This document shows positions 1 to 64,000 of a stretch of 64,000 nucleotides of DNA, piece after piece (the stretch's first letter is position 1; the number at the start of each line of letters is the position of its first letter). Source of the DNA: an uncultured Gammaproteobacteria bacterium (GTDB lineage Bacteria > Patescibacteriota > Patescibacteriia > Magasanikbacterales > UBA922); the NCBI GenBank assembly GCA_964522435.1, contig CAZFUL010000001.1, forward strand, positions 117,075-181,074, given 5' to 3'. The notes under the pieces were generated by a model, which saw only the letters and a program-made list of their open reading frames with translations, had not been told where the DNA came from and searched no databases. The translations under genes and the position numbers were made by a program.

Positions 1-996
1 TTTCATGTTATTTATAAAACAGATGAAGATGCGGGACGAGAATATGAACTCTCTCATGTCTTAATTGCAAAACACACAGAAGCAGATATTTTACCTCCCT
101 ATAGCGCGTGGAAAACAACAGGGCTATCAGGAAAACAATTAGAACGCGCAGAAGTAGTAACAGATCCAACAACAGGTATGTTACATATTTCTTTACGCTT
201 TGATAAAGAAGGGGCACAACTGTTTGAAGATCTTACGAGAAATAATATTGGTCAGCCTATTGCTATCTTTTTAGACGGCAGCATTATTTCTCAACCAACC
301 GTACAGCAAGCAATTAGTGGTGGAGAAGCGGTAATTACCGGAACCTTTACCTTGCCAGAAGCAAAATTATTGGCGCAACGCTTAAATACGGGTGCCCTTC
401 CTATTCCTATTGAATTAGTCTCACAGCATACGGTAGGGGCAACGCTTGGTGCACTGTCACTCTCAAAGAGCGTACAAGCCGGTATTATTGGTATTGTGAT
501 ATTGATGCTCTTTATGGTGGCATATTATCGCTTACCAGGGGTACTTTCTGTAATTTCCTTACTATTATATATAGCCTTGACATTAGCTATATTTAAGTTT
601 ATTGGTGTTACCTTAACCTTGGCTGGTATTGCGGGATTGATTTTGTCTGTGGGAATGGCGATTGATGCCAATGTATTAATTTTTGAACGTCTCAAAGAAG
701 AACTACGCGCAGGAAAAAATCTTCGCATTGCTTCAGAAGAAGGATTTGTGCGTGCATGGACCTCTATTCGTGATGGAAATGTCTCTACCTTAATTACTTG
801 TGCCATTTTGATTTGGTTTGGTACTAGTTTTGTGCAAGGATTTGCCTTAACGCTTGCTATTGGTATTTGTGTGAGTATGTTTTGTGCGATTACGGTTACC
901 CGTGCATTATTACGTTTTATTATTCCTTGGTTTCCTCGATATGGAAACGCATTATTCTTAGGTGCTCGAAAAGAAGTACCAACCCAAACCGAATAA
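1..996 (+). CDS. secD: Protein translocase subunit SecD, C-terminal portion (5' end lies upstream of window start; frame 1 is open from nt 1)
   Basis: Open frame from position 1 with no upstream stop. C-terminal SecD/SecF-type 6-TM domain (LAGIAGLILSVGMAIDANVLIFERLKEE). Immediately followed by secF. Confidence 0.85.
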   Translation, partial: FHVIYKTDEDAGREYELSHVLIAKHTEADILPPYSAWKTTGLSGKQLERAEVVTDPTTGMLHISLRFDKEGAQLFEDLTRNNIGQPIAIFLDGSIISQPTVQQAISGGEAVITGTFTLPEAKLLAQRLNTGALPIPIELVSQHTVGATLGALSLSKSVQAGIIGIVILMLFMVAYYRLPGVLSVISLLLYIALTLAIFKFIGVTLTLAGIAGLILSVGMAIDANVLIFERLKEELRAGKNLRIASEEGFVRAWTSIRDGNVSTLITCAILIWFGTSFVQGFALTLAIGICVSMFCAITVTRALLRFIIPWFPRYGNALFLGARKEVPTQTE

Positions 997-999
997 TAT

Positions 1000-1923
1000 A
1001 TGATCGATATTATCAAATATAAACATATTCCTTTTATTTTTTCCGCAGTACTATTTCTTACGAGTGTTGTGTTGTTGATTACCATCGGGTTAAAACCGGG
1101 GATTGATTTTACCGGGGGAACTCTTATGGAATTAGATTTTTCTGAGTCACGACCTGATTTAGCGCAAATGCAAGAGGTGTTAGATGCGCAAGAATTGGGC
1201 ACGGTGCTTGTGCAGCCAGTAGATAGCACTGGCTATATTATAAAAATGGCGTATTTGAATGAAGACCAACACCAGCAAGTATTGAATGCGATTCGTACGA
1301 ACTTTCAACAAGGCGAAGAACGTATTTTAGAAAAACGGTTAGAAACCGTCGGGCCGTCTATTAGTAATGAATTAACGGAACGAGCAACAAAAACAGGGGT
1401 CGTCGTCGTGCTCGCCATTGTTATCTATGTTGCCTATGCCTTTCGTAAGGTCACCCAACCGATATCATCATGGAAATTTGGGGTAACAGCAATTATTGCG
1501 TTGTTGCATGATGTGCTTATTACCATGGGGGTGTTTGTGCTCTTGGGTAAATATGCCGGTGTCGAGGTAGATATTCCGTTTATTGTTGCGCTTCTTACTA
1601 TTTTAGGCTATTCCGTCAATGATACGATTGTCGTGTTTGATCGTATTCGCGAAAAATTATTGTTACGTGGTGGACAAGGCTTTGCGGATACGATTAACAA
1701 AAGTATTCACGAAACAATTCCTCGTTCTATTAATACCTCCGGGACAACCGTATTAGTATTGCTTGCCTTATTCTTATTTGGTGGAGAAAGTATTCGTTAT
1801 TTTGCCTTGGCATTAATTATTGGTATTGGATTTGGAACCTATTCATCTATATTCTTGGCAAGTCCGCTGTTACTGGTGTGGCATACGTTGGATGAAAAAT
1901 TTCGTAAAACAAAAAAAGCCTAA
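1000..1923 (+). CDS. secF: Protein translocase subunit SecF
   Basis: N-terminal TM followed by GIDFTGGT motif and a C-terminal SecD/F membrane domain. Start lies 4 nt after the secD stop. Confidence 0.9.
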   Translation: MIDIIKYKHIPFIFSAVLFLTSVVLLITIGLKPGIDFTGGTLMELDFSESRPDLAQMQEVLDAQELGTVLVQPVDSTGYIIKMAYLNEDQHQQVLNAIRTNFQQGEERILEKRLETVGPSISNELTERATKTGVVVVLAIVIYVAYAFRKVTQPISSWKFGVTAIIALLHDVLITMGVFVLLGKYAGVEVDIPFIVALLTILGYSVNDTIVVFDRIREKLLLRGGQGFADTINKSIHETIPRSINTSGTTVLVLLALFLFGGESIRYFALALIIGIGFGTYSSIFLASPLLLVWHTLDEKFRKTKKA

Positions 1924-1926
1924 GCA

Positions 1927-1960
1927 ATAAAAAACCCGAGCTTTCGGGTTTTTTTATTTT
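1927..1960 (+). terminator. Rho-independent terminator after secF
   Basis: aacccga-gctt-tcgggtt hairpin followed by a T-run. Confidence 0.6.
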
Positions 1961-2062
1961 TTGCTATACTTGCTTTATCTATACAGAAAATGATCGACCA
2001 TTCCTAACAAGAGTACATGAGGAATTGGCTCGATACTTAACTATCGTTGTAATACTCTTTGT

Positions 2063-2224
2063 ATGAATGATAAAACCTTACGCCATCTTATTGCAGGTCT
2101 TGTCACCGCCGCGGGCATTGTTATTTACCTTCAAGGCTATGTCTCTGGGGCGCGCGGTTGGTGGTTGACTATTGTTACCTTAATCGGGGTTTATCTTATT
2201 GTGTATAAATTAGTTGAAGCCTAA
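2063..2224 (+). CDS. Small hydrophobic protein (53 aa, about 2 TM)
   Basis: ATG-initiated ORF MNDKTLRHLIAGLVTAAGIVIYLQGYVSGARGWWLTIVTLIGVYLIVYKLVEA. It is below the 60-aa cutoff of the ORF track. It lies in the intergenic gap between secF and the next gene. Confidence 0.3.
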   Translation: MNDKTLRHLIAGLVTAAGIVIYLQGYVSGARGWWLTIVTLIGVYLIVYKLVEA

Positions 2225-2239
2225 TAACGGCATGTTGGT

Positions 2240-3610
2240 ATGCAAATTGGTCCGGTGTTTATTGATATGTCCTATCTGCAAGGTCTTTTGGATCGTGGCT
2301 TGTTTGGTATATTAGGCGAATTATTTATTCTTGGAGGATTTTTACTCTTTGTTTGGGTGTGTTTCTTTTTTGCTTTATCCTATTATCAAGAATATCGAGA
2401 AAATAAATTTACTGCAGATTGGCGATGGGTGGTATTAGCCGTAGACATTCCTCCGTTAAATGTACAAACACCCAAAGCCATTGAACAAATGTTTGCGCAC
2501 TTGGCGGGGGCATTTGATAAACCTGGAATAAAAGATAAGTTTCGTGGGGGCTATAAACAGCGCTGGTTTAGTTTTGAAATTATTAGTATCGAAGGCTATA
2601 TTCAATTTGTGATTCGCACAGAGGCTGCGTTTCAAAAATTGGTAGAAGCGGCATTATATGCCCAGTATCCTGATGCCGAAATTACAGAAGTAGAAGATTA
2701 TGTACAAGGATTACCAGATACCTTTCCAGATAAAACCTATGACATGTGGGCAGCTGACTTTGGTTTAGCCGAAAACGATGCCTTTCCTATCCGCAGTTAT
2801 CATGATTTTGAACATAGTATTTCTAAAGATACGGTGTTAAAAGACCCCATGGGAGCATTTTTAGAAAGTTTTAGCCATATTGGTCCAGGAGAACAAATGT
2901 GGTTTCAGATTATGATTGAGCCAATTGATAATGGCTGGAAAGATAAAGCAATTAAAAAAATTAAAGAACTTATTGGAGAAAAAGAAAAAGCAAAAACCAG
3001 TCCGCTTCAAAAATTATTAGATGTGCCTATTCAGACCGTTGGCTTATTAAGTGATCAGATTTACGGCGCTGTGGAGCGTGGTGGGGCAAAAGAAGAAAAA
3101 GGAGATAAAAATGAATTGCGCTATCTTACCCCAGGACAAAGTAAATTAGTAGAAGCCATGGAACAAAAAATTTCCATGATCGGGTTTAAAACAAAAATTC
3201 GCGGCGTGTATATTGCGCGTAAAGAAGTCTTTAAGCCAGAACGTGGCGTGCCTGCCCTTATTGGGGCAATGAATCAGTTTAATATTCCTACCTCCAATTC
3301 AATTGTGCCAAAATCAGGTGCGTCAAGTAATGAAAAAAAGACCCTGTTTATGATGGCCTATAAAAAGCGAAAATTAAAAATTGGTGCAAATCCATTTGTC
3401 TTGAATGTGGAAGAATTAGCAACCATTTGGCATTTCCCCATGTCTCATGTAAAAACGCCTATGGTGCAAAAAGTGGAAACCAAACAATCAGAGCCTCCTA
3501 TTGGTTTACCTATTGAGCGTGTTGATGCCCCAATTATTGCGGAAAAAAAGAAAAAAACAGAAAGTAGCACCGATGCCTTTGGCTACTCAAGTGATATGCA
3601 TTTTGGATAG
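2240..3610 (+). CDS. Hypothetical membrane-anchored protein (N-terminal TM helices, large soluble domain)
   Basis: 456-aa ORF with host-like AT-rich codon usage. No family recognised from sequence alone. Confidence 0.6.
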   Translation: MQIGPVFIDMSYLQGLLDRGLFGILGELFILGGFLLFVWVCFFFALSYYQEYRENKFTADWRWVVLAVDIPPLNVQTPKAIEQMFAHLAGAFDKPGIKDKFRGGYKQRWFSFEIISIEGYIQFVIRTEAAFQKLVEAALYAQYPDAEITEVEDYVQGLPDTFPDKTYDMWAADFGLAENDAFPIRSYHDFEHSISKDTVLKDPMGAFLESFSHIGPGEQMWFQIMIEPIDNGWKDKAIKKIKELIGEKEKAKTSPLQKLLDVPIQTVGLLSDQIYGAVERGGAKEEKGDKNELRYLTPGQSKLVEAMEQKISMIGFKTKIRGVYIARKEVFKPERGVPALIGAMNQFNIPTSNSIVPKSGASSNEKKTLFMMAYKKRKLKIGANPFVLNVEELATIWHFPMSHVKTPMVQKVETKQSEPPIGLPIERVDAPIIAEKKKKTESSTDAFGYSSDMHFG

Positions 3611-3616
3611 TCAATA

Positions 3617-3695
3617 AAAAAAACCGTTCCACTCTCCCTCGAAAATACTCGTATAGATAAAGTACTTTCGGTGGCGTTGGAACGGTTTTTTTGTT
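3617..3695 (+). terminator. Composite hairpin terminator (long stem aaccgttcca...ggaacggtt followed by T-run)
   Basis: Inverted repeat enclosing an inner hairpin, followed by tttttttg. Confidence 0.45.
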
Positions 3696-3722
3696 CACTG
3701 CCCCCGTTGTTTTTGTCGTCGG

Positions 3723-3908
3723 TCACTTGCGGCGTTTGGGCATCGTGTTTAAGGCAAATGCGCCAGAAATCACGAATAACGTGAGAGAAATATAGGCAAT
3801 CCACTCGGCCAGCCGAGGGAAGCCCAGGCCTTTGGTCGGCAGTGACAGCCAGACCGTAGCGAAGGAAAGCGCAAATGCTTTTGCGCTGATTCTGTTGATA
3901 GTTTCCAT
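3723..3908 (-). CDS. Small 2-TM membrane protein (61 aa) encoded in a G+C-rich islet
   Basis: Strong SD ggagga 6 nt upstream of the ATG on the minus strand. Local GC is about 50% against about 35% in the flanks. Hydrophobic profile with a basic C-terminus (MPKRRK). Confidence 0.45.
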   Translation of the reverse strand: METINRISAKAFALSFATVWLSLPTKGLGFPRLAEWIAYISLTLFVISGAFALNTMPKRRK

Positions 3909-4013
3909 CGATATCCTCCATCCTGTTGGGGGTGTAGGGCTATGCTAATAGCTCTTTTGCTTCTTGTCAACTGCTTGATTTTTTCCTCATGTTTCGCTAG
4001 TATCAATGCTATT

Positions 4014-4988
4014 ATGTGGGTAAACAATATTTTAAAACAAAAAAAACATATTCTTGCCTTGTCACCTATGGCAGACATGACGGATTCTTCGTTTTGCCAA
4101 ATGGTACGCCAAATTGGGGGAGCGGATGTCGTATTTAGAGAAATGGTAAGTAGCGAAGCCATTGTCCGAGAAAATGCCAAAACAATTGGCATGACTGATT
4201 TTGTGGAAGCGGAGCGTCCTATTGTGCAGCAAATTTTTGGCTCTGATCCACTCATTATGGCAAAAGCCGCTGAGATTGTGATGCAGCATGCCGCGCCAGA
4301 GGGGATTGATTTAAACATGGGTTGTCCGGTATATAAAATTACGAGCAATTTTAATGGTTGTGCTTTGATGAAAGATCCAGAACGGGCTGCCGCAATTATT
4401 AAAGAAATTAAACAAGCCATTGGTGATACGCCAGTTTCGGTAAAAATTCGTTTAGGGTGGAGCGATCCAGATGATTTTAAAAAATTTATCCCGGTTATAG
4501 AACAAGCGGGTGCAAGCTTAATTACCGTGCATGGCCGCACCAAAGCGCAAGGCTATAGTGGTAAAAGTGATTGGCAACGGATTGCACAAGCAAAAAAAAT
4601 TGCCACTGTGCCGTTATTAGCGAATGGCGATATTCATGAATGGCATCAGGTTACTGAGGCGCTTGATATTACGGGAGCTGATGGGGTACTCATTGCACGA
4701 GGTGCCTTGGGGAATCCTTGGTTTTTTCAACAATATCTCAAACAAGAGGGGAGTATTTCATTAGAAGAAAGAAAACGAGTGGTACTTGCCCATGCGCAGT
4801 TGCATGTACAACAATATGGAGAGCGAGGCATGGTAACCTTTCGTAAACATTTGGCCTGGTATTTTAAAACAAGTAAAATCGGATTTGAAATTCCAGGTAT
4901 TAAAGAATGGCGGATGAGAGCGATGCAGGTGGAGACCTTGGTAGAATTGCAAGGCTTGTTGCAAGAGCTCGTAGGCGAATCACTATAG
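4014..4988 (+). CDS. dus: tRNA-dihydrouridine synthase (Dus family)
   Basis: LSPMADMTD motif (LAPMAGxTD), FMN-binding TIM-barrel motifs and NMGCP. The real start is probably ATG 4014 or 4068 rather than 3942. Confidence 0.85.
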   Translation: MWVNNILKQKKHILALSPMADMTDSSFCQMVRQIGGADVVFREMVSSEAIVRENAKTIGMTDFVEAERPIVQQIFGSDPLIMAKAAEIVMQHAAPEGIDLNMGCPVYKITSNFNGCALMKDPERAAAIIKEIKQAIGDTPVSVKIRLGWSDPDDFKKFIPVIEQAGASLITVHGRTKAQGYSGKSDWQRIAQAKKIATVPLLANGDIHEWHQVTEALDITGADGVLIARGALGNPWFFQQYLKQEGSISLEERKRVVLAHAQLHVQQYGERGMVTFRKHLAWYFKTSKIGFEIPGIKEWRMRAMQVETLVELQGLLQELVGESL

Positions 4989-5051
4989 GGGGTTCTCTAC
5001 TTTATTAGTCTTTTTTTACTTATTTTAGCAAAATTTAATAATATATATCCC

Positions 5052-5079
5052 AAAAGCCTCTTGACAAAAGGCTTTTTTT
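5052..5079 (+). terminator. Hairpin aaaagcc(11 nt)ggctttt plus T-run after dus
   Basis: Seen in sequence. It overlaps the promoter below. Confidence 0.5.
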
Positions 5080-5089
5080 GTGCTATTAT
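5061..5089 (+). promoter_or_regulatory. Sigma70-like promoter TTGACA-17-TATTAT
   Basis: Perfect -35 TTGACA (5061-5066), 17-nt spacer and -10 TATTAT (5084-5089). It reads into GC-rich islet B and the ORF at 5790. Confidence 0.55.
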
Positions 5090-5255
5090 GTTTCGTTATC
5101 GTCGTATTTCATAACAGCAGCTATTGCCTGTTATTATGAAAACCGACGAGTCGTGTGTTACGACTTACGGTCCAGCGGCATTCCTGCCGCGAGCTGCTAT
5201 AACTGACCCAAGCAGTGTAAATAAATGGGTCCCCGTGGCATGAAGGAGAATACCC

Positions 5256-5516
5256 ATGCCCAATCCCGGTGAAACCCCCAGCACCCCTGCCACCACCTCC
5301 ATGGTGGCGCCCGTCCAGCCGGCCGCCGAGGTGCAGCCGGATCTGGCGTCTGTCGCCCCGGCCGAAGAGCCCCCCACCGTCACGGCGGTGGCCTCTGATA
5401 CCGACGGTAACGGGCTCACCGACCGCGTCGTCATGACCGGGGGGGGGATCATCCCCCTGGGAATCGCGGGAGGGGGGTCCCGTCCCGATCGTCCCCGGAT
5501 GCGCGGTAGCAACTAG
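5256..5516 (+). CDS. Possible small Pro/Ala/Gly-rich protein in a very GC-rich islet (uncertain coding)
   Basis: AAGGAG lies 8 nt upstream of the ATG. The region is over 70% GC and has long ORFs in several frames, so the coding call is weak. Confidence 0.2.
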   Translation: MPNPGETPSTPATTSMVAPVQPAAEVQPDLASVAPAEEPPTVTAVASDTDGNGLTDRVVMTGGGIIPLGIAGGGSRPDRPRMRGSN

Positions 5517-5789
5517 CCCCTCGGCGGGACCTCTTTATATGTACGCGTTCTGCGTATAAAGAGTTCATCTTCTGAACGCAGCACCTGGCCGGTCGCGCTT
5601 TTATAAGCGACCCTGCACAAGCGCTTGACTGTCATCCTCTGACATTCGCGCGACCGGCCCCACAAAAAAGTACATCAATAGTGGTGTGCTTTTTTGTTTT
5701 TATGAGGAATACACTGATATGTAACCAAATTGAATTAAAGGAAAAATAATGATAGTCTAACAAATGAAATTGTATTTAATCGTATTATT

Positions 5790-7181
5790 ATGTTTGCAGA
5801 GTTTAGACCAGAATATTTTTCTATTACAGATATTCATCAATTACCTGCTCAGGAACAGCAACGTCATATTGAATATTATTTAGAAACGAATATACGAGAA
5901 CTTATTCAATCTCGAGGAATACTTTCTGATGAAAGTTATGTGTTTTTAATGGATAGCTTAATGGAAAGGGGGGTATTGGATGCGGTTTTCCGTGATGGAG
6001 AAGATGCTCTGAATCCTCGAGATATACAATATTTAAGTCGATCTGAAAAAGGAAAAGAACTGCTCTTACATTTTTTTTCTAAGATTATGGTGTTGTTTAC
6101 TCCTGAACAATTAATTGATCTGTTAAAACAACAACAAGCCGATGAACAACTTATAGGAACTATTATTGAAAAAGTTCGTTCTCTTGAAAAGAGAAATGAG
6201 TTGGTTCAAGAAGTCTATACAGAATTTTCTAGGGAACCACAGACAGATATATTGGGAATAATAGTCAGCCTATACGAAAAAGGGATATTAACGGCTCGTC
6301 CTATATTTTGGGAAGAACATTCAGAAGATTTATTGCGGTTTAGTGTTCGTACGGGGAAGTCTTTTTCATTAACCTCTTTAGGTTATGTGTATGATACAAG
6401 CCAAAATCGTGAAAGACTTATTGCGGAAATACAAACAGAAAAGACCATTGCTAAAATTGTTATTAATAATGAAGCCGTTTCTGTATTGGAAGTTCTATTT
6501 ATTGCTCCTATAGATCAACAAGATGTCCCTCTTTCGACGGGGAATAATTTTGAAAATCCTAAGGCAGAGTTATATACAAAAGATAGCCCGGAACCAGGAT
6601 CTTCTTTTTGTGTTGGAGGAGCAAATACGTCAGAAGACATAAACAGTTTAGAGAAAATTAACAGTATTGCTATTGATGAAATCGAACGAGTAATGAAATC
6701 ACGAGGTGATCTTGATATCCAAGCGGGAGATTTAAAATTTGCTATTGCTGATAGTGGGTATCTTGGTGCTGAAGATAGCCTTAGGGAAACATTATTAGCT
6801 GATAATGAAACAGTTCAAACATTAGGGACAAATCATCAAACATTAGCTGTAGATTTATTTATTTTTCAGCGCTTAGCATATTTACTTCCTTCTGGTGAAT
6901 CAAAATCTCATATTGATTGTGTGTATGCTGGTGTTCCACTTCGTATTGATTGTAAACTAAGAACGCCAAGTCCTATTGATTCCCCTTTTGGAGATGAGAC
7001 TAGAGGACGTCAAGATATTATTGTAACAAACAAGAAAACAGGAAAATCAATATTTTTTTCTGAGCTACATCCATATATGATGTATCGATATGGGTTTTAT
7101 GAAGGAAAAGGTTGTTCCTATCGTTTAAATCCTAAAGATGTATTCGAGTTATTAAAAACCGATTTAGAAGAAAAAAAATAG
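5790..7181 (+). CDS. Hypothetical protein (463 aa), no recognisable domain
   Basis: Long ATG ORF with host-like composition. No family motifs recognised. Confidence 0.6.
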   Translation: MFAEFRPEYFSITDIHQLPAQEQQRHIEYYLETNIRELIQSRGILSDESYVFLMDSLMERGVLDAVFRDGEDALNPRDIQYLSRSEKGKELLLHFFSKIMVLFTPEQLIDLLKQQQADEQLIGTIIEKVRSLEKRNELVQEVYTEFSREPQTDILGIIVSLYEKGILTARPIFWEEHSEDLLRFSVRTGKSFSLTSLGYVYDTSQNRERLIAEIQTEKTIAKIVINNEAVSVLEVLFIAPIDQQDVPLSTGNNFENPKAELYTKDSPEPGSSFCVGGANTSEDINSLEKINSIAIDEIERVMKSRGDLDIQAGDLKFAIADSGYLGAEDSLRETLLADNETVQTLGTNHQTLAVDLFIFQRLAYLLPSGESKSHIDCVYAGVPLRIDCKLRTPSPIDSPFGDETRGRQDIIVTNKKTGKSIFFSELHPYMMYRYGFYEGKGCSYRLNPKDVFELLKTDLEEKK

Positions 7182-7234
7182 ATATATAGACTGTGTTGAA
7201 TAAGCGCTGAGTATATGCTAGGCTACCCCTAGCT

Positions 7235-9031
7235 ATGACCGATACAGAACGTATTAAAGAGGCAATGGATATCGTCGGCTTTATTGGTGAATATGTGCCC
7301 TTAAAATCTTCTGGCATCCACCATAAAGGGCGCTGTCCATTTCATTCTGAAAAATCACCCTCATTTATGGTAAGCCGAGAGCGAAATTCTTGGCATTGTT
7401 TTGGTTGTAATAAAGGGGGCGATATTTTTAGCTTTGTCCAAGAAATTGAAGGCATGGAATTTGTTGAGGCCTTAACGTTTTTAGCAAATCGTGCAGGTAT
7501 TGAATTAACCGGTAAACGAGCTACGGGAGAAGGTGGCACACAAAAAAATAGATTAAAAGAGATCATGACTGATGCGAGCAAATTTTATCATCATATTTTA
7601 GTCAACATGTCAGCAGCAAAAGCGGCAAGAGACTATGTAGCAACACGCGGCGTGAGTGACCAAAGTATTGTTGACTGGCGCATAGGGTTTGTGCCAGATC
7701 AATGGGATTTACTCACCAAATATTTATTAAAAAAAGGACATGCGATTGATGACCTTGTTGCCGCGGGGCTTACTATTAAACGGGATAATGCCAATCCGCA
7801 AAATTATAAAGGATTTTATGATCGTTTTCGTGGACGCATTATGTTTCCTATTAACGACGTCCATGGATATACCGTTGGTTTTACTGGACGAGTGCTTGTG
7901 GAAACAGAAAAAAGTGGGGGAAAGTATGTAAATACGCCTCAAACACTGTTATATGATAAATCACTGGTAGTATTTGGTTTGGATAAAGCAAAAAAAGTCA
8001 TTAAAGAAAAAAATGTGGCGGTTATTGTAGAAGGACAAATGGATGTGATAGCTTGCCACCAAGCAGGAATGAAGAACGTCGTGGCAAGTAGTGGCACGGC
8101 GCTTACAGAACAGCAGGTAGGCTTATTAAAACGCTATAGTGATAACATGGCTATGGCCTTTGATATGGATGCGGCGGGTCAACGAGCTGCAAAGCGGGGG
8201 ATTGATATTGCCATTGAACAAGGCTGTAGTGTGCGAGTGATTCGTATTCCTGATGGAAAAGGAAAAGATGCGGATGAGTGTATTCAAAAAAACAAAGAGG
8301 TATGGTTTGCCTCGGTGGAGAATGCACAAGATATTATGCAATGGTATTTGGATAAAGCGCTGAGCAAGGTAACCAATATTCATGATCCAAAACAAAAGCA
8401 GCTATTGGCAAATGAATTACTTCCAGATATTGCCCGGATTCCCTTTGCCGTAGAACAAGATCATTGGCTACAACGAGTGGCGCAATTGTTGCAGGTAGAG
8501 GTAGCGGTGTTACGAGAAGACATGAAACGGTATCCGGTAAAACCAGCGCCACAAACAGCCCCACAACAACCAGAGACGCCGCAACCCAAGGCGGCTGTTA
8601 CGGCGGTAAAAAAACCAGTCGCGCTCTCTCGTAAAGAACAATTGCAAGAACGTCTGTATATGTTGTTATTACGATTCACGGATTTACCTCAGATAGATAC
8701 CTTTTTTTCGTATCATAAGGCGCTTGAACAGGGGGCGTATAGCGCTCTTTACGAATATATAAAAAGCAGGTATACTCTTGGGAGTGCCAGTAGCGCTTTT
8801 GTAGGAGATATGCCTCTTTCGTTAGAGGTGCTTTTACTTAAAGCAGATGCTGAATTTGGTCATTTAATGCAAGACCAAGCGAGTATCGAGGCGAAAGGCT
8901 TATTAGAGGCTATTTACAACGAATGGAAAAAAGAACGACGCCAATTTCTTGAACGAGAAATTCAGCAAGCAGAACAGCAGGGCAACAGTGCCCAATTGGC
9001 CGCATTACTTCAAGAAGTACAACAATTATAA
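7235..9031 (+). CDS. dnaG: DNA primase DnaG
   Basis: CHC2 zinc finger ([13 protein letters not shown]...[11 protein letters not shown]) and a Toprim region ([11 protein letters not shown]). Followed by rpoD. Confidence 0.9.
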
Positions 9032-9051
9032 TTTATATTTTTTTTCGGCAC

Positions 9052-10428
9052 ATGCCAGCAAAAAAAAATACAACCAAACGAACTGCCGCGGTGAAAACCG
9101 TTGCAACCAAAAAACGTGGAGTGAAACCCACTGCACGCAATACATCTCATAGTAAGCCTGTTGTTAAAAAGACAACGGCTTCAACAAAAAAAGCTCCTGC
9201 AAAACGCAGTATCATCGTTACCAAAACAAAAAAACCTGTCAGTAAAAAGCCGTCGCCTGATCTGCGACCAACAAATAGTCCTAGTAGAAAAGTACCACTC
9301 GAACCGGTGCTTCCTGTTGTTGAACCAACAGACGAAGCTGTGCGTATCCTGGTGCATAAAGGAAGAGGCAGAGGATTTTTAACAGAAAAAGAAGTAATCG
9401 CATTGTTTGATCGCTTAGAACAATATGTCTTTATTTACGAAGGATTTTTAGATTTACTTGATAAAAATAATATTGCGATTGTGGAAACCCCTGGCGGAGG
9501 GGGAGGATTACTCGGTCACTCAAAAGATCGTGCCGCCTTGTTATCTCATATTCAAGGCAAACAACCAGATGAAGAACGAGGGACATTTGACTTAGGAAAA
9601 ATATCTCAAGATTCTATTCAGATGTACTTGCGTGAAATTGGAAAAATTCCGTTGCTTTCTGCAGAAGATGAAGTGTCATTGGCAAAGAGAAAAGAGCGAG
9701 GAGACAAAATTGCAGAGCAACGCATGATTGAAGCAAATTTGCGCTTGGTGGTCTCTATTGCGAAAAAATTTGTGGGCAAACAACTCACCTTACTTGATTT
9801 GATTCAAGAAGGAAACATTGGGTTGTTTCGTGCGGTAAAAAAATTCGATTATCGTAAAGGATATAAATTTTCCACCTATGCCACGTGGTGGATTCGTCAA
9901 GCCATTACTCGTGCACTTGCAGATCAATCTCGTACCATTCGTATTCCGGTGCACATGGTAGAAACCATTAATCGCTTTAAACAAGTACAACGACGTTTAT
10001 TGCAAGATTTAGGGCGTGATCCAACACCAGAAGAATTGGCTGCGGAAATGGGTGAAGAATTGGTGAAAGTAAAACAAATTATCAAAATTTCTCAAGATAC
10101 GATTTCTTTAGAAACCTCTGTCGGCGATGATGATGACGATGATTCTCCGTTATCTGACTTTATTGAAGACGTAAAGAATGCGAGCCCTTCTCATGTGGCT
10201 GGGGTTGAACTCTTAAAAGAATATATTGATGAAGCCATTTCTCAATTATCTCCTCGAGAACAAAAGATTTTGGAAATGCGCTTTGGGTTGAAAGATGGGG
10301 TAACGCATACCTTGGAAGAAGTAGGAAAAGAATTTGATGTGACACGTGAACGTATCCGTCAAATTGAAGCAAAAGCTTTGGAAAAAATAAAAAACTTTGA
10401 TGTAATCCAAAAGTTGCAGGATTACTAA
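9052..10428 (+). CDS. rpoD: RNA polymerase sigma-70 factor RpoD with a Lys/Ala/Pro-rich N-terminal extension
   Basis: Regions 2-4 motifs ([40 protein letters not shown]; region 4 [22 protein letters not shown]). N-terminal ~90 aa resembles histone H1. Confidence 0.9.
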
Positions 10429-10446
10429 GAGATGTATATAAAAATC

Positions 10447-10482
10447 CGATAGTTCCTCTATCGGATTTTTTTTGTGTATGAT
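10447..10482 (+). terminator. Rho-independent terminator after rpoD
   Basis: atccgatag-ttcct-ctatcggat hairpin plus T8. Confidence 0.55.
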
Positions 10483-10517
10483 ATAATTAGCATAGTTTTT
10501 AACCGAAACATATCCCT

Positions 10518-11648
10518 ATGGGATTATTTCAAAAACAAGAGGGCTATTTAGGAATTGATATTGGTGCGCAAGGCATGAAGCTTGTTGAGTTACGAAAAAC
10601 AAAAAGTCGTCCACAATTGTGGACCTATGCCCTGTTGCATCATCCGATAGATATTCATGAATTAGCTCCTGCTGGGGCTAGTATGGTGCCTCCTGCCGAT
10701 GGGGCGTTTATGTCTGAAGGACAGAAGCAACCGGTATCGCCCATAACTGCAGATGATCCCCGCATTGATGAATACGCGCAGTTGCTGAAAGAATTGGTAA
10801 AAAAATCTCAGGCAACCAGTCGGCGGGCAACGGCCAGTTTACCGGTTTCACAAGTGTTTCATGCGGTGATTACCTTGCCGACGGTCGATCTAAAAGAATT
10901 AGATCATCATGTACGCGCAAAAGTAAAAAAAATGTTGCCGCAATCTATTGATGATATGCAGGTGGTGCACCAGTTGATTCCGAATAAAGAAGAAGATAAA
11001 AAACCAAAATTTATGCGGGTCCTCGTGACTGCCGCACCCAAACCCTTAGTCTCCTTTTATAGCGCGATCTTTCAAAAAGCAGGCTTACAATTAGAAGAGC
11101 TTGAAACAGAAGCCTTTGCTCTCGAGCGATCGTTGGTAGGACATGATCAGTCCACCATTATGCTCGTGGATATTGGTGCAGAGCGGACAAACTTTTTTGT
11201 GGTAGACCAAGGCTTACCCATTACGCATAGAAGTATTGCGCTTGGGGGAGATGCGATTGATAAAGAATTAAGTGCGCGCTTGGGAATTGATATTGCGCTC
11301 GTGAATCAAATGAAAATAGATTTGTCTCGTTCACCCAAAACGGGAAATAGTGCCGCAGTATTTACGAATCTGTTTGACCCTATTGTAAAAGAGATAGAAT
11401 ATAGTGTGGATTTGTTTATTCACCAAACAGGAAATGAAGGAAAACGCTTAGAAAAAATTATTCTAACCGGTGGCGCCGCCTTATTTCCCCCAATTATTGA
11501 TGTGATCCGCCAATCCTTTTCTGTGAATGTCTTTATTGGCGATCCTTGGGCCCGGGTCGTGTATCAACCTGGCTTACGGCAGGTACTTGACGATATCGGT
11601 GCCCGTATGGCGGTAAGTATTGGCCTTGCAATGAGAAATATAGTATAA
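10518..11648 (+). CDS. pilM: Type IV pilus assembly ATPase-like protein PilM (actin-like fold)
   Basis: N-terminal LGIDIG...KLVEL actin/HSP70-like phosphate-1 motif. Lies in a pilin/PilD neighbourhood. Confidence 0.7.
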   Translation: MGLFQKQEGYLGIDIGAQGMKLVELRKTKSRPQLWTYALLHHPIDIHELAPAGASMVPPADGAFMSEGQKQPVSPITADDPRIDEYAQLLKELVKKSQATSRRATASLPVSQVFHAVITLPTVDLKELDHHVRAKVKKMLPQSIDDMQVVHQLIPNKEEDKKPKFMRVLVTAAPKPLVSFYSAIFQKAGLQLEELETEAFALERSLVGHDQSTIMLVDIGAERTNFFVVDQGLPITHRSIALGGDAIDKELSARLGIDIALVNQMKIDLSRSPKTGNSAAVFTNLFDPIVKEIEYSVDLFIHQTGNEGKRLEKIILTGGAALFPPIIDVIRQSFSVNVFIGDPWARVVYQPGLRQVLDDIGARMAVSIGLAMRNIV

Positions 11649-11689
11649 TAGTAATATACCTTTTACGTTAACATTATCTTTATCTACCT

Positions 11690-12070
11690 ATGGCAAAAAA
11701 GAACTATTCCGTCCTTCTTGTCGAAGATGACAGTTTTCTTGCGAATATCTACAAAACAAAGTTTGAAATGGAGGGATTTAAAGTAACTGTTGCCGGCAAC
11801 GGGGAGTTAGGATTAAAAGAAGCAAAGAAAAAAATACCAGATGTGATATTACTGGATATTTTGTTACCCAAAATGGATGGGTTTACGGTATTGGAACATT
11901 TGAAAGAAGATACAGAACTCAAAGCAGTCCCGGTTATTTTGTTAACCAACTTAGGACAAAAAGATGATGTGGATAAAGGATTAAAACTTGGTGCGGCAGA
12001 TTATTTGATTAAGGCACACTTTAAACCATCTGAAACGGTTGAGAAGGTGATGAAAGTGTTGGAGGGTTAA
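11690..12070 (+). CDS. Stand-alone response regulator receiver (CheY-like)
   Basis: VLLVEDD, phospho-acceptor D in ILLDILLP, and the conserved T and K (LIKAHF...KP). Confidence 0.8.
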   Translation: MAKKNYSVLLVEDDSFLANIYKTKFEMEGFKVTVAGNGELGLKEAKKKIPDVILLDILLPKMDGFTVLEHLKEDTELKAVPVILLTNLGQKDDVDKGLKLGAADYLIKAHFKPSETVEKVMKVLEG

Positions 12071-12124
12071 TAATTGAATCGTTATTATGACGAAATTTTT
12101 GAAAAGAGAGGGGGTGACAGAGAT

Positions 12125-12556
12125 ATGAATAAAAAAGGATTTACCTTGATTGAATTATTGGTTGTTATCGCAATCATTGGTCTTTTGTCTACTCTGGCGG
12201 TTGTTGCGCTTGGTAGTGCTCGTGAAAAAGCACGCGACTCAAAACGCTTAGCAGACTTAAAACAAGTACAAACCGCGTTGGAATTGTACTATACCGATAA
12301 TAATGAATACCCAATCGTGGCTGCTCCTGGAGAAGATCTAGGAACAGGAAATTACGCTTGTTTGAATAATGCTGGGTTTGCAGCAACAGGTTGTGCAAGT
12401 CCATACATGGGACAAGTTCCAGTAGGACCACTTCCAGCTGAAGTATACGTCTATACTTCTCCAACCGGAACATCATACACCATTGATGCTACTCTAGAAG
12501 GAGACGTAAATGGGTTAACGGACGATATTCAAGCAACACCATCTGGTATTCAATAG
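12125..12556 (+). CDS. Type IV pilin-like protein (prepilin N-terminal methylation motif)
   Basis: [18 protein letters not shown] class III signal motif. SD-like ggggtga upstream of ATG 12125. Confidence 0.75.
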
Positions 12557-12568
12557 TCTATCGTTATA

Positions 12569-12601
12569 AAAAGACCTGAGCCCATTGCTCGGGTTTTTTT
12601 T
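12569..12601 (+). terminator. Hairpin plus T-run after the pilin gene
   Basis: cctgagcccattgctcggg followed by ttttttttt. Confidence 0.5.
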
Positions 12602-12638
12602 ATTGTTCATTCTGACAAGTTTTGCTATACTACACGCT

Positions 12639-15466
<2,828 letters not shown>

Positions 15467-15475
15467 AGATACTCA

Positions 15476-15600
15476 GTTCTGTCACTCCGAGCGAAAGGAG
15501 GCATTAGCCGACTGAAGTCGAGGAGTTTAGGATATTAGTACTGATGATATAAAGTTCCTTAACCTCTCGACTCCCTACGGTCGCTCGAGGTGACACATGA
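15476..15600. other. Long imperfect palindrome / structured element between ligA and gatC
   Basis: gtcactccgagcga...tcgctcgaggtgac and gtcgaggag...cctctcgac nested inverted repeats. Locally more GC-rich than the flanks. Confidence 0.4.
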
Positions 15601-15644
15601 TGGGTCTTTTCTTCTAGAAATTTTTTTGCTACACTAGCCCTACT

Positions 15645-15950
15645 ATGAAACTGCAAAAAAGTGATGTAGAACATATTGCGCTTCTTGCGAGAATCGCCTT
15701 AACCGAAGAAGAAAAAGAACGCTATACCGAAGAATTATCCGGTATTTTTGGCTATGTTGAGCTGTTGAATGAAGTAGATATTTCTGCGGTAGAAGAAACA
15801 TCACAAGTAACCGGATTACAAGACCTTACCCGCGAGGATATTGCCCTGCCTCAAGATGAGGAAACAACCAAAAAATTGATTGCTGCATTTCCGCAACGCT
15901 TTGGCGTGTTTTTGCAAGTGCCCGGAGTATTTACTGAGCCGGAAGAATAA
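15645..15950 (+). CDS. gatC: Asp/Glu-tRNA amidotransferase subunit C
   Basis: About 100 aa with characteristic LxxVExIAxLARIxLTEEE N-terminus. Directly precedes gatA. Confidence 0.8.
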   Translation: MKLQKSDVEHIALLARIALTEEEKERYTEELSGIFGYVELLNEVDISAVEETSQVTGLQDLTREDIALPQDEETTKKLIAAFPQRFGVFLQVPGVFTEPEE

Positions 15951-15953
15951 TAT

Positions 15954-17393
15954 TTGTTTATGTCACTAAATACCTTAAGCGTTACAGAAGCCTGTATTGG
16001 CTTACGAAAAAAAGAATTTTCCGCGGTAGAATTAACCGAGGCCTGTTTAGATAGAATTGATGCGCGTAATGACCATATTAATGCCTTTATTAGTGTTAAT
16101 AAAGAGCAGGCGCTTGAACAAGCCCGTGAAGCAGATACACAATTAGCACAAGGCACGGCACCCATATTGGCTGGGATTCCGTTTTCGGTAAAAGATGCTA
16201 TTTGTACCAAAGATATTCGTTCCACTGGTTCTGCAAAGATATTAGATAATTATGTTCCACCCTTTGATGCAACGGTGATTGAACGTTTGTGTACAGAAGG
16301 TGGTATTGTGATTGGAAAAACAAATTGCGATAGTTTTGGCCATGGCGCGAGTAATGAAAATTCTATGTATGGCCCGGTGCGAAATCCGCATGATGAAAGC
16401 AAAGTGTCCGGAGGATCAAGTGGTGGTTCTGCGGCGTCTGTTGCCGATGATCAATGTTTGTTTTCTGTTGCAGAAGATACGGGTGGCTCTATTCGTCAGC
16501 CAGCAGCGTTTTGTGGTATTGCTGGGTTACGCCCAAGTTATGGACGCAACTCTCGCTACGGTATTATGCCTATGGCAAGTTCTCTTGATACGGTTGGCCC
16601 CATGGCAAAAAGCGTCGAAGATATTGCGCTCTTAATGGAAATTATGGCAGGGCAAGATCCCTATGATCTTACCTCTGTGCCAGATGCGGTCCCTGCGTAT
16701 CGTGAACTCATTCAACAATCGCTTAAGGGCTTAACCGTCGGGATTCCAGAAGAATATTTTTCACTCGAGGGCATGGATGAGGAATCTCGTCGTATGGTAG
16801 AAGAGGCGATACAGCAATTTACTGAGCTCGGTTGTACGCTTAAACGAGTATCCTTGCCACATACCAAATACGCTATTCCTACCTATTATATTGTGGTTCC
16901 CTGTGAAGACAGTTCTAATTTGGCGCGCATTGATGGTATTCGCTATGGGGTGCAAGAAAAACACGAACGCTTGGTAGATATGTATCGCTATTCTCGTGAT
17001 CGCGGATTTCCCCCAGAAGTAAAACGCCGTATTATGATTGGCACCTATGCTTTATCTGCGGGCTACTATGATGCGTATTATCGGAAAGCACAAAAAGTGC
17101 GCACGCTTATTAAACAAGATTTTGAACAAGTGTTTGCCAACGAAGTGGATGTGTTAGTAACACCAACATCACCTTATCCTGCGTTTGGCATTGGAGAAAA
17201 AGCAAATGATCCCTTAGCAATGTACTTGGCAGATGTGTTTGTGAGTCCTGCGTCTTTGGCCGGAGTGCCCGCATTATCTGTTCCGGTAGGTAAAACGGCT
17301 GCAGGATTACCGGTGGGTATGCAAATTATTGGACCCCGACTTTCTGAAGGGCTTGTGTTACGCGTGGGACACCAATATTCAATGAACAACTAG
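15954..17393 (+). CDS. gatA: Glutamyl-tRNA(Gln) amidotransferase subunit A (amidase signature)
   Basis: GGSSGGSAA amidase signature and a K...S...S catalytic context. Confidence 0.9.
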   Translation: MFMSLNTLSVTEACIGLRKKEFSAVELTEACLDRIDARNDHINAFISVNKEQALEQAREADTQLAQGTAPILAGIPFSVKDAICTKDIRSTGSAKILDNYVPPFDATVIERLCTEGGIVIGKTNCDSFGHGASNENSMYGPVRNPHDESKVSGGSSGGSAASVADDQCLFSVAEDTGGSIRQPAAFCGIAGLRPSYGRNSRYGIMPMASSLDTVGPMAKSVEDIALLMEIMAGQDPYDLTSVPDAVPAYRELIQQSLKGLTVGIPEEYFSLEGMDEESRRMVEEAIQQFTELGCTLKRVSLPHTKYAIPTYYIVVPCEDSSNLARIDGIRYGVQEKHERLVDMYRYSRDRGFPPEVKRRIMIGTYALSAGYYDAYYRKAQKVRTLIKQDFEQVFANEVDVLVTPTSPYPAFGIGEKANDPLAMYLADVFVSPASLAGVPALSVPVGKTAAGLPVGMQIIGPRLSEGLVLRVGHQYSMNN

Positions 17394-17445
17394 CAATTAA
17401 CAATGAACAATTCTTTAAAATTTTTGTTAATTGCTAATTGTTAAA
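17392..17445. promoter_or_regulatory. Perfect 12-bp inverted repeat agcaattaacaa / ttgttaattgct spanning the gatA stop and the LOG start
   Basis: Seen in sequence. AT-rich TTAATTG-type repeats lie between the arms. Confidence 0.3.
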
Positions 17446-18782
17446 TGTTAATTGTCTCTATGGATAAACAATATAGCTTTGGATTAAATGAAACAGGCAA
17501 CTACCGCGAACCGTGGCAGATTTTTCGTATCATGTCTGAATTTGTGGAAGGTTACCAATTTTTAAGCACGCTCAAAAAAGAAGTGACCATATTAGGATCT
17601 GCGCGCTTTTTACCTCATCAAGAATATTACAAAGTTGCGCAAGAGTTAGGCGCACTGCTCGGAAAATCTGGCTATAACACGCTTACTGGTGGCGGACCAG
17701 GGATTATGGAAGCAGCAAACCGTGGTGCGTTTGAAGTAGGGGGAGAATCTATTGGCTTAAATATCGAACTCCCGCTTGAACAAAAACTCAGTCCTTATGT
17801 AAAAAAGTCTGTATCGTTTTCGTACTTTTTTACTCGCAAAGTCATGTTAACTTCACCCGCACATAGTTTTGTGTTTTTTCCCGGAGGCTTTGGGACCTTA
17901 GACGAATTTTTTGAAGTAGTCGACCACATGGATATTGGCAAAATGAGTGAAGTGCCCGTTATTTTGGTAGGAAAAGAATATTGGGAACCCTTGGTTGCCT
18001 TTTTAGAAGATCGCTGTTGTGCGCATGGAACAACCTCGCATACCCGTATTCAATCATGGAAAATCGTTGAAACGGCAGAAGAAGCCTTTGCCCTTATTCA
18101 AGAACATGGAAAAGAAGCAAATAATTGCGAGCTTTCTCCCGCGCGCTTTCATAGTGGAGAATATGATGTGGATTGGAAAGTATTCCGCATTATGGCAGAA
18201 CTGGTGCAAGGCTTTGAGTTTTTAACCGGATTAGTAGAAGACGTCACCGTGCTTGGGACAAAATCCATGGAGCCAACAAATCCTTTTTACGAACAGGCGT
18301 ATCAATTAGGTCGTTCTTTAGGCGAAAATGGCTATGCCGTGGTTACCGGAGGAGCAACGGGCGTTGCCGAAGCAGCAAACAAAGGAGCCATGGCGGTCGG
18401 TGGAGAATCCATTGGGATTGGTATGGAAGTAGAAGGGGAGAATCGCTTAAACGAATTTGTGAATCGTTCTATTACCTTTAAATTTCCCTTTACCCGTAAA
18501 CTTATTGTCACGGCGCCATCCAAAGCCTTTGTCTTTTTTCCTGGTGGATTTGGTACCTTGCATCAACTGTTTGAAGTATTAACCTTAATACAAACCGGCA
18601 AAATGCCTCGCGTGCCAATTATTTTATTTGGAGAAACCTATTGGCAAGGGGTTGATGACTTTATTCGCAATGTGTTGTCTGAACGCTTGCAAACCATTAA
18701 TGTAGAAGATACCAAACTCTATACTATTGTTGATTCTGTAGAAGACAGCCTTACCCTTATTAATGATTTTCGGGGGAAATAA
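17445..18782 (+). CDS. Tandem LOG-family (TIGR00730 / Rossmann-fold nucleotide-binding) protein
   Basis: Two copies of GGGPGIMEAANRGA and PGGFGTL(D/H)E motifs. 445 aa. Confidence 0.75.
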   Translation: MLIVSMDKQYSFGLNETGNYREPWQIFRIMSEFVEGYQFLSTLKKEVTILGSARFLPHQEYYKVAQELGALLGKSGYNTLTGGGPGIMEAANRGAFEVGGESIGLNIELPLEQKLSPYVKKSVSFSYFFTRKVMLTSPAHSFVFFPGGFGTLDEFFEVVDHMDIGKMSEVPVILVGKEYWEPLVAFLEDRCCAHGTTSHTRIQSWKIVETAEEAFALIQEHGKEANNCELSPARFHSGEYDVDWKVFRIMAELVQGFEFLTGLVEDVTVLGTKSMEPTNPFYEQAYQLGRSLGENGYAVVTGGATGVAEAANKGAMAVGGESIGIGMEVEGENRLNEFVNRSITFKFPFTRKLIVTAPSKAFVFFPGGFGTLHQLFEVLTLIQTGKMPRVPIILFGETYWQGVDDFIRNVLSERLQTINVEDTKLYTIVDSVEDSLTLINDFRGK

Positions 18783-18785
18783 TAT

Positions 18786-18876
18786 TGGCGGAAGGTGAGG
18801 GATTCGAACCCTCGATACCCTTTCAGGTATACCACCTTTCCAAGGTGGCGCACTCGACCAACTATGCGAACCTTCC
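18786..18876 (-). tRNA. tRNA-Ser (anticodon GGA), class II with long variable arm, CCA encoded
   Basis: Manual cloverleaf: acceptor GGAAGGT/ACCTTCC, D-stem GCA/TGC, anticodon stem CCACC/GGTGG with loop TTGGAAA, variable arm ATACC-TGAAA-GGGTAT, T-arm GAGGG-TTCGAAT-CCCTC. Confidence 0.85.
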
Positions 18877-19241
18877 GTAAGTGTGACTAAGACTATCACA
18901 AAAAGGGAGCAAAATCAACTCCAAGACAGCTGCTTTTAGGCGGTGATTTTTATTGTTGAAGAATAGGGGAGAATTTGGTAGGATGGGGGAAGGTATATTC
19001 CCTCGCAAAAGCCGTCGAGTTAGTATTCGGAGCTACTGTGTAGTCGTTAAAATGTATAATGATTTCGTATAAGAATGAGTTATCTGAAATATTCCTTTTC
19101 TTTTCCGACGATAGTCGGTTGTTTTAAAAATTTTCAAATTTCTTTTTCCAATGGGGGGTTCCTATTGGAAAAATTATTTTATAGGGGAATAAAGAGGTGT
19201 CCCTCCGTATAATCGGCGGGACGATTATCTAAAATATAAAC

Positions 19242-20048
19242 ATGATTCCACCAAACTATAAAAGCTACTTTGAAATAAACCACTCTAATATTGAACGAGT
19301 GCAAATCTTTTTAAGTAGCAAATATATTTTCACTATCGGGATTTACAAAAAGGAAATGGGATTTTACATTGATTTTCCTAAATTTAACAAGTCAAACACG
19401 ACAGTTGCAAAATATATATTGCCCAAAGGACAAAGCTATATTGAAAAACTTGATCCCACGGCAACCGAACAAAAAAATATTTGTCCGAAATTAAGTTTTC
19501 ATGAATCAGGCTGGGTACTACTATCCAAGAGCGGATTTTTCTTTGATAAAACAATATCTCGCCAAAAAACCAATGATTCAATATTTAAAAATGATGGTAC
19601 GCACGTATTTACCATATCATTGCAAAATCCTAATTTTCTTCCCGACGAACCTCCTGCGATGAAAACACGCACCCGTGATATTGCATTACCGTCTTCTCCA
19701 CTTCCTAATGCAATCAAATTCGTAGGAAATTTATGGAAAAAGAGTGATCTTCAAGAAAGTTTTAAAGAATTTGGAATGCTAAAAAATGAAACTGAGTATC
19801 CCATAATATGGCCACGCAACGATGGAAGTAATTTGGGTGATATTGTGTTCATATTAAAATTTTGCCACTTAGTAGATTCAGAACCACTTTATTTGAGTGT
19901 CCGATGTATGATTATTCCAATTATGGATAAAGAATATTCAAAAGGAACTTTATTGACGTTGATGAGTGGCTTCATTTTTGGTGATGTGATCAATACTGAA
20001 AAAGAGACTGATTTCATCAGTTTTATTGCAAAAAGAGAACGAAATTGA
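19242..20048 (+). CDS. Hypothetical protein (268 aa), first gene of the defence island
   Basis: ATG ORF with no recognisable motif. Lies between tRNA-Ser and the HTH/methyltransferase genes. Confidence 0.5.
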   Translation: MIPPNYKSYFEINHSNIERVQIFLSSKYIFTIGIYKKEMGFYIDFPKFNKSNTTVAKYILPKGQSYIEKLDPTATEQKNICPKLSFHESGWVLLSKSGFFFDKTISRQKTNDSIFKNDGTHVFTISLQNPNFLPDEPPAMKTRTRDIALPSSPLPNAIKFVGNLWKKSDLQESFKEFGMLKNETEYPIIWPRNDGSNLGDIVFILKFCHLVDSEPLYLSVRCMIIPIMDKEYSKGTLLTLMSGFIFGDVINTEKETDFISFIAKRERN

Positions 20049-20100
20049 CATAAAGTAGGCAGAAGAGTAACCTACATTAAAACATATACATTATATTGGT

Positions 20101-20310
20101 ATGCCAAATACAAAAAATACTATTGCAAAAAACATTAAACGTTTGCGAACTGAACAGCAATTATCGCAGGATCGTTTATCAAAATTAGCCGACCTTTCTT
20201 TGAATACGATTGTTACTGTTGAAAGTGGTGCGAATGAAAATCCCACAATCGATACACTAGTAAAAATTGCATCTGCTTTCGGTGTTGGTGTAGATGATTT
20301 AATGAAATGA
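20101..20310 (+). CDS. XRE-family HTH transcriptional regulator (69 aa), possibly a controller for the adjacent R-M genes
   Basis: HTH_3 pattern IKRLRTEQQLSQDRLSKLADLSLNTIVTVESG. Stop is 2 nt before the next ORF. Confidence 0.75.
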   Translation: MPNTKNTIAKNIKRLRTEQQLSQDRLSKLADLSLNTIVTVESGANENPTIDTLVKIASAFGVGVDDLMK

Positions 20311-20311
20311 T

Positions 20312-20980
20312 ATGGCCAACCAGATCATTTCAAAAAAACGTGTCACAGATCATGGTGAAGTGTTTACTTCTGAGCGAGAAGTGAATGCTATGCTGGATCT
20401 TGTAAAACAGGAAACAGAACGTATAGAATCTCGTTTTCTGGAACCTGCGTGTGGTACAGGTAATTTTTTGGATCCAATTCTTAGAAGAAAACTAGAAGTT
20501 ATAAGTAAGCGATATAAAAAAAGTCAGTTGGAATTTGAAAGAAACGGTGTCGTTACGATTGGGAGTATTTACGGTGTCGATATTTTACATGACAATGTCG
20601 TAGAGTGTAGAAACAGGTTGTTTGGTATCTTTGATTCTTGCTATACTGAATTGTATAAGAAAAAATGCACAGATGAATATCGTCGTGTTATACGTTTTAT
20701 TTTGGAGAGAAATATTTTACTTGGAGATGCACTAACACTCAAGACAGTGGGAAGTAAATCAGAGCCAATCGTATTTTCTGAGTGGTCTCTTGTGAGAGGG
20801 AGTGATATCAAACGTAGAGATTATGCCTTTGCTGAATTGATTCCAAATCAATCAAAAGAAAGTACATTATTTACTACAACACAAGTGTCCGATACAGGCT
20901 CTCCTGTATTTATACCAGAACCAAAAACTGAATTTCCTTTGACGCATTTTCTAAAATTACCGTATGAGACTACCCACTAA
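20312..20980 (+). CDS. N6-adenine methyltransferase N-terminal module only (motif X GEVFTS and motif I EPACGTGNFL, no NPPY): truncated paralog or accessory subunit
   Basis: Motifs read from the translation. Overlaps the full methyltransferase by 17 nt. Confidence 0.5.
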   Translation: MANQIISKKRVTDHGEVFTSEREVNAMLDLVKQETERIESRFLEPACGTGNFLDPILRRKLEVISKRYKKSQLEFERNGVVTIGSIYGVDILHDNVVECRNRLFGIFDSCYTELYKKKCTDEYRRVIRFILERNILLGDALTLKTVGSKSEPIVFSEWSLVRGSDIKRRDYAFAELIPNQSKESTLFTTTQVSDTGSPVFIPEPKTEFPLTHFLKLPYETTH

Positions 20981-22469
20981 CTACAATCCAGACGTACTCA
21001 CATGTTTGGCGAACTTGAGTAACGACGAGGTATTTACACCTCCTAGTTTGGTCAATGAGATTCTCGATCTTTTACCAAAAAAAATTTGGAAAAATAAACA
21101 TGCTAAATTTCTTGATCCTGTGACTAAAACAGGCGTATTTCTCAGAGAAATAGCAGCTCGATTGATTGATGGTCTTGAAAAAGAGATACCAGACAGACAA
21201 GAACGAATCAATCATATCTATACCAATCAGCTCTACGGTATTGCAATTACAGAACTCACTGCACTGCTTGCACGACGAAGTGTGTACTGCTCCAAAATAG
21301 CAAACGGAAAATACTCTATCTGTACGGAATTTACAGACGAACAAGGAAATATCCGTTTCAACAGGGTAGAGCATGAGTGGCAAGGAGAAAAATGTCGATA
21401 CTGTGGAGCAAGTAAATCAGAATATGATAGAGAAGATGCACTCGAAACACACGCCTATGAGTTTATTCATACCGATGATCCAAATAACTTGTATAACAAT
21501 ATGAAATTTGATGTCATCATTGGAAATCCACCGTATCAATTGAGTGACGCTGGACACGGTAGAAGTGCAAGTCCTATCTATCATAAGTTTATTGAGCAAG
21601 CGAAAAAGATGAATCCAAGGTATTTGACGATGATTATTCCTGCTCGTTGGTTTGCTGGTGGAAAAGGGCTTGATGAATTTCGTTCTGAAATGCTCGGTGA
21701 TAAGCGTATCCGAAGAATGGTAGACTTTGAAAATTCAAATGATGTATTTTCTGGTGTTGATATTGCTGGTGGTATTTGTTATTTCCTTTGGGATAGGGAT
21801 AATACGGGACTGTGTGAAGTAACTAATTTTATCAATGGTAAAGTAGAAAGTTCTTTGCGATATCTTGATGAGTTTCCAATTTTTATCCGTCATAGTAACG
21901 CAATTCCGATTATCAAAAAAGTGCTTGCAAAAAAAGAAAATGGTGGTAAGAATTTGAGTTCTGTGGTTTCTTCTCGAAAACCATTTGGTCTCCCCACAAA
22001 CTATCCACCAAAAAATTCTGGTGTACCTTGTTGGTTTATCCAAAAAATAGGTCTTAAATACGCAAGTAAAAAAGACGTTATCGATGATGTGGGGTTGTTG
22101 GATAAATGGAAATTGTTAATTCCTCCTGCTCCTATTGCTGGACAAACTGATTTTTCTAAACCAGTAGGCTTTTATTATGATGGAAATGTAAAAATAGCGA
22201 AACCGGGTGAGTGTTGTACTGAATCTTTTATTGTGGGTGGTGCTTTTGATACTAAAAAAGAAGTAGAATCGTTCAAAACATATTTGTTTACAAAAATTGT
22301 TCGATTTTTACTTTTACAAACAGTTGTATCCCAACATGTCACTAAAGATAAATTTATTTTTATACCAGATATCGGCAAATATGAGGGTGTTTTTACAGAT
22401 GAAATGTTATGTAAGCGATGGGGTATAACAAAAGACGAATGGAAGTTTATTGATTCACGCATTAAATAG
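20964..22469 (+). CDS. N6-adenine DNA methyltransferase, gamma-class, Eco57I-like
   Basis: Motif X EVFTPPSLVNEILDLL, motif I FLDPVTKTGVFL and motif IV NPPY (VIIGNPPYQ). C-terminal Eco57I-like region. Confidence 0.8.
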   Translation: MRLPTNYNPDVLTCLANLSNDEVFTPPSLVNEILDLLPKKIWKNKHAKFLDPVTKTGVFLREIAARLIDGLEKEIPDRQERINHIYTNQLYGIAITELTALLARRSVYCSKIANGKYSICTEFTDEQGNIRFNRVEHEWQGEKCRYCGASKSEYDREDALETHAYEFIHTDDPNNLYNNMKFDVIIGNPPYQLSDAGHGRSASPIYHKFIEQAKKMNPRYLTMIIPARWFAGGKGLDEFRSEMLGDKRIRRMVDFENSNDVFSGVDIAGGICYFLWDRDNTGLCEVTNFINGKVESSLRYLDEFPIFIRHSNAIPIIKKVLAKKENGGKNLSSVVSSRKPFGLPTNYPPKNSGVPCWFIQKIGLKYASKKDVIDDVGLLDKWKLLIPPAPIAGQTDFSKPVGFYYDGNVKIAKPGECCTESFIVGGAFDTKKEVESFKTYLFTKIVRFLLLQTVVSQHVTKDKFIFIPDIGKYEGVFTDEMLCKRWGITKDEWKFIDSRIK

Positions 22470-22477
22470 TTTTTTGT

Positions 22478-24994
22478 ATGATCAATCAAACTTTTTTCCC
22501 GCTTCGTCCAGAAGCTAAACCAACAATATATGTGTACAGATTCAAAGGTGTTAATACGCATGAAGGTCTTCTGAAAATTGGATATACTACGAGAAATGCT
22601 AAAGATCGTATCGCTGAACAGCTCACTACGAGTCGCCTTGAGCATGAAATTATTCTTGAAGAATCGGCGATGAGAAATGATGGTACTGCGTTTAGTGATC
22701 ACGATGTACATAGATATTTACGAAAAAACAATATTGAGCATGTAAATGGTGAGTGGTTCCGCTGTACGCTCAAAGATGTGAAATCTGCACTTGTAGCTAT
22801 TAAGTCCGGTGCCTTGAATGTAGAAAATAGAACACAGACTTTTGGTCTTCGCCCAGAACAAGAAAAGGCTATAGAAAAAACAATTACCTATTTCAAAAAT
22901 GTTAAAAAAGAAGGTGATAATAAAACACCACACTTCTTGTGGAATGCAAAAATGCGTTTTGGGAAAACATTTACTTCGTACCAGCTTGCAAAGAAAATGA
23001 ATTGGAAACGAGTACTCGTACTCACATTTAAGCCAGCAGTACAAAATGCGTGGGAAGAGGATCTCAAATCCCATGTTGATTTTGAAGGGTGGCAGTTTAT
23101 CTCACCAAATAGTCTCTCATACGAAGACGCTGATAAAGATAAACCACTTATTTGTTTTGGTTCATTTCAAGATTATCTGGGAAGAAACAAAAGTACAGGT
23201 GGTATTAAAACCAAAAATGAATGGGTACACACAACAAATTGGGACTGTGTCATCCTCGACGAGTACCACTATGGAGCGTGGAGAGAAAACGCAAAAGACT
23301 TGTTTGAGGCTGAAGAAAAACGTGTACAGCAAGATGAAGAGGGGGAAGGGCTTGAGTACTTTAGTGAAAGTGAAATGCCTATTACTACGGGGGCGTATCT
23401 GTATCTGTCGGGTACACCGTTCCGTGCGATTGCATCTGGTGAATTTATCGAAGAGCAAATTTTTAACTGGACATATTCAGATGAACAGCGTGCCAAAGAG
23501 CTGTGGCAAGGGGAGAATAACCCCTACGCATCACTACCTCGCATGGTGATGATGACCTATCAATTGCCCGATACTATTCGTGAAATTGCAATGGGTGGAG
23601 AGTTCAACGAGTTTGATCTCAACCTCTTTTTTTCAGCAGATGGGAAAGAAGAGCAAGCTCGCTTTACCTATGAAGATGAAGTTCAGAAATGGCTTGATCT
23701 GATTCGTGGGTCGTTTCAAGAGACAACAATTGATAACTTGAAACTTGGTGCAAAAAAACCACCACTTCCATTTTCTCATGCTCCGTTGCTGAGTGTATTG
23801 ACTCACACATTTTGGTTTTTACCGAGTGTGTCCTCTTGTTATGCGATGAAGAATCTACTCCAATCGAGACAAAACAAATTTTATAATGACTATAAAATCA
23901 TAGTAGCCGCAGGTAACAAAGCAGGGCTTGGTGCAGATGCACTCGAGCCTGTAGTCAAGGCGATGACACCTCCGCTTGAAACAAAAACAATTACACTCTC
24001 ATGTGGAAAATTAACGACGGGTGTTTCGGTAAAACCATGGACGGGTATTTTTATGTTGCGAAATTCTTCTAGTCCTGAAACATATTTTCAAGCCGCTTTT
24101 CGTGTACAGACACCATGGACGATCAAAAATCCAGACGGTAAGTCTCCTGATGAAGAAATGATACTCAAAAATGAGTGCTATGTGTTCGATTTTGCACCTG
24201 ATCGCGCGCTCCGACAGATTGCTGATTATAGTTGCCGTTTGAGTGTAGGGGACAAGAACCCAGAACAGAAAGTAGCAGAGTTTATCCATTTTTTGCCCGT
24301 TCTTGCGTATGATGGGAGTGCGATGAAACAGATTGATGCGGCTGGTATCTTGGATATGGCGATGAGTGGAACGACAGCGACACTGCTCGCTCGTCGTTGG
24401 GAAAGTGCCCTACTTGTAAACGTCGACAACTATACACTCAAACGCTTGATGGACAATGAAGATGCGATGAACGCCTTGATGAATATCGAGGGATTCCGCA
24501 GTCTCAATGCTGATATTGAAACGATTATCAACAAGTCAGAGGCTGTCGAAAAAACAAAAAAAGAAGCAAATGATAGAGAACTCACCAAAAAAGAAAAACA
24601 AGAACTCTCTGAGCAAGAAAAAGAGTATAAGATCGTGCGTAAACAGATTCAAGAGAAACTCATCAAGTTTGCTACTCGTGTGCCTGTTTTCATGTATCTG
24701 ACAGATTATCGTGAGAGAACTCTCAAAGATGTGATCACCCAATTGGAGCCTGGACTATTCAAAAAGGTCACTGGTTTAAGTGTGAAAGACTTTGAACTGC
24801 TAGTAAGTCTCAATGTGTTCAATAGTGCCCTCATGAACGATGCTGTATATAAATTTAAGCGATACGAAGACGCTAGTCTTAGTTATGCTGGTATCAGTAA
24901 GCACGAAGGAGAAAGTATTGGTCTGTACGACACTGTGATTCAACGAAGTGAGTTTGATCAGGTGTTTGAGAATACGGTAAAGTTGCAAACGTAA
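22478..24994 (+). CDS. T5orf172 (GIY-YIG-like) domain fused to ResIII / SF2 DEAH helicase (838 aa): putative restriction/translocase subunit
   Basis: N-terminus IYVYRF...GLLKIGYTTRNAKDRIAEQL...GEWF (T5orf172 hallmarks). LRPEQEKAI with Walker A FGKTFTS and motif II ILDEYHYGA. About 400-aa C-terminal region of unknown function. Confidence 0.75.
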   Translation: MINQTFFPLRPEAKPTIYVYRFKGVNTHEGLLKIGYTTRNAKDRIAEQLTTSRLEHEIILEESAMRNDGTAFSDHDVHRYLRKNNIEHVNGEWFRCTLKDVKSALVAIKSGALNVENRTQTFGLRPEQEKAIEKTITYFKNVKKEGDNKTPHFLWNAKMRFGKTFTSYQLAKKMNWKRVLVLTFKPAVQNAWEEDLKSHVDFEGWQFISPNSLSYEDADKDKPLICFGSFQDYLGRNKSTGGIKTKNEWVHTTNWDCVILDEYHYGAWRENAKDLFEAEEKRVQQDEEGEGLEYFSESEMPITTGAYLYLSGTPFRAIASGEFIEEQIFNWTYSDEQRAKELWQGENNPYASLPRMVMMTYQLPDTIREIAMGGEFNEFDLNLFFSADGKEEQARFTYEDEVQKWLDLIRGSFQETTIDNLKLGAKKPPLPFSHAPLLSVLTHTFWFLPSVSSCYAMKNLLQSRQNKFYNDYKIIVAAGNKAGLGADALEPVVKAMTPPLETKTITLSCGKLTTGVSVKPWTGIFMLRNSSSPETYFQAAFRVQTPWTIKNPDGKSPDEEMILKNECYVFDFAPDRALRQIADYSCRLSVGDKNPEQKVAEFIHFLPVLAYDGSAMKQIDAAGILDMAMSGTTATLLARRWESALLVNVDNYTLKRLMDNEDAMNALMNIEGFRSLNADIETIINKSEAVEKTKKEANDRELTKKEKQELSEQEKEYKIVRKQIQEKLIKFATRVPVFMYLTDYRERTLKDVITQLEPGLFKKVTGLSVKDFELLVSLNVFNSALMNDAVYKFKRYEDASLSYAGISKHEGESIGLYDTVIQRSEFDQVFENTVKLQT

Positions 24995-25259
24995 TACTTT
25001 GTAGAATATTTTGAAATAATCCATATTAGAGAAGCTTAAAGACATAACCGATGGTACAGAAAAAAGGGATTTAAGTGAATTACATGAGACTATCAAGCCA
25101 AAGTTCCCCAGCTATATCCCTTGGATGATGGCAGCCATTTTAACTGCTGTAATTTTTTGTATAATTTTCTTAATCTATTATTGCAACAAGTAAAATTTTC
25201 ATTACATCCGACAACAGAGACTTTGTTGTTCAATTTATTAAAATAAAGGATAAAAAATC

Positions 25260-25640
25260 TTAGCCTTTCTTGAAATCGTTTCTTCCGACAATAAGTGAAA
25301 TCAATATTGCTGCAGATAATATGAGTCGATACCATACTGTGGTGCCTACTTGTGACAGATCGAGTAGGTGTGTTACTAACCCAAGGCTTACAAGTATTAA
25401 ACCAAGTGTATAAGCCCAATGTTTTGCTTTGAGCAAAAAACAGCCGATCAAAATACCTATAACGGCGGATATAATGTTGATGATTTGGGTCAACTCATTC
25501 GCCGTAGCTTGGAGACTTTCTGGTTCTATGGATGAGGGAGAACTTGTTAGATTTGTGAACGTGACAATCAAATTAATCAATCCTGCTATCATGAAGAGGC
25601 CTGCAGCAACTTTGATAGGGGAGGAAAGAGTATTACTCAT
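25260..25640 (-). CDS. Hypothetical small polytopic membrane protein (126 aa)
   Basis: Hydrophobic segments. ATG ORF on the minus strand between the helicase gene and the mrr cassette. Confidence 0.5.
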   Translation of the reverse strand: MSNTLSSPIKVAAGLFMIAGLINLIVTFTNLTSSPSSIEPESLQATANELTQIINIISAVIGILIGCFLLKAKHWAYTLGLILVSLGLVTHLLDLSQVGTTVWYRLILSAAILISLIVGRNDFKKG

Positions 25641-25676
25641 ATGGGTATAGTTACTATCTGCATTTTTTATATATAA

Positions 25677-25765
25677 ATCATAGCAAATATAGTACGAAAC
25701 ACAAACCTTTGCTATACTTTTTTTAGTATATCCTAGTATTATGCCCCCCTCAATTCCCTACACCC
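25677..25765. repeat. Direct repeat copy 1 (about 89 bp) flanking the mrr cassette
   Basis: Near-identical to 26748-26838 with 1-2 mismatches. Contains the palindromic tatac-T8-gtata element and the first codons (MPPSIPYTL) of a truncated copy of the YgjP-like gene. Confidence 0.8.
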
Positions 25766-26653
25766 TTAAGTTTCTTCAAAAAAGTCTTCGTCTATTTCTT
25801 TTACTTCGTATTTATTTTTAACTTGTAACCCCACTCCATATTCGTGCATTAAATCAACAAGTTTTTTGCCGTCAATGAGTATTATCGAATGATGTGCCTC
25901 TCTTGCTTTGTGTATGGCAGATTCATCGAAAGAAGAAGTCGTGACAAAAACTCCTTTACTTGTATCTCCGCTCATTGCTCCTATAAAATTACGAATCTCT
26001 TTTTCTCTTATTTTATTTTCATTATAACGCTTAGCTTGGATATATATTTTTGCTAGGCCTAATTTGTCTTCGTTAATAATACCATCTATTCCTCCATCAC
26101 CACTTTTCGAAGTTTCGATAAAATCTCCGTAGCCCATCTTATTTAATAGTAGCAAAACAACTTTTTCAAAATAATAAGGGTCTATTTCTTTAAGTCTTTC
26201 GAGAAGCTCATTTTTGACTTGCTTTTCAATAGCACTAAATCCCGAGTCAATCATATCTTGCGGAGAAGCATTTTCATCTTCCAAATCTATTTCAGAATCT
26301 TTTTCTTCTTTTTTTGCTTCCCTATGCGCTTGAAAATCAGGATCGTTAATTAAATCTGATAATGTTAAATTTCCACTCTTTACAACTTTTAAACCTTTTT
26401 CCGATATTTTTACCATCGCTCTTTCTGGTTGTTCAATCATTTTTGCCTGTTTGAGATATGCTTTTCCCCAGCCAATTCTATTTAATATTAGAATGTCTCC
26501 ACTCTTCGTCTTTTTTTCTAATAATTCTTCGCTCAAATTTGAATAATATTCATCCCGAACACGCTTTCGTAATTCGTTGTAATGTAAAATTTGACCATCG
26601 CTCAGTACGTTTAATATTGGTATAAATGTTTCGTGATATTTTGGTAGATCCAT
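25766..26653 (-). CDS. mrr: Mrr-family restriction endonuclease (type IV, modification-dependent)
   Basis: N-terminal winged-helix Mrr_N and C-terminal Mrr_cat motifs GDGGIDGI...IQAKRY. 295 aa. Confidence 0.8.
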   Translation of the reverse strand: MDLPKYHETFIPILNVLSDGQILHYNELRKRVRDEYYSNLSEELLEKKTKSGDILILNRIGWGKAYLKQAKMIEQPERAMVKISEKGLKVVKSGNLTLSDLINDPDFQAHREAKKEEKDSEIDLEDENASPQDMIDSGFSAIEKQVKNELLERLKEIDPYYFEKVVLLLLNKMGYGDFIETSKSGDGGIDGIINEDKLGLAKIYIQAKRYNENKIREKEIRNFIGAMSGDTSKGVFVTTSSFDESAIHKAREAHHSIILIDGKKLVDLMHEYGVGLQVKNKYEVKEIDEDFFEET

Positions 26654-26747
26654 ATTTTTGAGTTAATTTATCAATATTTTGCTTTTTTAAAAAATTTTTA
26701 TCATAAAAAAAGCGTATTTAATATAACTTACTTTTACCCAACCTTAT

Positions 26748-26838
26748 AAATCATAGCAAATATAGTACGAAACACAAACCTTTGCTATACTTTTTTTAGT
26801 ATATCCTAGTATTATGCCCCCCTTAATTCCCTACACCC
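26748..26838. repeat. Direct repeat copy 2, carrying the promoter and start of the YgjP-like gene
   Basis: See copy 1. The ATG of ORF 26814 lies inside the repeat. Confidence 0.8.
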
Positions 26839-27374
26839 TGAAAAAAAACGCTAAGGCTAAGTACCTGCGTATTGTTATTAATAGGGATGCCACTGTTTCT
26901 GTGGTGGCGCCAACACGGGTGAGCATGAAAGAAATAGAACAATTTATTGCAGATAAAACACTGTGGATACAAAAGCACGTGAGAGCGTTTCAAAAAAAGA
27001 AAGAAGCCGTAACCCCCGTACTTCCTGTAGGGTTTTCTCGTACAGACTACCATTCCTGCGTGGCACGAGCCAGAAAATTAGTAAAAGATCGCTTGGCACA
27101 TTTTAATGCTATCTATCAATGTCATTTTGCTCGGGTGAGTATAAAAAAACAAAGCACGGTGTGGGGGAGTTGCTCGGCAAAAAAGAATTTGAATTTTAAT
27201 TATAAAATAGTCTTATTACCCCCACATTTAGCGGATTATATTATTGTGCATGAACTCTGTCATTTGAAAGAAATGAACCATGGCAAACAATTTTGGTTGT
27301 TGGTAGCAAAAACAATACCCGAACATAAACAATATAGAAAAGAATTAGTGGCCTATGAAAGATATTTTTCTTAA
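26814..27374 (+). CDS. DUF45 / YgjP-like metal-dependent hydrolase (HExxH)
   Basis: HELCHLKEMNH zinc-binding motif near the C-terminus. 186 aa. Confidence 0.7.
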   Translation: MPPLIPYTLKKNAKAKYLRIVINRDATVSVVAPTRVSMKEIEQFIADKTLWIQKHVRAFQKKKEAVTPVLPVGFSRTDYHSCVARARKLVKDRLAHFNAIYQCHFARVSIKKQSTVWGSCSAKKNLNFNYKIVLLPPHLADYIIVHELCHLKEMNHGKQFWLLVAKTIPEHKQYRKELVAYERYFS

Positions 27375-27383
27375 TCTGTTTTT

Positions 27384-28127
27384 ATGACCATGCAACTGTT
27401 GGGTGTCTTTTTTGTTGGCCTCGCCGCGAGTTTTTTAAGCGGTATTGCGGGAGGTGGCGCTGGGCTTATTACCATTCCCTTATTAATATTTTTAGGAATT
27501 GATCCAAAAATTACCGCAGCAACAACTACCTTTGGGGGATTAGGATTGGGGATAGGCGCGTTGTTTCGCTTTCGTAAGGAAAAAAATTTACGAAAACAAT
27601 ATAGTAAACCTTTCACTCTTATTTCTATATTTGCCGGATTGTGTGGACCCTTTATATTATTTTTCTTAGAGAGTAGTTGGGTAAAAATCGTTGTGGGTTC
27701 TATTATATTACTTATTGTTCCTTTGTTTTTGTTAAAGAAAAAGATTGGAACAGAACAAAAAGAAACAAGTCAAAGAAAAAAAATTATTGGCTATCTCTTG
27801 TATGCGTTGCTGTTAACCTTGCAAGTGGCCTTTGGCTCTGGGATTGGCATTGCTATCATTTTTGTCTTGGTGGCATTTTTTGGGCTTACCTTAATAGAAA
27901 CAAGTGCAACATTACGGTTACCACAACTGGTTTCTTCTTTTATCTCTCTGTTTTTATATGGCTATCAAGGATTATTAGATTATCGTTATGGAATAGTGCT
28001 TATGCTTGCGATGATTTTGGGAGGGTATCTGGGTTCTCATGTGGCAATAAAAGCGGGTAATGCGGTTATTCGCTGGGTTTTTGCTGCTATGGCAGCGATC
28101 CTCGCGGTAATCTTGTTGATTCAATAA
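27384..28127 (+). CDS. TauE/SafE (TSUP) family membrane transporter
   Basis: GIAGGGAGLITIPLLIFLG repeat motif. Polytopic. Confidence 0.75.
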   Translation: MTMQLLGVFFVGLAASFLSGIAGGGAGLITIPLLIFLGIDPKITAATTTFGGLGLGIGALFRFRKEKNLRKQYSKPFTLISIFAGLCGPFILFFLESSWVKIVVGSIILLIVPLFLLKKKIGTEQKETSQRKKIIGYLLYALLLTLQVAFGSGIGIAIIFVLVAFFGLTLIETSATLRLPQLVSSFISLFLYGYQGLLDYRYGIVLMLAMILGGYLGSHVAIKAGNAVIRWVFAAMAAILAVILLIQ

Positions 28128-28131
28128 AACA

Positions 28132-28164
28132 AAAACCCTATACCGTTCTGGTACAGGGTTTTTG
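28132..28164 (+). terminator. Rho-independent terminator (ccctgtacc.../ggtacaggg + T-run)
   Basis: aaaaaccctataccgttctggtacagggttttt. Confidence 0.55.
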
Positions 28165-28238
28165 AATTGCTCCGACGGGGGTGGGGAACTGCCGAAGCAA
28201 TTCATCCGCGTCGTCGGGGCGGAACTCCTTGTTTGTCG

Positions 28239-28760
28239 TCAGGGGGTCCCTGTATTGTACGGGTCAAGGAAGATGAACCGTTCTTCTTTGGGATAGTACC
28301 CTGGGTATACCGTCCAGACCGTGAAGTGCCATTGCTGGTTGCGCTCTTTGCGCATCCGAACTTTCATGGTGAGTTGGGTAGTTTTTGGAGCCAGGATGAG
28401 CTCCTTGGGGAGGACGGGAATCCCGGATGACGGCCTTCTCAGCTGCTGTTGCAAGTATGGCTGGGTGGGGACACGGGTCACCCAGCCAATATGGCGGGGA
28501 AGACTCAGGGTGATCGAATGATCTTCTTTACCCCGTTCAATTGCGCTGCGCAGGGCCGCGCCCAAGTGTGCAGCAACCTCTTGGTCATCGACGCAGGCTT
28601 GCAGGTTTGGCCAGGCAGAAATATTTCCGGCCAGTGGAGCGCCTGCCAGACGGAAATGGTCAGTTTGTACCTGGACTATGGTCTCGTGGGGAAAGATGAC
28701 CTTGACCACCGGTGCGCCGTCCGGTCCCATAGGAAGGATCAGATATTTGGCGAAAAGCAT
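28239..28760 (-). CDS. Hypothetical protein (173 aa) in GC-rich islet C
   Basis: RBS aaggaa upstream of the ATG on the minus strand. GC about 55%. The + strand ORFs here are shadow ORFs. Confidence 0.45.
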   Translation of the reverse strand: MLFAKYLILPMGPDGAPVVKVIFPHETIVQVQTDHFRLAGAPLAGNISAWPNLQACVDDQEVAAHLGAALRSAIERGKEDHSITLSLPRHIGWVTRVPTQPYLQQQLRRPSSGIPVLPKELILAPKTTQLTMKVRMRKERNQQWHFTVWTVYPGYYPKEERFIFLDPYNTGTP

Positions 28761-28772
28761 GAACGTTTCCTT

Positions 28773-29375
28773 TCAGTTGTTGTGTTTTTTGTTCATGTGG
28801 CGAATTGCGATTGCCACACTGCCGTTGCCCATCACCCCGATGAGGATGGGGTGTACGAGGGATACCAGTTGTTGCTCTGGCTGCCAGTGGATGACCAGGT
28901 TCGTAGTCATGATCATATACGACACCACCGCAATGTACCAGGGCAAGATGTTTTCTTTGTTGCCTTTGAGTACACCGAGGACGGTGGGAATGAACGATAG
29001 CACATATACTGCTTGAAGCAGCAAGTTGGCCATTACATCATCACCGCTGGTACGCCAGTAGTAGACAATGACGCCGGCGATTGCCAGAATCATCCATTCT
29101 GTTGGCCCGATTTTGCTAAAGCGCTTGTTGAACGCTGCGTAGCCAAGGATCAAAAGCGATCCGAGGCATGCTGCGCCAGTTGCTGCCCAGCGGCTCAGGT
29201 CACCATCTACCACTTTGAAATAGGTGACTGAGTTGACCACATTGACGCTGCCCCAAATTGCCCAGGTTGCGGCGTTTGGGGTGATATTGCCCTTGATCAC
29301 GTAGTACAGGTACATGCTGAGCAAGAGTAGCACACCCGACATTGAAATGAGTGAAAGAATATCAATGAGCGCCAT
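28773..29375 (-). CDS. Hypothetical polytopic membrane protein (about 200 aa) in GC-rich islet C
   Basis: RBS aaggag 6 nt upstream of the internal ATG (MALIDIL...). The longer ORF to 29429 was rejected as an upstream extension. Confidence 0.45.
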   Translation of the reverse strand: MALIDILSLISMSGVLLLLSMYLYYVIKGNITPNAATWAIWGSVNVVNSVTYFKVVDGDLSRWAATGAACLGSLLILGYAAFNKRFSKIGPTEWMILAIAGVIVYYWRTSGDDVMANLLLQAVYVLSFIPTVLGVLKGNKENILPWYIAVVSYMIMTTNLVIHWQPEQQLVSLVHPILIGVMGNGSVAIAIRHMNKKHNN

Positions 29376-29427
29376 TGCAGGCTCCTTTGTCTGACGTTTT
29401 TCTTGGCAGAGACTAGAATAGAACATC

Positions 29428-30288
29428 ATGATTTTAATCAGTTGTCAATATAGCGTATGTATGGGAAAATATTCGTATATGCGTGATACCACACACAACA
29501 GAGCATGGGTACGAAACATCGGTATTGTCTGTTTTATTTTTATCCAATTCTTGGGAATTGCCATTAATCTTATAAAGCAGCAAGATTGTTATAAACAAGA
29601 GCAGTCCATAGAGCAACAGTTTTCCAGCAGGCAAGAAGGAGATGTTCGTGTATTAAAAGAAGATATGCTCAATCATTTTGATTGTGGCATGTCGTTTGGC
29701 GTGCCTGCGCCTATTGTCTATGTCAAAGATGATACAGGCAGTGTTGGGGTATTGCCTCAAAGTATTGTGTTTAATATTGTGCTCTATGCTGCCGTTTTTT
29801 TTGCGGTTATGCGTGGGTATGCCTTGTTCAAACAACAGCGCTATACGCGTGTAGGTGTGGAAAGCATATTGTGTATTGTGGGATTGTTTATTGCTGCTAT
29901 ATTATTGCAATTATCGTTTCGGTATAGTGGGCTTATGTATACCGGAGGGCCTGTAATACGATTTCCTTCGTTGATACCATCAACACAGTCGTTTGTGGAT
30001 ATAGGGGCTGAGTATGTGTTTTATGTTCTTACTATGCTTGCCGCAGGATTTTTTTCTGTATATACCTGGTATGGTTATGCGGCAATTATTTTTTTATATC
30101 TTGTATTATTTGGAATCGTTGTATACCGGATACAAAAAATATATATACCACTCTCATATAAAAAATTGTTGACCTGGGGAATTGTTGGATTTATTTTTTT
30201 CTATCTTTTTATGTCGTATAGTGCGTTTATTACGCAAGGGGTGGTTGATCTGAATTGTTTACATAACAATAGTGGTTGTGACGGCTAG
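29428..30288 (+). CDS. Hypothetical polytopic membrane protein
   Basis: ATG ORF with multiple hydrophobic segments. Start uncertain. Confidence 0.5.
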   Translation: MILISCQYSVCMGKYSYMRDTTHNRAWVRNIGIVCFIFIQFLGIAINLIKQQDCYKQEQSIEQQFSSRQEGDVRVLKEDMLNHFDCGMSFGVPAPIVYVKDDTGSVGVLPQSIVFNIVLYAAVFFAVMRGYALFKQQRYTRVGVESILCIVGLFIAAILLQLSFRYSGLMYTGGPVIRFPSLIPSTQSFVDIGAEYVFYVLTMLAAGFFSVYTWYGYAAIIFLYLVLFGIVVYRIQKIYIPLSYKKLLTWGIVGFIFFYLFMSYSAFITQGVVDLNCLHNNSGCDG

Positions 30289-30369
30289 TATGAGGTGTAA
30301 CTCGACACAAAAGAAATAACGGGGTTTGTCAACAACGGTGGTTCATGATAGTGTTATCTATATAGTAGT

Positions 30370-30756
30370 ATGTTTTCTATGAATAATACCCAATGGCAAC
30401 CGCTTACCCCAGAAGAAGAAAACGTTATTGTACACAAAGGTACCGAACGTCCCTTTACTGGTAAATACACCGATCATCAAGAAGAAGGGGGCTATGTGTG
30501 TAAACGCTGCCGTACCTTGTTATATCGCTCTGAAGATAAATTTCAATCGCACTGTGGCTGGCCGAGTTTTGATAGCGAAGTTCCTGGATCAGTAAAACGT
30601 ATTGTGGACGCGGATGGCATTCGCACCGAAATTGTTTGTGCAAATTGTGATGCGCATTTAGGACATGTATTTAGTGGTGAAGGCTATACGGCAAAAAATA
30701 TTCGCCATTGTGTGAATTCTATTTCCATGGATTTTGTTCCGAAAAAAGATTTGTAA
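30370..30756 (+). CDS. msrB: Peptide methionine sulfoxide reductase MsrB
   Basis: GTERPFTGKY, CxxC...CxxC zinc site, GWPSF and HLGHVF motifs. Confidence 0.85.
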   Translation: MFSMNNTQWQPLTPEEENVIVHKGTERPFTGKYTDHQEEGGYVCKRCRTLLYRSEDKFQSHCGWPSFDSEVPGSVKRIVDADGIRTEIVCANCDAHLGHVFSGEGYTAKNIRHCVNSISMDFVPKKDL

Positions 30757-30773
30757 TAGTAATCCGTATATAT

Positions 30774-31073
30774 ATGTTTAAAGAATTTGCGTCATTTATT
30801 AAAGAATATAATATCGTTGGACTTGCGATGGCCTTTATTATGGGCGCGGCAAGTAATTCCTTGGTAAAGTCATTGGTGGATAACATGATTATGCCTTTGG
30901 TAAACCCGCTTATTTCTGGAGGCAATTGGAAAGAGGGACTCCTGAGCATTGGGCCATTTCAGTTTGGGGTGGGCGCATTTTTTTCTGAATTATTACACTT
31001 TTTTATTTTGGCGCTGGTGGTGTTTATTATTGCCAAAAAGATTTTAAAAGAAGAAACCGTGACAAAAAAATAA
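30774..31073 (+). CDS. mscL: Large-conductance mechanosensitive channel MscL
   Basis: N-terminal MFKEFASFIK...NIVGLAMAFIMGAA and a second TM. About 100 aa. Confidence 0.75.
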   Translation: MFKEFASFIKEYNIVGLAMAFIMGAASNSLVKSLVDNMIMPLVNPLISGGNWKEGLLSIGPFQFGVGAFFSELLHFFILALVVFIIAKKILKEETVTKK

Positions 31074-31135
31074 TGCGATTTTCCTATTTTTTTATTTTTT
31101 TCTTGATTTTTTAGAGAAGGAACGTATACTACCTA

Positions 31136-31702
31136 GTGTTCTTATTCTCCTATTCATGTATGTCAACATCAATTCCACCATTGGTACAAAAAATAGGGAA
31201 CTGGGTATCTGCTATTCTTCTTGGTAATACGAGAGAATTTATTGCACGCATTGATGAGCGTACCCTCCACATGTTGCATGATATCGCTGAAATGAAAAAA
31301 GATATGAATGTGGTGAAACAAAAAGTAGATGAAATGAGCCCAACGGTAGAAATTTTATGGAAAAATAAAATTGCCCCAAGTAATTCTCCGCGTCAGTTAA
31401 ATGAACAGGGGCAGATTATTTTACAACAAAGTGGCATTAAAGAAATTGTTGATAGTAAAAAGACAGAATTATTTAATCGGGTCAAAGCACTAGAACCCAA
31501 AAATGCCTATGATGCTGAAAAAGAAATAGAAAAAGTGATGAATCAATTATTAGAGTATTATCCGGAATTGGTTGATACGATTAAAGATGGGGCATTTCGT
31601 ACGGGAGAAGATATTATTACCGTGCTGTATGTTGGCTCGATATATCTGCGTAATTTAATTTTTGCTGACTTAGGTTTTTCTATGGTTGATTCGGAAAAAT
31701 AA
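31136..31702 (+). CDS. Hypothetical protein
   Basis: GTG at 31136 in the ORF track. A more likely ATG start is at 31160. A TTGATT-15-TATACT promoter-like element lies upstream at 31104-31130. Confidence 0.5.
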   Translation: MFLFSYSCMSTSIPPLVQKIGNWVSAILLGNTREFIARIDERTLHMLHDIAEMKKDMNVVKQKVDEMSPTVEILWKNKIAPSNSPRQLNEQGQIILQQSGIKEIVDSKKTELFNRVKALEPKNAYDAEKEIEKVMNQLLEYYPELVDTIKDGAFRTGEDIITVLYVGSIYLRNLIFADLGFSMVDSEK

Positions 31703-31785
31703 TTATTTATACACAAGACAAGGTTTGACAAACATCTATTTAGGGCGTAGGGTAGAAACATCGTATGAAAAGATACTCAGTAAAT

Positions 31786-31876
31786 AATCATCGTCGTTAC
31801 AGCGACCTCGGATAACTTCCGCTAGGAATTGTTATCATTGAGGTCGCAGCAATCCCGCTATAATCGGGATTTTTTA
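31786..31876 (+). ncRNA. Candidate small structured RNA, unit 1 of a tandem paralogous pair (conserved 5' box, long hairpin, intrinsic terminator)
   Basis: aatcatcgtcgt box, then hairpin gacctcggataac...gttatcattgaggtc, then atcccg-ctataa-tcgggat plus T6. Confidence 0.4.
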
Positions 31877-31916
31877 TTTATTTATGAATAAGTGATATAT
31901 GAATTGTTTTGTGTGT

Positions 31917-32010
31917 AATCATCGTCGTCGCGTGGACCTCCGATAACATTCGTTAGGTATTGTTATCGTTGAGGTCCGCTATATCGCCACATTGGGCGAT
32001 ATTTTTTTTC
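31917..32010 (+). ncRNA. Candidate small structured RNA, unit 2 (structure conserved with sequence changes)
   Basis: aatcatcgtcgt box, then hairpin ggacctccgataac...gttatcgttgaggtcc, then atatcgcc-cacatt-gggcgatat plus T8. Confidence 0.4.
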
Positions 32011-32134
32011 CGTACATTATGGGAAGAGAAGGACAGACGATAGCAATATCTGATAGTAGCCTCTTCTCATAATCAGTAGCAATGCTGTTGCTGAACGTGG
32101 GAAGAGTAACGCTGTTGTATAGGAGGACGTTGTC

Positions 32135-32950
32135 ATGGCACCATACTTTTCTTGGCTGGTAGCGTCTGGAGTTATTGAACGAACAATGCCCGATGGAGGG
32201 GTGGTTCATGTTTCCACCTTGCCTGACGCAGCGGTGGCAGCTGCGGGCTGGTGGGGGACGGAAAATCTGCGTCCCGAGTATTGCTTGAGCGGCGGCTGCT
32301 TGTTTGATGCGCGTTGGCAGCTGCAGTTTCCTGCACAAAACAAAGGACACCAAGGCGCTGTTCGTACCTTGTCCTTGCCGCGTGAGCGCGATGATGCGTA
32401 TGCGCGTTTGAAGAAAGGACAAACGCCACTTGCCCTGCACCTGCCGAAAGGGCCTGGCGTGTATCAGCAGACGCTCATTCGCTGGCAAGCAGCGGTGTTT
32501 CGTCGCTTGCAGCCCACACAGATTCTGTACCATCTTCCGACCGATGAATATCGTGTCTACATTCAAGAGATGGAACAACATCTGGGCTATGCCGTTCCTG
32601 CTGCCTACACACAGCTTGACCAGCTCGCTGTCTCTATTCGTGCGCTTATGGTGCGGGAGTTTGGGGCTGCTCTCATGGCACGTGTTCGCTTCGTGCGTCC
32701 TATGCACACGCATGGAGTGAAAGATACGACACAGTCCTACCTGCATCCCTACTTGTTTCCGGAGTTGTATGGGATCACTCCTGCCAATACCGTTGGTGTG
32801 GAAGATCTTGTTGAACTCCGTCTTGCCTACGAAGCATGGCGCATGCGCGGACACCAGATTTCGGTGTACGCAGCTGCCCTTGCCCTGCCTCCTCCCTACG
32901 CAGATAAAACGCTGCGGCCTGGGGAATTCACGACCGTTGAGCTGATGTGA
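32135..32950 (+). CDS. Hypothetical protein (271 aa) in GC-rich islet D, strong SD
   Basis: taggagga lies 8 nt upstream of the ATG. GC is well above the flanks. The antisense ORF 31979-32854 is judged a shadow. Confidence 0.5.
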   Translation: MAPYFSWLVASGVIERTMPDGGVVHVSTLPDAAVAAAGWWGTENLRPEYCLSGGCLFDARWQLQFPAQNKGHQGAVRTLSLPRERDDAYARLKKGQTPLALHLPKGPGVYQQTLIRWQAAVFRRLQPTQILYHLPTDEYRVYIQEMEQHLGYAVPAAYTQLDQLAVSIRALMVREFGAALMARVRFVRPMHTHGVKDTTQSYLHPYLFPELYGITPANTVGVEDLVELRLAYEAWRMRGHQISVYAAALALPPPYADKTLRPGEFTTVELM

Positions 32951-33011
32951 TATACACCTCAGCTCCGGTCACCATCCCATAAATAGTTATTTTTTATTAT
33001 ACTATATCCAT

Positions 33012-34004
33012 ATGTTCTATCTCTCAAAAAAAAATCTTAATGCATTACGCATCGGGAGTTTATGTTGTGCGACGGGTGGTGGTTTATCGTATCGTGATCA
33101 TGGAAAAGCCTTTGATGCTGCGTTATCAAAAAAATCAAAGATTCTCTGTAAAGAAATAGCCGAATTTCACGCAACTGACTATCTTGCGTCTATCTATGGT
33201 GTTGGAGATCCATCACAAGTAAAAGGAGATTTTGTTTCTGTGATTAAGACAGGAGTAAAAAAGTATACACAACTCACTGGGATTACACCGAAAGGAATTA
33301 TTCCTGGAGAAATTGGTGCGGAAGGCTTAGCATTTCAGGCTGCTAGCTATCTTAATTTGCCAGTCGTTGATTCTGATTTAGTTGGTGGAAGGGCTGCTCC
33401 AGAAATTCAAATGGATGTATTTTCTGTGTACGATCTTCCACTTACTCCATTATTAGCGGTGAGTATGAATGGAAAAGAGTTATTTCTCAACGGTGCATTT
33501 GGCGCAAAAGAAATTGAAGGATTGATTCGTTTATTTTTTAAAAATAATGGCAGTAATGGATTACTTATTGGTTATCCTATACAAGCCAAACAGTATCAAC
33601 AATATGGAATGAGTGGAACGATTTCTCGGGCAATTGCTATTGGCGACTGTTTGTTAAAAAAGGATTTGCCGGGAGTATTAGAACATACTCAAGGAAAGAT
33701 TCTTGGTGAAGAAACAATAGACGCCGTCTCGCTCTCTAGTCAGGACGGATTTTTGCAAGGATGGCTTTCTCTTGGTGATATGAGTGTCTTGGTAAAAAAT
33801 GAATATATTCTGGTAAAGAAAAAAAATAAGATGCTTTGCCAGGCACCAGAGAATATTATGCTACTTGATAAAGACTTGTTTCCGATTCACAGCACACAGG
33901 TACAACAATATGCAGGAAAAAAAGTATCTGTGTTCGTTATTCCTGGACAAGGATATTGGAAAGTACAACGAGCAAAAAAATTATGGGATTCAGCAAAAAA
34001 ATAA
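33012..34004 (+). CDS. DUF917-family protein (hydantoinase-like fold)
   Basis: Glycine-rich ATGGGLSY plus overall family resemblance. Moderate confidence. Confidence 0.55.
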   Translation: MFYLSKKNLNALRIGSLCCATGGGLSYRDHGKAFDAALSKKSKILCKEIAEFHATDYLASIYGVGDPSQVKGDFVSVIKTGVKKYTQLTGITPKGIIPGEIGAEGLAFQAASYLNLPVVDSDLVGGRAAPEIQMDVFSVYDLPLTPLLAVSMNGKELFLNGAFGAKEIEGLIRLFFKNNGSNGLLIGYPIQAKQYQQYGMSGTISRAIAIGDCLLKKDLPGVLEHTQGKILGEETIDAVSLSSQDGFLQGWLSLGDMSVLVKNEYILVKKKNKMLCQAPENIMLLDKDLFPIHSTQVQQYAGKKVSVFVIPGQGYWKVQRAKKLWDSAKK

Positions 34005-34221
34005 CGTAGGTAGCCAAATATTTGTCGAAATGAACAAGCCCACTGCATTCTTCCCGTAGAATGAGTGGGCTTTTTTGTTTTTGGAAAGGTTATCCACAAA
34101 GTGGAGAACAACTACTTGCTCGGGGAAGATAAGTGGTATAAAATGGATATATGTGGGGAGAAGTGGGGAAAAAATAAGTAACGTGCTTGTCTACTTAACC
34201 CCCAATCTTGTTCAAACCACT

Positions 34222-34653
34222 ATGTTTATCGGTGAGTACAGCCACAATTTAGATGATAAAGGCCGTTTAGCTGTCCCAAAAAAATTTCGTACCAAATTAG
34301 CAAAAGGTGCGGTAATTACCCGGGGGCTCGATGACTGTCTTTTTCTCTACACCAAAGAAGAGTGGAAAGTGTTGGCAGAAAAATTAGCCAATCTTCCTTT
34401 TTCGCAGGCAAATGCCCGCGCCTTTGCGCGTCTTATGCTTGCTGGTGCTATGGATGTCGTGCTTGATAAACAAGGGAGAATTGTTATCCCTGATTATTTA
34501 CGCACCTACGCTGATTTGACAAAAGAAATTATCGTGGCAGGTTTGTACAACCGCCTCGAAGTGTGGAATCAGCAAAAATGGCGTGAATACACCACAAAAA
34601 GTGAAGCAAATAAAAATGATATTGCAGAACAACTTGGGGCACTTGGCATTTAA
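34222..34653 (+). CDS. mraZ: Transcriptional regulator MraZ
   Basis: MFIGEYSHNLDDKGRLAVPKKFR and a second DxxGR repeat (LDKQGRIVIP). Start at ATG 34222. Confidence 0.85.
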   Translation: MFIGEYSHNLDDKGRLAVPKKFRTKLAKGAVITRGLDDCLFLYTKEEWKVLAEKLANLPFSQANARAFARLMLAGAMDVVLDKQGRIVIPDYLRTYADLTKEIIVAGLYNRLEVWNQQKWREYTTKSEANKNDIAEQLGALGI

Positions 34654-34677
34654 TTCGCACTGATTATCCTCTTTGCT

Positions 34678-35577
34678 ATGAGACATACCCCGGTTCTTCT
34701 TCAAGAAACCTTAGACGCGCTTCATCTTTCTGTAGGAAATATTGTTGTTGATTGTACGCTCGGAGACGCAGGACATACGGAAAAAATAGTGGAACAACTT
34801 GGCCCCGAAGGAAAAGTCCTTGGGATTGATGTTGATCCAGAAGCAATACTTCGGGCAAAACATTTTTTGCATGAGTACGGCGACCGAGTGATTTTTATAC
34901 GAAAGAGCTTTTCGCATTTGAGCGAGATTTTGAAAGAACAGAACATTGCTGGGGTGCATGCCATTTTGATGGATTTAGGCTGGTCAACACCGCAATTTGA
35001 AGAACGAGGACGAGGCTTTAGTTTTTTGAAACCAGAAGAACCCCTTGATATGCGGTTGTCCGCAGATACCGGAATAACGGCGGCGGAACTCTTGGCCACG
35101 GTATCAGAAGAACAACTTGCCTATGTATTGCGAGTCTATGGAGAAGAACCATTAGCCAAAGAAATTGCTGGGGTGGTTATACAAAAACGACAGGATGGTC
35201 CAATAGAGAAGGTAGCCGATTTTGTAGAATGTGTGTTACTTGCCTATAGAAAAAAGCTTAAAACAGATAAAGAAGTCCCGTGGATTGGGGGATTACATCC
35301 GGCAACCAAATCATTTCAGGCACTGCGGATTGCGGTAAATAATGAACTTGATGTATTAGAAGAAAGTCTTCCGCAAGCCATTGATGCCTTACTGCCTGGT
35401 GGAAGATTGGCCGTGATTTCCTTTCATTCACTGGAAGATCGGGTAGTAAAACATTTTTTTAAATCACAAAAAAACATTCGCTTTATTCATAAAAAACCTC
35501 TTGTGTGTGGAGATGAAGAATATCGTTCAAATCCACGGGCGCGTTCTGCAAAATTACGCGTCGTAGAAAAAATATGA
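34678..35577 (+). CDS. rsmH: 16S rRNA (cytosine1402-N4)-methyltransferase RsmH (MraW)
   Basis: HTPVLLQE...VDCTLGDAGH N-terminus. About 300 aa. Follows mraZ. Confidence 0.9.
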   Translation: MRHTPVLLQETLDALHLSVGNIVVDCTLGDAGHTEKIVEQLGPEGKVLGIDVDPEAILRAKHFLHEYGDRVIFIRKSFSHLSEILKEQNIAGVHAILMDLGWSTPQFEERGRGFSFLKPEEPLDMRLSADTGITAAELLATVSEEQLAYVLRVYGEEPLAKEIAGVVIQKRQDGPIEKVADFVECVLLAYRKKLKTDKEVPWIGGLHPATKSFQALRIAVNNELDVLEESLPQAIDALLPGGRLAVISFHSLEDRVVKHFFKSQKNIRFIHKKPLVCGDEEYRSNPRARSAKLRVVEKI

Positions 35578-35912
35578 TCAGACACAATAAACAAACCATT
35601 CGTGAAAAAAGAAATGCGGTAAAGCAGCTATTTATTAGTACTGGATTTCGGGTTGGATTACTGGTGTGTGCGGTGGTGTTATTGGTGTTAGATGTGGTGC
35701 AGGTAAGTGCCATTTCTACGAAAGGCTATGACATTAGTGATTATCAACGACAGATACAAGAATTAGAACGAGAACATGAACGCATTCAACTAGAAATTGC
35801 CAAACATCGCTCTATGAAAAGTATTGAAGAGCGAATAAAAAGATTGCAGTTAGTAGATGCAGAACAGCCACAGTTTACTCGGCTCACGGACACTGCGGTC
35901 GCACGTCGATAA
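35574..35912 (+). CDS. ftsL: Cell division protein FtsL-like (single TM plus coiled coil)
   Basis: Position after rsmH. One TM (VGLLVCAVVLLVL) and a coiled-coil tail. Confidence 0.55.
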   Translation: MIRHNKQTIREKRNAVKQLFISTGFRVGLLVCAVVLLVLDVVQVSAISTKGYDISDYQRQIQELEREHERIQLEIAKHRSMKSIEERIKRLQLVDAEQPQFTRLTDTAVARR

Positions 35913-35986
35913 GAAAAAAAGAATCTCCTGTTATTGGGAGATTTTTTGTTTTATGGTACACTACGAGAAGTGTTATATAAAACAGG

Positions 35987-36361
35987 TTGTATCATATGTT
36001 TCTTCTCATTGCCCAACGCATTCTTCTCGATATTGTTTGGGATATTGTGTATTTTCCTATCTGGTGGTATAGCGCCGGGGCTAAAAAAATATTGCTCGGC
36101 TGCTTTCGCATGATTGCCGAGTATAATAGAAGTCTTGCCCCAGGATTGTGGTTGAAAAACATCTTTGTTCCCATGTACGGTCAATATGATTGGCAGGGGA
36201 GATTGATGAGTTTTTTTATGCGTCTCGTGAATATTATTGGACGCAGTATTGCGTTACTTATTTGTACGAGTATTATCCTCGCATTATTTTTTGTGTGGCT
36301 CGCCTTTCCACTTATCTTATCGTATGTTCTTGTTTCGTCATTGTTGATTCTATTTGTGTAA
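35987..36361 (+). CDS. Small hypothetical membrane protein
   Basis: ATG ORF with 3 hydrophobic segments. Confidence 0.4.
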   Translation: MYHMFLLIAQRILLDIVWDIVYFPIWWYSAGAKKILLGCFRMIAEYNRSLAPGLWLKNIFVPMYGQYDWQGRLMSFFMRLVNIIGRSIALLICTSIILALFFVWLAFPLILSYVLVSSLLILFV

Positions 36362-39035
36362 TATGGGGGCATCATTATTTGATACAATTAAACCATTTTC
36401 ATTGACCACTGATCCCACAAGTAAAGGGAAAAAGAACCCCAGGATAGGACATGTGTTGCGGGATACCTTTTATTATATTGCAGACCCCTTAAGCGTCTAT
36501 CGTATTCGGTTAGCACAAGCCAGAAAGTATGTACGCATATTTCAGATTGCCGGTGCTTGTTTGTTTGCGGGCATGTTTTTGTTGTTTGCGGTGATGAATA
36601 TTCTTTCTGTCGATATAGACGATCTATTGCGTTCTGCGTTTTGGCAACAATCAGGCAATAGTGTGCCTTTGTATATTTGTCTAAGTTTGTTATTTGCGGC
36701 CTTTGCGTTATATAAACGCATGCGTCCGGTATATACCTCTGCCTTGGTTGAAAGTAAGAGCTATACCCAAACAAAAAAACATAAGTCCACTGCGTTAAGA
36801 ATAGATGTTTGGCAAACCCTCGATGAAGAATCAAAACAGCATATTGAACGCGGGTTTTTATTGCTTCGTAAACAAGGCAAAGCACATATGAGTGCGGTTG
36901 ATGTTCTTTCTGCTTTACTTACTGTTCCTCGCATCAGTACCTTATTTGTTCGCTTAGGGGTGAGTGTGAGCATGATACAAGCAAAATTAGCGCCGCTAGT
37001 ATCTGTTGAACAAGCAAAAGAAGATGATTTGTATCAAATTACCTTTCATGCCTATGAACAAGCGCGAGCATCTCGTTTGCAGTATGTTGGCGCATCTGAA
37101 TTTGTGTTGGCGGCTATTTTGCATTCAGAACATATACAAGAAGTATTATATGATTTGAATATTGATAAAGAAAAATTGTTGCATGTGATTGGTTGGGTAC
37201 GATTAAAAGAACGGCTTCGTCAACAATACACTACCTTTCGTAAAGCAGCGGCGACACGCAATAAATATGGTTTAGATAGAGCCATGACCGCTGTCGCAAC
37301 ACCATATTTAAATAGTTTTAGTCAGGATCTTACGATGGCTGCGGTCTTAGGTCATTTGGAACCTTGCGTCTCACGAGAAAAAGAATTGGAAGAAATCTGT
37401 CGTATTGTTGAAAGTGGCCGACAGAGTATTTTATTAGTTGGGGATCATGGAGTAGGAAAATTAAGTATTATTCAAGGACTGGTGGAGCGCATGATTGAAG
37501 ATGATGTGCCTGATCGGATTAAAGATAAACGCTTGGTGCAATTATCTACCTCTGCCTTATTAGCAGGAACAACGGTGAGTGGGGCGCAAGAACGCTTATT
37601 ACATATTGTGAATGAAATACGTCGTGCAGGGAACATTATTTTATTTATCAACAACATTCATGATCTCCTCGCAACAAGTGGCGCCAGTGAAGGCTTAGAT
37701 GTCTCAGAAACCTTGGCAGATGTTATTGGTTCTGGCGACGTACTCGTTATTGCCACCACGACGCCAGAAGGGTATAGTCATGCAATTATGCATTCAGAAA
37801 TTGGGAATGTCATGGTACAGGTGCATATAGAAGAAATGAACGAAGGGCAAACGATTGATGTGTTACAAGCAAAAGCAGGGTTATTTGAATATAAACAAAA
37901 AGTATTTTATTTTTATGATGCCCTTGCGACGGCGGCATCCTTGGCAGGCCGTTTTTTGCATGAACAACGCTTACCAGAAAGTGCTATTGAGCTTATGAGT
38001 GAAGCCGCGAGTTATGTTCATAGCCAACAAGGGGATAATGCTTTTGTGACAAAAAATGACGTTGCGCATATTATTTCGCAAAAAACAGGTATTTTGGCAA
38101 CGAGTATTACAGAAAATGAATCTGCAAAATTACTGCGGTTAGAAGAGGCCATGCATGAACGGGTCATTGGCCAACATGAAGCGGTGGTTGTTGTGGCAAA
38201 TGCCTTGCGTCGCGCGCGGGCAGAAGTTCGCTCAACAAAGCGGCCTATTGCAAACTTTTTATTTTTAGGGTCAACTGGTGTAGGTAAAACTGAATTAGCC
38301 AAAACAATTGCAGAAGTATATTTTGGGGGAGAGCAACGCATGATTCGGGTGGATATGAGTGAATATCAAGAAAGCAGTAGTATGTATCGCTTAATTGGTC
38401 AGCCTGGGCAACAGGGGACAGGATTGTTAACGGAAGCCGTACGCCAACAACCATTTTCATTGGTCCTGTTAGATGAAATGGAAAAAGCGGATCCAAAAAT
38501 ACTCGATTTATTTTTGCAAGTATTTGACGATGGTCGTTTAACTGATAGTATGGGACGAGTGATTGATTTTACGAATAGTATTATTATTGCTACCTCAAAC
38601 GCTGGAACGAGTTTTGTGCAAGATGCGATCCGACAAGGTATGAGTGTGGCACAGATGCAAGAGCAACTATTGCGAAGCGAATTAAAAAAATATTTTCGTC
38701 CTGAATTTTTAAACCGCTTTGATAGTATTGTTGTCTTTCATCCTTTGGAAAAAGACGATATTAAAAAAATTGCGCGACTTATGCTTAACCGTGTGGCGAA
38801 AGATTTGGAACAAAAAGGAGTTATGTTCCAAGTAACGGACCCTGGCTTAGATGCCTTGGCTGCTGTTGGCTATGATCCAGAATTTGGTGCACGCCCCATG
38901 CGACGAGCGATTCAAGAGTTGGTTGAAAATAAATTGGCTGATTTGCTATTATCTGGAAAAGTGCAGCGTCGGGATGTGATTATTTTTGAAGGAGAAAACA
39001 ATTTACGCGTAGAAAGGGGAGTAGGAATTAGATAA
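36354..39035 (+). CDS. ClpC/ClpB-like AAA+ ATPase with N-terminal membrane anchor. First AAA module has a degenerate Walker A
   Basis: D2 has the canonical GSTGVGKTELAKTIA and a sensor region. D1 reads GDHGVGKLS instead of GxPGVGKT. N-terminal about 150 aa has 2-3 TM segments. Confidence 0.8.
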   Translation: MCNMGASLFDTIKPFSLTTDPTSKGKKNPRIGHVLRDTFYYIADPLSVYRIRLAQARKYVRIFQIAGACLFAGMFLLFAVMNILSVDIDDLLRSAFWQQSGNSVPLYICLSLLFAAFALYKRMRPVYTSALVESKSYTQTKKHKSTALRIDVWQTLDEESKQHIERGFLLLRKQGKAHMSAVDVLSALLTVPRISTLFVRLGVSVSMIQAKLAPLVSVEQAKEDDLYQITFHAYEQARASRLQYVGASEFVLAAILHSEHIQEVLYDLNIDKEKLLHVIGWVRLKERLRQQYTTFRKAAATRNKYGLDRAMTAVATPYLNSFSQDLTMAAVLGHLEPCVSREKELEEICRIVESGRQSILLVGDHGVGKLSIIQGLVERMIEDDVPDRIKDKRLVQLSTSALLAGTTVSGAQERLLHIVNEIRRAGNIILFINNIHDLLATSGASEGLDVSETLADVIGSGDVLVIATTTPEGYSHAIMHSEIGNVMVQVHIEEMNEGQTIDVLQAKAGLFEYKQKVFYFYDALATAASLAGRFLHEQRLPESAIELMSEAASYVHSQQGDNAFVTKNDVAHIISQKTGILATSITENESAKLLRLEEAMHERVIGQHEAVVVVANALRRARAEVRSTKRPIANFLFLGSTGVGKTELAKTIAEVYFGGEQRMIRVDMSEYQESSSMYRLIGQPGQQGTGLLTEAVRQQPFSLVLLDEMEKADPKILDLFLQVFDDGRLTDSMGRVIDFTNSIIIATSNAGTSFVQDAIRQGMSVAQMQEQLLRSELKKYFRPEFLNRFDSIVVFHPLEKDDIKKIARLMLNRVAKDLEQKGVMFQVTDPGLDALAAVGYDPEFGARPMRRAIQELVENKLADLLLSGKVQRRDVIIFEGENNLRVERGVGIR

Positions 39036-39064
39036 TCGTGATATGACGTCTGACCAGTGAGCCT

Positions 39065-40120
39065 ATGCTGTGGTTTTACTTTATTACAACCATATTGATC
39101 AGTTTTTTTCTCACCCCGCTCGTGATTTTTATTATGAGACGAACGGGTATTATTGACCGTGCAAAAAAAGAGAAAAGAAAAATTCACAAAAAGCATATTC
39201 CCCTTGGGGGAGGCATTGTTATTTTTGTCTCCTTTTTTGTTGCCCTTGCCTTGGCTGTGTTTGCCTTTGGTGATGTCGGCACAGATATTAGTAAAAAAAC
39301 CTTACTTGGTGTTGCGCTCGGCGGATTAGTTATTATTATTGGCGGGCTTCTGGATGATGCGTACACCTTACGACCAAGATATCAAATTATTTTTCCTGTA
39401 CTGGCCAGTAGTATTGCGATTCTTTCTGGTATTGGCATAGAAAGCATCTCGCACCCCACTGGGGGAATCATCCACTTAACCGGGATTACTATTTCCGTAA
39501 GTGGCCTAGGAAAATTTTTAGTCTTGGCTGATTTACTCGTCTTTTTTTGGCTTATGGGCTTAATGATGAGTACCAAATTTTTAGATGGGTTAGACGGCCT
39601 TGTTTCTGGTATTGCGGCCATTGGCGGCATTGTTATCTTTTTTGTCAGCAGGCAAGCACAATGGTTTCAACCAGAAGTGGGGTTAGTTTCCTTGCTATTT
39701 GCGGCGGCCTGTATTGGCTTTCTTGTATGGAATTTTCATCCAGCAAAAATATTTTTAGGAGAAGGAGGCAGTGTGTTTACTGGCTATATGCTTGGGGTGC
39801 TTGCGCTTATTTCGGGCAGTAAAATAGCCACCACCTTATTAGTGATGGGATTTCCTATGTTAGATCTCTGTCGCGTGATTATCATGCGGTTACTCAAAAA
39901 AAGACCCGTTTTTGTTGGAGATCAAGAGCATTTGCATTTTCGTTTGATTCATTCTGGCTTAAGTCAACGGCAAGCAGTCCTTTTGTTATATAGTATTTCA
40001 TTACTCTTTGGTCTGAGTGTCTTATTTTTGCAGCAGCATCAACAAGTGGTTGCCTTGGGGCTGTTGGGAGTTACCATGCTGTTGCTGTCATTGTTTTTAG
40101 TCAAAAATCAACCATCATAG
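39065..40120 (+). CDS. Glycosyltransferase family 4, polyprenyl-phosphate sugar-1-phosphate transferase (MraY/WecA type)
   Basis: LDDAYTL and DGLDGL motifs. About 10 TM. Cell-division gene neighbourhood. Confidence 0.75.
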   Translation: MLWFYFITTILISFFLTPLVIFIMRRTGIIDRAKKEKRKIHKKHIPLGGGIVIFVSFFVALALAVFAFGDVGTDISKKTLLGVALGGLVIIIGGLLDDAYTLRPRYQIIFPVLASSIAILSGIGIESISHPTGGIIHLTGITISVSGLGKFLVLADLLVFFWLMGLMMSTKFLDGLDGLVSGIAAIGGIVIFFVSRQAQWFQPEVGLVSLLFAAACIGFLVWNFHPAKIFLGEGGSVFTGYMLGVLALISGSKIATTLLVMGFPMLDLCRVIIMRLLKKRPVFVGDQEHLHFRLIHSGLSQRQAVLLLYSISLLFGLSVLFLQQHQQVVALGLLGVTMLLLSLFLVKNQPS

Positions 40121-40124
40121 GCCT

Positions 40125-40607
40125 ATGTTTGTTGGAAAAAAAGAAGGATCAAAAAAAGGACATATCCTATTTGGCGTAGTGTTTATTATTGGCTTATTAT
40201 TGAGTGTTTGGTGGCAACACACGTGGCCAGAAGAGCGTATTATCGTCGCCCAACAAGAACTTACCCTGTTGGTTGCGAAAACCCCTTGGCATTGGCAACG
40301 GGGCTTAGGAAAGCGAGAAAGTCTTCCGGATGGAATAGACGGGATGTTGTTTGTCTTTCCTTTTTCGGATAGACATGGCTTTGTGATGAGAAATATGGAG
40401 TTTCCTCTAGATATTCTCTGGATTGATAATAGTATTATTGTCGATATTGCCCCATCTGTTCCCACAGAGCCAGGGATAGCCGAAGAGCGCTTAACCGTGT
40501 ATCGCCCTCGTCAGGAGGCACAATTAGTTATCGAACTGCCTGCTGGCTGGGTAGAAAAGCATGGGGTAGCCATTGGGGATAGGATAGCGCTTCCTCCACG
40601 TCCCTGA
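40125..40607 (+). CDS. DUF192-family protein
   Basis: MLFVFPF...FVMRNMEFPLDILWID motif pattern. Confidence 0.65.
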   Translation: MFVGKKEGSKKGHILFGVVFIIGLLLSVWWQHTWPEERIIVAQQELTLLVAKTPWHWQRGLGKRESLPDGIDGMLFVFPFSDRHGFVMRNMEFPLDILWIDNSIIVDIAPSVPTEPGIAEERLTVYRPRQEAQLVIELPAGWVEKHGVAIGDRIALPPRP

Positions 40608-40671
40608 TATTGACATTTTTTTCAGGGTGGTCTATACTAAGCCCACGTTATTATATAACAAGTCATATTCT

Positions 40672-40983
40672 ATGTTTGCCGTTATTGAAAGTGGTTCAAA
40701 ACAATACTTAGTTCAAACCGGTGCTCTTCTAAAAATTGAAAAATTAGACGGAGATGTTGGTGCTGAAGTCGTGTTTGATAAAGTGTTACTTCTTGCAAAA
40801 GATGATGGAAGTGATGTTCAAATCGGCACACCCTATCTTGATGGTGTGAGCATTGCTGCAACCGTAGAAGAACAGTCAAGATCAAAAAAGATTCGTGTAG
40901 TCAAATTTAAACGAAAAGTACGCTACAAACGTGTCCATGGACACCGCCAAGCCGTGAGTAAAGTAAGTATCAAAAAAGTATAA
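40672..40983 (+). CDS. rplU: 50S ribosomal protein L21
   Basis: MFAVIESGSKQY N-terminus. 104 aa. Start ATG at 40672. Confidence 0.9.
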   Translation: MFAVIESGSKQYLVQTGALLKIEKLDGDVGAEVVFDKVLLLAKDDGSDVQIGTPYLDGVSIAATVEEQSRSKKIRVVKFKRKVRYKRVHGHRQAVSKVSIKKV

Positions 40984-40987
40984 CGAA

Positions 40988-41024
40988 AAAACCCCCGACT
41001 CAATCGGGGTTTTTTATTTTTCTA
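40988..41024 (+). terminator. Rho-independent terminator after rplU
   Basis: cccccgactcaatcgggg plus T-run. Confidence 0.65.
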
Positions 41025-41039
41025 TATGGTGCTATGATA

Positions 41040-41330
41040 CGGGCAACGTCTGGTGCGGGTGAAGAAACACCCGATTGGATGCGGTTATTGTTTCTTGTTC
41101 CTAACGCTCAAGAAACAATAGGAGAGTCCTTTGACTCTTGAGAGGGGGGGGTAACCTCACTCTCCCGAGTATCAGTGCGCTGCACTGGATCAGACGCCAG
41201 GGGGCTGAATCATAAACAGAGAAACGTTTTTTCCTCACTTCACACGCACAAAACGTACACCCTGCGGGGAATACTGCATGAAGTCAGAAGGAATAACGAT
41301 TCACTGGAGTGGTTCAGCTCCCGCTCCAAT
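41040..41330. other. GC-rich non-coding structured region (islet E) between convergent rplU and recR: candidate ncRNA
   Basis: No convincing ORF. Several stable hairpins (aagaaaca...tgtttctt; ctcaaga...gagtc-cttt-gactc...tgag; cagtgc-gct-gcactg). GC is well above the flanks. Confidence 0.3.
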
Positions 41331-41334
41331 TCCC

Positions 41335-41928
41335 TTATCTTCTGTTTTCAAATGCGCTTTGTAAGGTAATATCATCGGCGTACTGCACGTCAGAGCCCAT
41401 CGGCAGTCCACGGGCAAGGCGAGTTACCTTTATCTGGGGTGAACCCTGTTTTATTTTTCCACTAATATATATCATCGTGCTTTCTCCTTGCATGTCAGGA
41501 TTTAAGGCAAGGATAACTTCTCTTATTGTTTCTTTTTGTAAACGATCAAACAATTCAGGCAGTTTTAATTGCGCTTGTTGTTGTTCATCTGTGGTATCAA
41601 TGGTACCGCGTAATATATGGTAGAGACCTCTATAGGCCTTTGTTTTTTCAATAGCTTCTCGATCTTGGGGAGTAGCAACGACGCAGAGTATATCTTGCCC
41701 TCTGGTTTGATCACGGCATACCTCGCAAGGGGAGCTGTCTGAAAAGGTATAACAGCGTTCACAACTTTTAATCGTGTCCATGACTTGCTTTAAAGCAACT
41801 AACAGTTCTCCTACATCTTTTTTCCCTCTATGAAGGAGTGAAAAAACAAAACGCTCTGCTGTACGAGGACCAACTCCAGGCAGGCGTTTGAGTGCTTGGA
41901 TGAGTTGTCGGATTGGTTGAGCGTACAT
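41335..41928 (-). CDS. recR: Recombination protein RecR
   Basis: LIQALKRLPGVGPRTAERF HhH, a C4 zinc finger (CERC...CEVC) and a Toprim. ATG at 41928 is preferred over the GTG at 42003. Confidence 0.85.
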   Translation of the reverse strand: MYAQPIRQLIQALKRLPGVGPRTAERFVFSLLHRGKKDVGELLVALKQVMDTIKSCERCYTFSDSSPCEVCRDQTRGQDILCVVATPQDREAIEKTKAYRGLYHILRGTIDTTDEQQQAQLKLPELFDRLQKETIREVILALNPDMQGESTMIYISGKIKQGSPQIKVTRLARGLPMGSDVQYADDITLQSAFENRR

Positions 41929-41971
41929 ACAGAGCGTGAAAGGGCGGAGAGATTGTAGGACTGATTCCGGG

Positions 41972-42274
41972 TTATGATAATCCTGGAATGTTTGGAAGGC
42001 CACCCATTTCTTTGAGTTTCATTGCCATGACCCGTTGCATTTTTTTACTTGCGTCTTCATGAGCGCTTTTAATTGCTTCTTGGAGTTGTTCTTTTTTATT
42101 TGGGCTGAGCATCTCATCATCAATTGCTAAACCTACCATAGCCATGTTTCCGTCCATGGTCATAACCACTTTATCACCGGCAGCTTTTACAGTAATTGTT
42201 TCTCCTGCCAATTTTTCTTGAAGTTCTTTCGCTTGTTTACGAATGTCTTGAAATTGTTTTAGTTTGTTAAACAT
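41972..42274 (-). CDS. ybaB: Nucleoid-associated protein YbaB/EbfC
   Basis: About 100 aa with characteristic MxxLxxxAxxLQxxL...GGLP pattern. Lies upstream of recR. Confidence 0.85.
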   Translation of the reverse strand: MFNKLKQFQDIRKQAKELQEKLAGETITVKAAGDKVVMTMDGNMAMVGLAIDDEMLSPNKKEQLQEAIKSAHEDASKKMQRVMAMKLKEMGGLPNIPGLS

Positions 42275-42355
42275 ATTCAGAATAATAATTAAATGATAGT
42301 TGTGTTTCCATCAGCATACTATAGCGAAAAAGCGTTGCTCTTTCAAGAGGGGGCG

Positions 42356-43798
42356 CTATGGCAACGGCCCACCACTGTACATACCCGGACTACTTGGTTG
42401 TGTTGGTCCTGGGTCTCCGCTACTTGCACCTATATGCATATCAACGTTTTTAAAGCTGGTGCGGGCACCATCAAAAAATAATTTCACCATGCCCGTTGGC
42501 CCGTTACGGTGCTTCGCAATATGCACCTCGGCAATATGGCGTTCGTCGGGGGGGATATCTTCTAGTTGATAATTTCGATCAACGGCTTTTCTATATAAAA
42601 ATAGTACCACATCCGCATCTTGCTCAATACTTCCAGAATCGCGTAAATGAGATAGTTTTGGGATTGCTGGTTTTGTTTGTTCTACTGCACGTGAGAGCTG
42701 CGAAAGCGCAATAACAGGAATATTGAGTTCGCGGGCAATTCCTTTTAAATGTCGACTCATCTCCGCGACTTCTTGCACCCGATTTTCTGTTTGTTTGGTG
42801 CTATGTGGGGTCATGAGCTGTAAATAATCAATAATAATCATGCCTAAGCCATGTTCTGCTTGTAAGCGTCGTGCTTTTGCACGAATTTGCATCACCGTGT
42901 TTCCGGGATGATCATCAATATAAATTGGTGCATCAGAGAGTACTCCCATCGCGCGCCCAATACGGGGAAAATCATCACTATCAGGATGATCAGATAAGTT
43001 TCCTGTGCGCATTTTCCATAAATCAACACCTGCTTCTGCACAAAGCATTTTATCTACCAATTGTTCTTTGCTCATTTCAAGCGAAAAAACGCCTACTGGG
43101 ACATTTCCTTTAATCGCTGCGTTACGCGCAATATCCAAACAAAATGATGTTTTTCCTACAGAAGGACGTGCTGCCAAAATAATTAAGTCAGAGTTTTGAA
43201 ATCCCGCAAGGACATTATCTAAATCACGAAAGCCACTTGGCACGCCACGCAATTTTCCCTTATCACGATGCAGTTCATCAATACGCTCAAACGCGCTATG
43301 CAGGACGGATTGAATGGAACTAAAATTACTTTGTAAATGTTTTTGGGTAATGGAGTACAGTTGTTGTTGTGCTTGATCTAATATATCTTCAACCACTTCG
43401 GCATCTTCTTTATAGCCTAATTCGGTAATGCGTTCTGCTGCAGCCAACAGTTTTCGATGGATAGATTTTTTTGAAACAATTTTTGCATATTCTTCGATAT
43501 GCGTGGCTGTGGGAACAACATTTGATAAACGAACCACATAGCTATGACCACCGGCTTGATCTAATAAATTTTTTTCTTTTAAGCGGTTGCTTAGGGTTAA
43601 GACATCAATCGGTTCATTGCGCCCATATAAATCAAGCATGGTCGCATAAATATCTTTATGACTATGTTGATAAAAATCTTCTGGACTCATTGAGTCTACA
43701 ATTTTTATCATGGACTCTTTATCCAGCAAAATAGAGCCTAACAAGGACATTTCTGCATCGATATTTTGAGGAGGAATTTTACCAAGAATGTTGTTCAT
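42356..43798 (-). CDS. dnaB: Replicative DNA helicase DnaB
   Basis: N-terminal PPQNIDAEMSLLGSILLD, Walker A ARPSVGKTSF and RecA-like C-terminal domain. 480 aa with no intein. Confidence 0.9.
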   Translation of the reverse strand: MNNILGKIPPQNIDAEMSLLGSILLDKESMIKIVDSMSPEDFYQHSHKDIYATMLDLYGRNEPIDVLTLSNRLKEKNLLDQAGGHSYVVRLSNVVPTATHIEEYAKIVSKKSIHRKLLAAAERITELGYKEDAEVVEDILDQAQQQLYSITQKHLQSNFSSIQSVLHSAFERIDELHRDKGKLRGVPSGFRDLDNVLAGFQNSDLIILAARPSVGKTSFCLDIARNAAIKGNVPVGVFSLEMSKEQLVDKMLCAEAGVDLWKMRTGNLSDHPDSDDFPRIGRAMGVLSDAPIYIDDHPGNTVMQIRAKARRLQAEHGLGMIIIDYLQLMTPHSTKQTENRVQEVAEMSRHLKGIARELNIPVIALSQLSRAVEQTKPAIPKLSHLRDSGSIEQDADVVLFLYRKAVDRNYQLEDIPPDERHIAEVHIAKHRNGPTGMVKLFFDGARTSFKNVDMHIGASSGDPGPTQPSSPGMYSGGPLP

Positions 43799-44032
43799 AT
43801 CGATGGAGAGGATGCTAAATAGTAGAGCTATGATATCCTAGAGCCGATTCTTTTTCAACAGGTCTTTGGTTAAACTCTGTTAAGAAGAGTGTGCAAAAGC
43901 TGTGGATTAATAGGTAATTATCACTTCTCAGCATACAAGCACGAAAGCAACTCGCTTCGGGTGCCAAGATGCACCCTGCGCTGCGACTGCTTTCTTTGCT
44001 TATATGCTGTAGAAGGATATTCGTGATACCGA

Positions 44033-44061
44033 TTGAAAAAAATACCGAACTCTTCTATACT
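44033..44061 (+). promoter_or_regulatory. Sigma70-like promoter TTGAAA-17-TATACT; the GT4 ATG is only 8 nt after the -10 (near-leaderless)
   Basis: Seen in sequence. Confidence 0.5.
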
Positions 44062-44069
44062 CGCTGCAT

Positions 44070-45305
44070 ATGATACCCAATACAGAAGCGTCATCAGATA
44101 CACAAACACAGCCACTGAGCGTGTGCGTTATTAATAATATCTATCCACCCTTTCATCGTGGGGGAGCCGAACAGGTGGTGGTAAAAACCGTCGAAGGGCT
44201 TATTGCTGCCGGCCATCGAGTTATCCTTATCACGAGCACCCCAGAGGAGGAACATGTTGAAACACAGGGGAGACTTACGATCTATCGTATTCATCCAAAA
44301 AATGTGTATTTTTATACACAAGCAGAGCACTATCATCCACTCGTTCGGTTGCTTTGGCATGTGGTGAATGTGTTTCACCTATCGGTTGCGTCAACAATAC
44401 AAGGTATTTTACAAAAAGAACAACCCACTATTGTGCATACGCATAATTTAATGGGACTGAGTTTTTTTATTCCTCGCATGATTCGCCGCTTGGGGATAGC
44501 CCATGTGCATACGGTGCACGACGTGCAGTTGGTAGAACCCAGTGGGATTATTTTAAAAGAAAAAGAACATACCTGGCGCTACACCGGATGGCATAGTCGT
44601 ATATACACCGCCCTTGTTCGCGGATTATTTGGATCTCCGCATGTGGTTATTTCTCCATCAAAATTTTTATTAAAGTTGTATCAAGAACGAGGATTTTTTT
44701 CGCACTCTCGTACGGTTTTGGTACGCAATCCACTCACGTTTCAATCTGTGTTGCCCCCACAAAGCCGCTCACATACAAAAGAAGTGAAGTATATTTATGT
44801 GGGGCAAATAGAATCGCATAAAGGAATTACCTTGTTAATTGACGCGTTTATGCGTATCAATAATCCGCATATTCGTTTACATGTGGTAGGAAATGGATCA
44901 CTCCTTGCGGAGATTAAAAAACAGAGTGCGCCAGATTCTCGTATTACGGTCTATGGTCGATTAGAACGAGAGTCATTAGCTGCCTTATTTATGCGTATGG
45001 ATATGACGATTGTTCCCTCACTCTGCTATGAAAATTCTCCAACCGTTATTTTTGAAAGTTTTTCTTTTGGCATTCCTGTGTTAGCAAGTAATGTAGAAGG
45101 AATCGCCGAGTTAATTGAAGAAGGAAACAATGGCATGACCTTTCAGCCAGGAAACAGTGCCTCGCTCGAAGAAAAAATGCTGTGGTCTATTGAACACCGG
45201 TCAGAGATTGCTGCTATGGGAAAAAACACGCAACGGTTTTTACGCGAGATTACCAAAGAAGAATATCTTACGGAACTGTTGGCGCTGTATCGCGGCTGTA
45301 TATAA
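44070..45305 (+). CDS. Glycosyltransferase, GT4 family
   Basis: N-terminal PPFHRGGAEQVV and C-terminal GT1/4 E-x7-E region. Confidence 0.8.
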   Translation: MIPNTEASSDTQTQPLSVCVINNIYPPFHRGGAEQVVVKTVEGLIAAGHRVILITSTPEEEHVETQGRLTIYRIHPKNVYFYTQAEHYHPLVRLLWHVVNVFHLSVASTIQGILQKEQPTIVHTHNLMGLSFFIPRMIRRLGIAHVHTVHDVQLVEPSGIILKEKEHTWRYTGWHSRIYTALVRGLFGSPHVVISPSKFLLKLYQERGFFSHSRTVLVRNPLTFQSVLPPQSRSHTKEVKYIYVGQIESHKGITLLIDAFMRINNPHIRLHVVGNGSLLAEIKKQSAPDSRITVYGRLERESLAALFMRMDMTIVPSLCYENSPTVIFESFSFGIPVLASNVEGIAELIEEGNNGMTFQPGNSASLEEKMLWSIEHRSEIAAMGKNTQRFLREITKEEYLTELLALYRGCI

Positions 45306-47379
45306 AAATGTGTATGTGATCATTGTTGAGCGATACCCATTCATCCGCACTTTCTTTTGCCTTCGCAACAATAGTTGTATAGTTATCCCAAAAACTACTC
45401 ATCACAAAATAGCCGGTATCTGCGCCAGTAAGTGCAAGCGCGTCTTGCATATCAGAACGTTGTTGTCCTTCATACACGAGTTTATTGTAGTAGCCGTATA
45501 ACGGGCCCCCAGTTGGAATAGCATAATAAAACAGTTCGCCTTGTTCGGTCATAAAATGTTTGGCAAAGCTATATTTACTGAGCGCGGCAATACTCGTGAG
45601 TGAGTTTGCCAAGACAATATAATTATCATCAGTGCCTTGCTTGTTATGAATCCATTCAACTGCGGTGATGTCGTTATTGGTTACATTATAGCCAGGGAAA
45701 AACACTTTGGGATTTCGTTGGGGGTAAGAAAAATATAAAGAGACTGTTAATACTACCCCAATCCCTATAGCAGCTGCAACACGAATAAACAGCTGTTTGG
45801 TAAGCCCTGCAAAGCGTGTCTGGATCTGTTTTATTATCACAAATATACCGACACAACTGAGGGGCAGTAAAAATAACACGCTTGCCCACAAGAGCCGAAG
45901 GGGATAGTTATCTTGTTCTGCTGCAGCAACATTAGGGAAAAATAACCAGGTACGTAAAAACCAGGCAGCAATTACAAAAGTCACAAAGCCTATCCAAAAA
46001 AAGAGCGGAGAAGTTTTTATTTTTTTGCTATAACTGCCTACTATCGCCAAAAGAATAATAAAAAGAGGAATAACCCGTTGATATTGATACAGCATATCAA
46101 ACAGAGGAGTACTTGTTTGTGCATACCAATAGGGTCTATCAAATAGTGATAAAAAGAGATCAGTTTTCGTAAAGGGATTGATGAGTGCTGGGAATCCAAA
46201 GCCACCTAAATAATTATTGAAAGAAAACATGGCGCTTGGCAAAAGAGAGACGATACCACCATACAGCGCAATAAGTACGGCCGTAGGAAGTTTTTTTGTC
46301 TGATAAAGATACCAGGTGATAGAAAATAATAGGAGCGGGAGTCCTAACAAGGGGTGCATGACGAGCGCAACAACAGAGAGCGCAAGAGGAATGGCAATAG
46401 GCAGTCGTTGTTGTGCATAGGCAAACAGAGAACATATGGTGAGGACACACAACAGCAACACCAGATTATGTGGCGTGGTGAGGTTTAAGGTAATAAAATA
46501 CAAAAAGGGAACACTGTAGCTGCATACCGCTGCGAGCCAGTCTGGCAGCGTCTGTTTAAGTGCATACATGATCGTTCTGGGGAGCAATAAACACGAGGCA
46601 ATAGGCACGAGCCAGGTATCCAGAATAAATACCGGCAGTTGGGTGAGGAGCGCAAAAAACGCAATTAGACTATATTGTCCAATATAGTAGGGTGTTTTTG
46701 GTTCAATAACACCATGCTGTACGATCCATTCTTCTGTGGCGCGGTGAATAAATCCATCAAAGCCAAATCCATACACATACAGAATTGCAGCAATGCTATA
46801 CCAGATAAACAGGTACAGACTAATAATGCTGCTTTGTTGTAAGGCGTTTTTTGCATAATACGAAGACAGCATACTTGCGGCAATGCCAAGGGCAAAGAGC
46901 ATAAAAAACCACGCCTCCAGTGTTTGCCAGGGAGAAACAAGGAGCCCGGTGGTACGATTCATAATGAGGGTACTCATGAGTATCACGGCAATGAGAACCG
47001 AGAGGCTCGTTGAGAGAATATATTGTGTAGAGAATGAGTTGCGTGAGACAGGGAGGTGAGAAAGGGGAGCAGGTTTTTTGGGATAGAAATAGATACTCAA
47101 TAGTAATAGCATGATGATACTCACACTGTGCGTGGTGATCCCAACCACATAGTAGCTAAGGGTGCTGAGAATAATAAGAATACTCCCGGCACAAAGGATA
47201 CCCCAATAGTGGCGGAATTCTGTGATCGTATGGGGCAATAGTGTTCCAATATGTTTTCCAAGCAACACAAAAAATATAGCTAGCAGGGGAATGCCGACGA
47301 GGGGTATTTGGAACCACCATAAATTTATGAGGAGGCCGAGTGTTGTCGCGATACTAATAAACAGGTGTTTTGTATTCAT
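45268..47379 (-). CDS. Large polytopic membrane protein (about 700 aa, 15+ TM), possible glycosyl/ligase-type transferase partner of the GT4
   Basis: Continuous hydrophobic profile with a C-terminal soluble domain. Exact start not resolved. Confidence 0.55.
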   Translation of the reverse strand: MNTKHLFISIATTLGLLINLWWFQIPLVGIPLLAIFFVLLGKHIGTLLPHTITEFRHYWGILCAGSILIILSTLSYYVVGITTHSVSIIMLLLLSIYFYPKKPAPLSHLPVSRNSFSTQYILSTSLSVLIAVILMSTLIMNRTTGLLVSPWQTLEAWFFMLFALGIAASMLSSYYAKNALQQSSIISLYLFIWYSIAAILYVYGFGFDGFIHRATEEWIVQHGVIEPKTPYYIGQYSLIAFFALLTQLPVFILDTWLVPIASCLLLPRTIMYALKQTLPDWLAAVCSYSVPFLYFITLNLTTPHNLVLLLCVLTICSLFAYAQQRLPIAIPLALSVVALVMHPLLGLPLLLFSITWYLYQTKKLPTAVLIALYGGIVSLLPSAMFSFNNYLGGFGFPALINPFTKTDLFLSLFDRPYWYAQTSTPLFDMLYQYQRVIPLFIILLAIVGSYSKKIKTSPLFFWIGFVTFVIAAWFLRTWLFFPNVAAAEQDNYPLRLLWASVLFLLPLSCVGIFVIIKQIQTRFAGLTKQLFIRVAAAIGIGVVLTVSLYFSYPQRNPKVFFPGYNVTNNDITAVEWIHNKQGTDDNYIVLANSLTSIAALSKYSFAKHFMTEQGELFYYAIPTGGPLYGYYNKLVYEGQQRSDMQDALALTGADTGYFVMSSFWDNYTTIVAKAKESADEWVSLNNDHIHIFIYSRDTAPTVP

Positions 47380-47511
47380 AGATCGTATTTTAGCGAAGAT
47401 TTATGGTTATATCAACTGAGAGAATAGATAAAACAGAGTTAGCTATACACAGTTGAAGCAATAATTATAATACGGTATACTGATAAAATATCATTTATTT
47501 ATGTACTCGTT

Positions 47512-47865
47512 ATGCAAGATATTCAAGCTATTTTTCATCGCATTGAAGAGAATAAAGCAAAAATGAAAGATTTAAAAAATGTTCTCAAAGATGCGCTTTC
47601 TAATAATCAATCGTATGTTGAAGCGAGTGATGTCGCAAAAAATGCCACAGAAAAAAAGAAAAGTATTAAAAAAGAAATTGAAAGTGGTATCAGCGATGTC
47701 ATGATGAAATTACAAGATTTAAAAATTGATATGGATTCTGATTTGGAATTATTGAGTGATGCCGCTATGACCATGATTACCCAAGGACAAAGTGTGTCAC
47801 TGTCAGATAAATACGAAAATGAATATGAGCCCGTGTTTAAAGTGAATTTTAAAAAAATAACTTAG
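47512..47865 (+). CDS. Hypothetical coiled-coil protein
   Basis: ATG ORF, charged and alpha-helical in composition. Confidence 0.45.
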   Translation: MQDIQAIFHRIEENKAKMKDLKNVLKDALSNNQSYVEASDVAKNATEKKKSIKKEIESGISDVMMKLQDLKIDMDSDLELLSDAAMTMITQGQSVSLSDKYENEYEPVFKVNFKKIT

Positions 47866-47942
47866 GTTTTCTGAAGGTGCTCATTTTTATTGCGTAACTA
47901 CGTTCATTCAGCTAACTAAGAAGATTCTTTAATGAAATATAT

Positions 47943-48173
47943 ATGTCAGTAACTGTTTACTCCACTCCATCTTGTCCTTTTTGCCACAAAGCAAAAGACT
48001 ATTTAACAGAAAAAGGAATTGCGTTTGAAGATGTGAATGTTGCCGAAGACGAAGTTCGTGCGCATGAAATGATTGAAAAATCCGGGCAAATGGGTGTCCC
48101 TGTGTTGGACATCAACGGCAAGATTATTGTTGGCTACGATGTGCCAAAAATTGATGCGGCACTTTCTGCATAA
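47943..48173 (+). CDS. Glutaredoxin-like protein (NrdH/Grx, CPFC active site)
   Basis: VYSTPSCPFCHKAK...GVPVL fold motifs. 76 aa. Confidence 0.8.
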   Translation: MSVTVYSTPSCPFCHKAKDYLTEKGIAFEDVNVAEDEVRAHEMIEKSGQMGVPVLDINGKIIVGYDVPKIDAALSA

Positions 48174-48255
48174 CAACTATTTATTTATCTAAAGAAAAAA
48201 TCCACTGTAACAGGTGGTTTTTTTATACCTACCCTGTGATATACTTATTAAACAT

Positions 48256-48876
48256 ATGAAATATATTCCCTCCACTATTATTTTTATTTTTTTATGTTGC
48301 CTTCCCAGTAGTACATTGGCGCATCCAGGTAGAACAGATGGATCAGGTTGTCATACTTGTCGTACAAATTGTAGCGATTGGGGTTTAGATACAGGTGAGT
48401 ATCATTGTCACAATGCAAAAGCGCTTCCTCAACCAGAGGAGCCGGTTACGAGTCATTACGGAGAACAGGGAACAGGCTATACCACTCCTGTGGCGGAACA
48501 TACCCCCGTAGCAGAAGTGGTTGTACCTTCTGTTAATCCTGTTGTAAAAGAATTAGAAAGAGAGCCTGTGAGTACTATCGAGCGTCAAGAAGTGTCAAAA
48601 GATCCTATTGTTTCGGTATCACCAACAAAGAAGGTAACAGATGAAATAAAAGAAGAATTGCTTGTTCCACTCCCTGCTGTTGAAAAAAAACAGATTCCGA
48701 AACAACCACAAAATGAAGGAGCTATTCCTCCAACTTCTTCTGTAAATATTATTTCTGACCTGAGCAGACCCCACAGACAAGAAGAAAAAAAACTTGAGAC
48801 AACTGTACCCGTAAAAAAAGAAAAAGCACCTCGTTGGGTATTGCGTTTTTTGAAGTTTATTATTACCCGAACGTAG
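48256..48876 (+). CDS. Secreted YHYH-motif protein
   Basis: Signal peptide, then GEYHCHN (YHYH family) and a Cys-rich N-terminal region. Start at ATG 48256. Confidence 0.55.
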   Translation: MKYIPSTIIFIFLCCLPSSTLAHPGRTDGSGCHTCRTNCSDWGLDTGEYHCHNAKALPQPEEPVTSHYGEQGTGYTTPVAEHTPVAEVVVPSVNPVVKELEREPVSTIERQEVSKDPIVSVSPTKKVTDEIKEELLVPLPAVEKKQIPKQPQNEGAIPPTSSVNIISDLSRPHRQEEKKLETTVPVKKEKAPRWVLRFLKFIITRT

Positions 48877-48895
48877 TAAAAAATATAAAGAAATA

Positions 48896-48925
48896 AAAAT
48901 TCCACATGCTGTGGAATTTTTTATA
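48896..48925 (+). terminator. Rho-independent terminator (attccaca-tgct-gtggaat + T-run)
   Basis: Seen in sequence. Confidence 0.6.
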
Positions 48926-49070
48926 TTGTGAACCTAAGAATAATTGATTGGAATTATAGTCTATGAAGAATTGAAGCAATGGAAAAAACTAAGAGAATCT
49001 TATTGACATAATTATCATTTTATGATATTGATCTCTGATCAATCAAATTTCTACCAGAGGAGGTACTCCT

Positions 49071-49463
49071 GTGCTGAATAAAATCCTGCTCATTGAAGAC
49101 GACATCGAGACAGGGATCTTGATCCGGGGGGGGCTGCAGGGCGTAGAGGATGAAAACTGGGAACCCCTGTATGACGTGTTCTACGCAACCAACCTGAACG
49201 ATGCACGGTTGCGGCTCGACAAAGGGGACATCGACCTCTTGATATCCGACACCTGCGTCGATAGCAAGAACCGGCCTGATGCCCACGTGCTGATCGAGGA
49301 GGTACGGCAACGCTACCCCAATATGCCGATTCTCGGAATGTCTAGTTCTGACTTCTACCGAGATATCATGTTGGAGGCGGGATGCAACCGCTTCTACACC
49401 AAATCACCCCGTGACCTGCAGTTCGCAGGGCTGCTGGAATTAGTGCAGGAGCTTCTGCCTTGA
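49071..49463 (+). CDS. Stand-alone CheY-like receiver domain protein, GTG start, in GC-rich islet F
   Basis: gaggagg lies 7 nt before the GTG. ILLIEDD, phospho-acceptor D in DLLISD, and T/K positions are conserved. GC is about 55% against AT-rich flanks. Confidence 0.6.
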   Translation: MLNKILLIEDDIETGILIRGGLQGVEDENWEPLYDVFYATNLNDARLRLDKGDIDLLISDTCVDSKNRPDAHVLIEEVRQRYPNMPILGMSSSDFYRDIMLEAGCNRFYTKSPRDLQFAGLLELVQELLP

Positions 49464-49564
49464 CGTAGCGACCCTCCATTTGTGAAGACTCAAAGGCAAG
49501 CGCGAGTATAAACGCTTCCAATCCCCATCCTAAAATTATTTTGAAAAAAAGTAGTTTGAGGATA

Positions 49565-49598
49565 AAAAATCACCGTTAAAACGGTGGTTTTTTATTTC
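49565..49598 (+). terminator. Bidirectional rho-independent terminator (caccgtt-aaaa-cggtg flanked by A- and T-runs)
   Basis: Seen in sequence. Confidence 0.6.
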
Positions 49599-49632
49599 TG
49601 TGACCCCGGTGGGGAATCTCACTGCTCGTGAC
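49599..49632 (-). pseudogene. Degenerate partial copy of the tRNA-Lys 3' end (variable loop, T-arm, acceptor 3' strand)
   Basis: tgtgaccccggtggggaatctcactgctcgtgacca versus the intact gtgaccccggtggggatcgaacccacgacca. About 30 nt of homology with a 7-nt insertion and substitutions. Confidence 0.45.
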
Positions 49633-49787
49633 CAGCTAAAGCGCTGGTCACTGCGCTTTGAGAAACCTTCGGGTTTCTCAATACTCATCCTCCGCAAGTA
49701 AGGGGGCGCTGCCCCCTTACCATCCCCCAATTCGATCCCCCTCGACCCAAAAATAAAACCCCCACATAAGTGGAGGTTTTATTTTAG

Positions 49788-49860
49788 TGACCCCGGTGGG
49801 GATCGAACCCACGACCATTGGCTTAAAAGGCCACTGCTCTACCGGCTGAGCTACAGGGTC
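49788..49860 (-). tRNA. tRNA-Lys (anticodon UUU); CCA not encoded
   Basis: Manual cloverleaf: acceptor GACCCTG/CGGGGTC, D-arm GCTC-AGCCGGTA-GAGC, anticodon loop CTTTTAA, T-arm GTGGG-TTCGATC-CCCAC. Confidence 0.85.
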
Positions 49861-49930
49861 ATTATTTTATAGAGAAATAATCGTTGACTATGATATACTA
49901 TAGCCTGAAAAAAGTCAATAATATTTTTCT

Positions 49931-52567
49931 ATGGATATTCACGCAATGAGTATAGCACAAACAGTGGCGCAATATAAGACCCATGAGACAAAAGGCTTAA
50001 AAACCGCTGAGGCACAAAAACGGCAAGCCTTGGGGAAAAATATATTGCCACAAACGCAAGCAAAAGCAAATCGGATGCGCATTTTTTTACATCAATGGAA
50101 AAGTCCATTGATTATTATTTTATTAGTCGCCGCAACGATTAGTGGTATTTTGGGTGAAACCGTCGATATGGTAATTATTTATGTCACCGCATTAGTAAAT
50201 GCCATTATTGGATTTTTTCAAGAATATAAAGCCAATGCTGCGTTAGAGCGCTTGCAACATTTTGTTTCATTTTATTCATTTTGTTTACGAGATGGAAAAA
50301 AACAGCGGGTATCGAGTGATGAATTGGTTTGTGGAGACATTGTCTTTTTAGAAGCAGGGGATTATGTTCCTGCTGACGGACGCTTACTTATTGCGAATGA
50401 ATTATCCATAAATGAAGCAGCGCTTACCGGAGAATCGCAGCCCGTGCTAAAAAAAACGGCTATTTGTGATGCTGCACTGCCCTTGGCGGAAAGAATAAAT
50501 ATGGTATTTAAAGGAACGGCTGTAATAAACGGGTCTGGGCAATTTATTGTGACGCAGATTGGTATTGATACGCAATTAGGAAACATTGCCATGCTGGTAA
50601 AAGAAACAAAAGATGAATTGACTCCCTTACAAAAACAATTAGAATTGGTGGCAAAAAAATTGAGTATCATTATCATTATATTAGCGCTGAGTATTTTTAT
50701 TATTGGTTTGTTATTTGGCAAAGATCAATACACGGCGTTTGAATTATTTGAAACCGCAATCGCTGTGGCTGTTGCGGCAATTCCTGAAGGATTAGTTATT
50801 TCATTAACCGTTATTCTCGCTATTGGTATGCAGTTTATTTTAAAACGGCATGCCCTGGTGCGTCGTCTGGTTGCCGCAGAAACCTTAGGATCGGTGAGTG
50901 TTATTTGTACAGATAAGACAGGCACCTTAACAGAAGGAAATATGTCTGTGGTGCAAATGTACACGGCTGAGGGAATGATAGAAGGAATTGCATTAAAACA
51001 ATTGAGCGATATGTCTGATGCCCGATTGGCCTTAGATATTGGGGCATTATGTAACAATGCAATAGAACATACGAAAGAGGGCAAGACCGTCTATTTAGGT
51101 GATACCACAGAGACTGCCTTACTCGCCGCTGCGCATCGTGCAGGTATTAACAAACAGGCATTGGAAAAAGACATGCCTCGTTTGCAAGAGTTGCCCTTTT
51201 CGAGTGAACGCAAATACATGGCAACGCTGCATCGGTTTGGAAAAGGAAAACGCCTATTAGTAAAAGGCGCACCAGAAATTATGTTGGATGCGTCAGCGTT
51301 GTATATAGACAGCGGGAAACAAAAAAAATTATCTGCAAAACAACGAACATTCTTTTTATCACAAGCAGCAGGCGCAGCTGCCGCAGGTTATCGTACCCTT
51401 GCGTTATGTTATAAAGAGAGTGAAAGTAACAAGGTACAACAGAGCGATATTGATGCACTTGTATTTGTTGGCTTGGTGGCGATTGCAGATCCGGTAAGAA
51501 GTGATGTAAAAGAAATGTTGGGTCTGGCACAGCAAGCGGGTATTCGCGTTATTATGATGACGGGGGACCATGCTGATACCGCAAAAGCGATTGCAAAACA
51601 ATTAGGATTATTTGATGCAGAGAGTAACCAGCAGGTCTGTGAAGGAAAAGAGTTAGATACCTTAACGACCGCACAACTGAAAAAAACCTTGTCGCAGGTA
51701 ACGGTATTTGCCCGTGTTGCTCCAGAACACAAAATACGCTTAGTACAACTCTTGCAACAACAAGGAGAAGTGGTTGCGATGACCGGAGACGGCGTAAATG
51801 ATGCCCCTGCTATTAAAGCGGCGGATATTGGTATTGCGGTTGGGTCTGGAACAGACGTAGCAAAAGAAACAGCAGATATGGTGTTGTTGAATGATAGTTT
51901 TTCTACCATTGTTGCTGCGATTCAAGAAGGCAGAAATATTTATCAAAATATAAAAAAAATAGTGTTGTATTTATTGTCGAGTAGCTTTGCGGAAGTGGTG
52001 ATGATTACGGGCAGTATTTTAGCAGGCTTGCCAGTGGCTGCATTACCTGCACAAATTTTGTGGGTAAATGTGCTGCAAGATTCTTTTCCTACCATGGCGC
52101 TGGCCTTTGACCGTTCTGATAAAGATGCGATGAGTGATCCGCCACGAAAAAAAGATGAACCGCTTATTGATAAAGACATGAAAATCATGATATTGTTAAA
52201 GAGTATTCTTTCAAATATTGCGCTTTTTTGTATCTTTGTCTACATCTTAAAAAGCACAGAAGATGTTGCATTGGCACGAACCATGGTGTTTGTGGGTTTT
52301 GCGGTCGATGCGTTGTTTTACATCTTTTCTATTCGCAGTTTGCGACATTCTGTGTGGCAAATTAATCCCTTTGGAAATAGATATTTACTGGCGGCCATTG
52401 CCTTTGGGTGGATTATGCTGGTCGCGGCTATTTATGTAGCGCCATTACAATTTTTTCTCCATACTGTGCCGCTCAGTCTTACCCACTGGGGAATGATGAT
52501 TGCCTTTGGTATATTTAACCTCTGTATTATGGAGGCAATGAAACGACTCTTTTTTATAAAAAAATAA
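49931..52567 (+). CDS. P-type cation-transporting ATPase (type IIA-like)
   Basis: DKTGTLT phosphorylation site, TGES, MTGDGVNDAPA hinge and 10 TM. 878 aa. Confidence 0.9.
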   Translation: MDIHAMSIAQTVAQYKTHETKGLKTAEAQKRQALGKNILPQTQAKANRMRIFLHQWKSPLIIILLVAATISGILGETVDMVIIYVTALVNAIIGFFQEYKANAALERLQHFVSFYSFCLRDGKKQRVSSDELVCGDIVFLEAGDYVPADGRLLIANELSINEAALTGESQPVLKKTAICDAALPLAERINMVFKGTAVINGSGQFIVTQIGIDTQLGNIAMLVKETKDELTPLQKQLELVAKKLSIIIIILALSIFIIGLLFGKDQYTAFELFETAIAVAVAAIPEGLVISLTVILAIGMQFILKRHALVRRLVAAETLGSVSVICTDKTGTLTEGNMSVVQMYTAEGMIEGIALKQLSDMSDARLALDIGALCNNAIEHTKEGKTVYLGDTTETALLAAAHRAGINKQALEKDMPRLQELPFSSERKYMATLHRFGKGKRLLVKGAPEIMLDASALYIDSGKQKKLSAKQRTFFLSQAAGAAAAGYRTLALCYKESESNKVQQSDIDALVFVGLVAIADPVRSDVKEMLGLAQQAGIRVIMMTGDHADTAKAIAKQLGLFDAESNQQVCEGKELDTLTTAQLKKTLSQVTVFARVAPEHKIRLVQLLQQQGEVVAMTGDGVNDAPAIKAADIGIAVGSGTDVAKETADMVLLNDSFSTIVAAIQEGRNIYQNIKKIVLYLLSSSFAEVVMITGSILAGLPVAALPAQILWVNVLQDSFPTMALAFDRSDKDAMSDPPRKKDEPLIDKDMKIMILLKSILSNIALFCIFVYILKSTEDVALARTMVFVGFAVDALFYIFSIRSLRHSVWQINPFGNRYLLAAIAFGWIMLVAAIYVAPLQFFLHTVPLSLTHWGMMIAFGIFNLCIMEAMKRLFFIKK

Positions 52568-52595
52568 TAGGCTATTCACCGTAATCACTATATCT

Positions 52596-53177
52596 ATGCC
52601 TCTCGATAAAAAATATCTGAATCAACTCCGAAATACCTTGCATGATCAAGCGCTAATGCGCCGAGAAATTATTAAGCAAGGTGGGGATGCGTTACACCAT
52701 GCAAAGCGCGCAATTTTTGCCTTGCATCGCGATCAGCTTGGTGAGGCAAAAAAGAAACTCGATGAGGCACTCAGTTTATTGAAACAATTATCCAAGCGGT
52801 ATGGGAAACAGCCAGAGATGCATACGGAAGGATCATATAAAGCAGCACTCGAAGAATATGTGGAAGCAGTATTGCTGTACCAATTTGTAGAAAAAAGAAG
52901 CGTGGGAAAAATTACCTCCATTGCCGTGCCGACCGATGTGTATTTGGCAGGGTTGTCTGATGTGCCCGGAGAATTATATCGCTACGCTATTCGCGCAGCA
53001 ACCGCAGGGGATACAAAAACGGTACAGGATTGTGAGGCTATGTCGAGTGATATATTAGCGGAACTTATTGAATTTGATGTGACCAAATATCTTCGCACCA
53101 AATTTGATCAAGCAAAAGCCGCCCATCAAAAATTAGAAATTGTCTTATACGAATTAGCGATTCGCGATAAAAAATAA
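52596..53177 (+). CDS. Translin-family-like protein (tentative)
   Basis: Overall helical pattern resembling archaeal/bacterial translin. Based on recall only. Confidence 0.4.
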   Translation: MPLDKKYLNQLRNTLHDQALMRREIIKQGGDALHHAKRAIFALHRDQLGEAKKKLDEALSLLKQLSKRYGKQPEMHTEGSYKAALEEYVEAVLLYQFVEKRSVGKITSIAVPTDVYLAGLSDVPGELYRYAIRAATAGDTKTVQDCEAMSSDILAELIEFDVTKYLRTKFDQAKAAHQKLEIVLYELAIRDKK

Positions 53178-53271
53178 AACAGCACCCGTTGACGGGTACT
53201 GTATAATTGACTAGGATAATCGGGTCGGTGGCGCAGGCCTCCAGACCCGCGCCGATTTCGTTTGTTTCTCC

Positions 53272-53493
53272 TTATCGATCGCGATGCTCTCGAGTGTTTT
53301 TGCTCACTCGTTGCATCAGTCGTTGCCATGTTTTGACAACCCAGCCGCGCTCGCGCTTGTGCAGATATTTGTTCTGCCGGCGATTGCAGTGTTTGCATTG
53401 GAACGTTGCGTAGACGCCTTCTCCTTTCATGAAGCGATCCCGATAGACCATTGTCTTTCGACAACATTTCGGTCCTTGGGGTAACCGTCCCAT
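53272..53493 (-). CDS. Small basic zinc-ribbon protein (74 aa) in GC-rich islet G
   Basis: ggagaaagg SD upstream of the ATG (minus strand). CC...CxxC pattern (PKCC...CKHC). Highly basic. Confidence 0.35.
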   Translation of the reverse strand: MGRLPQGPKCCRKTMVYRDRFMKGEGVYATFQCKHCNRRQNKYLHKRERGWVVKTWQRLMQRVSKNTREHRDR

Positions 53494-53575
53494 CACGTAG
53501 GCCTTTCTCCCGCATAGGGGGTGTGTGGGTGCCGATAGTATAGCGAAGTATATTGTCTTGTCAATTGTTTTGCGT

Positions 53576-54934
53576 ATGAAATCATATATAAAAAAAATTC
53601 TTCCTAAGTCTGTGCGTAACCTCAAGCATTTGTTTTATGCCTGGTATGGTGCGCAGGTGTATCATCATCCCTCAGAGGAATTGTTTGTGATTGGGGTAAC
53701 CGGAACCAGTGGCAAATCAAGTACGATTGCATTTTTGCGTCAGGTGCTGGAGTCTGCCGGATTTCGCGTGGGGTCATTATCCACCGTGGATTTTGTTATT
53801 GCCGGAGAGCAAAAAATGAATGATCAAAAAATGACCATGCTCGGAAAAATGAAAATACAACAGTATTTGCGAGAAATGGTAGATGCGCAGTGTGATATTG
53901 CGATTATTGAAACGACCTCAGAAGGTCGGGTGCAGCATCGGCATCGTTTTATTAATTATGACATGATGCTCTTAACGAATTTATATCCAGAGCATATTGA
54001 ATCCCATGGCAGTTTTGAAAAATATCGTCAAGCAAAAGTAGATATATTTCGTGCAGTGGCAACTGCTCGACGAAAAAAGAGTGCTCGTTTTAAAACATTG
54101 GCAGCACTCAATCAACGTTCAGAAATTTTTATTAAAAAAACTGCCATTGTGAACGGGGATAGTGACGACCGTGCATTCTTTTTATTAGATACCTTTGATG
54201 AACGCTATACCTTTGGTAAAGAAAAACAGAACACTCAACACACGATTCATCTTAGGGCGAGTGATCGCGAGCTCAGTAAACAAGGCCTGCGCTTTAGCGT
54301 TGACGGGCATGCGTTTGTTGCACCCATACTTGGTGAATATAACATCATGAATATTCTTTCTGTTATTGCGACCTGCCGCGCACTTGGATTAGATTGGAAA
54401 AGCATTATCGCAGGCGTTGCACAGGTGCAGGGTGTGCCCGGGCGTTTAGAATTTATTCCTGAAGCAAAAAAACAGGGCGTTGATGTTATTGTTGATTATG
54501 CGTTTGAACCAGTTGCAATAAAAGCCTTATATAAAATGGTGCGCTTATACAAACCAACACGTATTATTCATGTGTTTGGCTCAACGGGCGGAGGGCGCGA
54601 TGTTTCTCGTCGTACGACAGTGGGAGAATATGTCGGAAAAAAAGCAGATATTTGTATTGTGACGGATGAAGACCCTTACGATGATAATCCAGAAACGATT
54701 ATTGCTGATGTGATGTCTGCCGTAGTATCTGCAGGAAAAGAAGAAGGGAAAAATGCTTTTCGCTTTTTGGATCGTGGCAAAGCAATTCAGGCAGCCATTG
54801 ATATGGCACAAAAAGGAGATATGATCCTTGTGACAGGAAAGGGCAGTGAACAAGCCATGGTCGTAAAAGGAAAACTGATTCCGTGGGATGATAGAGAAGC
54901 AGTACGACGTGCCTTGGCACAAAAAAAGAAATAA
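53576..54934 (+). CDS. Mur ligase family protein
   Basis: VIGVTGTSGKSST P-loop, Mur ligase middle and C-terminal domains. Start at ATG 53576. Confidence 0.75.
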   Translation: MKSYIKKILPKSVRNLKHLFYAWYGAQVYHHPSEELFVIGVTGTSGKSSTIAFLRQVLESAGFRVGSLSTVDFVIAGEQKMNDQKMTMLGKMKIQQYLREMVDAQCDIAIIETTSEGRVQHRHRFINYDMMLLTNLYPEHIESHGSFEKYRQAKVDIFRAVATARRKKSARFKTLAALNQRSEIFIKKTAIVNGDSDDRAFFLLDTFDERYTFGKEKQNTQHTIHLRASDRELSKQGLRFSVDGHAFVAPILGEYNIMNILSVIATCRALGLDWKSIIAGVAQVQGVPGRLEFIPEAKKQGVDVIVDYAFEPVAIKALYKMVRLYKPTRIIHVFGSTGGGRDVSRRTTVGEYVGKKADICIVTDEDPYDDNPETIIADVMSAVVSAGKEEGKNAFRFLDRGKAIQAAIDMAQKGDMILVTGKGSEQAMVVKGKLIPWDDREAVRRALAQKKK

Positions 54935-54995
54935 ATAACATGGCAGCAGCCTCTTCTCGCCGTTTTATATTAAATTTGCTATACTCGAGCGTAGT

Positions 54996-55415
54996 ATGAC
55001 TATGCGAAACCAAGACAATCCTTTTCGGCGTTTTTTTGCATCACGCTTATTTTTGATTATATTGTTTATTGTGATTGCGCTTATTGCCATGAGTTATACG
55101 CGTGCGTATTATCAACATTATAAAATTCAAAAAGAAATTGCATCCCTAAAACAAGAAATTGGCTTGTTAGAAAAAAAGAAGTTGGAGTCTATCAGTATTT
55201 TAGAATATGTACAGAGCGATACCTTTGTAGAAGAAAAAGCACGGACCGAATTACATAAGAAAAAACCAGGGGAACAAGTGCTCTTTATAGAATCAGAAGA
55301 GATAGATATTTCAGAAAAAGAGACGAGCCTATCCGCAGAAAACAGTAGACAAGATATGCCAAACCCAGTAAAATGGTGGTATTACTTTACTCATTCAACT
55401 CCTCAAGAGGAATAA
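54996..55415 (+). CDS. Septum formation initiator FtsB/DivIC-like
   Basis: Single TM followed by a coiled coil (KIQKEIASLKQEIGLLEKK). Confidence 0.55.
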   Translation: MTMRNQDNPFRRFFASRLFLIILFIVIALIAMSYTRAYYQHYKIQKEIASLKQEIGLLEKKKLESISILEYVQSDTFVEEKARTELHKKKPGEQVLFIESEEIDISEKETSLSAENSRQDMPNPVKWWYYFTHSTPQEE

Positions 55416-55425
55416 TTTATATTGT

Positions 55426-56487
55426 ATGGAAGAAACACCTATGCAAACGTCTATGAAAGAATCAGCAATGCCTGCTCATGATCAGACGTCAGAGACTACA
55501 CCCAAAAAAAATATGCTACCACTCGTAGCAGGACTAGCGATTGTGCTTGTGTTATTTGGTATTGGCGCCTATGCCGTAACCCGTATGCAAGTAGCGCGTC
55601 TTTCTGAAAGCCCTCTGGTGCTCACTGCGGCCCGATTGTTTCATATTCCTGCGGTAAAGGTGAATGGCGATGCTATATTGTATAGTGATTATGTTGATGA
55701 TAAAAAAACACTCGCTTATTTTTACGGTCAACAACCAGAAGCACAAGTAAACCCTTCAACCGATGAGGATATTTCTGACATGGCGATTAGCCGGTTAATT
55801 GCCACAACCGTTATTACGGATTTTGCAAAAAAATGGAATGTAGAGGTAACAAAAGAGGATATTCAAGATAAAAAAGATATTTTGATTACCAATATTGGGA
55901 GTGAAGAAGCTGCAGAACAAGAAGTAATGGCAAATTATGGATGGAGTTTAAATATGTATATTGATCGCGTGGTTGTGCCTCTTATTCGTGAAGAAAAAAT
56001 AAAAGCCTATTTTGAAACACAACAAGTAGAGGGTGCTGACGCGTTTGGACAAGAAGAAGTGCATGCGCGACATATTTTATTCCGCGTTGAAGAAGAGAGT
56101 GAAGATGCAACCGTAAAACAAGCTGCAACAGATGTGTTAACGAGAATTAAAAATGGAGAAGACTTTGCAACCCTAGCAAAAGAATTTGGCAGTGATGGCA
56201 CTGCAGAAGTGGGTGGCGACTTAGGCTGGTTTGGCCGTGGCGTAATGGTACCAGAGTTTGAAGTAGGCGTATTTGCGCTTAACCCTGGGCAAGTAGGGGA
56301 TGAATTAGTGAAAACAGATTTTGGCTATCACATTGTTCAAGTAGATGAAAAACGCCAAGGAAAAAACTTTATTGCTTTTATGGATGAACAGTTTAATACC
56401 GCGGATATTGATTTCCTTATCCCTATCCATAACCCATTTGAAGAAGCCGCAATGATGCAAATAGAAGAAGGGGAAATGCAACAATAA
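55426..56487 (+). CDS. Parvulin-type peptidyl-prolyl cis-trans isomerase (PrsA/SurA-like), membrane anchored
   Basis: PpiC domain HARHILF...GGDLGWF...GYHIVQV. Confidence 0.75.
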   Translation: MEETPMQTSMKESAMPAHDQTSETTPKKNMLPLVAGLAIVLVLFGIGAYAVTRMQVARLSESPLVLTAARLFHIPAVKVNGDAILYSDYVDDKKTLAYFYGQQPEAQVNPSTDEDISDMAISRLIATTVITDFAKKWNVEVTKEDIQDKKDILITNIGSEEAAEQEVMANYGWSLNMYIDRVVVPLIREEKIKAYFETQQVEGADAFGQEEVHARHILFRVEEESEDATVKQAATDVLTRIKNGEDFATLAKEFGSDGTAEVGGDLGWFGRGVMVPEFEVGVFALNPGQVGDELVKTDFGYHIVQVDEKRQGKNFIAFMDEQFNTADIDFLIPIHNPFEEAAMMQIEEGEMQQ

Positions 56488-56559
56488 ATTGTTTGACAGC
56501 AGAAACAAGAAAAGGTACGCTTATATGCGCGAAAGCGCTGTATTCGTACCTTTTTTTAT

Positions 56560-56632
56560 GCCCGCGTAGCTCAATTGGCAGAGCGACGGTATCGTAAACC
56601 GTAGGTTACCAGTTCGATTCTGGTCGTGGGCT
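56560..56632 (+). tRNA. tRNA-Thr (anticodon CGU)
   Basis: Manual cloverleaf: acceptor GCCCGCG/CGTGGGC, D-arm GCTC-AATTGGCA-GAGC, anticodon stem ACGGT/ACCGT with loop ATCGTAA, T-arm ACCAG-TTCGATT-CTGGT. Preceded by a gcgc-gaaa-gcgc hairpin and T7 terminator. Confidence 0.85.
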
Positions 56633-56679
56633 CAGAAATGACAATTAACGATGAGCATTTAACAATTAACAAAATATAT

Positions 56680-57267
56680 ATGAATGCAGAGCGGTTGAAA
56701 AGTATTATTGCGTTTATGGATGTAACAGAACGCATGAAAATTATTTATCGCACCGTAAAAGTGTCTACCCTGGATAGGGGAGAAAGTGATGCAGAACATT
56801 CCTGGCATTTGGCATTGTTGCTTATGTTACTTGAAAAAGAATTACCTGCAGAAATTAATATCCTAAAATTATACAAAATGTTGTTGATCCATGATTTGGT
56901 AGAAGTATATGCTGGAGATACGTCTGTTTATGATACCGTAGGACGGCTCGATAAGGCAGAACGTGAAGCCAAAGCCGCTGAAACATTGTTTAGTCAACTT
57001 CCCTCTGACCTAAAAGAAGAATTTTTTGCCTTGTTTCATGAATTTGAAGCACGAGAAACGCTTGAAGCAAACATAGCAAAAGCCTTGGATAAATTGCACC
57101 CACTTATGCAAAATTTATCTTCTGAGGGGACAGATTATTTGGAATTTTCTGCGACTTATGAAGATGAAAAGCAGAGAATAAAACCATATGTTGACTTTCA
57201 TCCTACGTTAGCGCAAATGGCCACTGTCTTACTCGATGAAGCAAAAAGTCGGGGGTACATAGAATAA
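56680..57267 (+). CDS. HD-domain phosphohydrolase (YfbR-like)
   Basis: HSWHLALL...LIHDLVEVYAGD HD motif. Confidence 0.7.
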   Translation: MNAERLKSIIAFMDVTERMKIIYRTVKVSTLDRGESDAEHSWHLALLLMLLEKELPAEINILKLYKMLLIHDLVEVYAGDTSVYDTVGRLDKAEREAKAAETLFSQLPSDLKEEFFALFHEFEARETLEANIAKALDKLHPLMQNLSSEGTDYLEFSATYEDEKQRIKPYVDFHPTLAQMATVLLDEAKSRGYIE

Positions 57268-57270
57268 CAT

Positions 57271-58098
57271 ATGATGACAAATATTCTCAAAAGAACTGAC
57301 CCTGCTTGGCTTGATAAACAATATGCTAGTCCTTCTAATTTAGAAGATCGTGTGGCACTACATCGCGTTTGTGGGAGTGATGCGGGTAAGTGGTATGAGT
57401 GGGTATTTGATCAAATGAAACAGGTCATACCTCCTACTGAAAAAAGTAGGCTCTTAGAAATAGGTGGGGGAAGTGGAAATATCTGGATACAAAATCATCA
57501 TCTTATTCCACCAAATTGGGAAATTTTTTTTACGGACAGATCAGAGGGCATGGTGACTGCTGCCAGTGCAGCACTGTCTCAGAATGCGCAGTTTCATTTT
57601 TCTGTGTTAGATGCAAGTCAGGTATTTCCGTTTGTAAGTGGCTCGTTTGATATTGTTGTCGCCAATCACGTGCTCTATCATATTGAGAAATTAGATGAGT
57701 GTTTGGGTGAAATACGACGAGTATTAACGGATGCTGGTGTGCTCTTTGCGACTTGTACTGGCAAGCAGCATATGCAGCAGTTATATGAATGGTTGCATGA
57801 ATTTGAACCTTCTGTTCCTGCGTTTGTATCTCGACATATGAATATGCAAGATGGAAAAGCAATATTAGAAAAATATGCCACATCAGTCGATGTGATTATG
57901 CCGGCTAGTCAACTCACCATTACAGAAGAGCATATTCCTTTATTAGTACGCTACGCATACTCTATTGATGAGGTAAAACAGCATGTTGGGGAAGAAAATA
58001 AAAGACAACTCCATGATTTTTTCATACAAAAATTACAGGAACAGCAAGGAACATTAGTCATTCCCAAAGAAGAGGGACTGTTTATCGCAAAAAAATAA
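57271..58098 (+). CDS. Class I SAM-dependent methyltransferase
   Basis: Motif I LLEIGGGSGNIW and post-I/II VVANHVLYHI. Confidence 0.75.
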   Translation: MMTNILKRTDPAWLDKQYASPSNLEDRVALHRVCGSDAGKWYEWVFDQMKQVIPPTEKSRLLEIGGGSGNIWIQNHHLIPPNWEIFFTDRSEGMVTAASAALSQNAQFHFSVLDASQVFPFVSGSFDIVVANHVLYHIEKLDECLGEIRRVLTDAGVLFATCTGKQHMQQLYEWLHEFEPSVPAFVSRHMNMQDGKAILEKYATSVDVIMPASQLTITEEHIPLLVRYAYSIDEVKQHVGEENKRQLHDFFIQKLQEQQGTLVIPKEEGLFIAKK

Positions 58099-58100
58099 AT

Positions 58101-58661
58101 ATGACACAAAAAAAAGAGCAAATACTTTTGTCAGAGGGGGTATTAAAAAATTTTGGTGTTGATATTTCTTTATGGGGAAAAGAATCTGGGAATAAAACAA
58201 TTATTGATTTACAAAAAGAAATAGATCAGGGTGAAAGTGTACTTATAGAAGAACAAGGCCGGCTCATTAGAAAAGTTGCGGGTATTCAGGCTGACGTATA
58301 TTATGAAGAATTTCCAAAAAAAAAATTACGTCTGATTGAGGAAAAACAAGTATTTCTTAATGGTGAGGAAAGAAAAAGATCATTTGTGCGTTCTATAGGA
58401 GAAAAGATGAAAACCAAAGAACAACCTCATGAGGCACTTATAAGAGGGTTGCAAGAAGAATTGGGAGTAATGGGGGCAATAAATTATGTTCAAAAAGATC
58501 TATTGGTTGAAACAAAATACTCTCAAAGTTATGTTGGGTTATTATCTGAGTTTACCACCTATATATTTTCTGTGTTTTTAACAAAAGATCAGTTTAAACA
58601 AGATGGGTATATTGAAATCGGGGATAATTGCACTACCTATTTTGTTTGGATAGAAGAATAA
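58101..58661 (+). CDS. Nudix-like hydrolase (divergent Nudix box)
   Basis: GEKMKTKEQPHEALIRGLQEELGV approximates GX5EX7REUXEEXGU with substitutions. Confidence 0.4.
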   Translation: MTQKKEQILLSEGVLKNFGVDISLWGKESGNKTIIDLQKEIDQGESVLIEEQGRLIRKVAGIQADVYYEEFPKKKLRLIEEKQVFLNGEERKRSFVRSIGEKMKTKEQPHEALIRGLQEELGVMGAINYVQKDLLVETKYSQSYVGLLSEFTTYIFSVFLTKDQFKQDGYIEIGDNCTTYFVWIEE

Positions 58662-58664
58662 TGT

Positions 58665-59528
58665 ATGTTTATGGAAATAAATAATAATATACATATATTT
58701 GCACAAAAAAAGAATTGGATGTTTGTTGGGGAGGGGCTTGATAATCTGGTCTATACCAATAGCAAAAAAGAGCTTGTATTTCGTGTACCAAAAAAAGAAG
58801 ATACTCAAGAGGCAATCAAAAAAGAAGCTGTTGTTTTACCTCGTTTAGCGGGTAACGTGAAGAATATACATATTCCCATACCAACGATATTCGATAGCGA
58901 AGAAATTTGGTATGCGTCATATCCGTTTGTCAAAGGAGTATGTCTGGATACGGTCAAAGATGTCGCACGACGACAAAACGCATTTGAACAACTAGGCGTT
59001 GCTTTAGCTGAATTACATACACAGGATGTGTCTTTATTTTCAGAAATCACTCGCATCGTTCCTGAAAAAAAATATCACATCGTGCAGGAAAAGGCTGTTC
59101 AGTTGCCAAAGAATGTATTGAATGATGAGCAACGGAGGTATATTCAAGAATTATTTGCAGCATTTTTTTCTTTTATAAAACCACAAACAATTCCTTTAGC
59201 TCTGGTGCATGGGGATATTTCCGAAGAGCATATATATTATAACGAGGCACAACATGTTGTTAGCATTATTGATTGGAGTGATATAACGATGACTGATCCT
59301 GCATATGAATTTTATCATCTGCTGCGCGATGTCTCTGCTAGAGAGCAAGAGTTTTTTATACAAGCTTATAATACGACTGATCCGTTATTTTGGAAACGCG
59401 CAGAGTATTACATGTATTTGGATACAATTGAGGTATTATGTCTGTTTGTAGAGAAACATAATACAGAACAAATTAAACAGTTTATCGCTTGTGTAGATCA
59501 AGATAGCAAGAATTGGAAAGCGATGTAG
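58665..59528 (+). CDS. Aminoglycoside/choline-kinase-like phosphotransferase (APH fold)
   Basis: LVHGDISEEHI...IIDWSD (Brenner HGD...N and DxxD motifs). Confidence 0.7.
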   Translation: MFMEINNNIHIFAQKKNWMFVGEGLDNLVYTNSKKELVFRVPKKEDTQEAIKKEAVVLPRLAGNVKNIHIPIPTIFDSEEIWYASYPFVKGVCLDTVKDVARRQNAFEQLGVALAELHTQDVSLFSEITRIVPEKKYHIVQEKAVQLPKNVLNDEQRRYIQELFAAFFSFIKPQTIPLALVHGDISEEHIYYNEAQHVVSIIDWSDITMTDPAYEFYHLLRDVSAREQEFFIQAYNTTDPLFWKRAEYYMYLDTIEVLCLFVEKHNTEQIKQFIACVDQDSKNWKAM

Positions 59529-59595
59529 CGATTGGTTGTATTGTTTGGGTATCTATTCTATACTACCTCTATCTATTTTTAACGATTTTTATTCT

Positions 59596-60318
59596 ATGAA
59601 AACAATTATTGGTGCAGTTCTTGGCTTTTTTATTGGAGGGATTATTGGCTTTTTGGTTGTATGGGGAGGCGGGTTTGAACAAACTTCAGAAGAAATCGCT
59701 ATCGATAATACCGCGAGTGCTCCCATGCATACGAACGATGACCATGGTGCCATGTCTGGGGCAATGGATGCGATGACCGGATCGTTAGAAGGAAAACAAG
59801 GTGATGATTTTGACCGTGCGTTTATCAATGAAATGATTGTGCATCATGAAGGAGCTGTAGCAATGGCAGAGTTAGCAAAACAATATGCTGGGCATGCTGA
59901 AATAAAAACCCTTGCAGATGCGATTATTGCGGCTCAAACAGCAGAAATCGCTCAAATGCAAGAATGGAGAAAAAATTGGTTTGAACAAAATGCAATGATG
60001 ATGGCAGAGATGCCCGCAGCAAATGCGACCACCGAGGTTATTGCCGTCGGAAGTAAAAACTTTTCTTTCTTTGTAAATGGAAAAGAAAATCCTGATATTA
60101 CCGTAAAAGAAGGCGATATCGTGCGAATTGAGTTTACGAGTGACGGTGGATTTCATGACTTTGTGATTGACGAATTTAGTGCCGCAACAGAAAAAATTCA
60201 AACAGGCGGAAAAAGTACGGTAGAATTTGTTGCAAACAAAAAAGGAAGTTTTGAATATTACTGTAGTGTTGGTTCTCATCGAGAGATGGGGATGAAAGGA
60301 CGCTTTATTGTCGAGTAG
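59596..60318 (+). CDS. DUF305 (ferritin-like) domain fused to a C-terminal cupredoxin (type-1 copper site)
   Basis: HHEGAVAMAE...AEIAQMQEW (DUF305). Then FHDF...YYCSVGSHREMGM (H...C...H...M blue-copper ligands). Confidence 0.65.
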   Translation: MKTIIGAVLGFFIGGIIGFLVVWGGGFEQTSEEIAIDNTASAPMHTNDDHGAMSGAMDAMTGSLEGKQGDDFDRAFINEMIVHHEGAVAMAELAKQYAGHAEIKTLADAIIAAQTAEIAQMQEWRKNWFEQNAMMMAEMPAANATTEVIAVGSKNFSFFVNGKENPDITVKEGDIVRIEFTSDGGFHDFVIDEFSAATEKIQTGGKSTVEFVANKKGSFEYYCSVGSHREMGMKGRFIVE

Positions 60319-60335
60319 TGCCTGAGTCAGTAAGG

Positions 60336-60392
60336 GACGTCATTGAGACCTAGCTCGATGTATCGAGAGCACGCTCAATGACGTTTTTTATT
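60336..60392 (+). terminator. Composite terminator: long stem gacgtcattgag...ctcaatgacgt with inner hairpin, then T6
   Basis: Seen in sequence. Confidence 0.55.
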
Positions 60393-60506
60393 TATGCGTG
60401 TTTCTCTCTGGTTGAGATATTGACTTTTTGTTCTTATTCCTATATACTCGAGGCTCTTGAATGCCTCTTTGAGATGGCTTCCTTTATTTGTTATTAATTT
60501 GTCTGT

Positions 60507-62291
60507 ATGGATATTCGAAATATCGCTATTATTGCCCACGTTGACCACGGAAAAACGACATTAACCGATGCCTTGTTGCGTTTTGCTGGTATGGTTGATG
60601 ACGAACGAAGTATGGATAGTAATGCCTTGGAACAAGAGCGCGGTATTACCATTTATGCAAAAAATACGACGCTTTTTTATAAAGATACCAAAGTAAATAT
60701 TGTGGATACGCCAGGCCATGCGGATTTTGGTTCTGAAGTGGAACGCGTTCTTCGATCAATCGATGCCGTTATTTTAGTGGTAGATGCGCAAGAAGGACCA
60801 ATGCCTCAAACAAAATTTGTGTTGAAAAAAAGTTTAGAATTGGGATTAAAACCACTTGTCGTGTTAAATAAAATAGATAAACCAGCTGCACGTCCAAAAG
60901 AAGTGTACGATGAAGTATTGGAATTATTTATTGACTTGGGTGCTAATGATGATCAATTAAATTTTCCTTATTGTTACGCTATTGGAAAACAAGGTATTGC
61001 AAAAAGAACATTGGATGATGACTCAACAACCGTTGCGCCATTACTCGACATGATTTTAGAACATGTTCCTCAAGCGCCACATAACACTGGCGCGGCATTT
61101 CGTATGCAGCCATTTAATTTGGCATATGATGATTATGTCGGACGCTTAGCGATTGGTCGTATTTATGAAGGAACCGTTCATGTGGGTGACAAAGTGGTGA
61201 TTAAAAAACCAGAAGGAGCAACCCGCCAAGGAAGTATTACCAAATTACAACAATTTAAAGGATTTGATCGTATTGAAGTTACCGAAGCCTCTGCTGGAGA
61301 TATTGTTATGATCGCTGGTATTGCGGATATTGATATTGGAGAAACGATTTGTGAGAATGTTGATCAAGAAGCACTTCCAGCAATTCATGTAGACGAACCG
61401 ACAATTGCGGTGTTCTTTTTAGTAAACAATTCTCCTTTTGCAGGAAAAGAAGGAAAATTTGTGACGAGTCGTCAAATTCGTGAACGCTTAGAAAAAGAAT
61501 TGGAAGTAAATGTGGGATTAAAAGTTGATTTTAGTGAGATTGATCGATTTAAGGTGTATGGACGAGGAGAATTGCATATTGCGATTTTACTTGAACAAAT
61601 GCGCCGAGAAGGCTTTGAATTACAAGTAAGCCAGCCCCAAGTTATTTTGAAAGAAATTGATGGAGTAAAATGTGAACCATTTGAAGAAGTAACCGTGGAT
61701 GTCCCTGATGTTTCTGCTGGTATTGTTATTGAAAAAATGGGAAGACGAAAAGGTACTATGACAAAAATGTCTAATATCCATGGACAAACCCGTATGGTGT
61801 TTGAAATTCCTTCTCGTGGATTATTAGGTTACCGAGGACAATTTATCATGGATACAAAGGGAGAAGGAATTATGGCGAGTCAAGGAATTGGTTTCCGTCC
61901 ATATGTCGGAGAAATTGAAAAACGTGCGGTTGGCTCTATGATTTCTATGGTTCCTGGAAAAGCATTAGGATACTCATTGTATAACCTACAAGATCGTGGT
62001 GTATTGTATATTCCACCAAATACTGAGGTATATGAAGGTATGGTTATTGGAAATACGGCAAAAGGAGAAGATATGGCAGTAAACCCAATTAAAGGAAAAC
62101 AATTAACCAATATGCGGGCGAGTGGGTCTGATGATGCTATTCAGTTAACCCCACCCCTTCTTGTTACTTTAGAGCGAGGAATGGAGATTATGGCAGAGGA
62201 TGAATACCTAGAAATTACCCCAAAAAACATTCGTATCCGAAAGCAATTATTAACAGAAAATGATCGTAAGCGCGCAGGAAGAAAGGCATAA
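60507..62291 (+). CDS. typA: Translational GTPase TypA/BipA
   Basis: [16 protein letters not shown]1, DTPGHADF G3, NKID G4 and EF-G-like domains. 594 aa. Confidence 0.9.
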
Positions 62292-62315
62292 AAGGAAAAG
62301 CATGCACAGGAGGAC

Positions 62316-62344
62316 TTGAATTATATCTCAAAGTGTGCTATTAT
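62316..62344 (+). promoter_or_regulatory. Sigma70-like promoter TTGAAT-17-TATTAT upstream of csp, giving an ~100-nt 5' UTR
   Basis: Seen in sequence. The ORF-track start at 62316 is just the TTG of the -35 box. Confidence 0.5.
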
Positions 62345-62450
62345 ATTGACAATACTTCCACTCATTGGAAGAACAAGTATAGTTTTGGGAATAGTGTCGA
62401 GTATTCTCACAAAGCTAACTATCTTATTTACAGACACAATTTCCCAACCT

Positions 62451-62651
62451 ATGACAGGGACAATCCGACGTTTGATGGATAAAGGATATGGTTTCATTGG
62501 CGTAGATGGCCAAGAAAAAGATATCTTTTTCCATGCAAAAAACTTAGTTGGTGGTGCGCAATTTTCTGACCTCAAAGAAGGTGACATGGTTACTTTCGAG
62601 ATGGAAGACTCTCCACGTGGTCCACAAGCGATCAACGTTGCACGCGCATAA
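62451..62651 (+). CDS. Cold-shock protein (CspA family)
   Basis: MTGTIRRLMDKGYGFIGVDGQEKDIFFH RNP1/RNP2 motifs. 66 aa. Confidence 0.85.
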   Translation: MTGTIRRLMDKGYGFIGVDGQEKDIFFHAKNLVGGAQFSDLKEGDMVTFEMEDSPRGPQAINVARA

Positions 62652-62667
62652 TAGCAACACAAACCAT

Positions 62668-62698
62668 AAAAAAATCCTGATTCGTCAGGATTTTTTAT
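62668..62698 (+). terminator. Rho-independent terminator (atcctga-ttcg-tcaggat + T6)
   Basis: Seen in sequence. Confidence 0.65.
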
Positions 62699-63757
62699 TT
62701 GAAAAAATATCTACTATTCTGTATTATACCTCTATTATTAGTATTCATGAGTATGACACCAGAAGAATGGAAACAGTGGGCAACAGCAGTTGCAGAGAGC
62801 CAAGGATACCGCTTGGGGGATCAACTCTCTGTAGGAACATTTTATAAAAAAGATCATATACGAAATATGATCTATCGTGTGCATACAAAAGATGGGAAAA
62901 GCGCTATATTAAAATTATATGCTGATTTTAAAATTACCGATGAACCCATTGCCATGCAGGCGTTTGAGCAACAAAATAAGAGTACTCGGCTCATAAATAT
63001 TCCCTTAGTTGCGATGCATATTGAGTCACCCAAAAAAGGCTGGTTTATCATGGAAGAACTTCCTTTGGATATTGAAAGATTTGCTTCTCCGTTAAGCGCA
63101 GAGCAAATAGATACATTTGTTCAGGTATATATAGAATATAGAAAATATTTTCCTAAAGAGCCGACAAGAGAATTACGTTTGAGTGAATATTTATCTGCTT
63201 CTGAGTTTCATACGATTCGTATATATTCCTGGTTTCGCTTAGCAAATGAACAAGAAGAAGCAAGAAGACAACAGGGTATACCGCTGTTATTAGCACCTCA
63301 TAGCTTTGTTCCTCTATATGAAAAAGCATTAGCAGCTATCCGTGATGCCTATGCAAATAAACAAATGATCTGGTCACATGGGCATGTGAAACCGCAGGAG
63401 ATTTTGTATTCTCCATCAAAAGATTTGTATTACCTGTTAGATTTTGCGCATACCAAGATGTATCCCGTAGGCTATGAACAAGGATTTATTATTTGGGCGG
63501 ATCTGTTTATGGGAGATTGGAATACCGCTATTCATAATAGCTATGATTCTTGGAGAACTGCTATTTCACGCTGGGAAGAAGTACTTTGTCCGACCTTGAC
63601 TGTTGACGCAAACAGTCCATTTTGGCGGGCAATCGTATTAGAGCGCTGTCTTGGCACCATTCTTGCTGATGTCACCGCCAGTGATCAATTAGCCCGTGAA
63701 TTACAAGAAAAGAAACGAGACTATGTGTTACGGTTGGTAGAAGAATTATTGGCTTAA
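62699..63757 (+). CDS. Kinase-like phosphotransferase (APH/HSK-II-like fold), hypothetical
   Basis: WSHGHVKPQEIL...YLLDFAHT resembles the Brenner and DFG-like motifs. Start may be the ATG at 62747. Confidence 0.45.
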   Translation: MKKYLLFCIIPLLLVFMSMTPEEWKQWATAVAESQGYRLGDQLSVGTFYKKDHIRNMIYRVHTKDGKSAILKLYADFKITDEPIAMQAFEQQNKSTRLINIPLVAMHIESPKKGWFIMEELPLDIERFASPLSAEQIDTFVQVYIEYRKYFPKEPTRELRLSEYLSASEFHTIRIYSWFRLANEQEEARRQQGIPLLLAPHSFVPLYEKALAAIRDAYANKQMIWSHGHVKPQEILYSPSKDLYYLLDFAHTKMYPVGYEQGFIIWADLFMGDWNTAIHNSYDSWRTAISRWEEVLCPTLTVDANSPFWRAIVLERCLGTILADVTASDQLARELQEKKRDYVLRLVEELLA

Positions 63758-64000
63758 TTTGTTCCTTTGTATATACTTAAAAGGAGACCGGTACCAATAG
63801 GAATGATGCTGTGTTGAAATGCGCTGTCTGCATGCATGTTGTTAAGAAATGGTTGCATCTCTTTAGCATGTGAGATAACATTATCACTAATCACGAGTGC
63901 ATGAGGGGATAATTTTCCTTTGAGTGCCTCAACATAGAGAGGATGTTCTTGCTTGGTCGCGTCTAAAAAAACCAAATCAAAGGTATAGGGAAGATCAACA
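63754..64000 (-). CDS. Class I SAM-dependent O-methyltransferase (family 3, CCoAOMT-like), C-terminal part; N-terminus beyond window end
   Basis: VFLDA(T/D)KxxYxxYxE...LVISDNV motif typical of PF01596-type O-methyltransferases. The minus-strand frame stays open to nt 64000. Confidence 0.55.
   Translation of the reverse strand, partial: VDLPYTFDLVFLDATKQEHPLYVEALKGKLSPHALVISDNVISHAKEMQPFLNNMHADSAFQHSIIPIGTGLLLSIYKGTN

What the first reader, a model, noticed from the sequence alone, without database searches (positions are those of the whole stretch)
49599..49860. Partial degenerate duplicate of the tRNA-Lys 3' end about 155 bp beyond the intact gene: att-site-like integration scar
The intact tRNA-Lys(UUU) (49788-49860, - strand) ends ...TGGTCGTGGGTTCGATCCCCACCGGGGTCA. 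At 49599-49632 a second sequence reads ...TGGTC-ACGAGCA-GTGAGATTCCCCACCGGGGTCAC in the same orientation. Integrase-mediated insertion at a tRNA 3' end duplicates the tRNA 3' part at the distal junction. The tiny spacing suggests a decayed remnant, or that the GC-rich islet F cargo is what remains of the element. No integrase gene is present.
Basis: seen in the sequence. Interest (0 to 1): 0.5.

Follow-up and report, generated by a model that had tools for sequence, protein, structure and literature searches.

The report
Relic pseudo-copy beside tRNA-Lys gene
The second copy of the tRNA-Lys 3' end is real: it is the tail of a decayed, hairpin-filled extra copy of the tRNA gene, a kind of relic that in related bacteria surrounds a tiny nuclease gene living next to tRNA genes, so an integrase scar is the less likely reading.

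Summary
The last 16 nt of tRNA-Lys(UUU), TCCCCACCGGGGTCAC, recur exactly 187 nt downstream on the same strand, at 49600-49615. The match is 24/26 over 49590-49615, and 0.02 such matches are expected by chance. Each copy has its own terminator. Between them lie an inverted T-arm fragment, three perfect hairpins found nowhere else in the window, and a fragment equal to tRNA positions 22-29.

No integrase is present. The same syndrome recurs in relatives, always matching the host's own tRNA: L003 (at both tRNA-Lys and tRNA-Gln), L153/L001 (tRNA identical to the window's), L158, L145, L089, L002 and L081. It also occurs at tRNA-Asn and tRNA-Leu in unrelated genomes. These are partial tRNA copies that break or resume in the T loop, have arms replaced by GC-rich hairpins, and often flank an 80-93 aa GIY-YIG nuclease ORF of the UPF0213/Slx1-like type.

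The closest known analogue is phage SegB, a GIY-YIG endonuclease that recognises the tRNA T arm and drives tandem tRNA+nuclease amplification.

I read the window's feature as an ORF-less relic of such an array (confidence about 0.5). An integrase scar is not excluded (about 0.2). The relic itself is modest. The wider syndrome was not found described in the searched literature.

The parts
49787..49860 (-). Intact tRNA-Lys(UUU) gene. No CCA is encoded. It is 100% identical to the tRNA-Lys of relatives L001/L153.
   Evidence: ARAGORN. Rfam tRNA, 70.4 bits. Comparison with relatives.
49890..49918 (-). Promoter-like site (TTGACT, 17 nt, TATCAT) directly upstream of the tRNA. There is no room here for an upstream pseudo-copy or an ORF: the ATPase gene starts at 49931 on the other strand.
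   Evidence: Consensus scan, 10 of 12 matches. Sequence reading.
49750..49785 (-). Terminator T1, a hairpin (16-nt arms, 94% complementary) followed by a T run, immediately 3' of the intact tRNA.
   Evidence: Inverted repeat I2. Fold.
49731..49740 (.). GGGGATCGAA, an inverted copy of the tRNA T-loop/T-stem piece TTCGATCCCC. In the predicted fold it pairs with the distal copy (GAUUCCCC) and closes a three-hairpin junction.
   Evidence: Inverted repeat I6, 10 nt, 100% complementary. Folds.
49698..49720 (.). Perfect hairpin a: GTAAGGGGGC-AGC-GCCCCCTTAC (10 bp). No T run follows.
49658..49681 (.). Perfect hairpin b: TTGAGAAACC-CGAA-GGTTTCTCAA (10 bp).
49628..49651 (.). Perfect hairpin c: GTGACCAGC-GCTTTA-GCTGGTCAC (9 bp). 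Only 18 perfect hairpins (stem of 8 bp or more) exist in the 64 kb, and these three lie within 93 bp.
49620..49627 (-). GAGCAGTG, equal to tRNA positions 22-29 (D-stem 3' strand and the start of the anticodon stem). It lies 4 nt 5' of the exact block. The T-arm motif GGTTCGA is missing between them.
   Evidence: Weak on its own (p about 0.04).
49590..49615 (-). Distal copy of the tRNA 3' end. The exact 16-mer TCCCCACCGGGGTCAC is at 49600-49615 (tRNA 59-74). A further 10 nt at 49590-49599 match the post-tRNA sequence at 8/10.
49562..49595 (-). Terminator T2 (hairpin plus T run) after the distal copy. It is readable on both strands, so it probably also terminates the convergent ORF 49071-49463.
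   Evidence: Inverted repeat I1. Terminator scan.

Best explanation
The distal sequence is the 3' end of a surplus, disabled copy of the tRNA-Lys gene lying in tandem behind the functional gene. It is an ORF-less relic of a tRNA-gene-associated GIY-YIG nuclease cassette.

What is shown: in related Patescibacteria and in unrelated bacteria, small (80-93 aa) UPF0213/Slx1-like GIY-YIG ORFs sit directly beside an intact tRNA gene. They are flanked by partial copies of that same tRNA. Upstream copies keep about positions 1-27 and 43-55 and stop in the T stem or T loop. Downstream copies start in the D loop and keep the exact 3' end from about position 58. In these copies the anticodon arm and/or T arm are replaced by perfect GC-rich hairpins.

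What is inferred, by analogy with phage T4/T6 SegB: the nuclease breaks the tRNA gene around its T arm. Recombinational repair then creates tandem units of tRNA, terminator and ORF. Surplus tRNA copies survive only once disabled and no longer carrying the T-arm motif. Recombination between the repeats can remove the ORF again.

The window would then show the end state, in this order: promoter, intact tRNA, T1, hairpin-filled remnant, exact 3' end, T2.
For: 1. Recurrence with host-matched sequence. A close downstream copy of the tRNA-Lys tail occurs in the window (+187), L003 (+132), L089 (+88) and L145 (+83 and +385). Each is identical to its own tRNA although the acceptor stems differ between genomes.

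2. Best comparator. L153 has a tRNA-Lys identical to the window's. It reads, in order: promoter; 5' pseudo-copy; GIY-YIG ORF whose stop codon is nt 8-10 of the tRNA; intact tRNA; terminator; partial copy with two hairpins ending in the exact CCCCACCGGGGTCAC; second terminator. The downstream half has the same architecture as the window. In L001, a strain variant, the same pieces are ordered differently, which indicates recombination among the copies.

3. The closest relative, L158 (ATPase 70% identical), has an ORF-less pseudo-copy with two tandem perfect 9-bp hairpins.

4. The ORFs are GIY-YIG (Pfam E 1e-11 to 1e-14) and match the UPF0213 structures 1zg2 and 1ywl.

5. The syndrome is general. 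It occurs at tRNA-Asn (L154, L161, L162), at tRNA-Leu (L155) and at an unidentified tRNA (L160). Of the top 120 family members, 43 end in peptides that translate 'tRNA D-stem 3' strand plus CCCGAC hairpin', against 1 of 506 control windows.

6. Breakpoints cluster in the T loop, and the T-arm motif GGTTCRANYC is intact in only 3 of 21 pseudo-copies. The window's copy keeps positions 22-29 and 59-74 and lacks the motif.

7. Perfect GC-rich non-terminator hairpins occur at 10.5 per kb inside pseudo-copies against 0.18 per kb elsewhere in the same loci. The window's three are unique in its 64 kb.

8. L003 carries homologous inserts (GAGAAGTTTACCCG.CGTA.CTC; 0 of 1000 shuffles reached the score) at both tRNA-Lys and tRNA-Gln.

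9. Known analogue. SegB recognises GGTTCRANTCC and cuts near the tRNA 3' end (PMC2330249). It drives tandem tRNA+segB amplification by homologous recombination, with a junction between the segB 3' end and the tRNA 5' end (PMC13096335).
Against: - The window has no GIY-YIG ORF, so the link rests on architecture alone.
- The window's hairpins are not of the two recurrent sequence types (CCCGAC, TCCGCC).
- Its insert shares nothing significant with L003 or L153 beyond terminator T tracts.
- The D-arm fragment is only weakly significant.
- No near-identical strain was found that would show gain or loss. The best relative is 70% identical at protein level.
- Nuclease activity, its target and any role in the duplications are untested.
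- The ORFs lack the DNA-binding domain that SegB has and belong to the Slx1-like lineage, not the homing-endonuclease lineage (PMC1564403).
- More distant members of the family (L103, L087) are not next to tRNAs.
- Four of the nine ORF contexts were found through the tRNA-Lys neighbourhood, and three were picked by their tails. Only two (L154, L155) are unbiased samples.
Confidence: 0.5

Rival explanations
1. Integrase att scar. A tyrosine- or serine-recombinase element integrated into the T-loop-to-3'-end segment of tRNA-Lys, duplicating the core. Nearly all of it was later deleted, leaving a 171-bp attL-attR remnant, comparable to a cis-mobilizable element (CIME).
For: - There is a direct repeat of a contiguous block that starts at the end of the T loop and reaches 10 nt past the tRNA. 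This is the classical T-loop sublocation of tRNA integration sites (my own knowledge of Williams 2002; not checked here).
- The proximal copy carries its own terminator.
- Empty sites exist in relatives.
- A classical case is present in an unrelated locus: L109, tRNA-Thr, with a 48-nt copy 7.2 kb away.
- The downstream region is variable and contains GC-rich genes.
Against: - There is no recombinase among 36 window ORFs, nor in any comparable locus.
- The T loop in the distal copy is shortened to 3-4 nt, where a normal 6-8 nt overlap region flanked by both T-stem strands would be expected.
- Homologous inserts occur at two different tRNAs in L003.
- The same scars in relatives accompany GIY-YIG ORFs and upstream 5' pseudo-copies. 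Integration at a tRNA 3' end does not produce 5' pseudo-copies.
- The hairpin cluster and the D-arm fragment are unexplained by this model.
Confidence: 0.2
2. Spontaneous local tandem duplication of the tRNA gene and its terminator, by slippage or unequal crossing-over with no selfish element involved. The second copy then decayed neutrally through deletions and palindrome-forming repair.
For: - The repeat extends beyond the tRNA into the start of the terminator (24/26). T1 and T2 are loosely similar, but no more so than other terminators in the window (family D2).
- In L154, L160 and L089 the duplicated unit clearly includes downstream flank and terminator.
Against: - It does not explain why the syndrome recurs at several tRNA isotypes in many lineages, together with one particular ORF family and two conserved hairpin designs.
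- It does not explain why the 16 nt stay exact while everything 5' of them is scrambled.
- The two other tRNAs in the window show nothing similar.
Confidence: 0.15
3. The segment between T1 and T2 encodes a structured small RNA that ends in a tRNA-like 3' strand, for example a processing, decoy or regulatory RNA. The repeat would then be kept by selection.
For: - The predicted structure is strong. For 49600-49748 (minus strand), MFE is -73.9 kcal/mol with z = -6.5. For T1 through T2, z = -9.0. The fold is an outer stem plus three hairpins, with its own terminator.
- The 3' acceptor strand is kept exact in all downstream copies.
Against: - There is no Rfam family.
- No homologous sequence or common fold appears in relatives, so covariation cannot be tested.
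- There is no convincing promoter after T1.
- The z-score is driven by three perfect hairpins, which is equally expected from DNA-level palindromes.
Confidence: 0.08

Closest known systems
SegB of phages T4/T6: a free-standing GIY-YIG homing endonuclease in the tRNA gene cluster (PMC2330249, PMC13096335)
   Same: - It is a GIY-YIG nuclease gene embedded among tRNA genes of many isotypes.
- Its recognition site is the conserved T-arm motif, with the cut near the tRNA 3' end. That is the segment where the breakpoints seen here cluster.
- It generates unstable tandem repeats of tRNA plus nuclease gene by homologous recombination, with the junction between the nuclease 3' end and the tRNA 5' part. 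The ORF-to-tRNA fusions seen in L153, L002, L145, L154 and L160 look the same.
   Different: - SegB is a phage protein of about 220 aa with a DNA-binding domain, in the homing-endonuclease/UvrC lineage.
- The ORFs here are cellular and 80-93 aa, consisting of the catalytic domain only, in the Slx1-like/UPF0213 lineage. They are almost absent from phage records.
- Hairpin-substituted pseudo-tRNAs are not described for SegB.
- The window itself has no nuclease gene.
- No activity has been tested.
UPF0213 / COG2827, the prokaryotic Slx1-like minimal GIY-YIG proteins (PDB 1zg2, 1ywl; PMC1564403)
   Same: The relatives' ORFs match these by sequence (E 1.7e-7 and 4.5e-5). They share the small size and the E..IK.WKSRK..LI motif.
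   Different: - The family has no established function. It has been predicted to act in break repair, and Slx1 itself is structure-specific.
- I found no description of an association with tRNA genes and pseudo-tRNA arrays in the searched library.
attL/attR duplication by tRNA-targeting integrative elements and their decayed derivatives (CIMEs); tRNA gene fragments reviewed in PMC9897764
   Same: There is a direct repeat of the tRNA 3' part downstream of an intact tRNA. Sites are occupied in some relatives and empty in others.
   Different: - No recombinase is present.
- The enclosed segment is tiny.
- 5' pseudo-copies occur in relatives.
- Arms are replaced by hairpins.
- Several tRNA isotypes are affected by homologous inserts.
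Group I introns in Patescibacteria tRNA genes (PMC13011429)
   Same: Both concern the same phylum, tRNA genes as targets of selfish elements, and occasional homing-endonuclease ORFs.
   Different: Those introns sit at position 35/36 inside tRNA-Asn and tRNA-Asp and are spliced. Here the tRNA is intact, the extra material lies outside it, and there is no intron-like RNA.

Membership tests
Integrase-generated att duplication at a tRNA gene (integrative element or CIME remnant) | Direct repeat of a contiguous 3' part of the tRNA at the distal junction | tested here: met
   16/16 exact and 24/26 extended, on the same strand, 187 nt apart.
Integrase-generated att duplication at a tRNA gene (integrative element or CIME remnant) | A tyrosine or serine recombinase gene inside or next to the repeat-bounded segment, or at least in the neighbourhood | tested here: not met
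   The segment is 171 bp with no ORF. There was no recombinase Pfam hit in 36 window ORFs. The rest of the genome could not be examined.
Integrase-generated att duplication at a tRNA gene (integrative element or CIME remnant) | Specificity of one element family for one tRNA site | tested here: not met
   L003 carries homologous inserts behind both tRNA-Lys and tRNA-Gln. The same syndrome occurs at Asn and Leu elsewhere.
Integrase-generated att duplication at a tRNA gene (integrative element or CIME remnant) | Precise presence/absence polymorphism at the repeat in close relatives | tested here: inconclusive
   Empty sites exist (L083, L051, L127, L085, L086, L004), but only in genomes 50-58% identical at protein level. 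No close strain was found.
SegB-type free-standing GIY-YIG homing endonuclease at tRNA genes | GIY-YIG ORF adjacent to the tRNA | tested here: not met
   None in the window (tblastn; profile). It is met in relatives L001/L153, L002, L089, L145, L154, L155 and L160-L162.
SegB-type free-standing GIY-YIG homing endonuclease at tRNA genes | Nuclease domain joined to a C-terminal DNA-binding domain (about 220 aa) | tested here: not met
   The relatives' ORFs are 80-93 aa and the GIY-YIG domain covers nearly all of each. SegE/T5orf172 and TIGR01453 hits are sub-threshold.
SegB-type free-standing GIY-YIG homing endonuclease at tRNA genes | Cleavage of tRNA genes directed by the T-arm motif GGTTCRANTCC | not testable with these tools
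   Indirect evidence only. Breakpoints of pseudo-copies cluster at positions 52-62, and the motif is lost in 18 of 21 copies.
SegB-type free-standing GIY-YIG homing endonuclease at tRNA genes | Tandem repeats of tRNA plus nuclease gene, with the junction between the ORF 3' end and the tRNA 5' part | tested here: met
   Seen in relatives only: L160, L154, L145, L155, L153, and in the tails of 43 of 120 proteins. The window keeps only the tRNA-derived remnant.
UPF0213/COG2827 (prokaryotic Slx1-like minimal GIY-YIG) | Sequence similarity to the family and single-domain size | tested here: met
   This holds for the relatives' ORFs (alignment A2). It does not apply to the window, which has no ORF.
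Known structured RNA family (Rfam) | Match to a covariance model at or near the gathering score | tested here: not met
   Only the intact tRNA passes. All other hits in 49450-49950 are far below threshold and are driven by terminators.

The most novel reading that the evidence does not exclude
The relic points to an undescribed and widespread class of selfish element. In this class, minimal Slx1-like (UPF0213) GIY-YIG nuclease genes parasitise tRNA genes of many isotypes in Patescibacteria and other bacteria. They ride on the tRNA promoter and surround themselves with pseudo-tRNA copies whose anticodon and T arms are swapped for conserved perfect hairpins. Those hairpins could be cis-acting sites for a structure-specific nuclease, or RNA 3' ends for the ORF. 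ORF-less, hairpin-filled units like the window's would be their non-autonomous or extinct derivatives. If true, this would give a biological role to a large family of 'conserved hypothetical' nucleases.
Probability: 0.3. Interest if true: 0.7.

Novelty: new variant of a known kind. Interest (0 to 1): 0.5.

Why it matters
- Annotation. Short tRNA-end repeats in Patescibacteria should not automatically be read as integrase att sites or island boundaries. Here they mark surplus, disabled tRNA copies.
- Biology. The comparison suggests that the large UPF0213/COG2827 family of tiny GIY-YIG nucleases includes many members that live beside tRNA genes in arrays of hairpin-modified pseudo-tRNAs. The family has about 4,500 relatives in one capped search, two solved structures and no established role. 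This gives a concrete, testable hypothesis: a SegB-like nuclease acting on tRNA genes in cellular genomes.
- Assembly. It may also explain why contigs of these organisms so often break at tRNA-Lys (L001, L150-L152, L158, L159, L089).

Tried and rejected
- Chance match: rejected.
- Conserved terminator unrelated to the tRNA: rejected. The repeat lies in the tRNA body and each copy has a different terminator.
- Second tRNA gene or tmRNA: not called by either tool.
- Group I intron remnant: no RNA model hit, and the known Patescibacteria tRNA introns sit elsewhere.
- Integrase in the window: none found.
- GIY-YIG ORF or remnant in the window: none.
- Homology of the window's insert to inserts in relatives: only terminator T tracts and an 8-mer.
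- Other copies of the insert or its hairpins in the window: none. In viral contigs: none.
- The source genome or a close strain: exact look-ups of two window proteins found nothing. The best relative is 70% identical and its contig ends inside the tRNA. The 62% relative had no DNA available.
- The GC-rich receiver-domain ORF as cargo of the element: it lies outside the repeats.
- CCCGAY hairpins upstream of tRNA-Gly in L001, L005 and L085: these turned out to be ordinary terminators of the preceding gene. The motif alone is therefore not diagnostic.
- Literature on GIY-YIG plus pseudo-tRNA or hairpins in bacteria: nothing found in six searches.

Full report
**What is in the window**

The window is about 40.5% G+C. 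By its P-type ATPase it belongs to Candidatus Magasanikbacteria, in the Patescibacteria/CPR. tRNA-Lys(UUU) lies at 49787/49788-49860 on the minus strand. It sits 70 bp from the divergently transcribed ATPase gene and has a good promoter-like site directly upstream.

Reading 3' from the tRNA on its own strand one finds, in order:
- a terminator hairpin, T1 (49750-49785);
- GGGGATCGAA (49731-49740), the reverse complement of the tRNA's own T-loop/T-stem piece;
- three perfect hairpins of 9-10 bp (49698-49720, 49658-49681, 49628-49651);
- GAGCAGTG (49620-49627), equal to tRNA positions 22-29;
- four bases;
- TCCCCACCGGGGTCAC (49600-49615), equal to tRNA positions 59-74;
- a second terminator, T2 (49562-49595).

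**Checking the observation**

The 16-mer occurs only at these two places in 64 kb. With up to two mismatches allowed, 0.02 matches are expected and no shuffle gave two. The ungapped repeat is 26 nt at 24/26 and runs 10 nt beyond the tRNA.

Aligning the 85 nt 5' of the block with tRNA 1-58 gives a score that 84 of 2000 shuffles reach. The distal copy lacks the T-arm motif GGTTCGA and is not called as a tRNA.

The three hairpins are exceptional. The window has only 18 perfect hairpins with stems of 8 bp or more, most of them terminators, and these three lie within 93 bp. The segment folds very stably (z = -6.5 for the insert, -9.0 including both terminators) into an outer stem plus three hairpins. 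It matches no Rfam family.

**Related loci**

I fetched loci through the neighbouring ATPase from species-representative genomes and from metagenomes. Pairing of tRNA-Lys with the ATPase is conserved in Magasanikbacteria.

Several relatives have a plain site, with the tRNA followed by one terminator: L083, L051, L127, L085, L086, L004.

Others carry partial copies of their own tRNA-Lys close by:
- L003 has a 21-nt copy 132 nt downstream, behind a terminator and a GC-rich insert.
- L089 and L145 have 32-nt copies, with the anticodon arm replaced by a hairpin.
- L001, L002, L019, L081 and L158 have 5' copies upstream of the intact gene.

The copies always match the tRNA of their own genome, although the acceptor stems differ between genomes.

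L003 also has a second case behind tRNA-Gln. Its insert shares GAGAAGTTTACCCG.CGTA.CTC with the tRNA-Lys insert of the same genome, and no shuffle in 1000 reached that score.

**The associated gene**

In L145, L089, L001 and L002 an 80-93 aa ORF lies between or next to the copies, on the tRNA strand. All four are GIY-YIG domains. No such ORF exists in the window.

L153 is the most informative locus. It is a strain close to L001 and its tRNA-Lys is identical to the window's. It reads, in order: promoter; 5' pseudo-copy with an altered anticodon arm, broken in the T loop; ORF whose stop codon is nt 8-10 of the tRNA; intact tRNA; terminator; partial copy running from the D loop onward, with hairpins in place of the anticodon arm and T loop, ending in the exact CCCCACCGGGGTCAC; second terminator. 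The part downstream of the tRNA has the same architecture as the window.

L001 has the same pieces in another order. The window's closest relative, L158 (70%), has an ORF-less 5' pseudo-copy with two tandem perfect hairpins.

**Generality**

- next to tRNA-Asn in an unrelated genome (L154);
- inside a tRNA array next to tRNA-Leu in an alternative-code CPR genome (L155).

In both cases there are pseudo-copies up- and downstream, and the anticodon and T arms are replaced by YCCCGAY...RTCGGGR hairpins.

A profile search found 4,544 relatives. Of the best 120, 43 end in peptides (VESR, GRVPT or EHPD types) that are the three reading frames of 'tRNA D-stem 3' strand plus CCCGAC'. Only 1 of 506 control windows does so. 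Three such cases checked at DNA level confirmed this (L160-L162).

Over 21 pseudo-copies at 13 tRNA sites:
- upstream copies keep positions 1-27 (plus 43-55) and end at 52-56;
- interrupted downstream copies resume at 55-62;
- only 3 copies keep the T-arm motif.

Perfect GC-rich non-terminator hairpins are 58-fold enriched inside the copies.

The ORFs match the UPF0213 structures 1zg2 and 1ywl. Dunin-Horkawicz et al. class these as prokaryotic Slx1-like minimal GIY-YIG nucleases (PMC1564403). The ORFs are nearly absent from phage records, and their DNA signature is absent from viral contigs.

More distant family members (L103, L087) are not beside tRNAs, so the association does not cover the whole family.

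**Mechanism**

Shown: the architecture, its recurrence, the ORF family, the breakpoint clustering and the hairpin enrichment.

Inferred: the cause. The best analogue is SegB of T4/T6, a free-standing GIY-YIG endonuclease in the phage tRNA cluster. SegB recognises GGTTCRANTCC and cuts near the tRNA 3' end (PMC2330249). It was recently shown to drive unstable tandem amplification of tRNA plus segB by homologous recombination, with the junction between the segB 3' end and the tRNA 5' end (PMC13096335).

By analogy I propose four steps:
1. The small nucleases break tRNA genes around the T arm.
2. Repair yields tandem units.
3. Surplus tRNA copies persist only when disabled and motif-free.
4. Recombination between repeats deletes the ORF.

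For the window, recombination between a 5' pseudo-copy and the intact gene would restore 'promoter-tRNA' and leave only the downstream relic. I put about 0.7 on the relic belonging to this class of pseudo-copies and about 0.5 on the whole statement including the cause.

**Rivals**

- Integrase scar (about 0.2). It fits the contiguous T-loop-to-3'-end block and the existence of empty sites. It does not fit the absence of any recombinase, the shortened T loop, the 5' pseudo-copies in relatives, or homologous inserts at two different tRNAs.
- Plain tandem duplication without a selfish element (about 0.15). It does not explain the recurrent association.
- Functional RNA (about 0.08). It has only the fold in its favour.

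**Unexplained**

- It is not known why the arms are replaced by perfect hairpins, or why two hairpin designs (CCCGAC and TCCGCC) recur across unrelated genomes and tRNA isotypes while the flanks match each host. Possible readings are cis sites for a structure-specific nuclease, RNA 3' ends for the ORF, disabling of surplus tRNAs, or fold-back repair scars. I could not decide between them.
- The window's own hairpins are of neither design.

**Novelty and verdict**

Free-standing GIY-YIG endonucleases at tRNA genes are known from T-even phages. Tiny Slx1-like GIY-YIG genes in cellular genomes, embedded in hairpin-modified pseudo-tRNA arrays, were not found in six full-text searches. That is not proof that they are undescribed.

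The window's feature is an ORF-less relic and in itself modest. Its value is as a pointer to that syndrome and as a caution against reading such repeats as att sites.

Noticed in passing
window 25672-26842: An Mrr-type restriction endonuclease gene (25766-26653, minus strand; Pfam Mrr_cat and Mrr_N) lies between two 98-nt direct repeats (25672-25769 and 26745-26842, 98% identical). The stretch is AT-rich with locally reversed GC skew. It looks like an inserted cassette.
   Followed up: no
window 5114-5692; 28008-29350; 32132-32989: Three further GC-rich islets (60.6%, 52.8% and 55% G+C against 40.5% overall). Their ORFs have no Pfam match, for example an 86-aa Pro/Ala-rich ORF at 5256-5516. 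The third islet is preceded by a 61-nt repeat (31785-31845 and 31916-31976, 82% identical). None contains tRNA fragments or the hairpins of the finding.
   Followed up: partly
window 49071-49463 (+): A GC-rich (about 55%) 130-aa ORF with a sub-threshold receiver-domain match (Response_reg, E 1.7e-4, below the Pfam cut-off). It converges on the tRNA locus and shares terminator T2. It lies just outside the repeat-bounded segment. It is probably a foreign gene, but its origin was not determined.
   Followed up: partly
window 47943-49500 compared with the locus of P0010: Gene content between the glutaredoxin gene and tRNA-Lys/ATPase differs between relatives. The 62% relative has NUDIX, M78 peptidase, an unknown ORF and CutA1. 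The window has a 220-aa unknown ORF plus the receiver-like ORF. The region behind tRNA-Lys is therefore a variable spot.
   Followed up: no
window 17422-17456 and 56640-56674: A 35-nt inverted repeat (83% complementary) rich in TTAACAATTAAC. The second arm lies directly 3' of tRNA-Thr(CGU). Its meaning is unknown.
   Followed up: no
L001 (contig start), L150-L152, L158, L159, L089 (contig ends): Contigs of several independent assemblies end inside or right at tRNA-Lys or its copies. This is what repeated tRNA pieces would cause in short-read assembly.
   Followed up: partly
L015 7884-9200 (same as L095): tRNA-Gln has a 19-nt copy of its positions 54-72 lying 1.24 kb downstream. The repeats enclose a 277-aa ORF with no Pfam match. 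There is no GIY-YIG and no integrase. This is another T-loop-to-3'-end duplication, with unknown cargo.
   Followed up: partly
L002 13690-13850: A tRNA-Asn-like 5' half is interrupted right after the anticodon GTT by structured sequence. It is probably a group I intron at position 35/36, as described for Patescibacteria (PMC13011429).
   Followed up: no
L162 2051-2332: A second, different GIY-YIG ORF (93 aa) lies 270 bp downstream of the tRNA-Asn cassette. GIY-YIG genes can therefore accumulate at one tRNA site.
   Followed up: no
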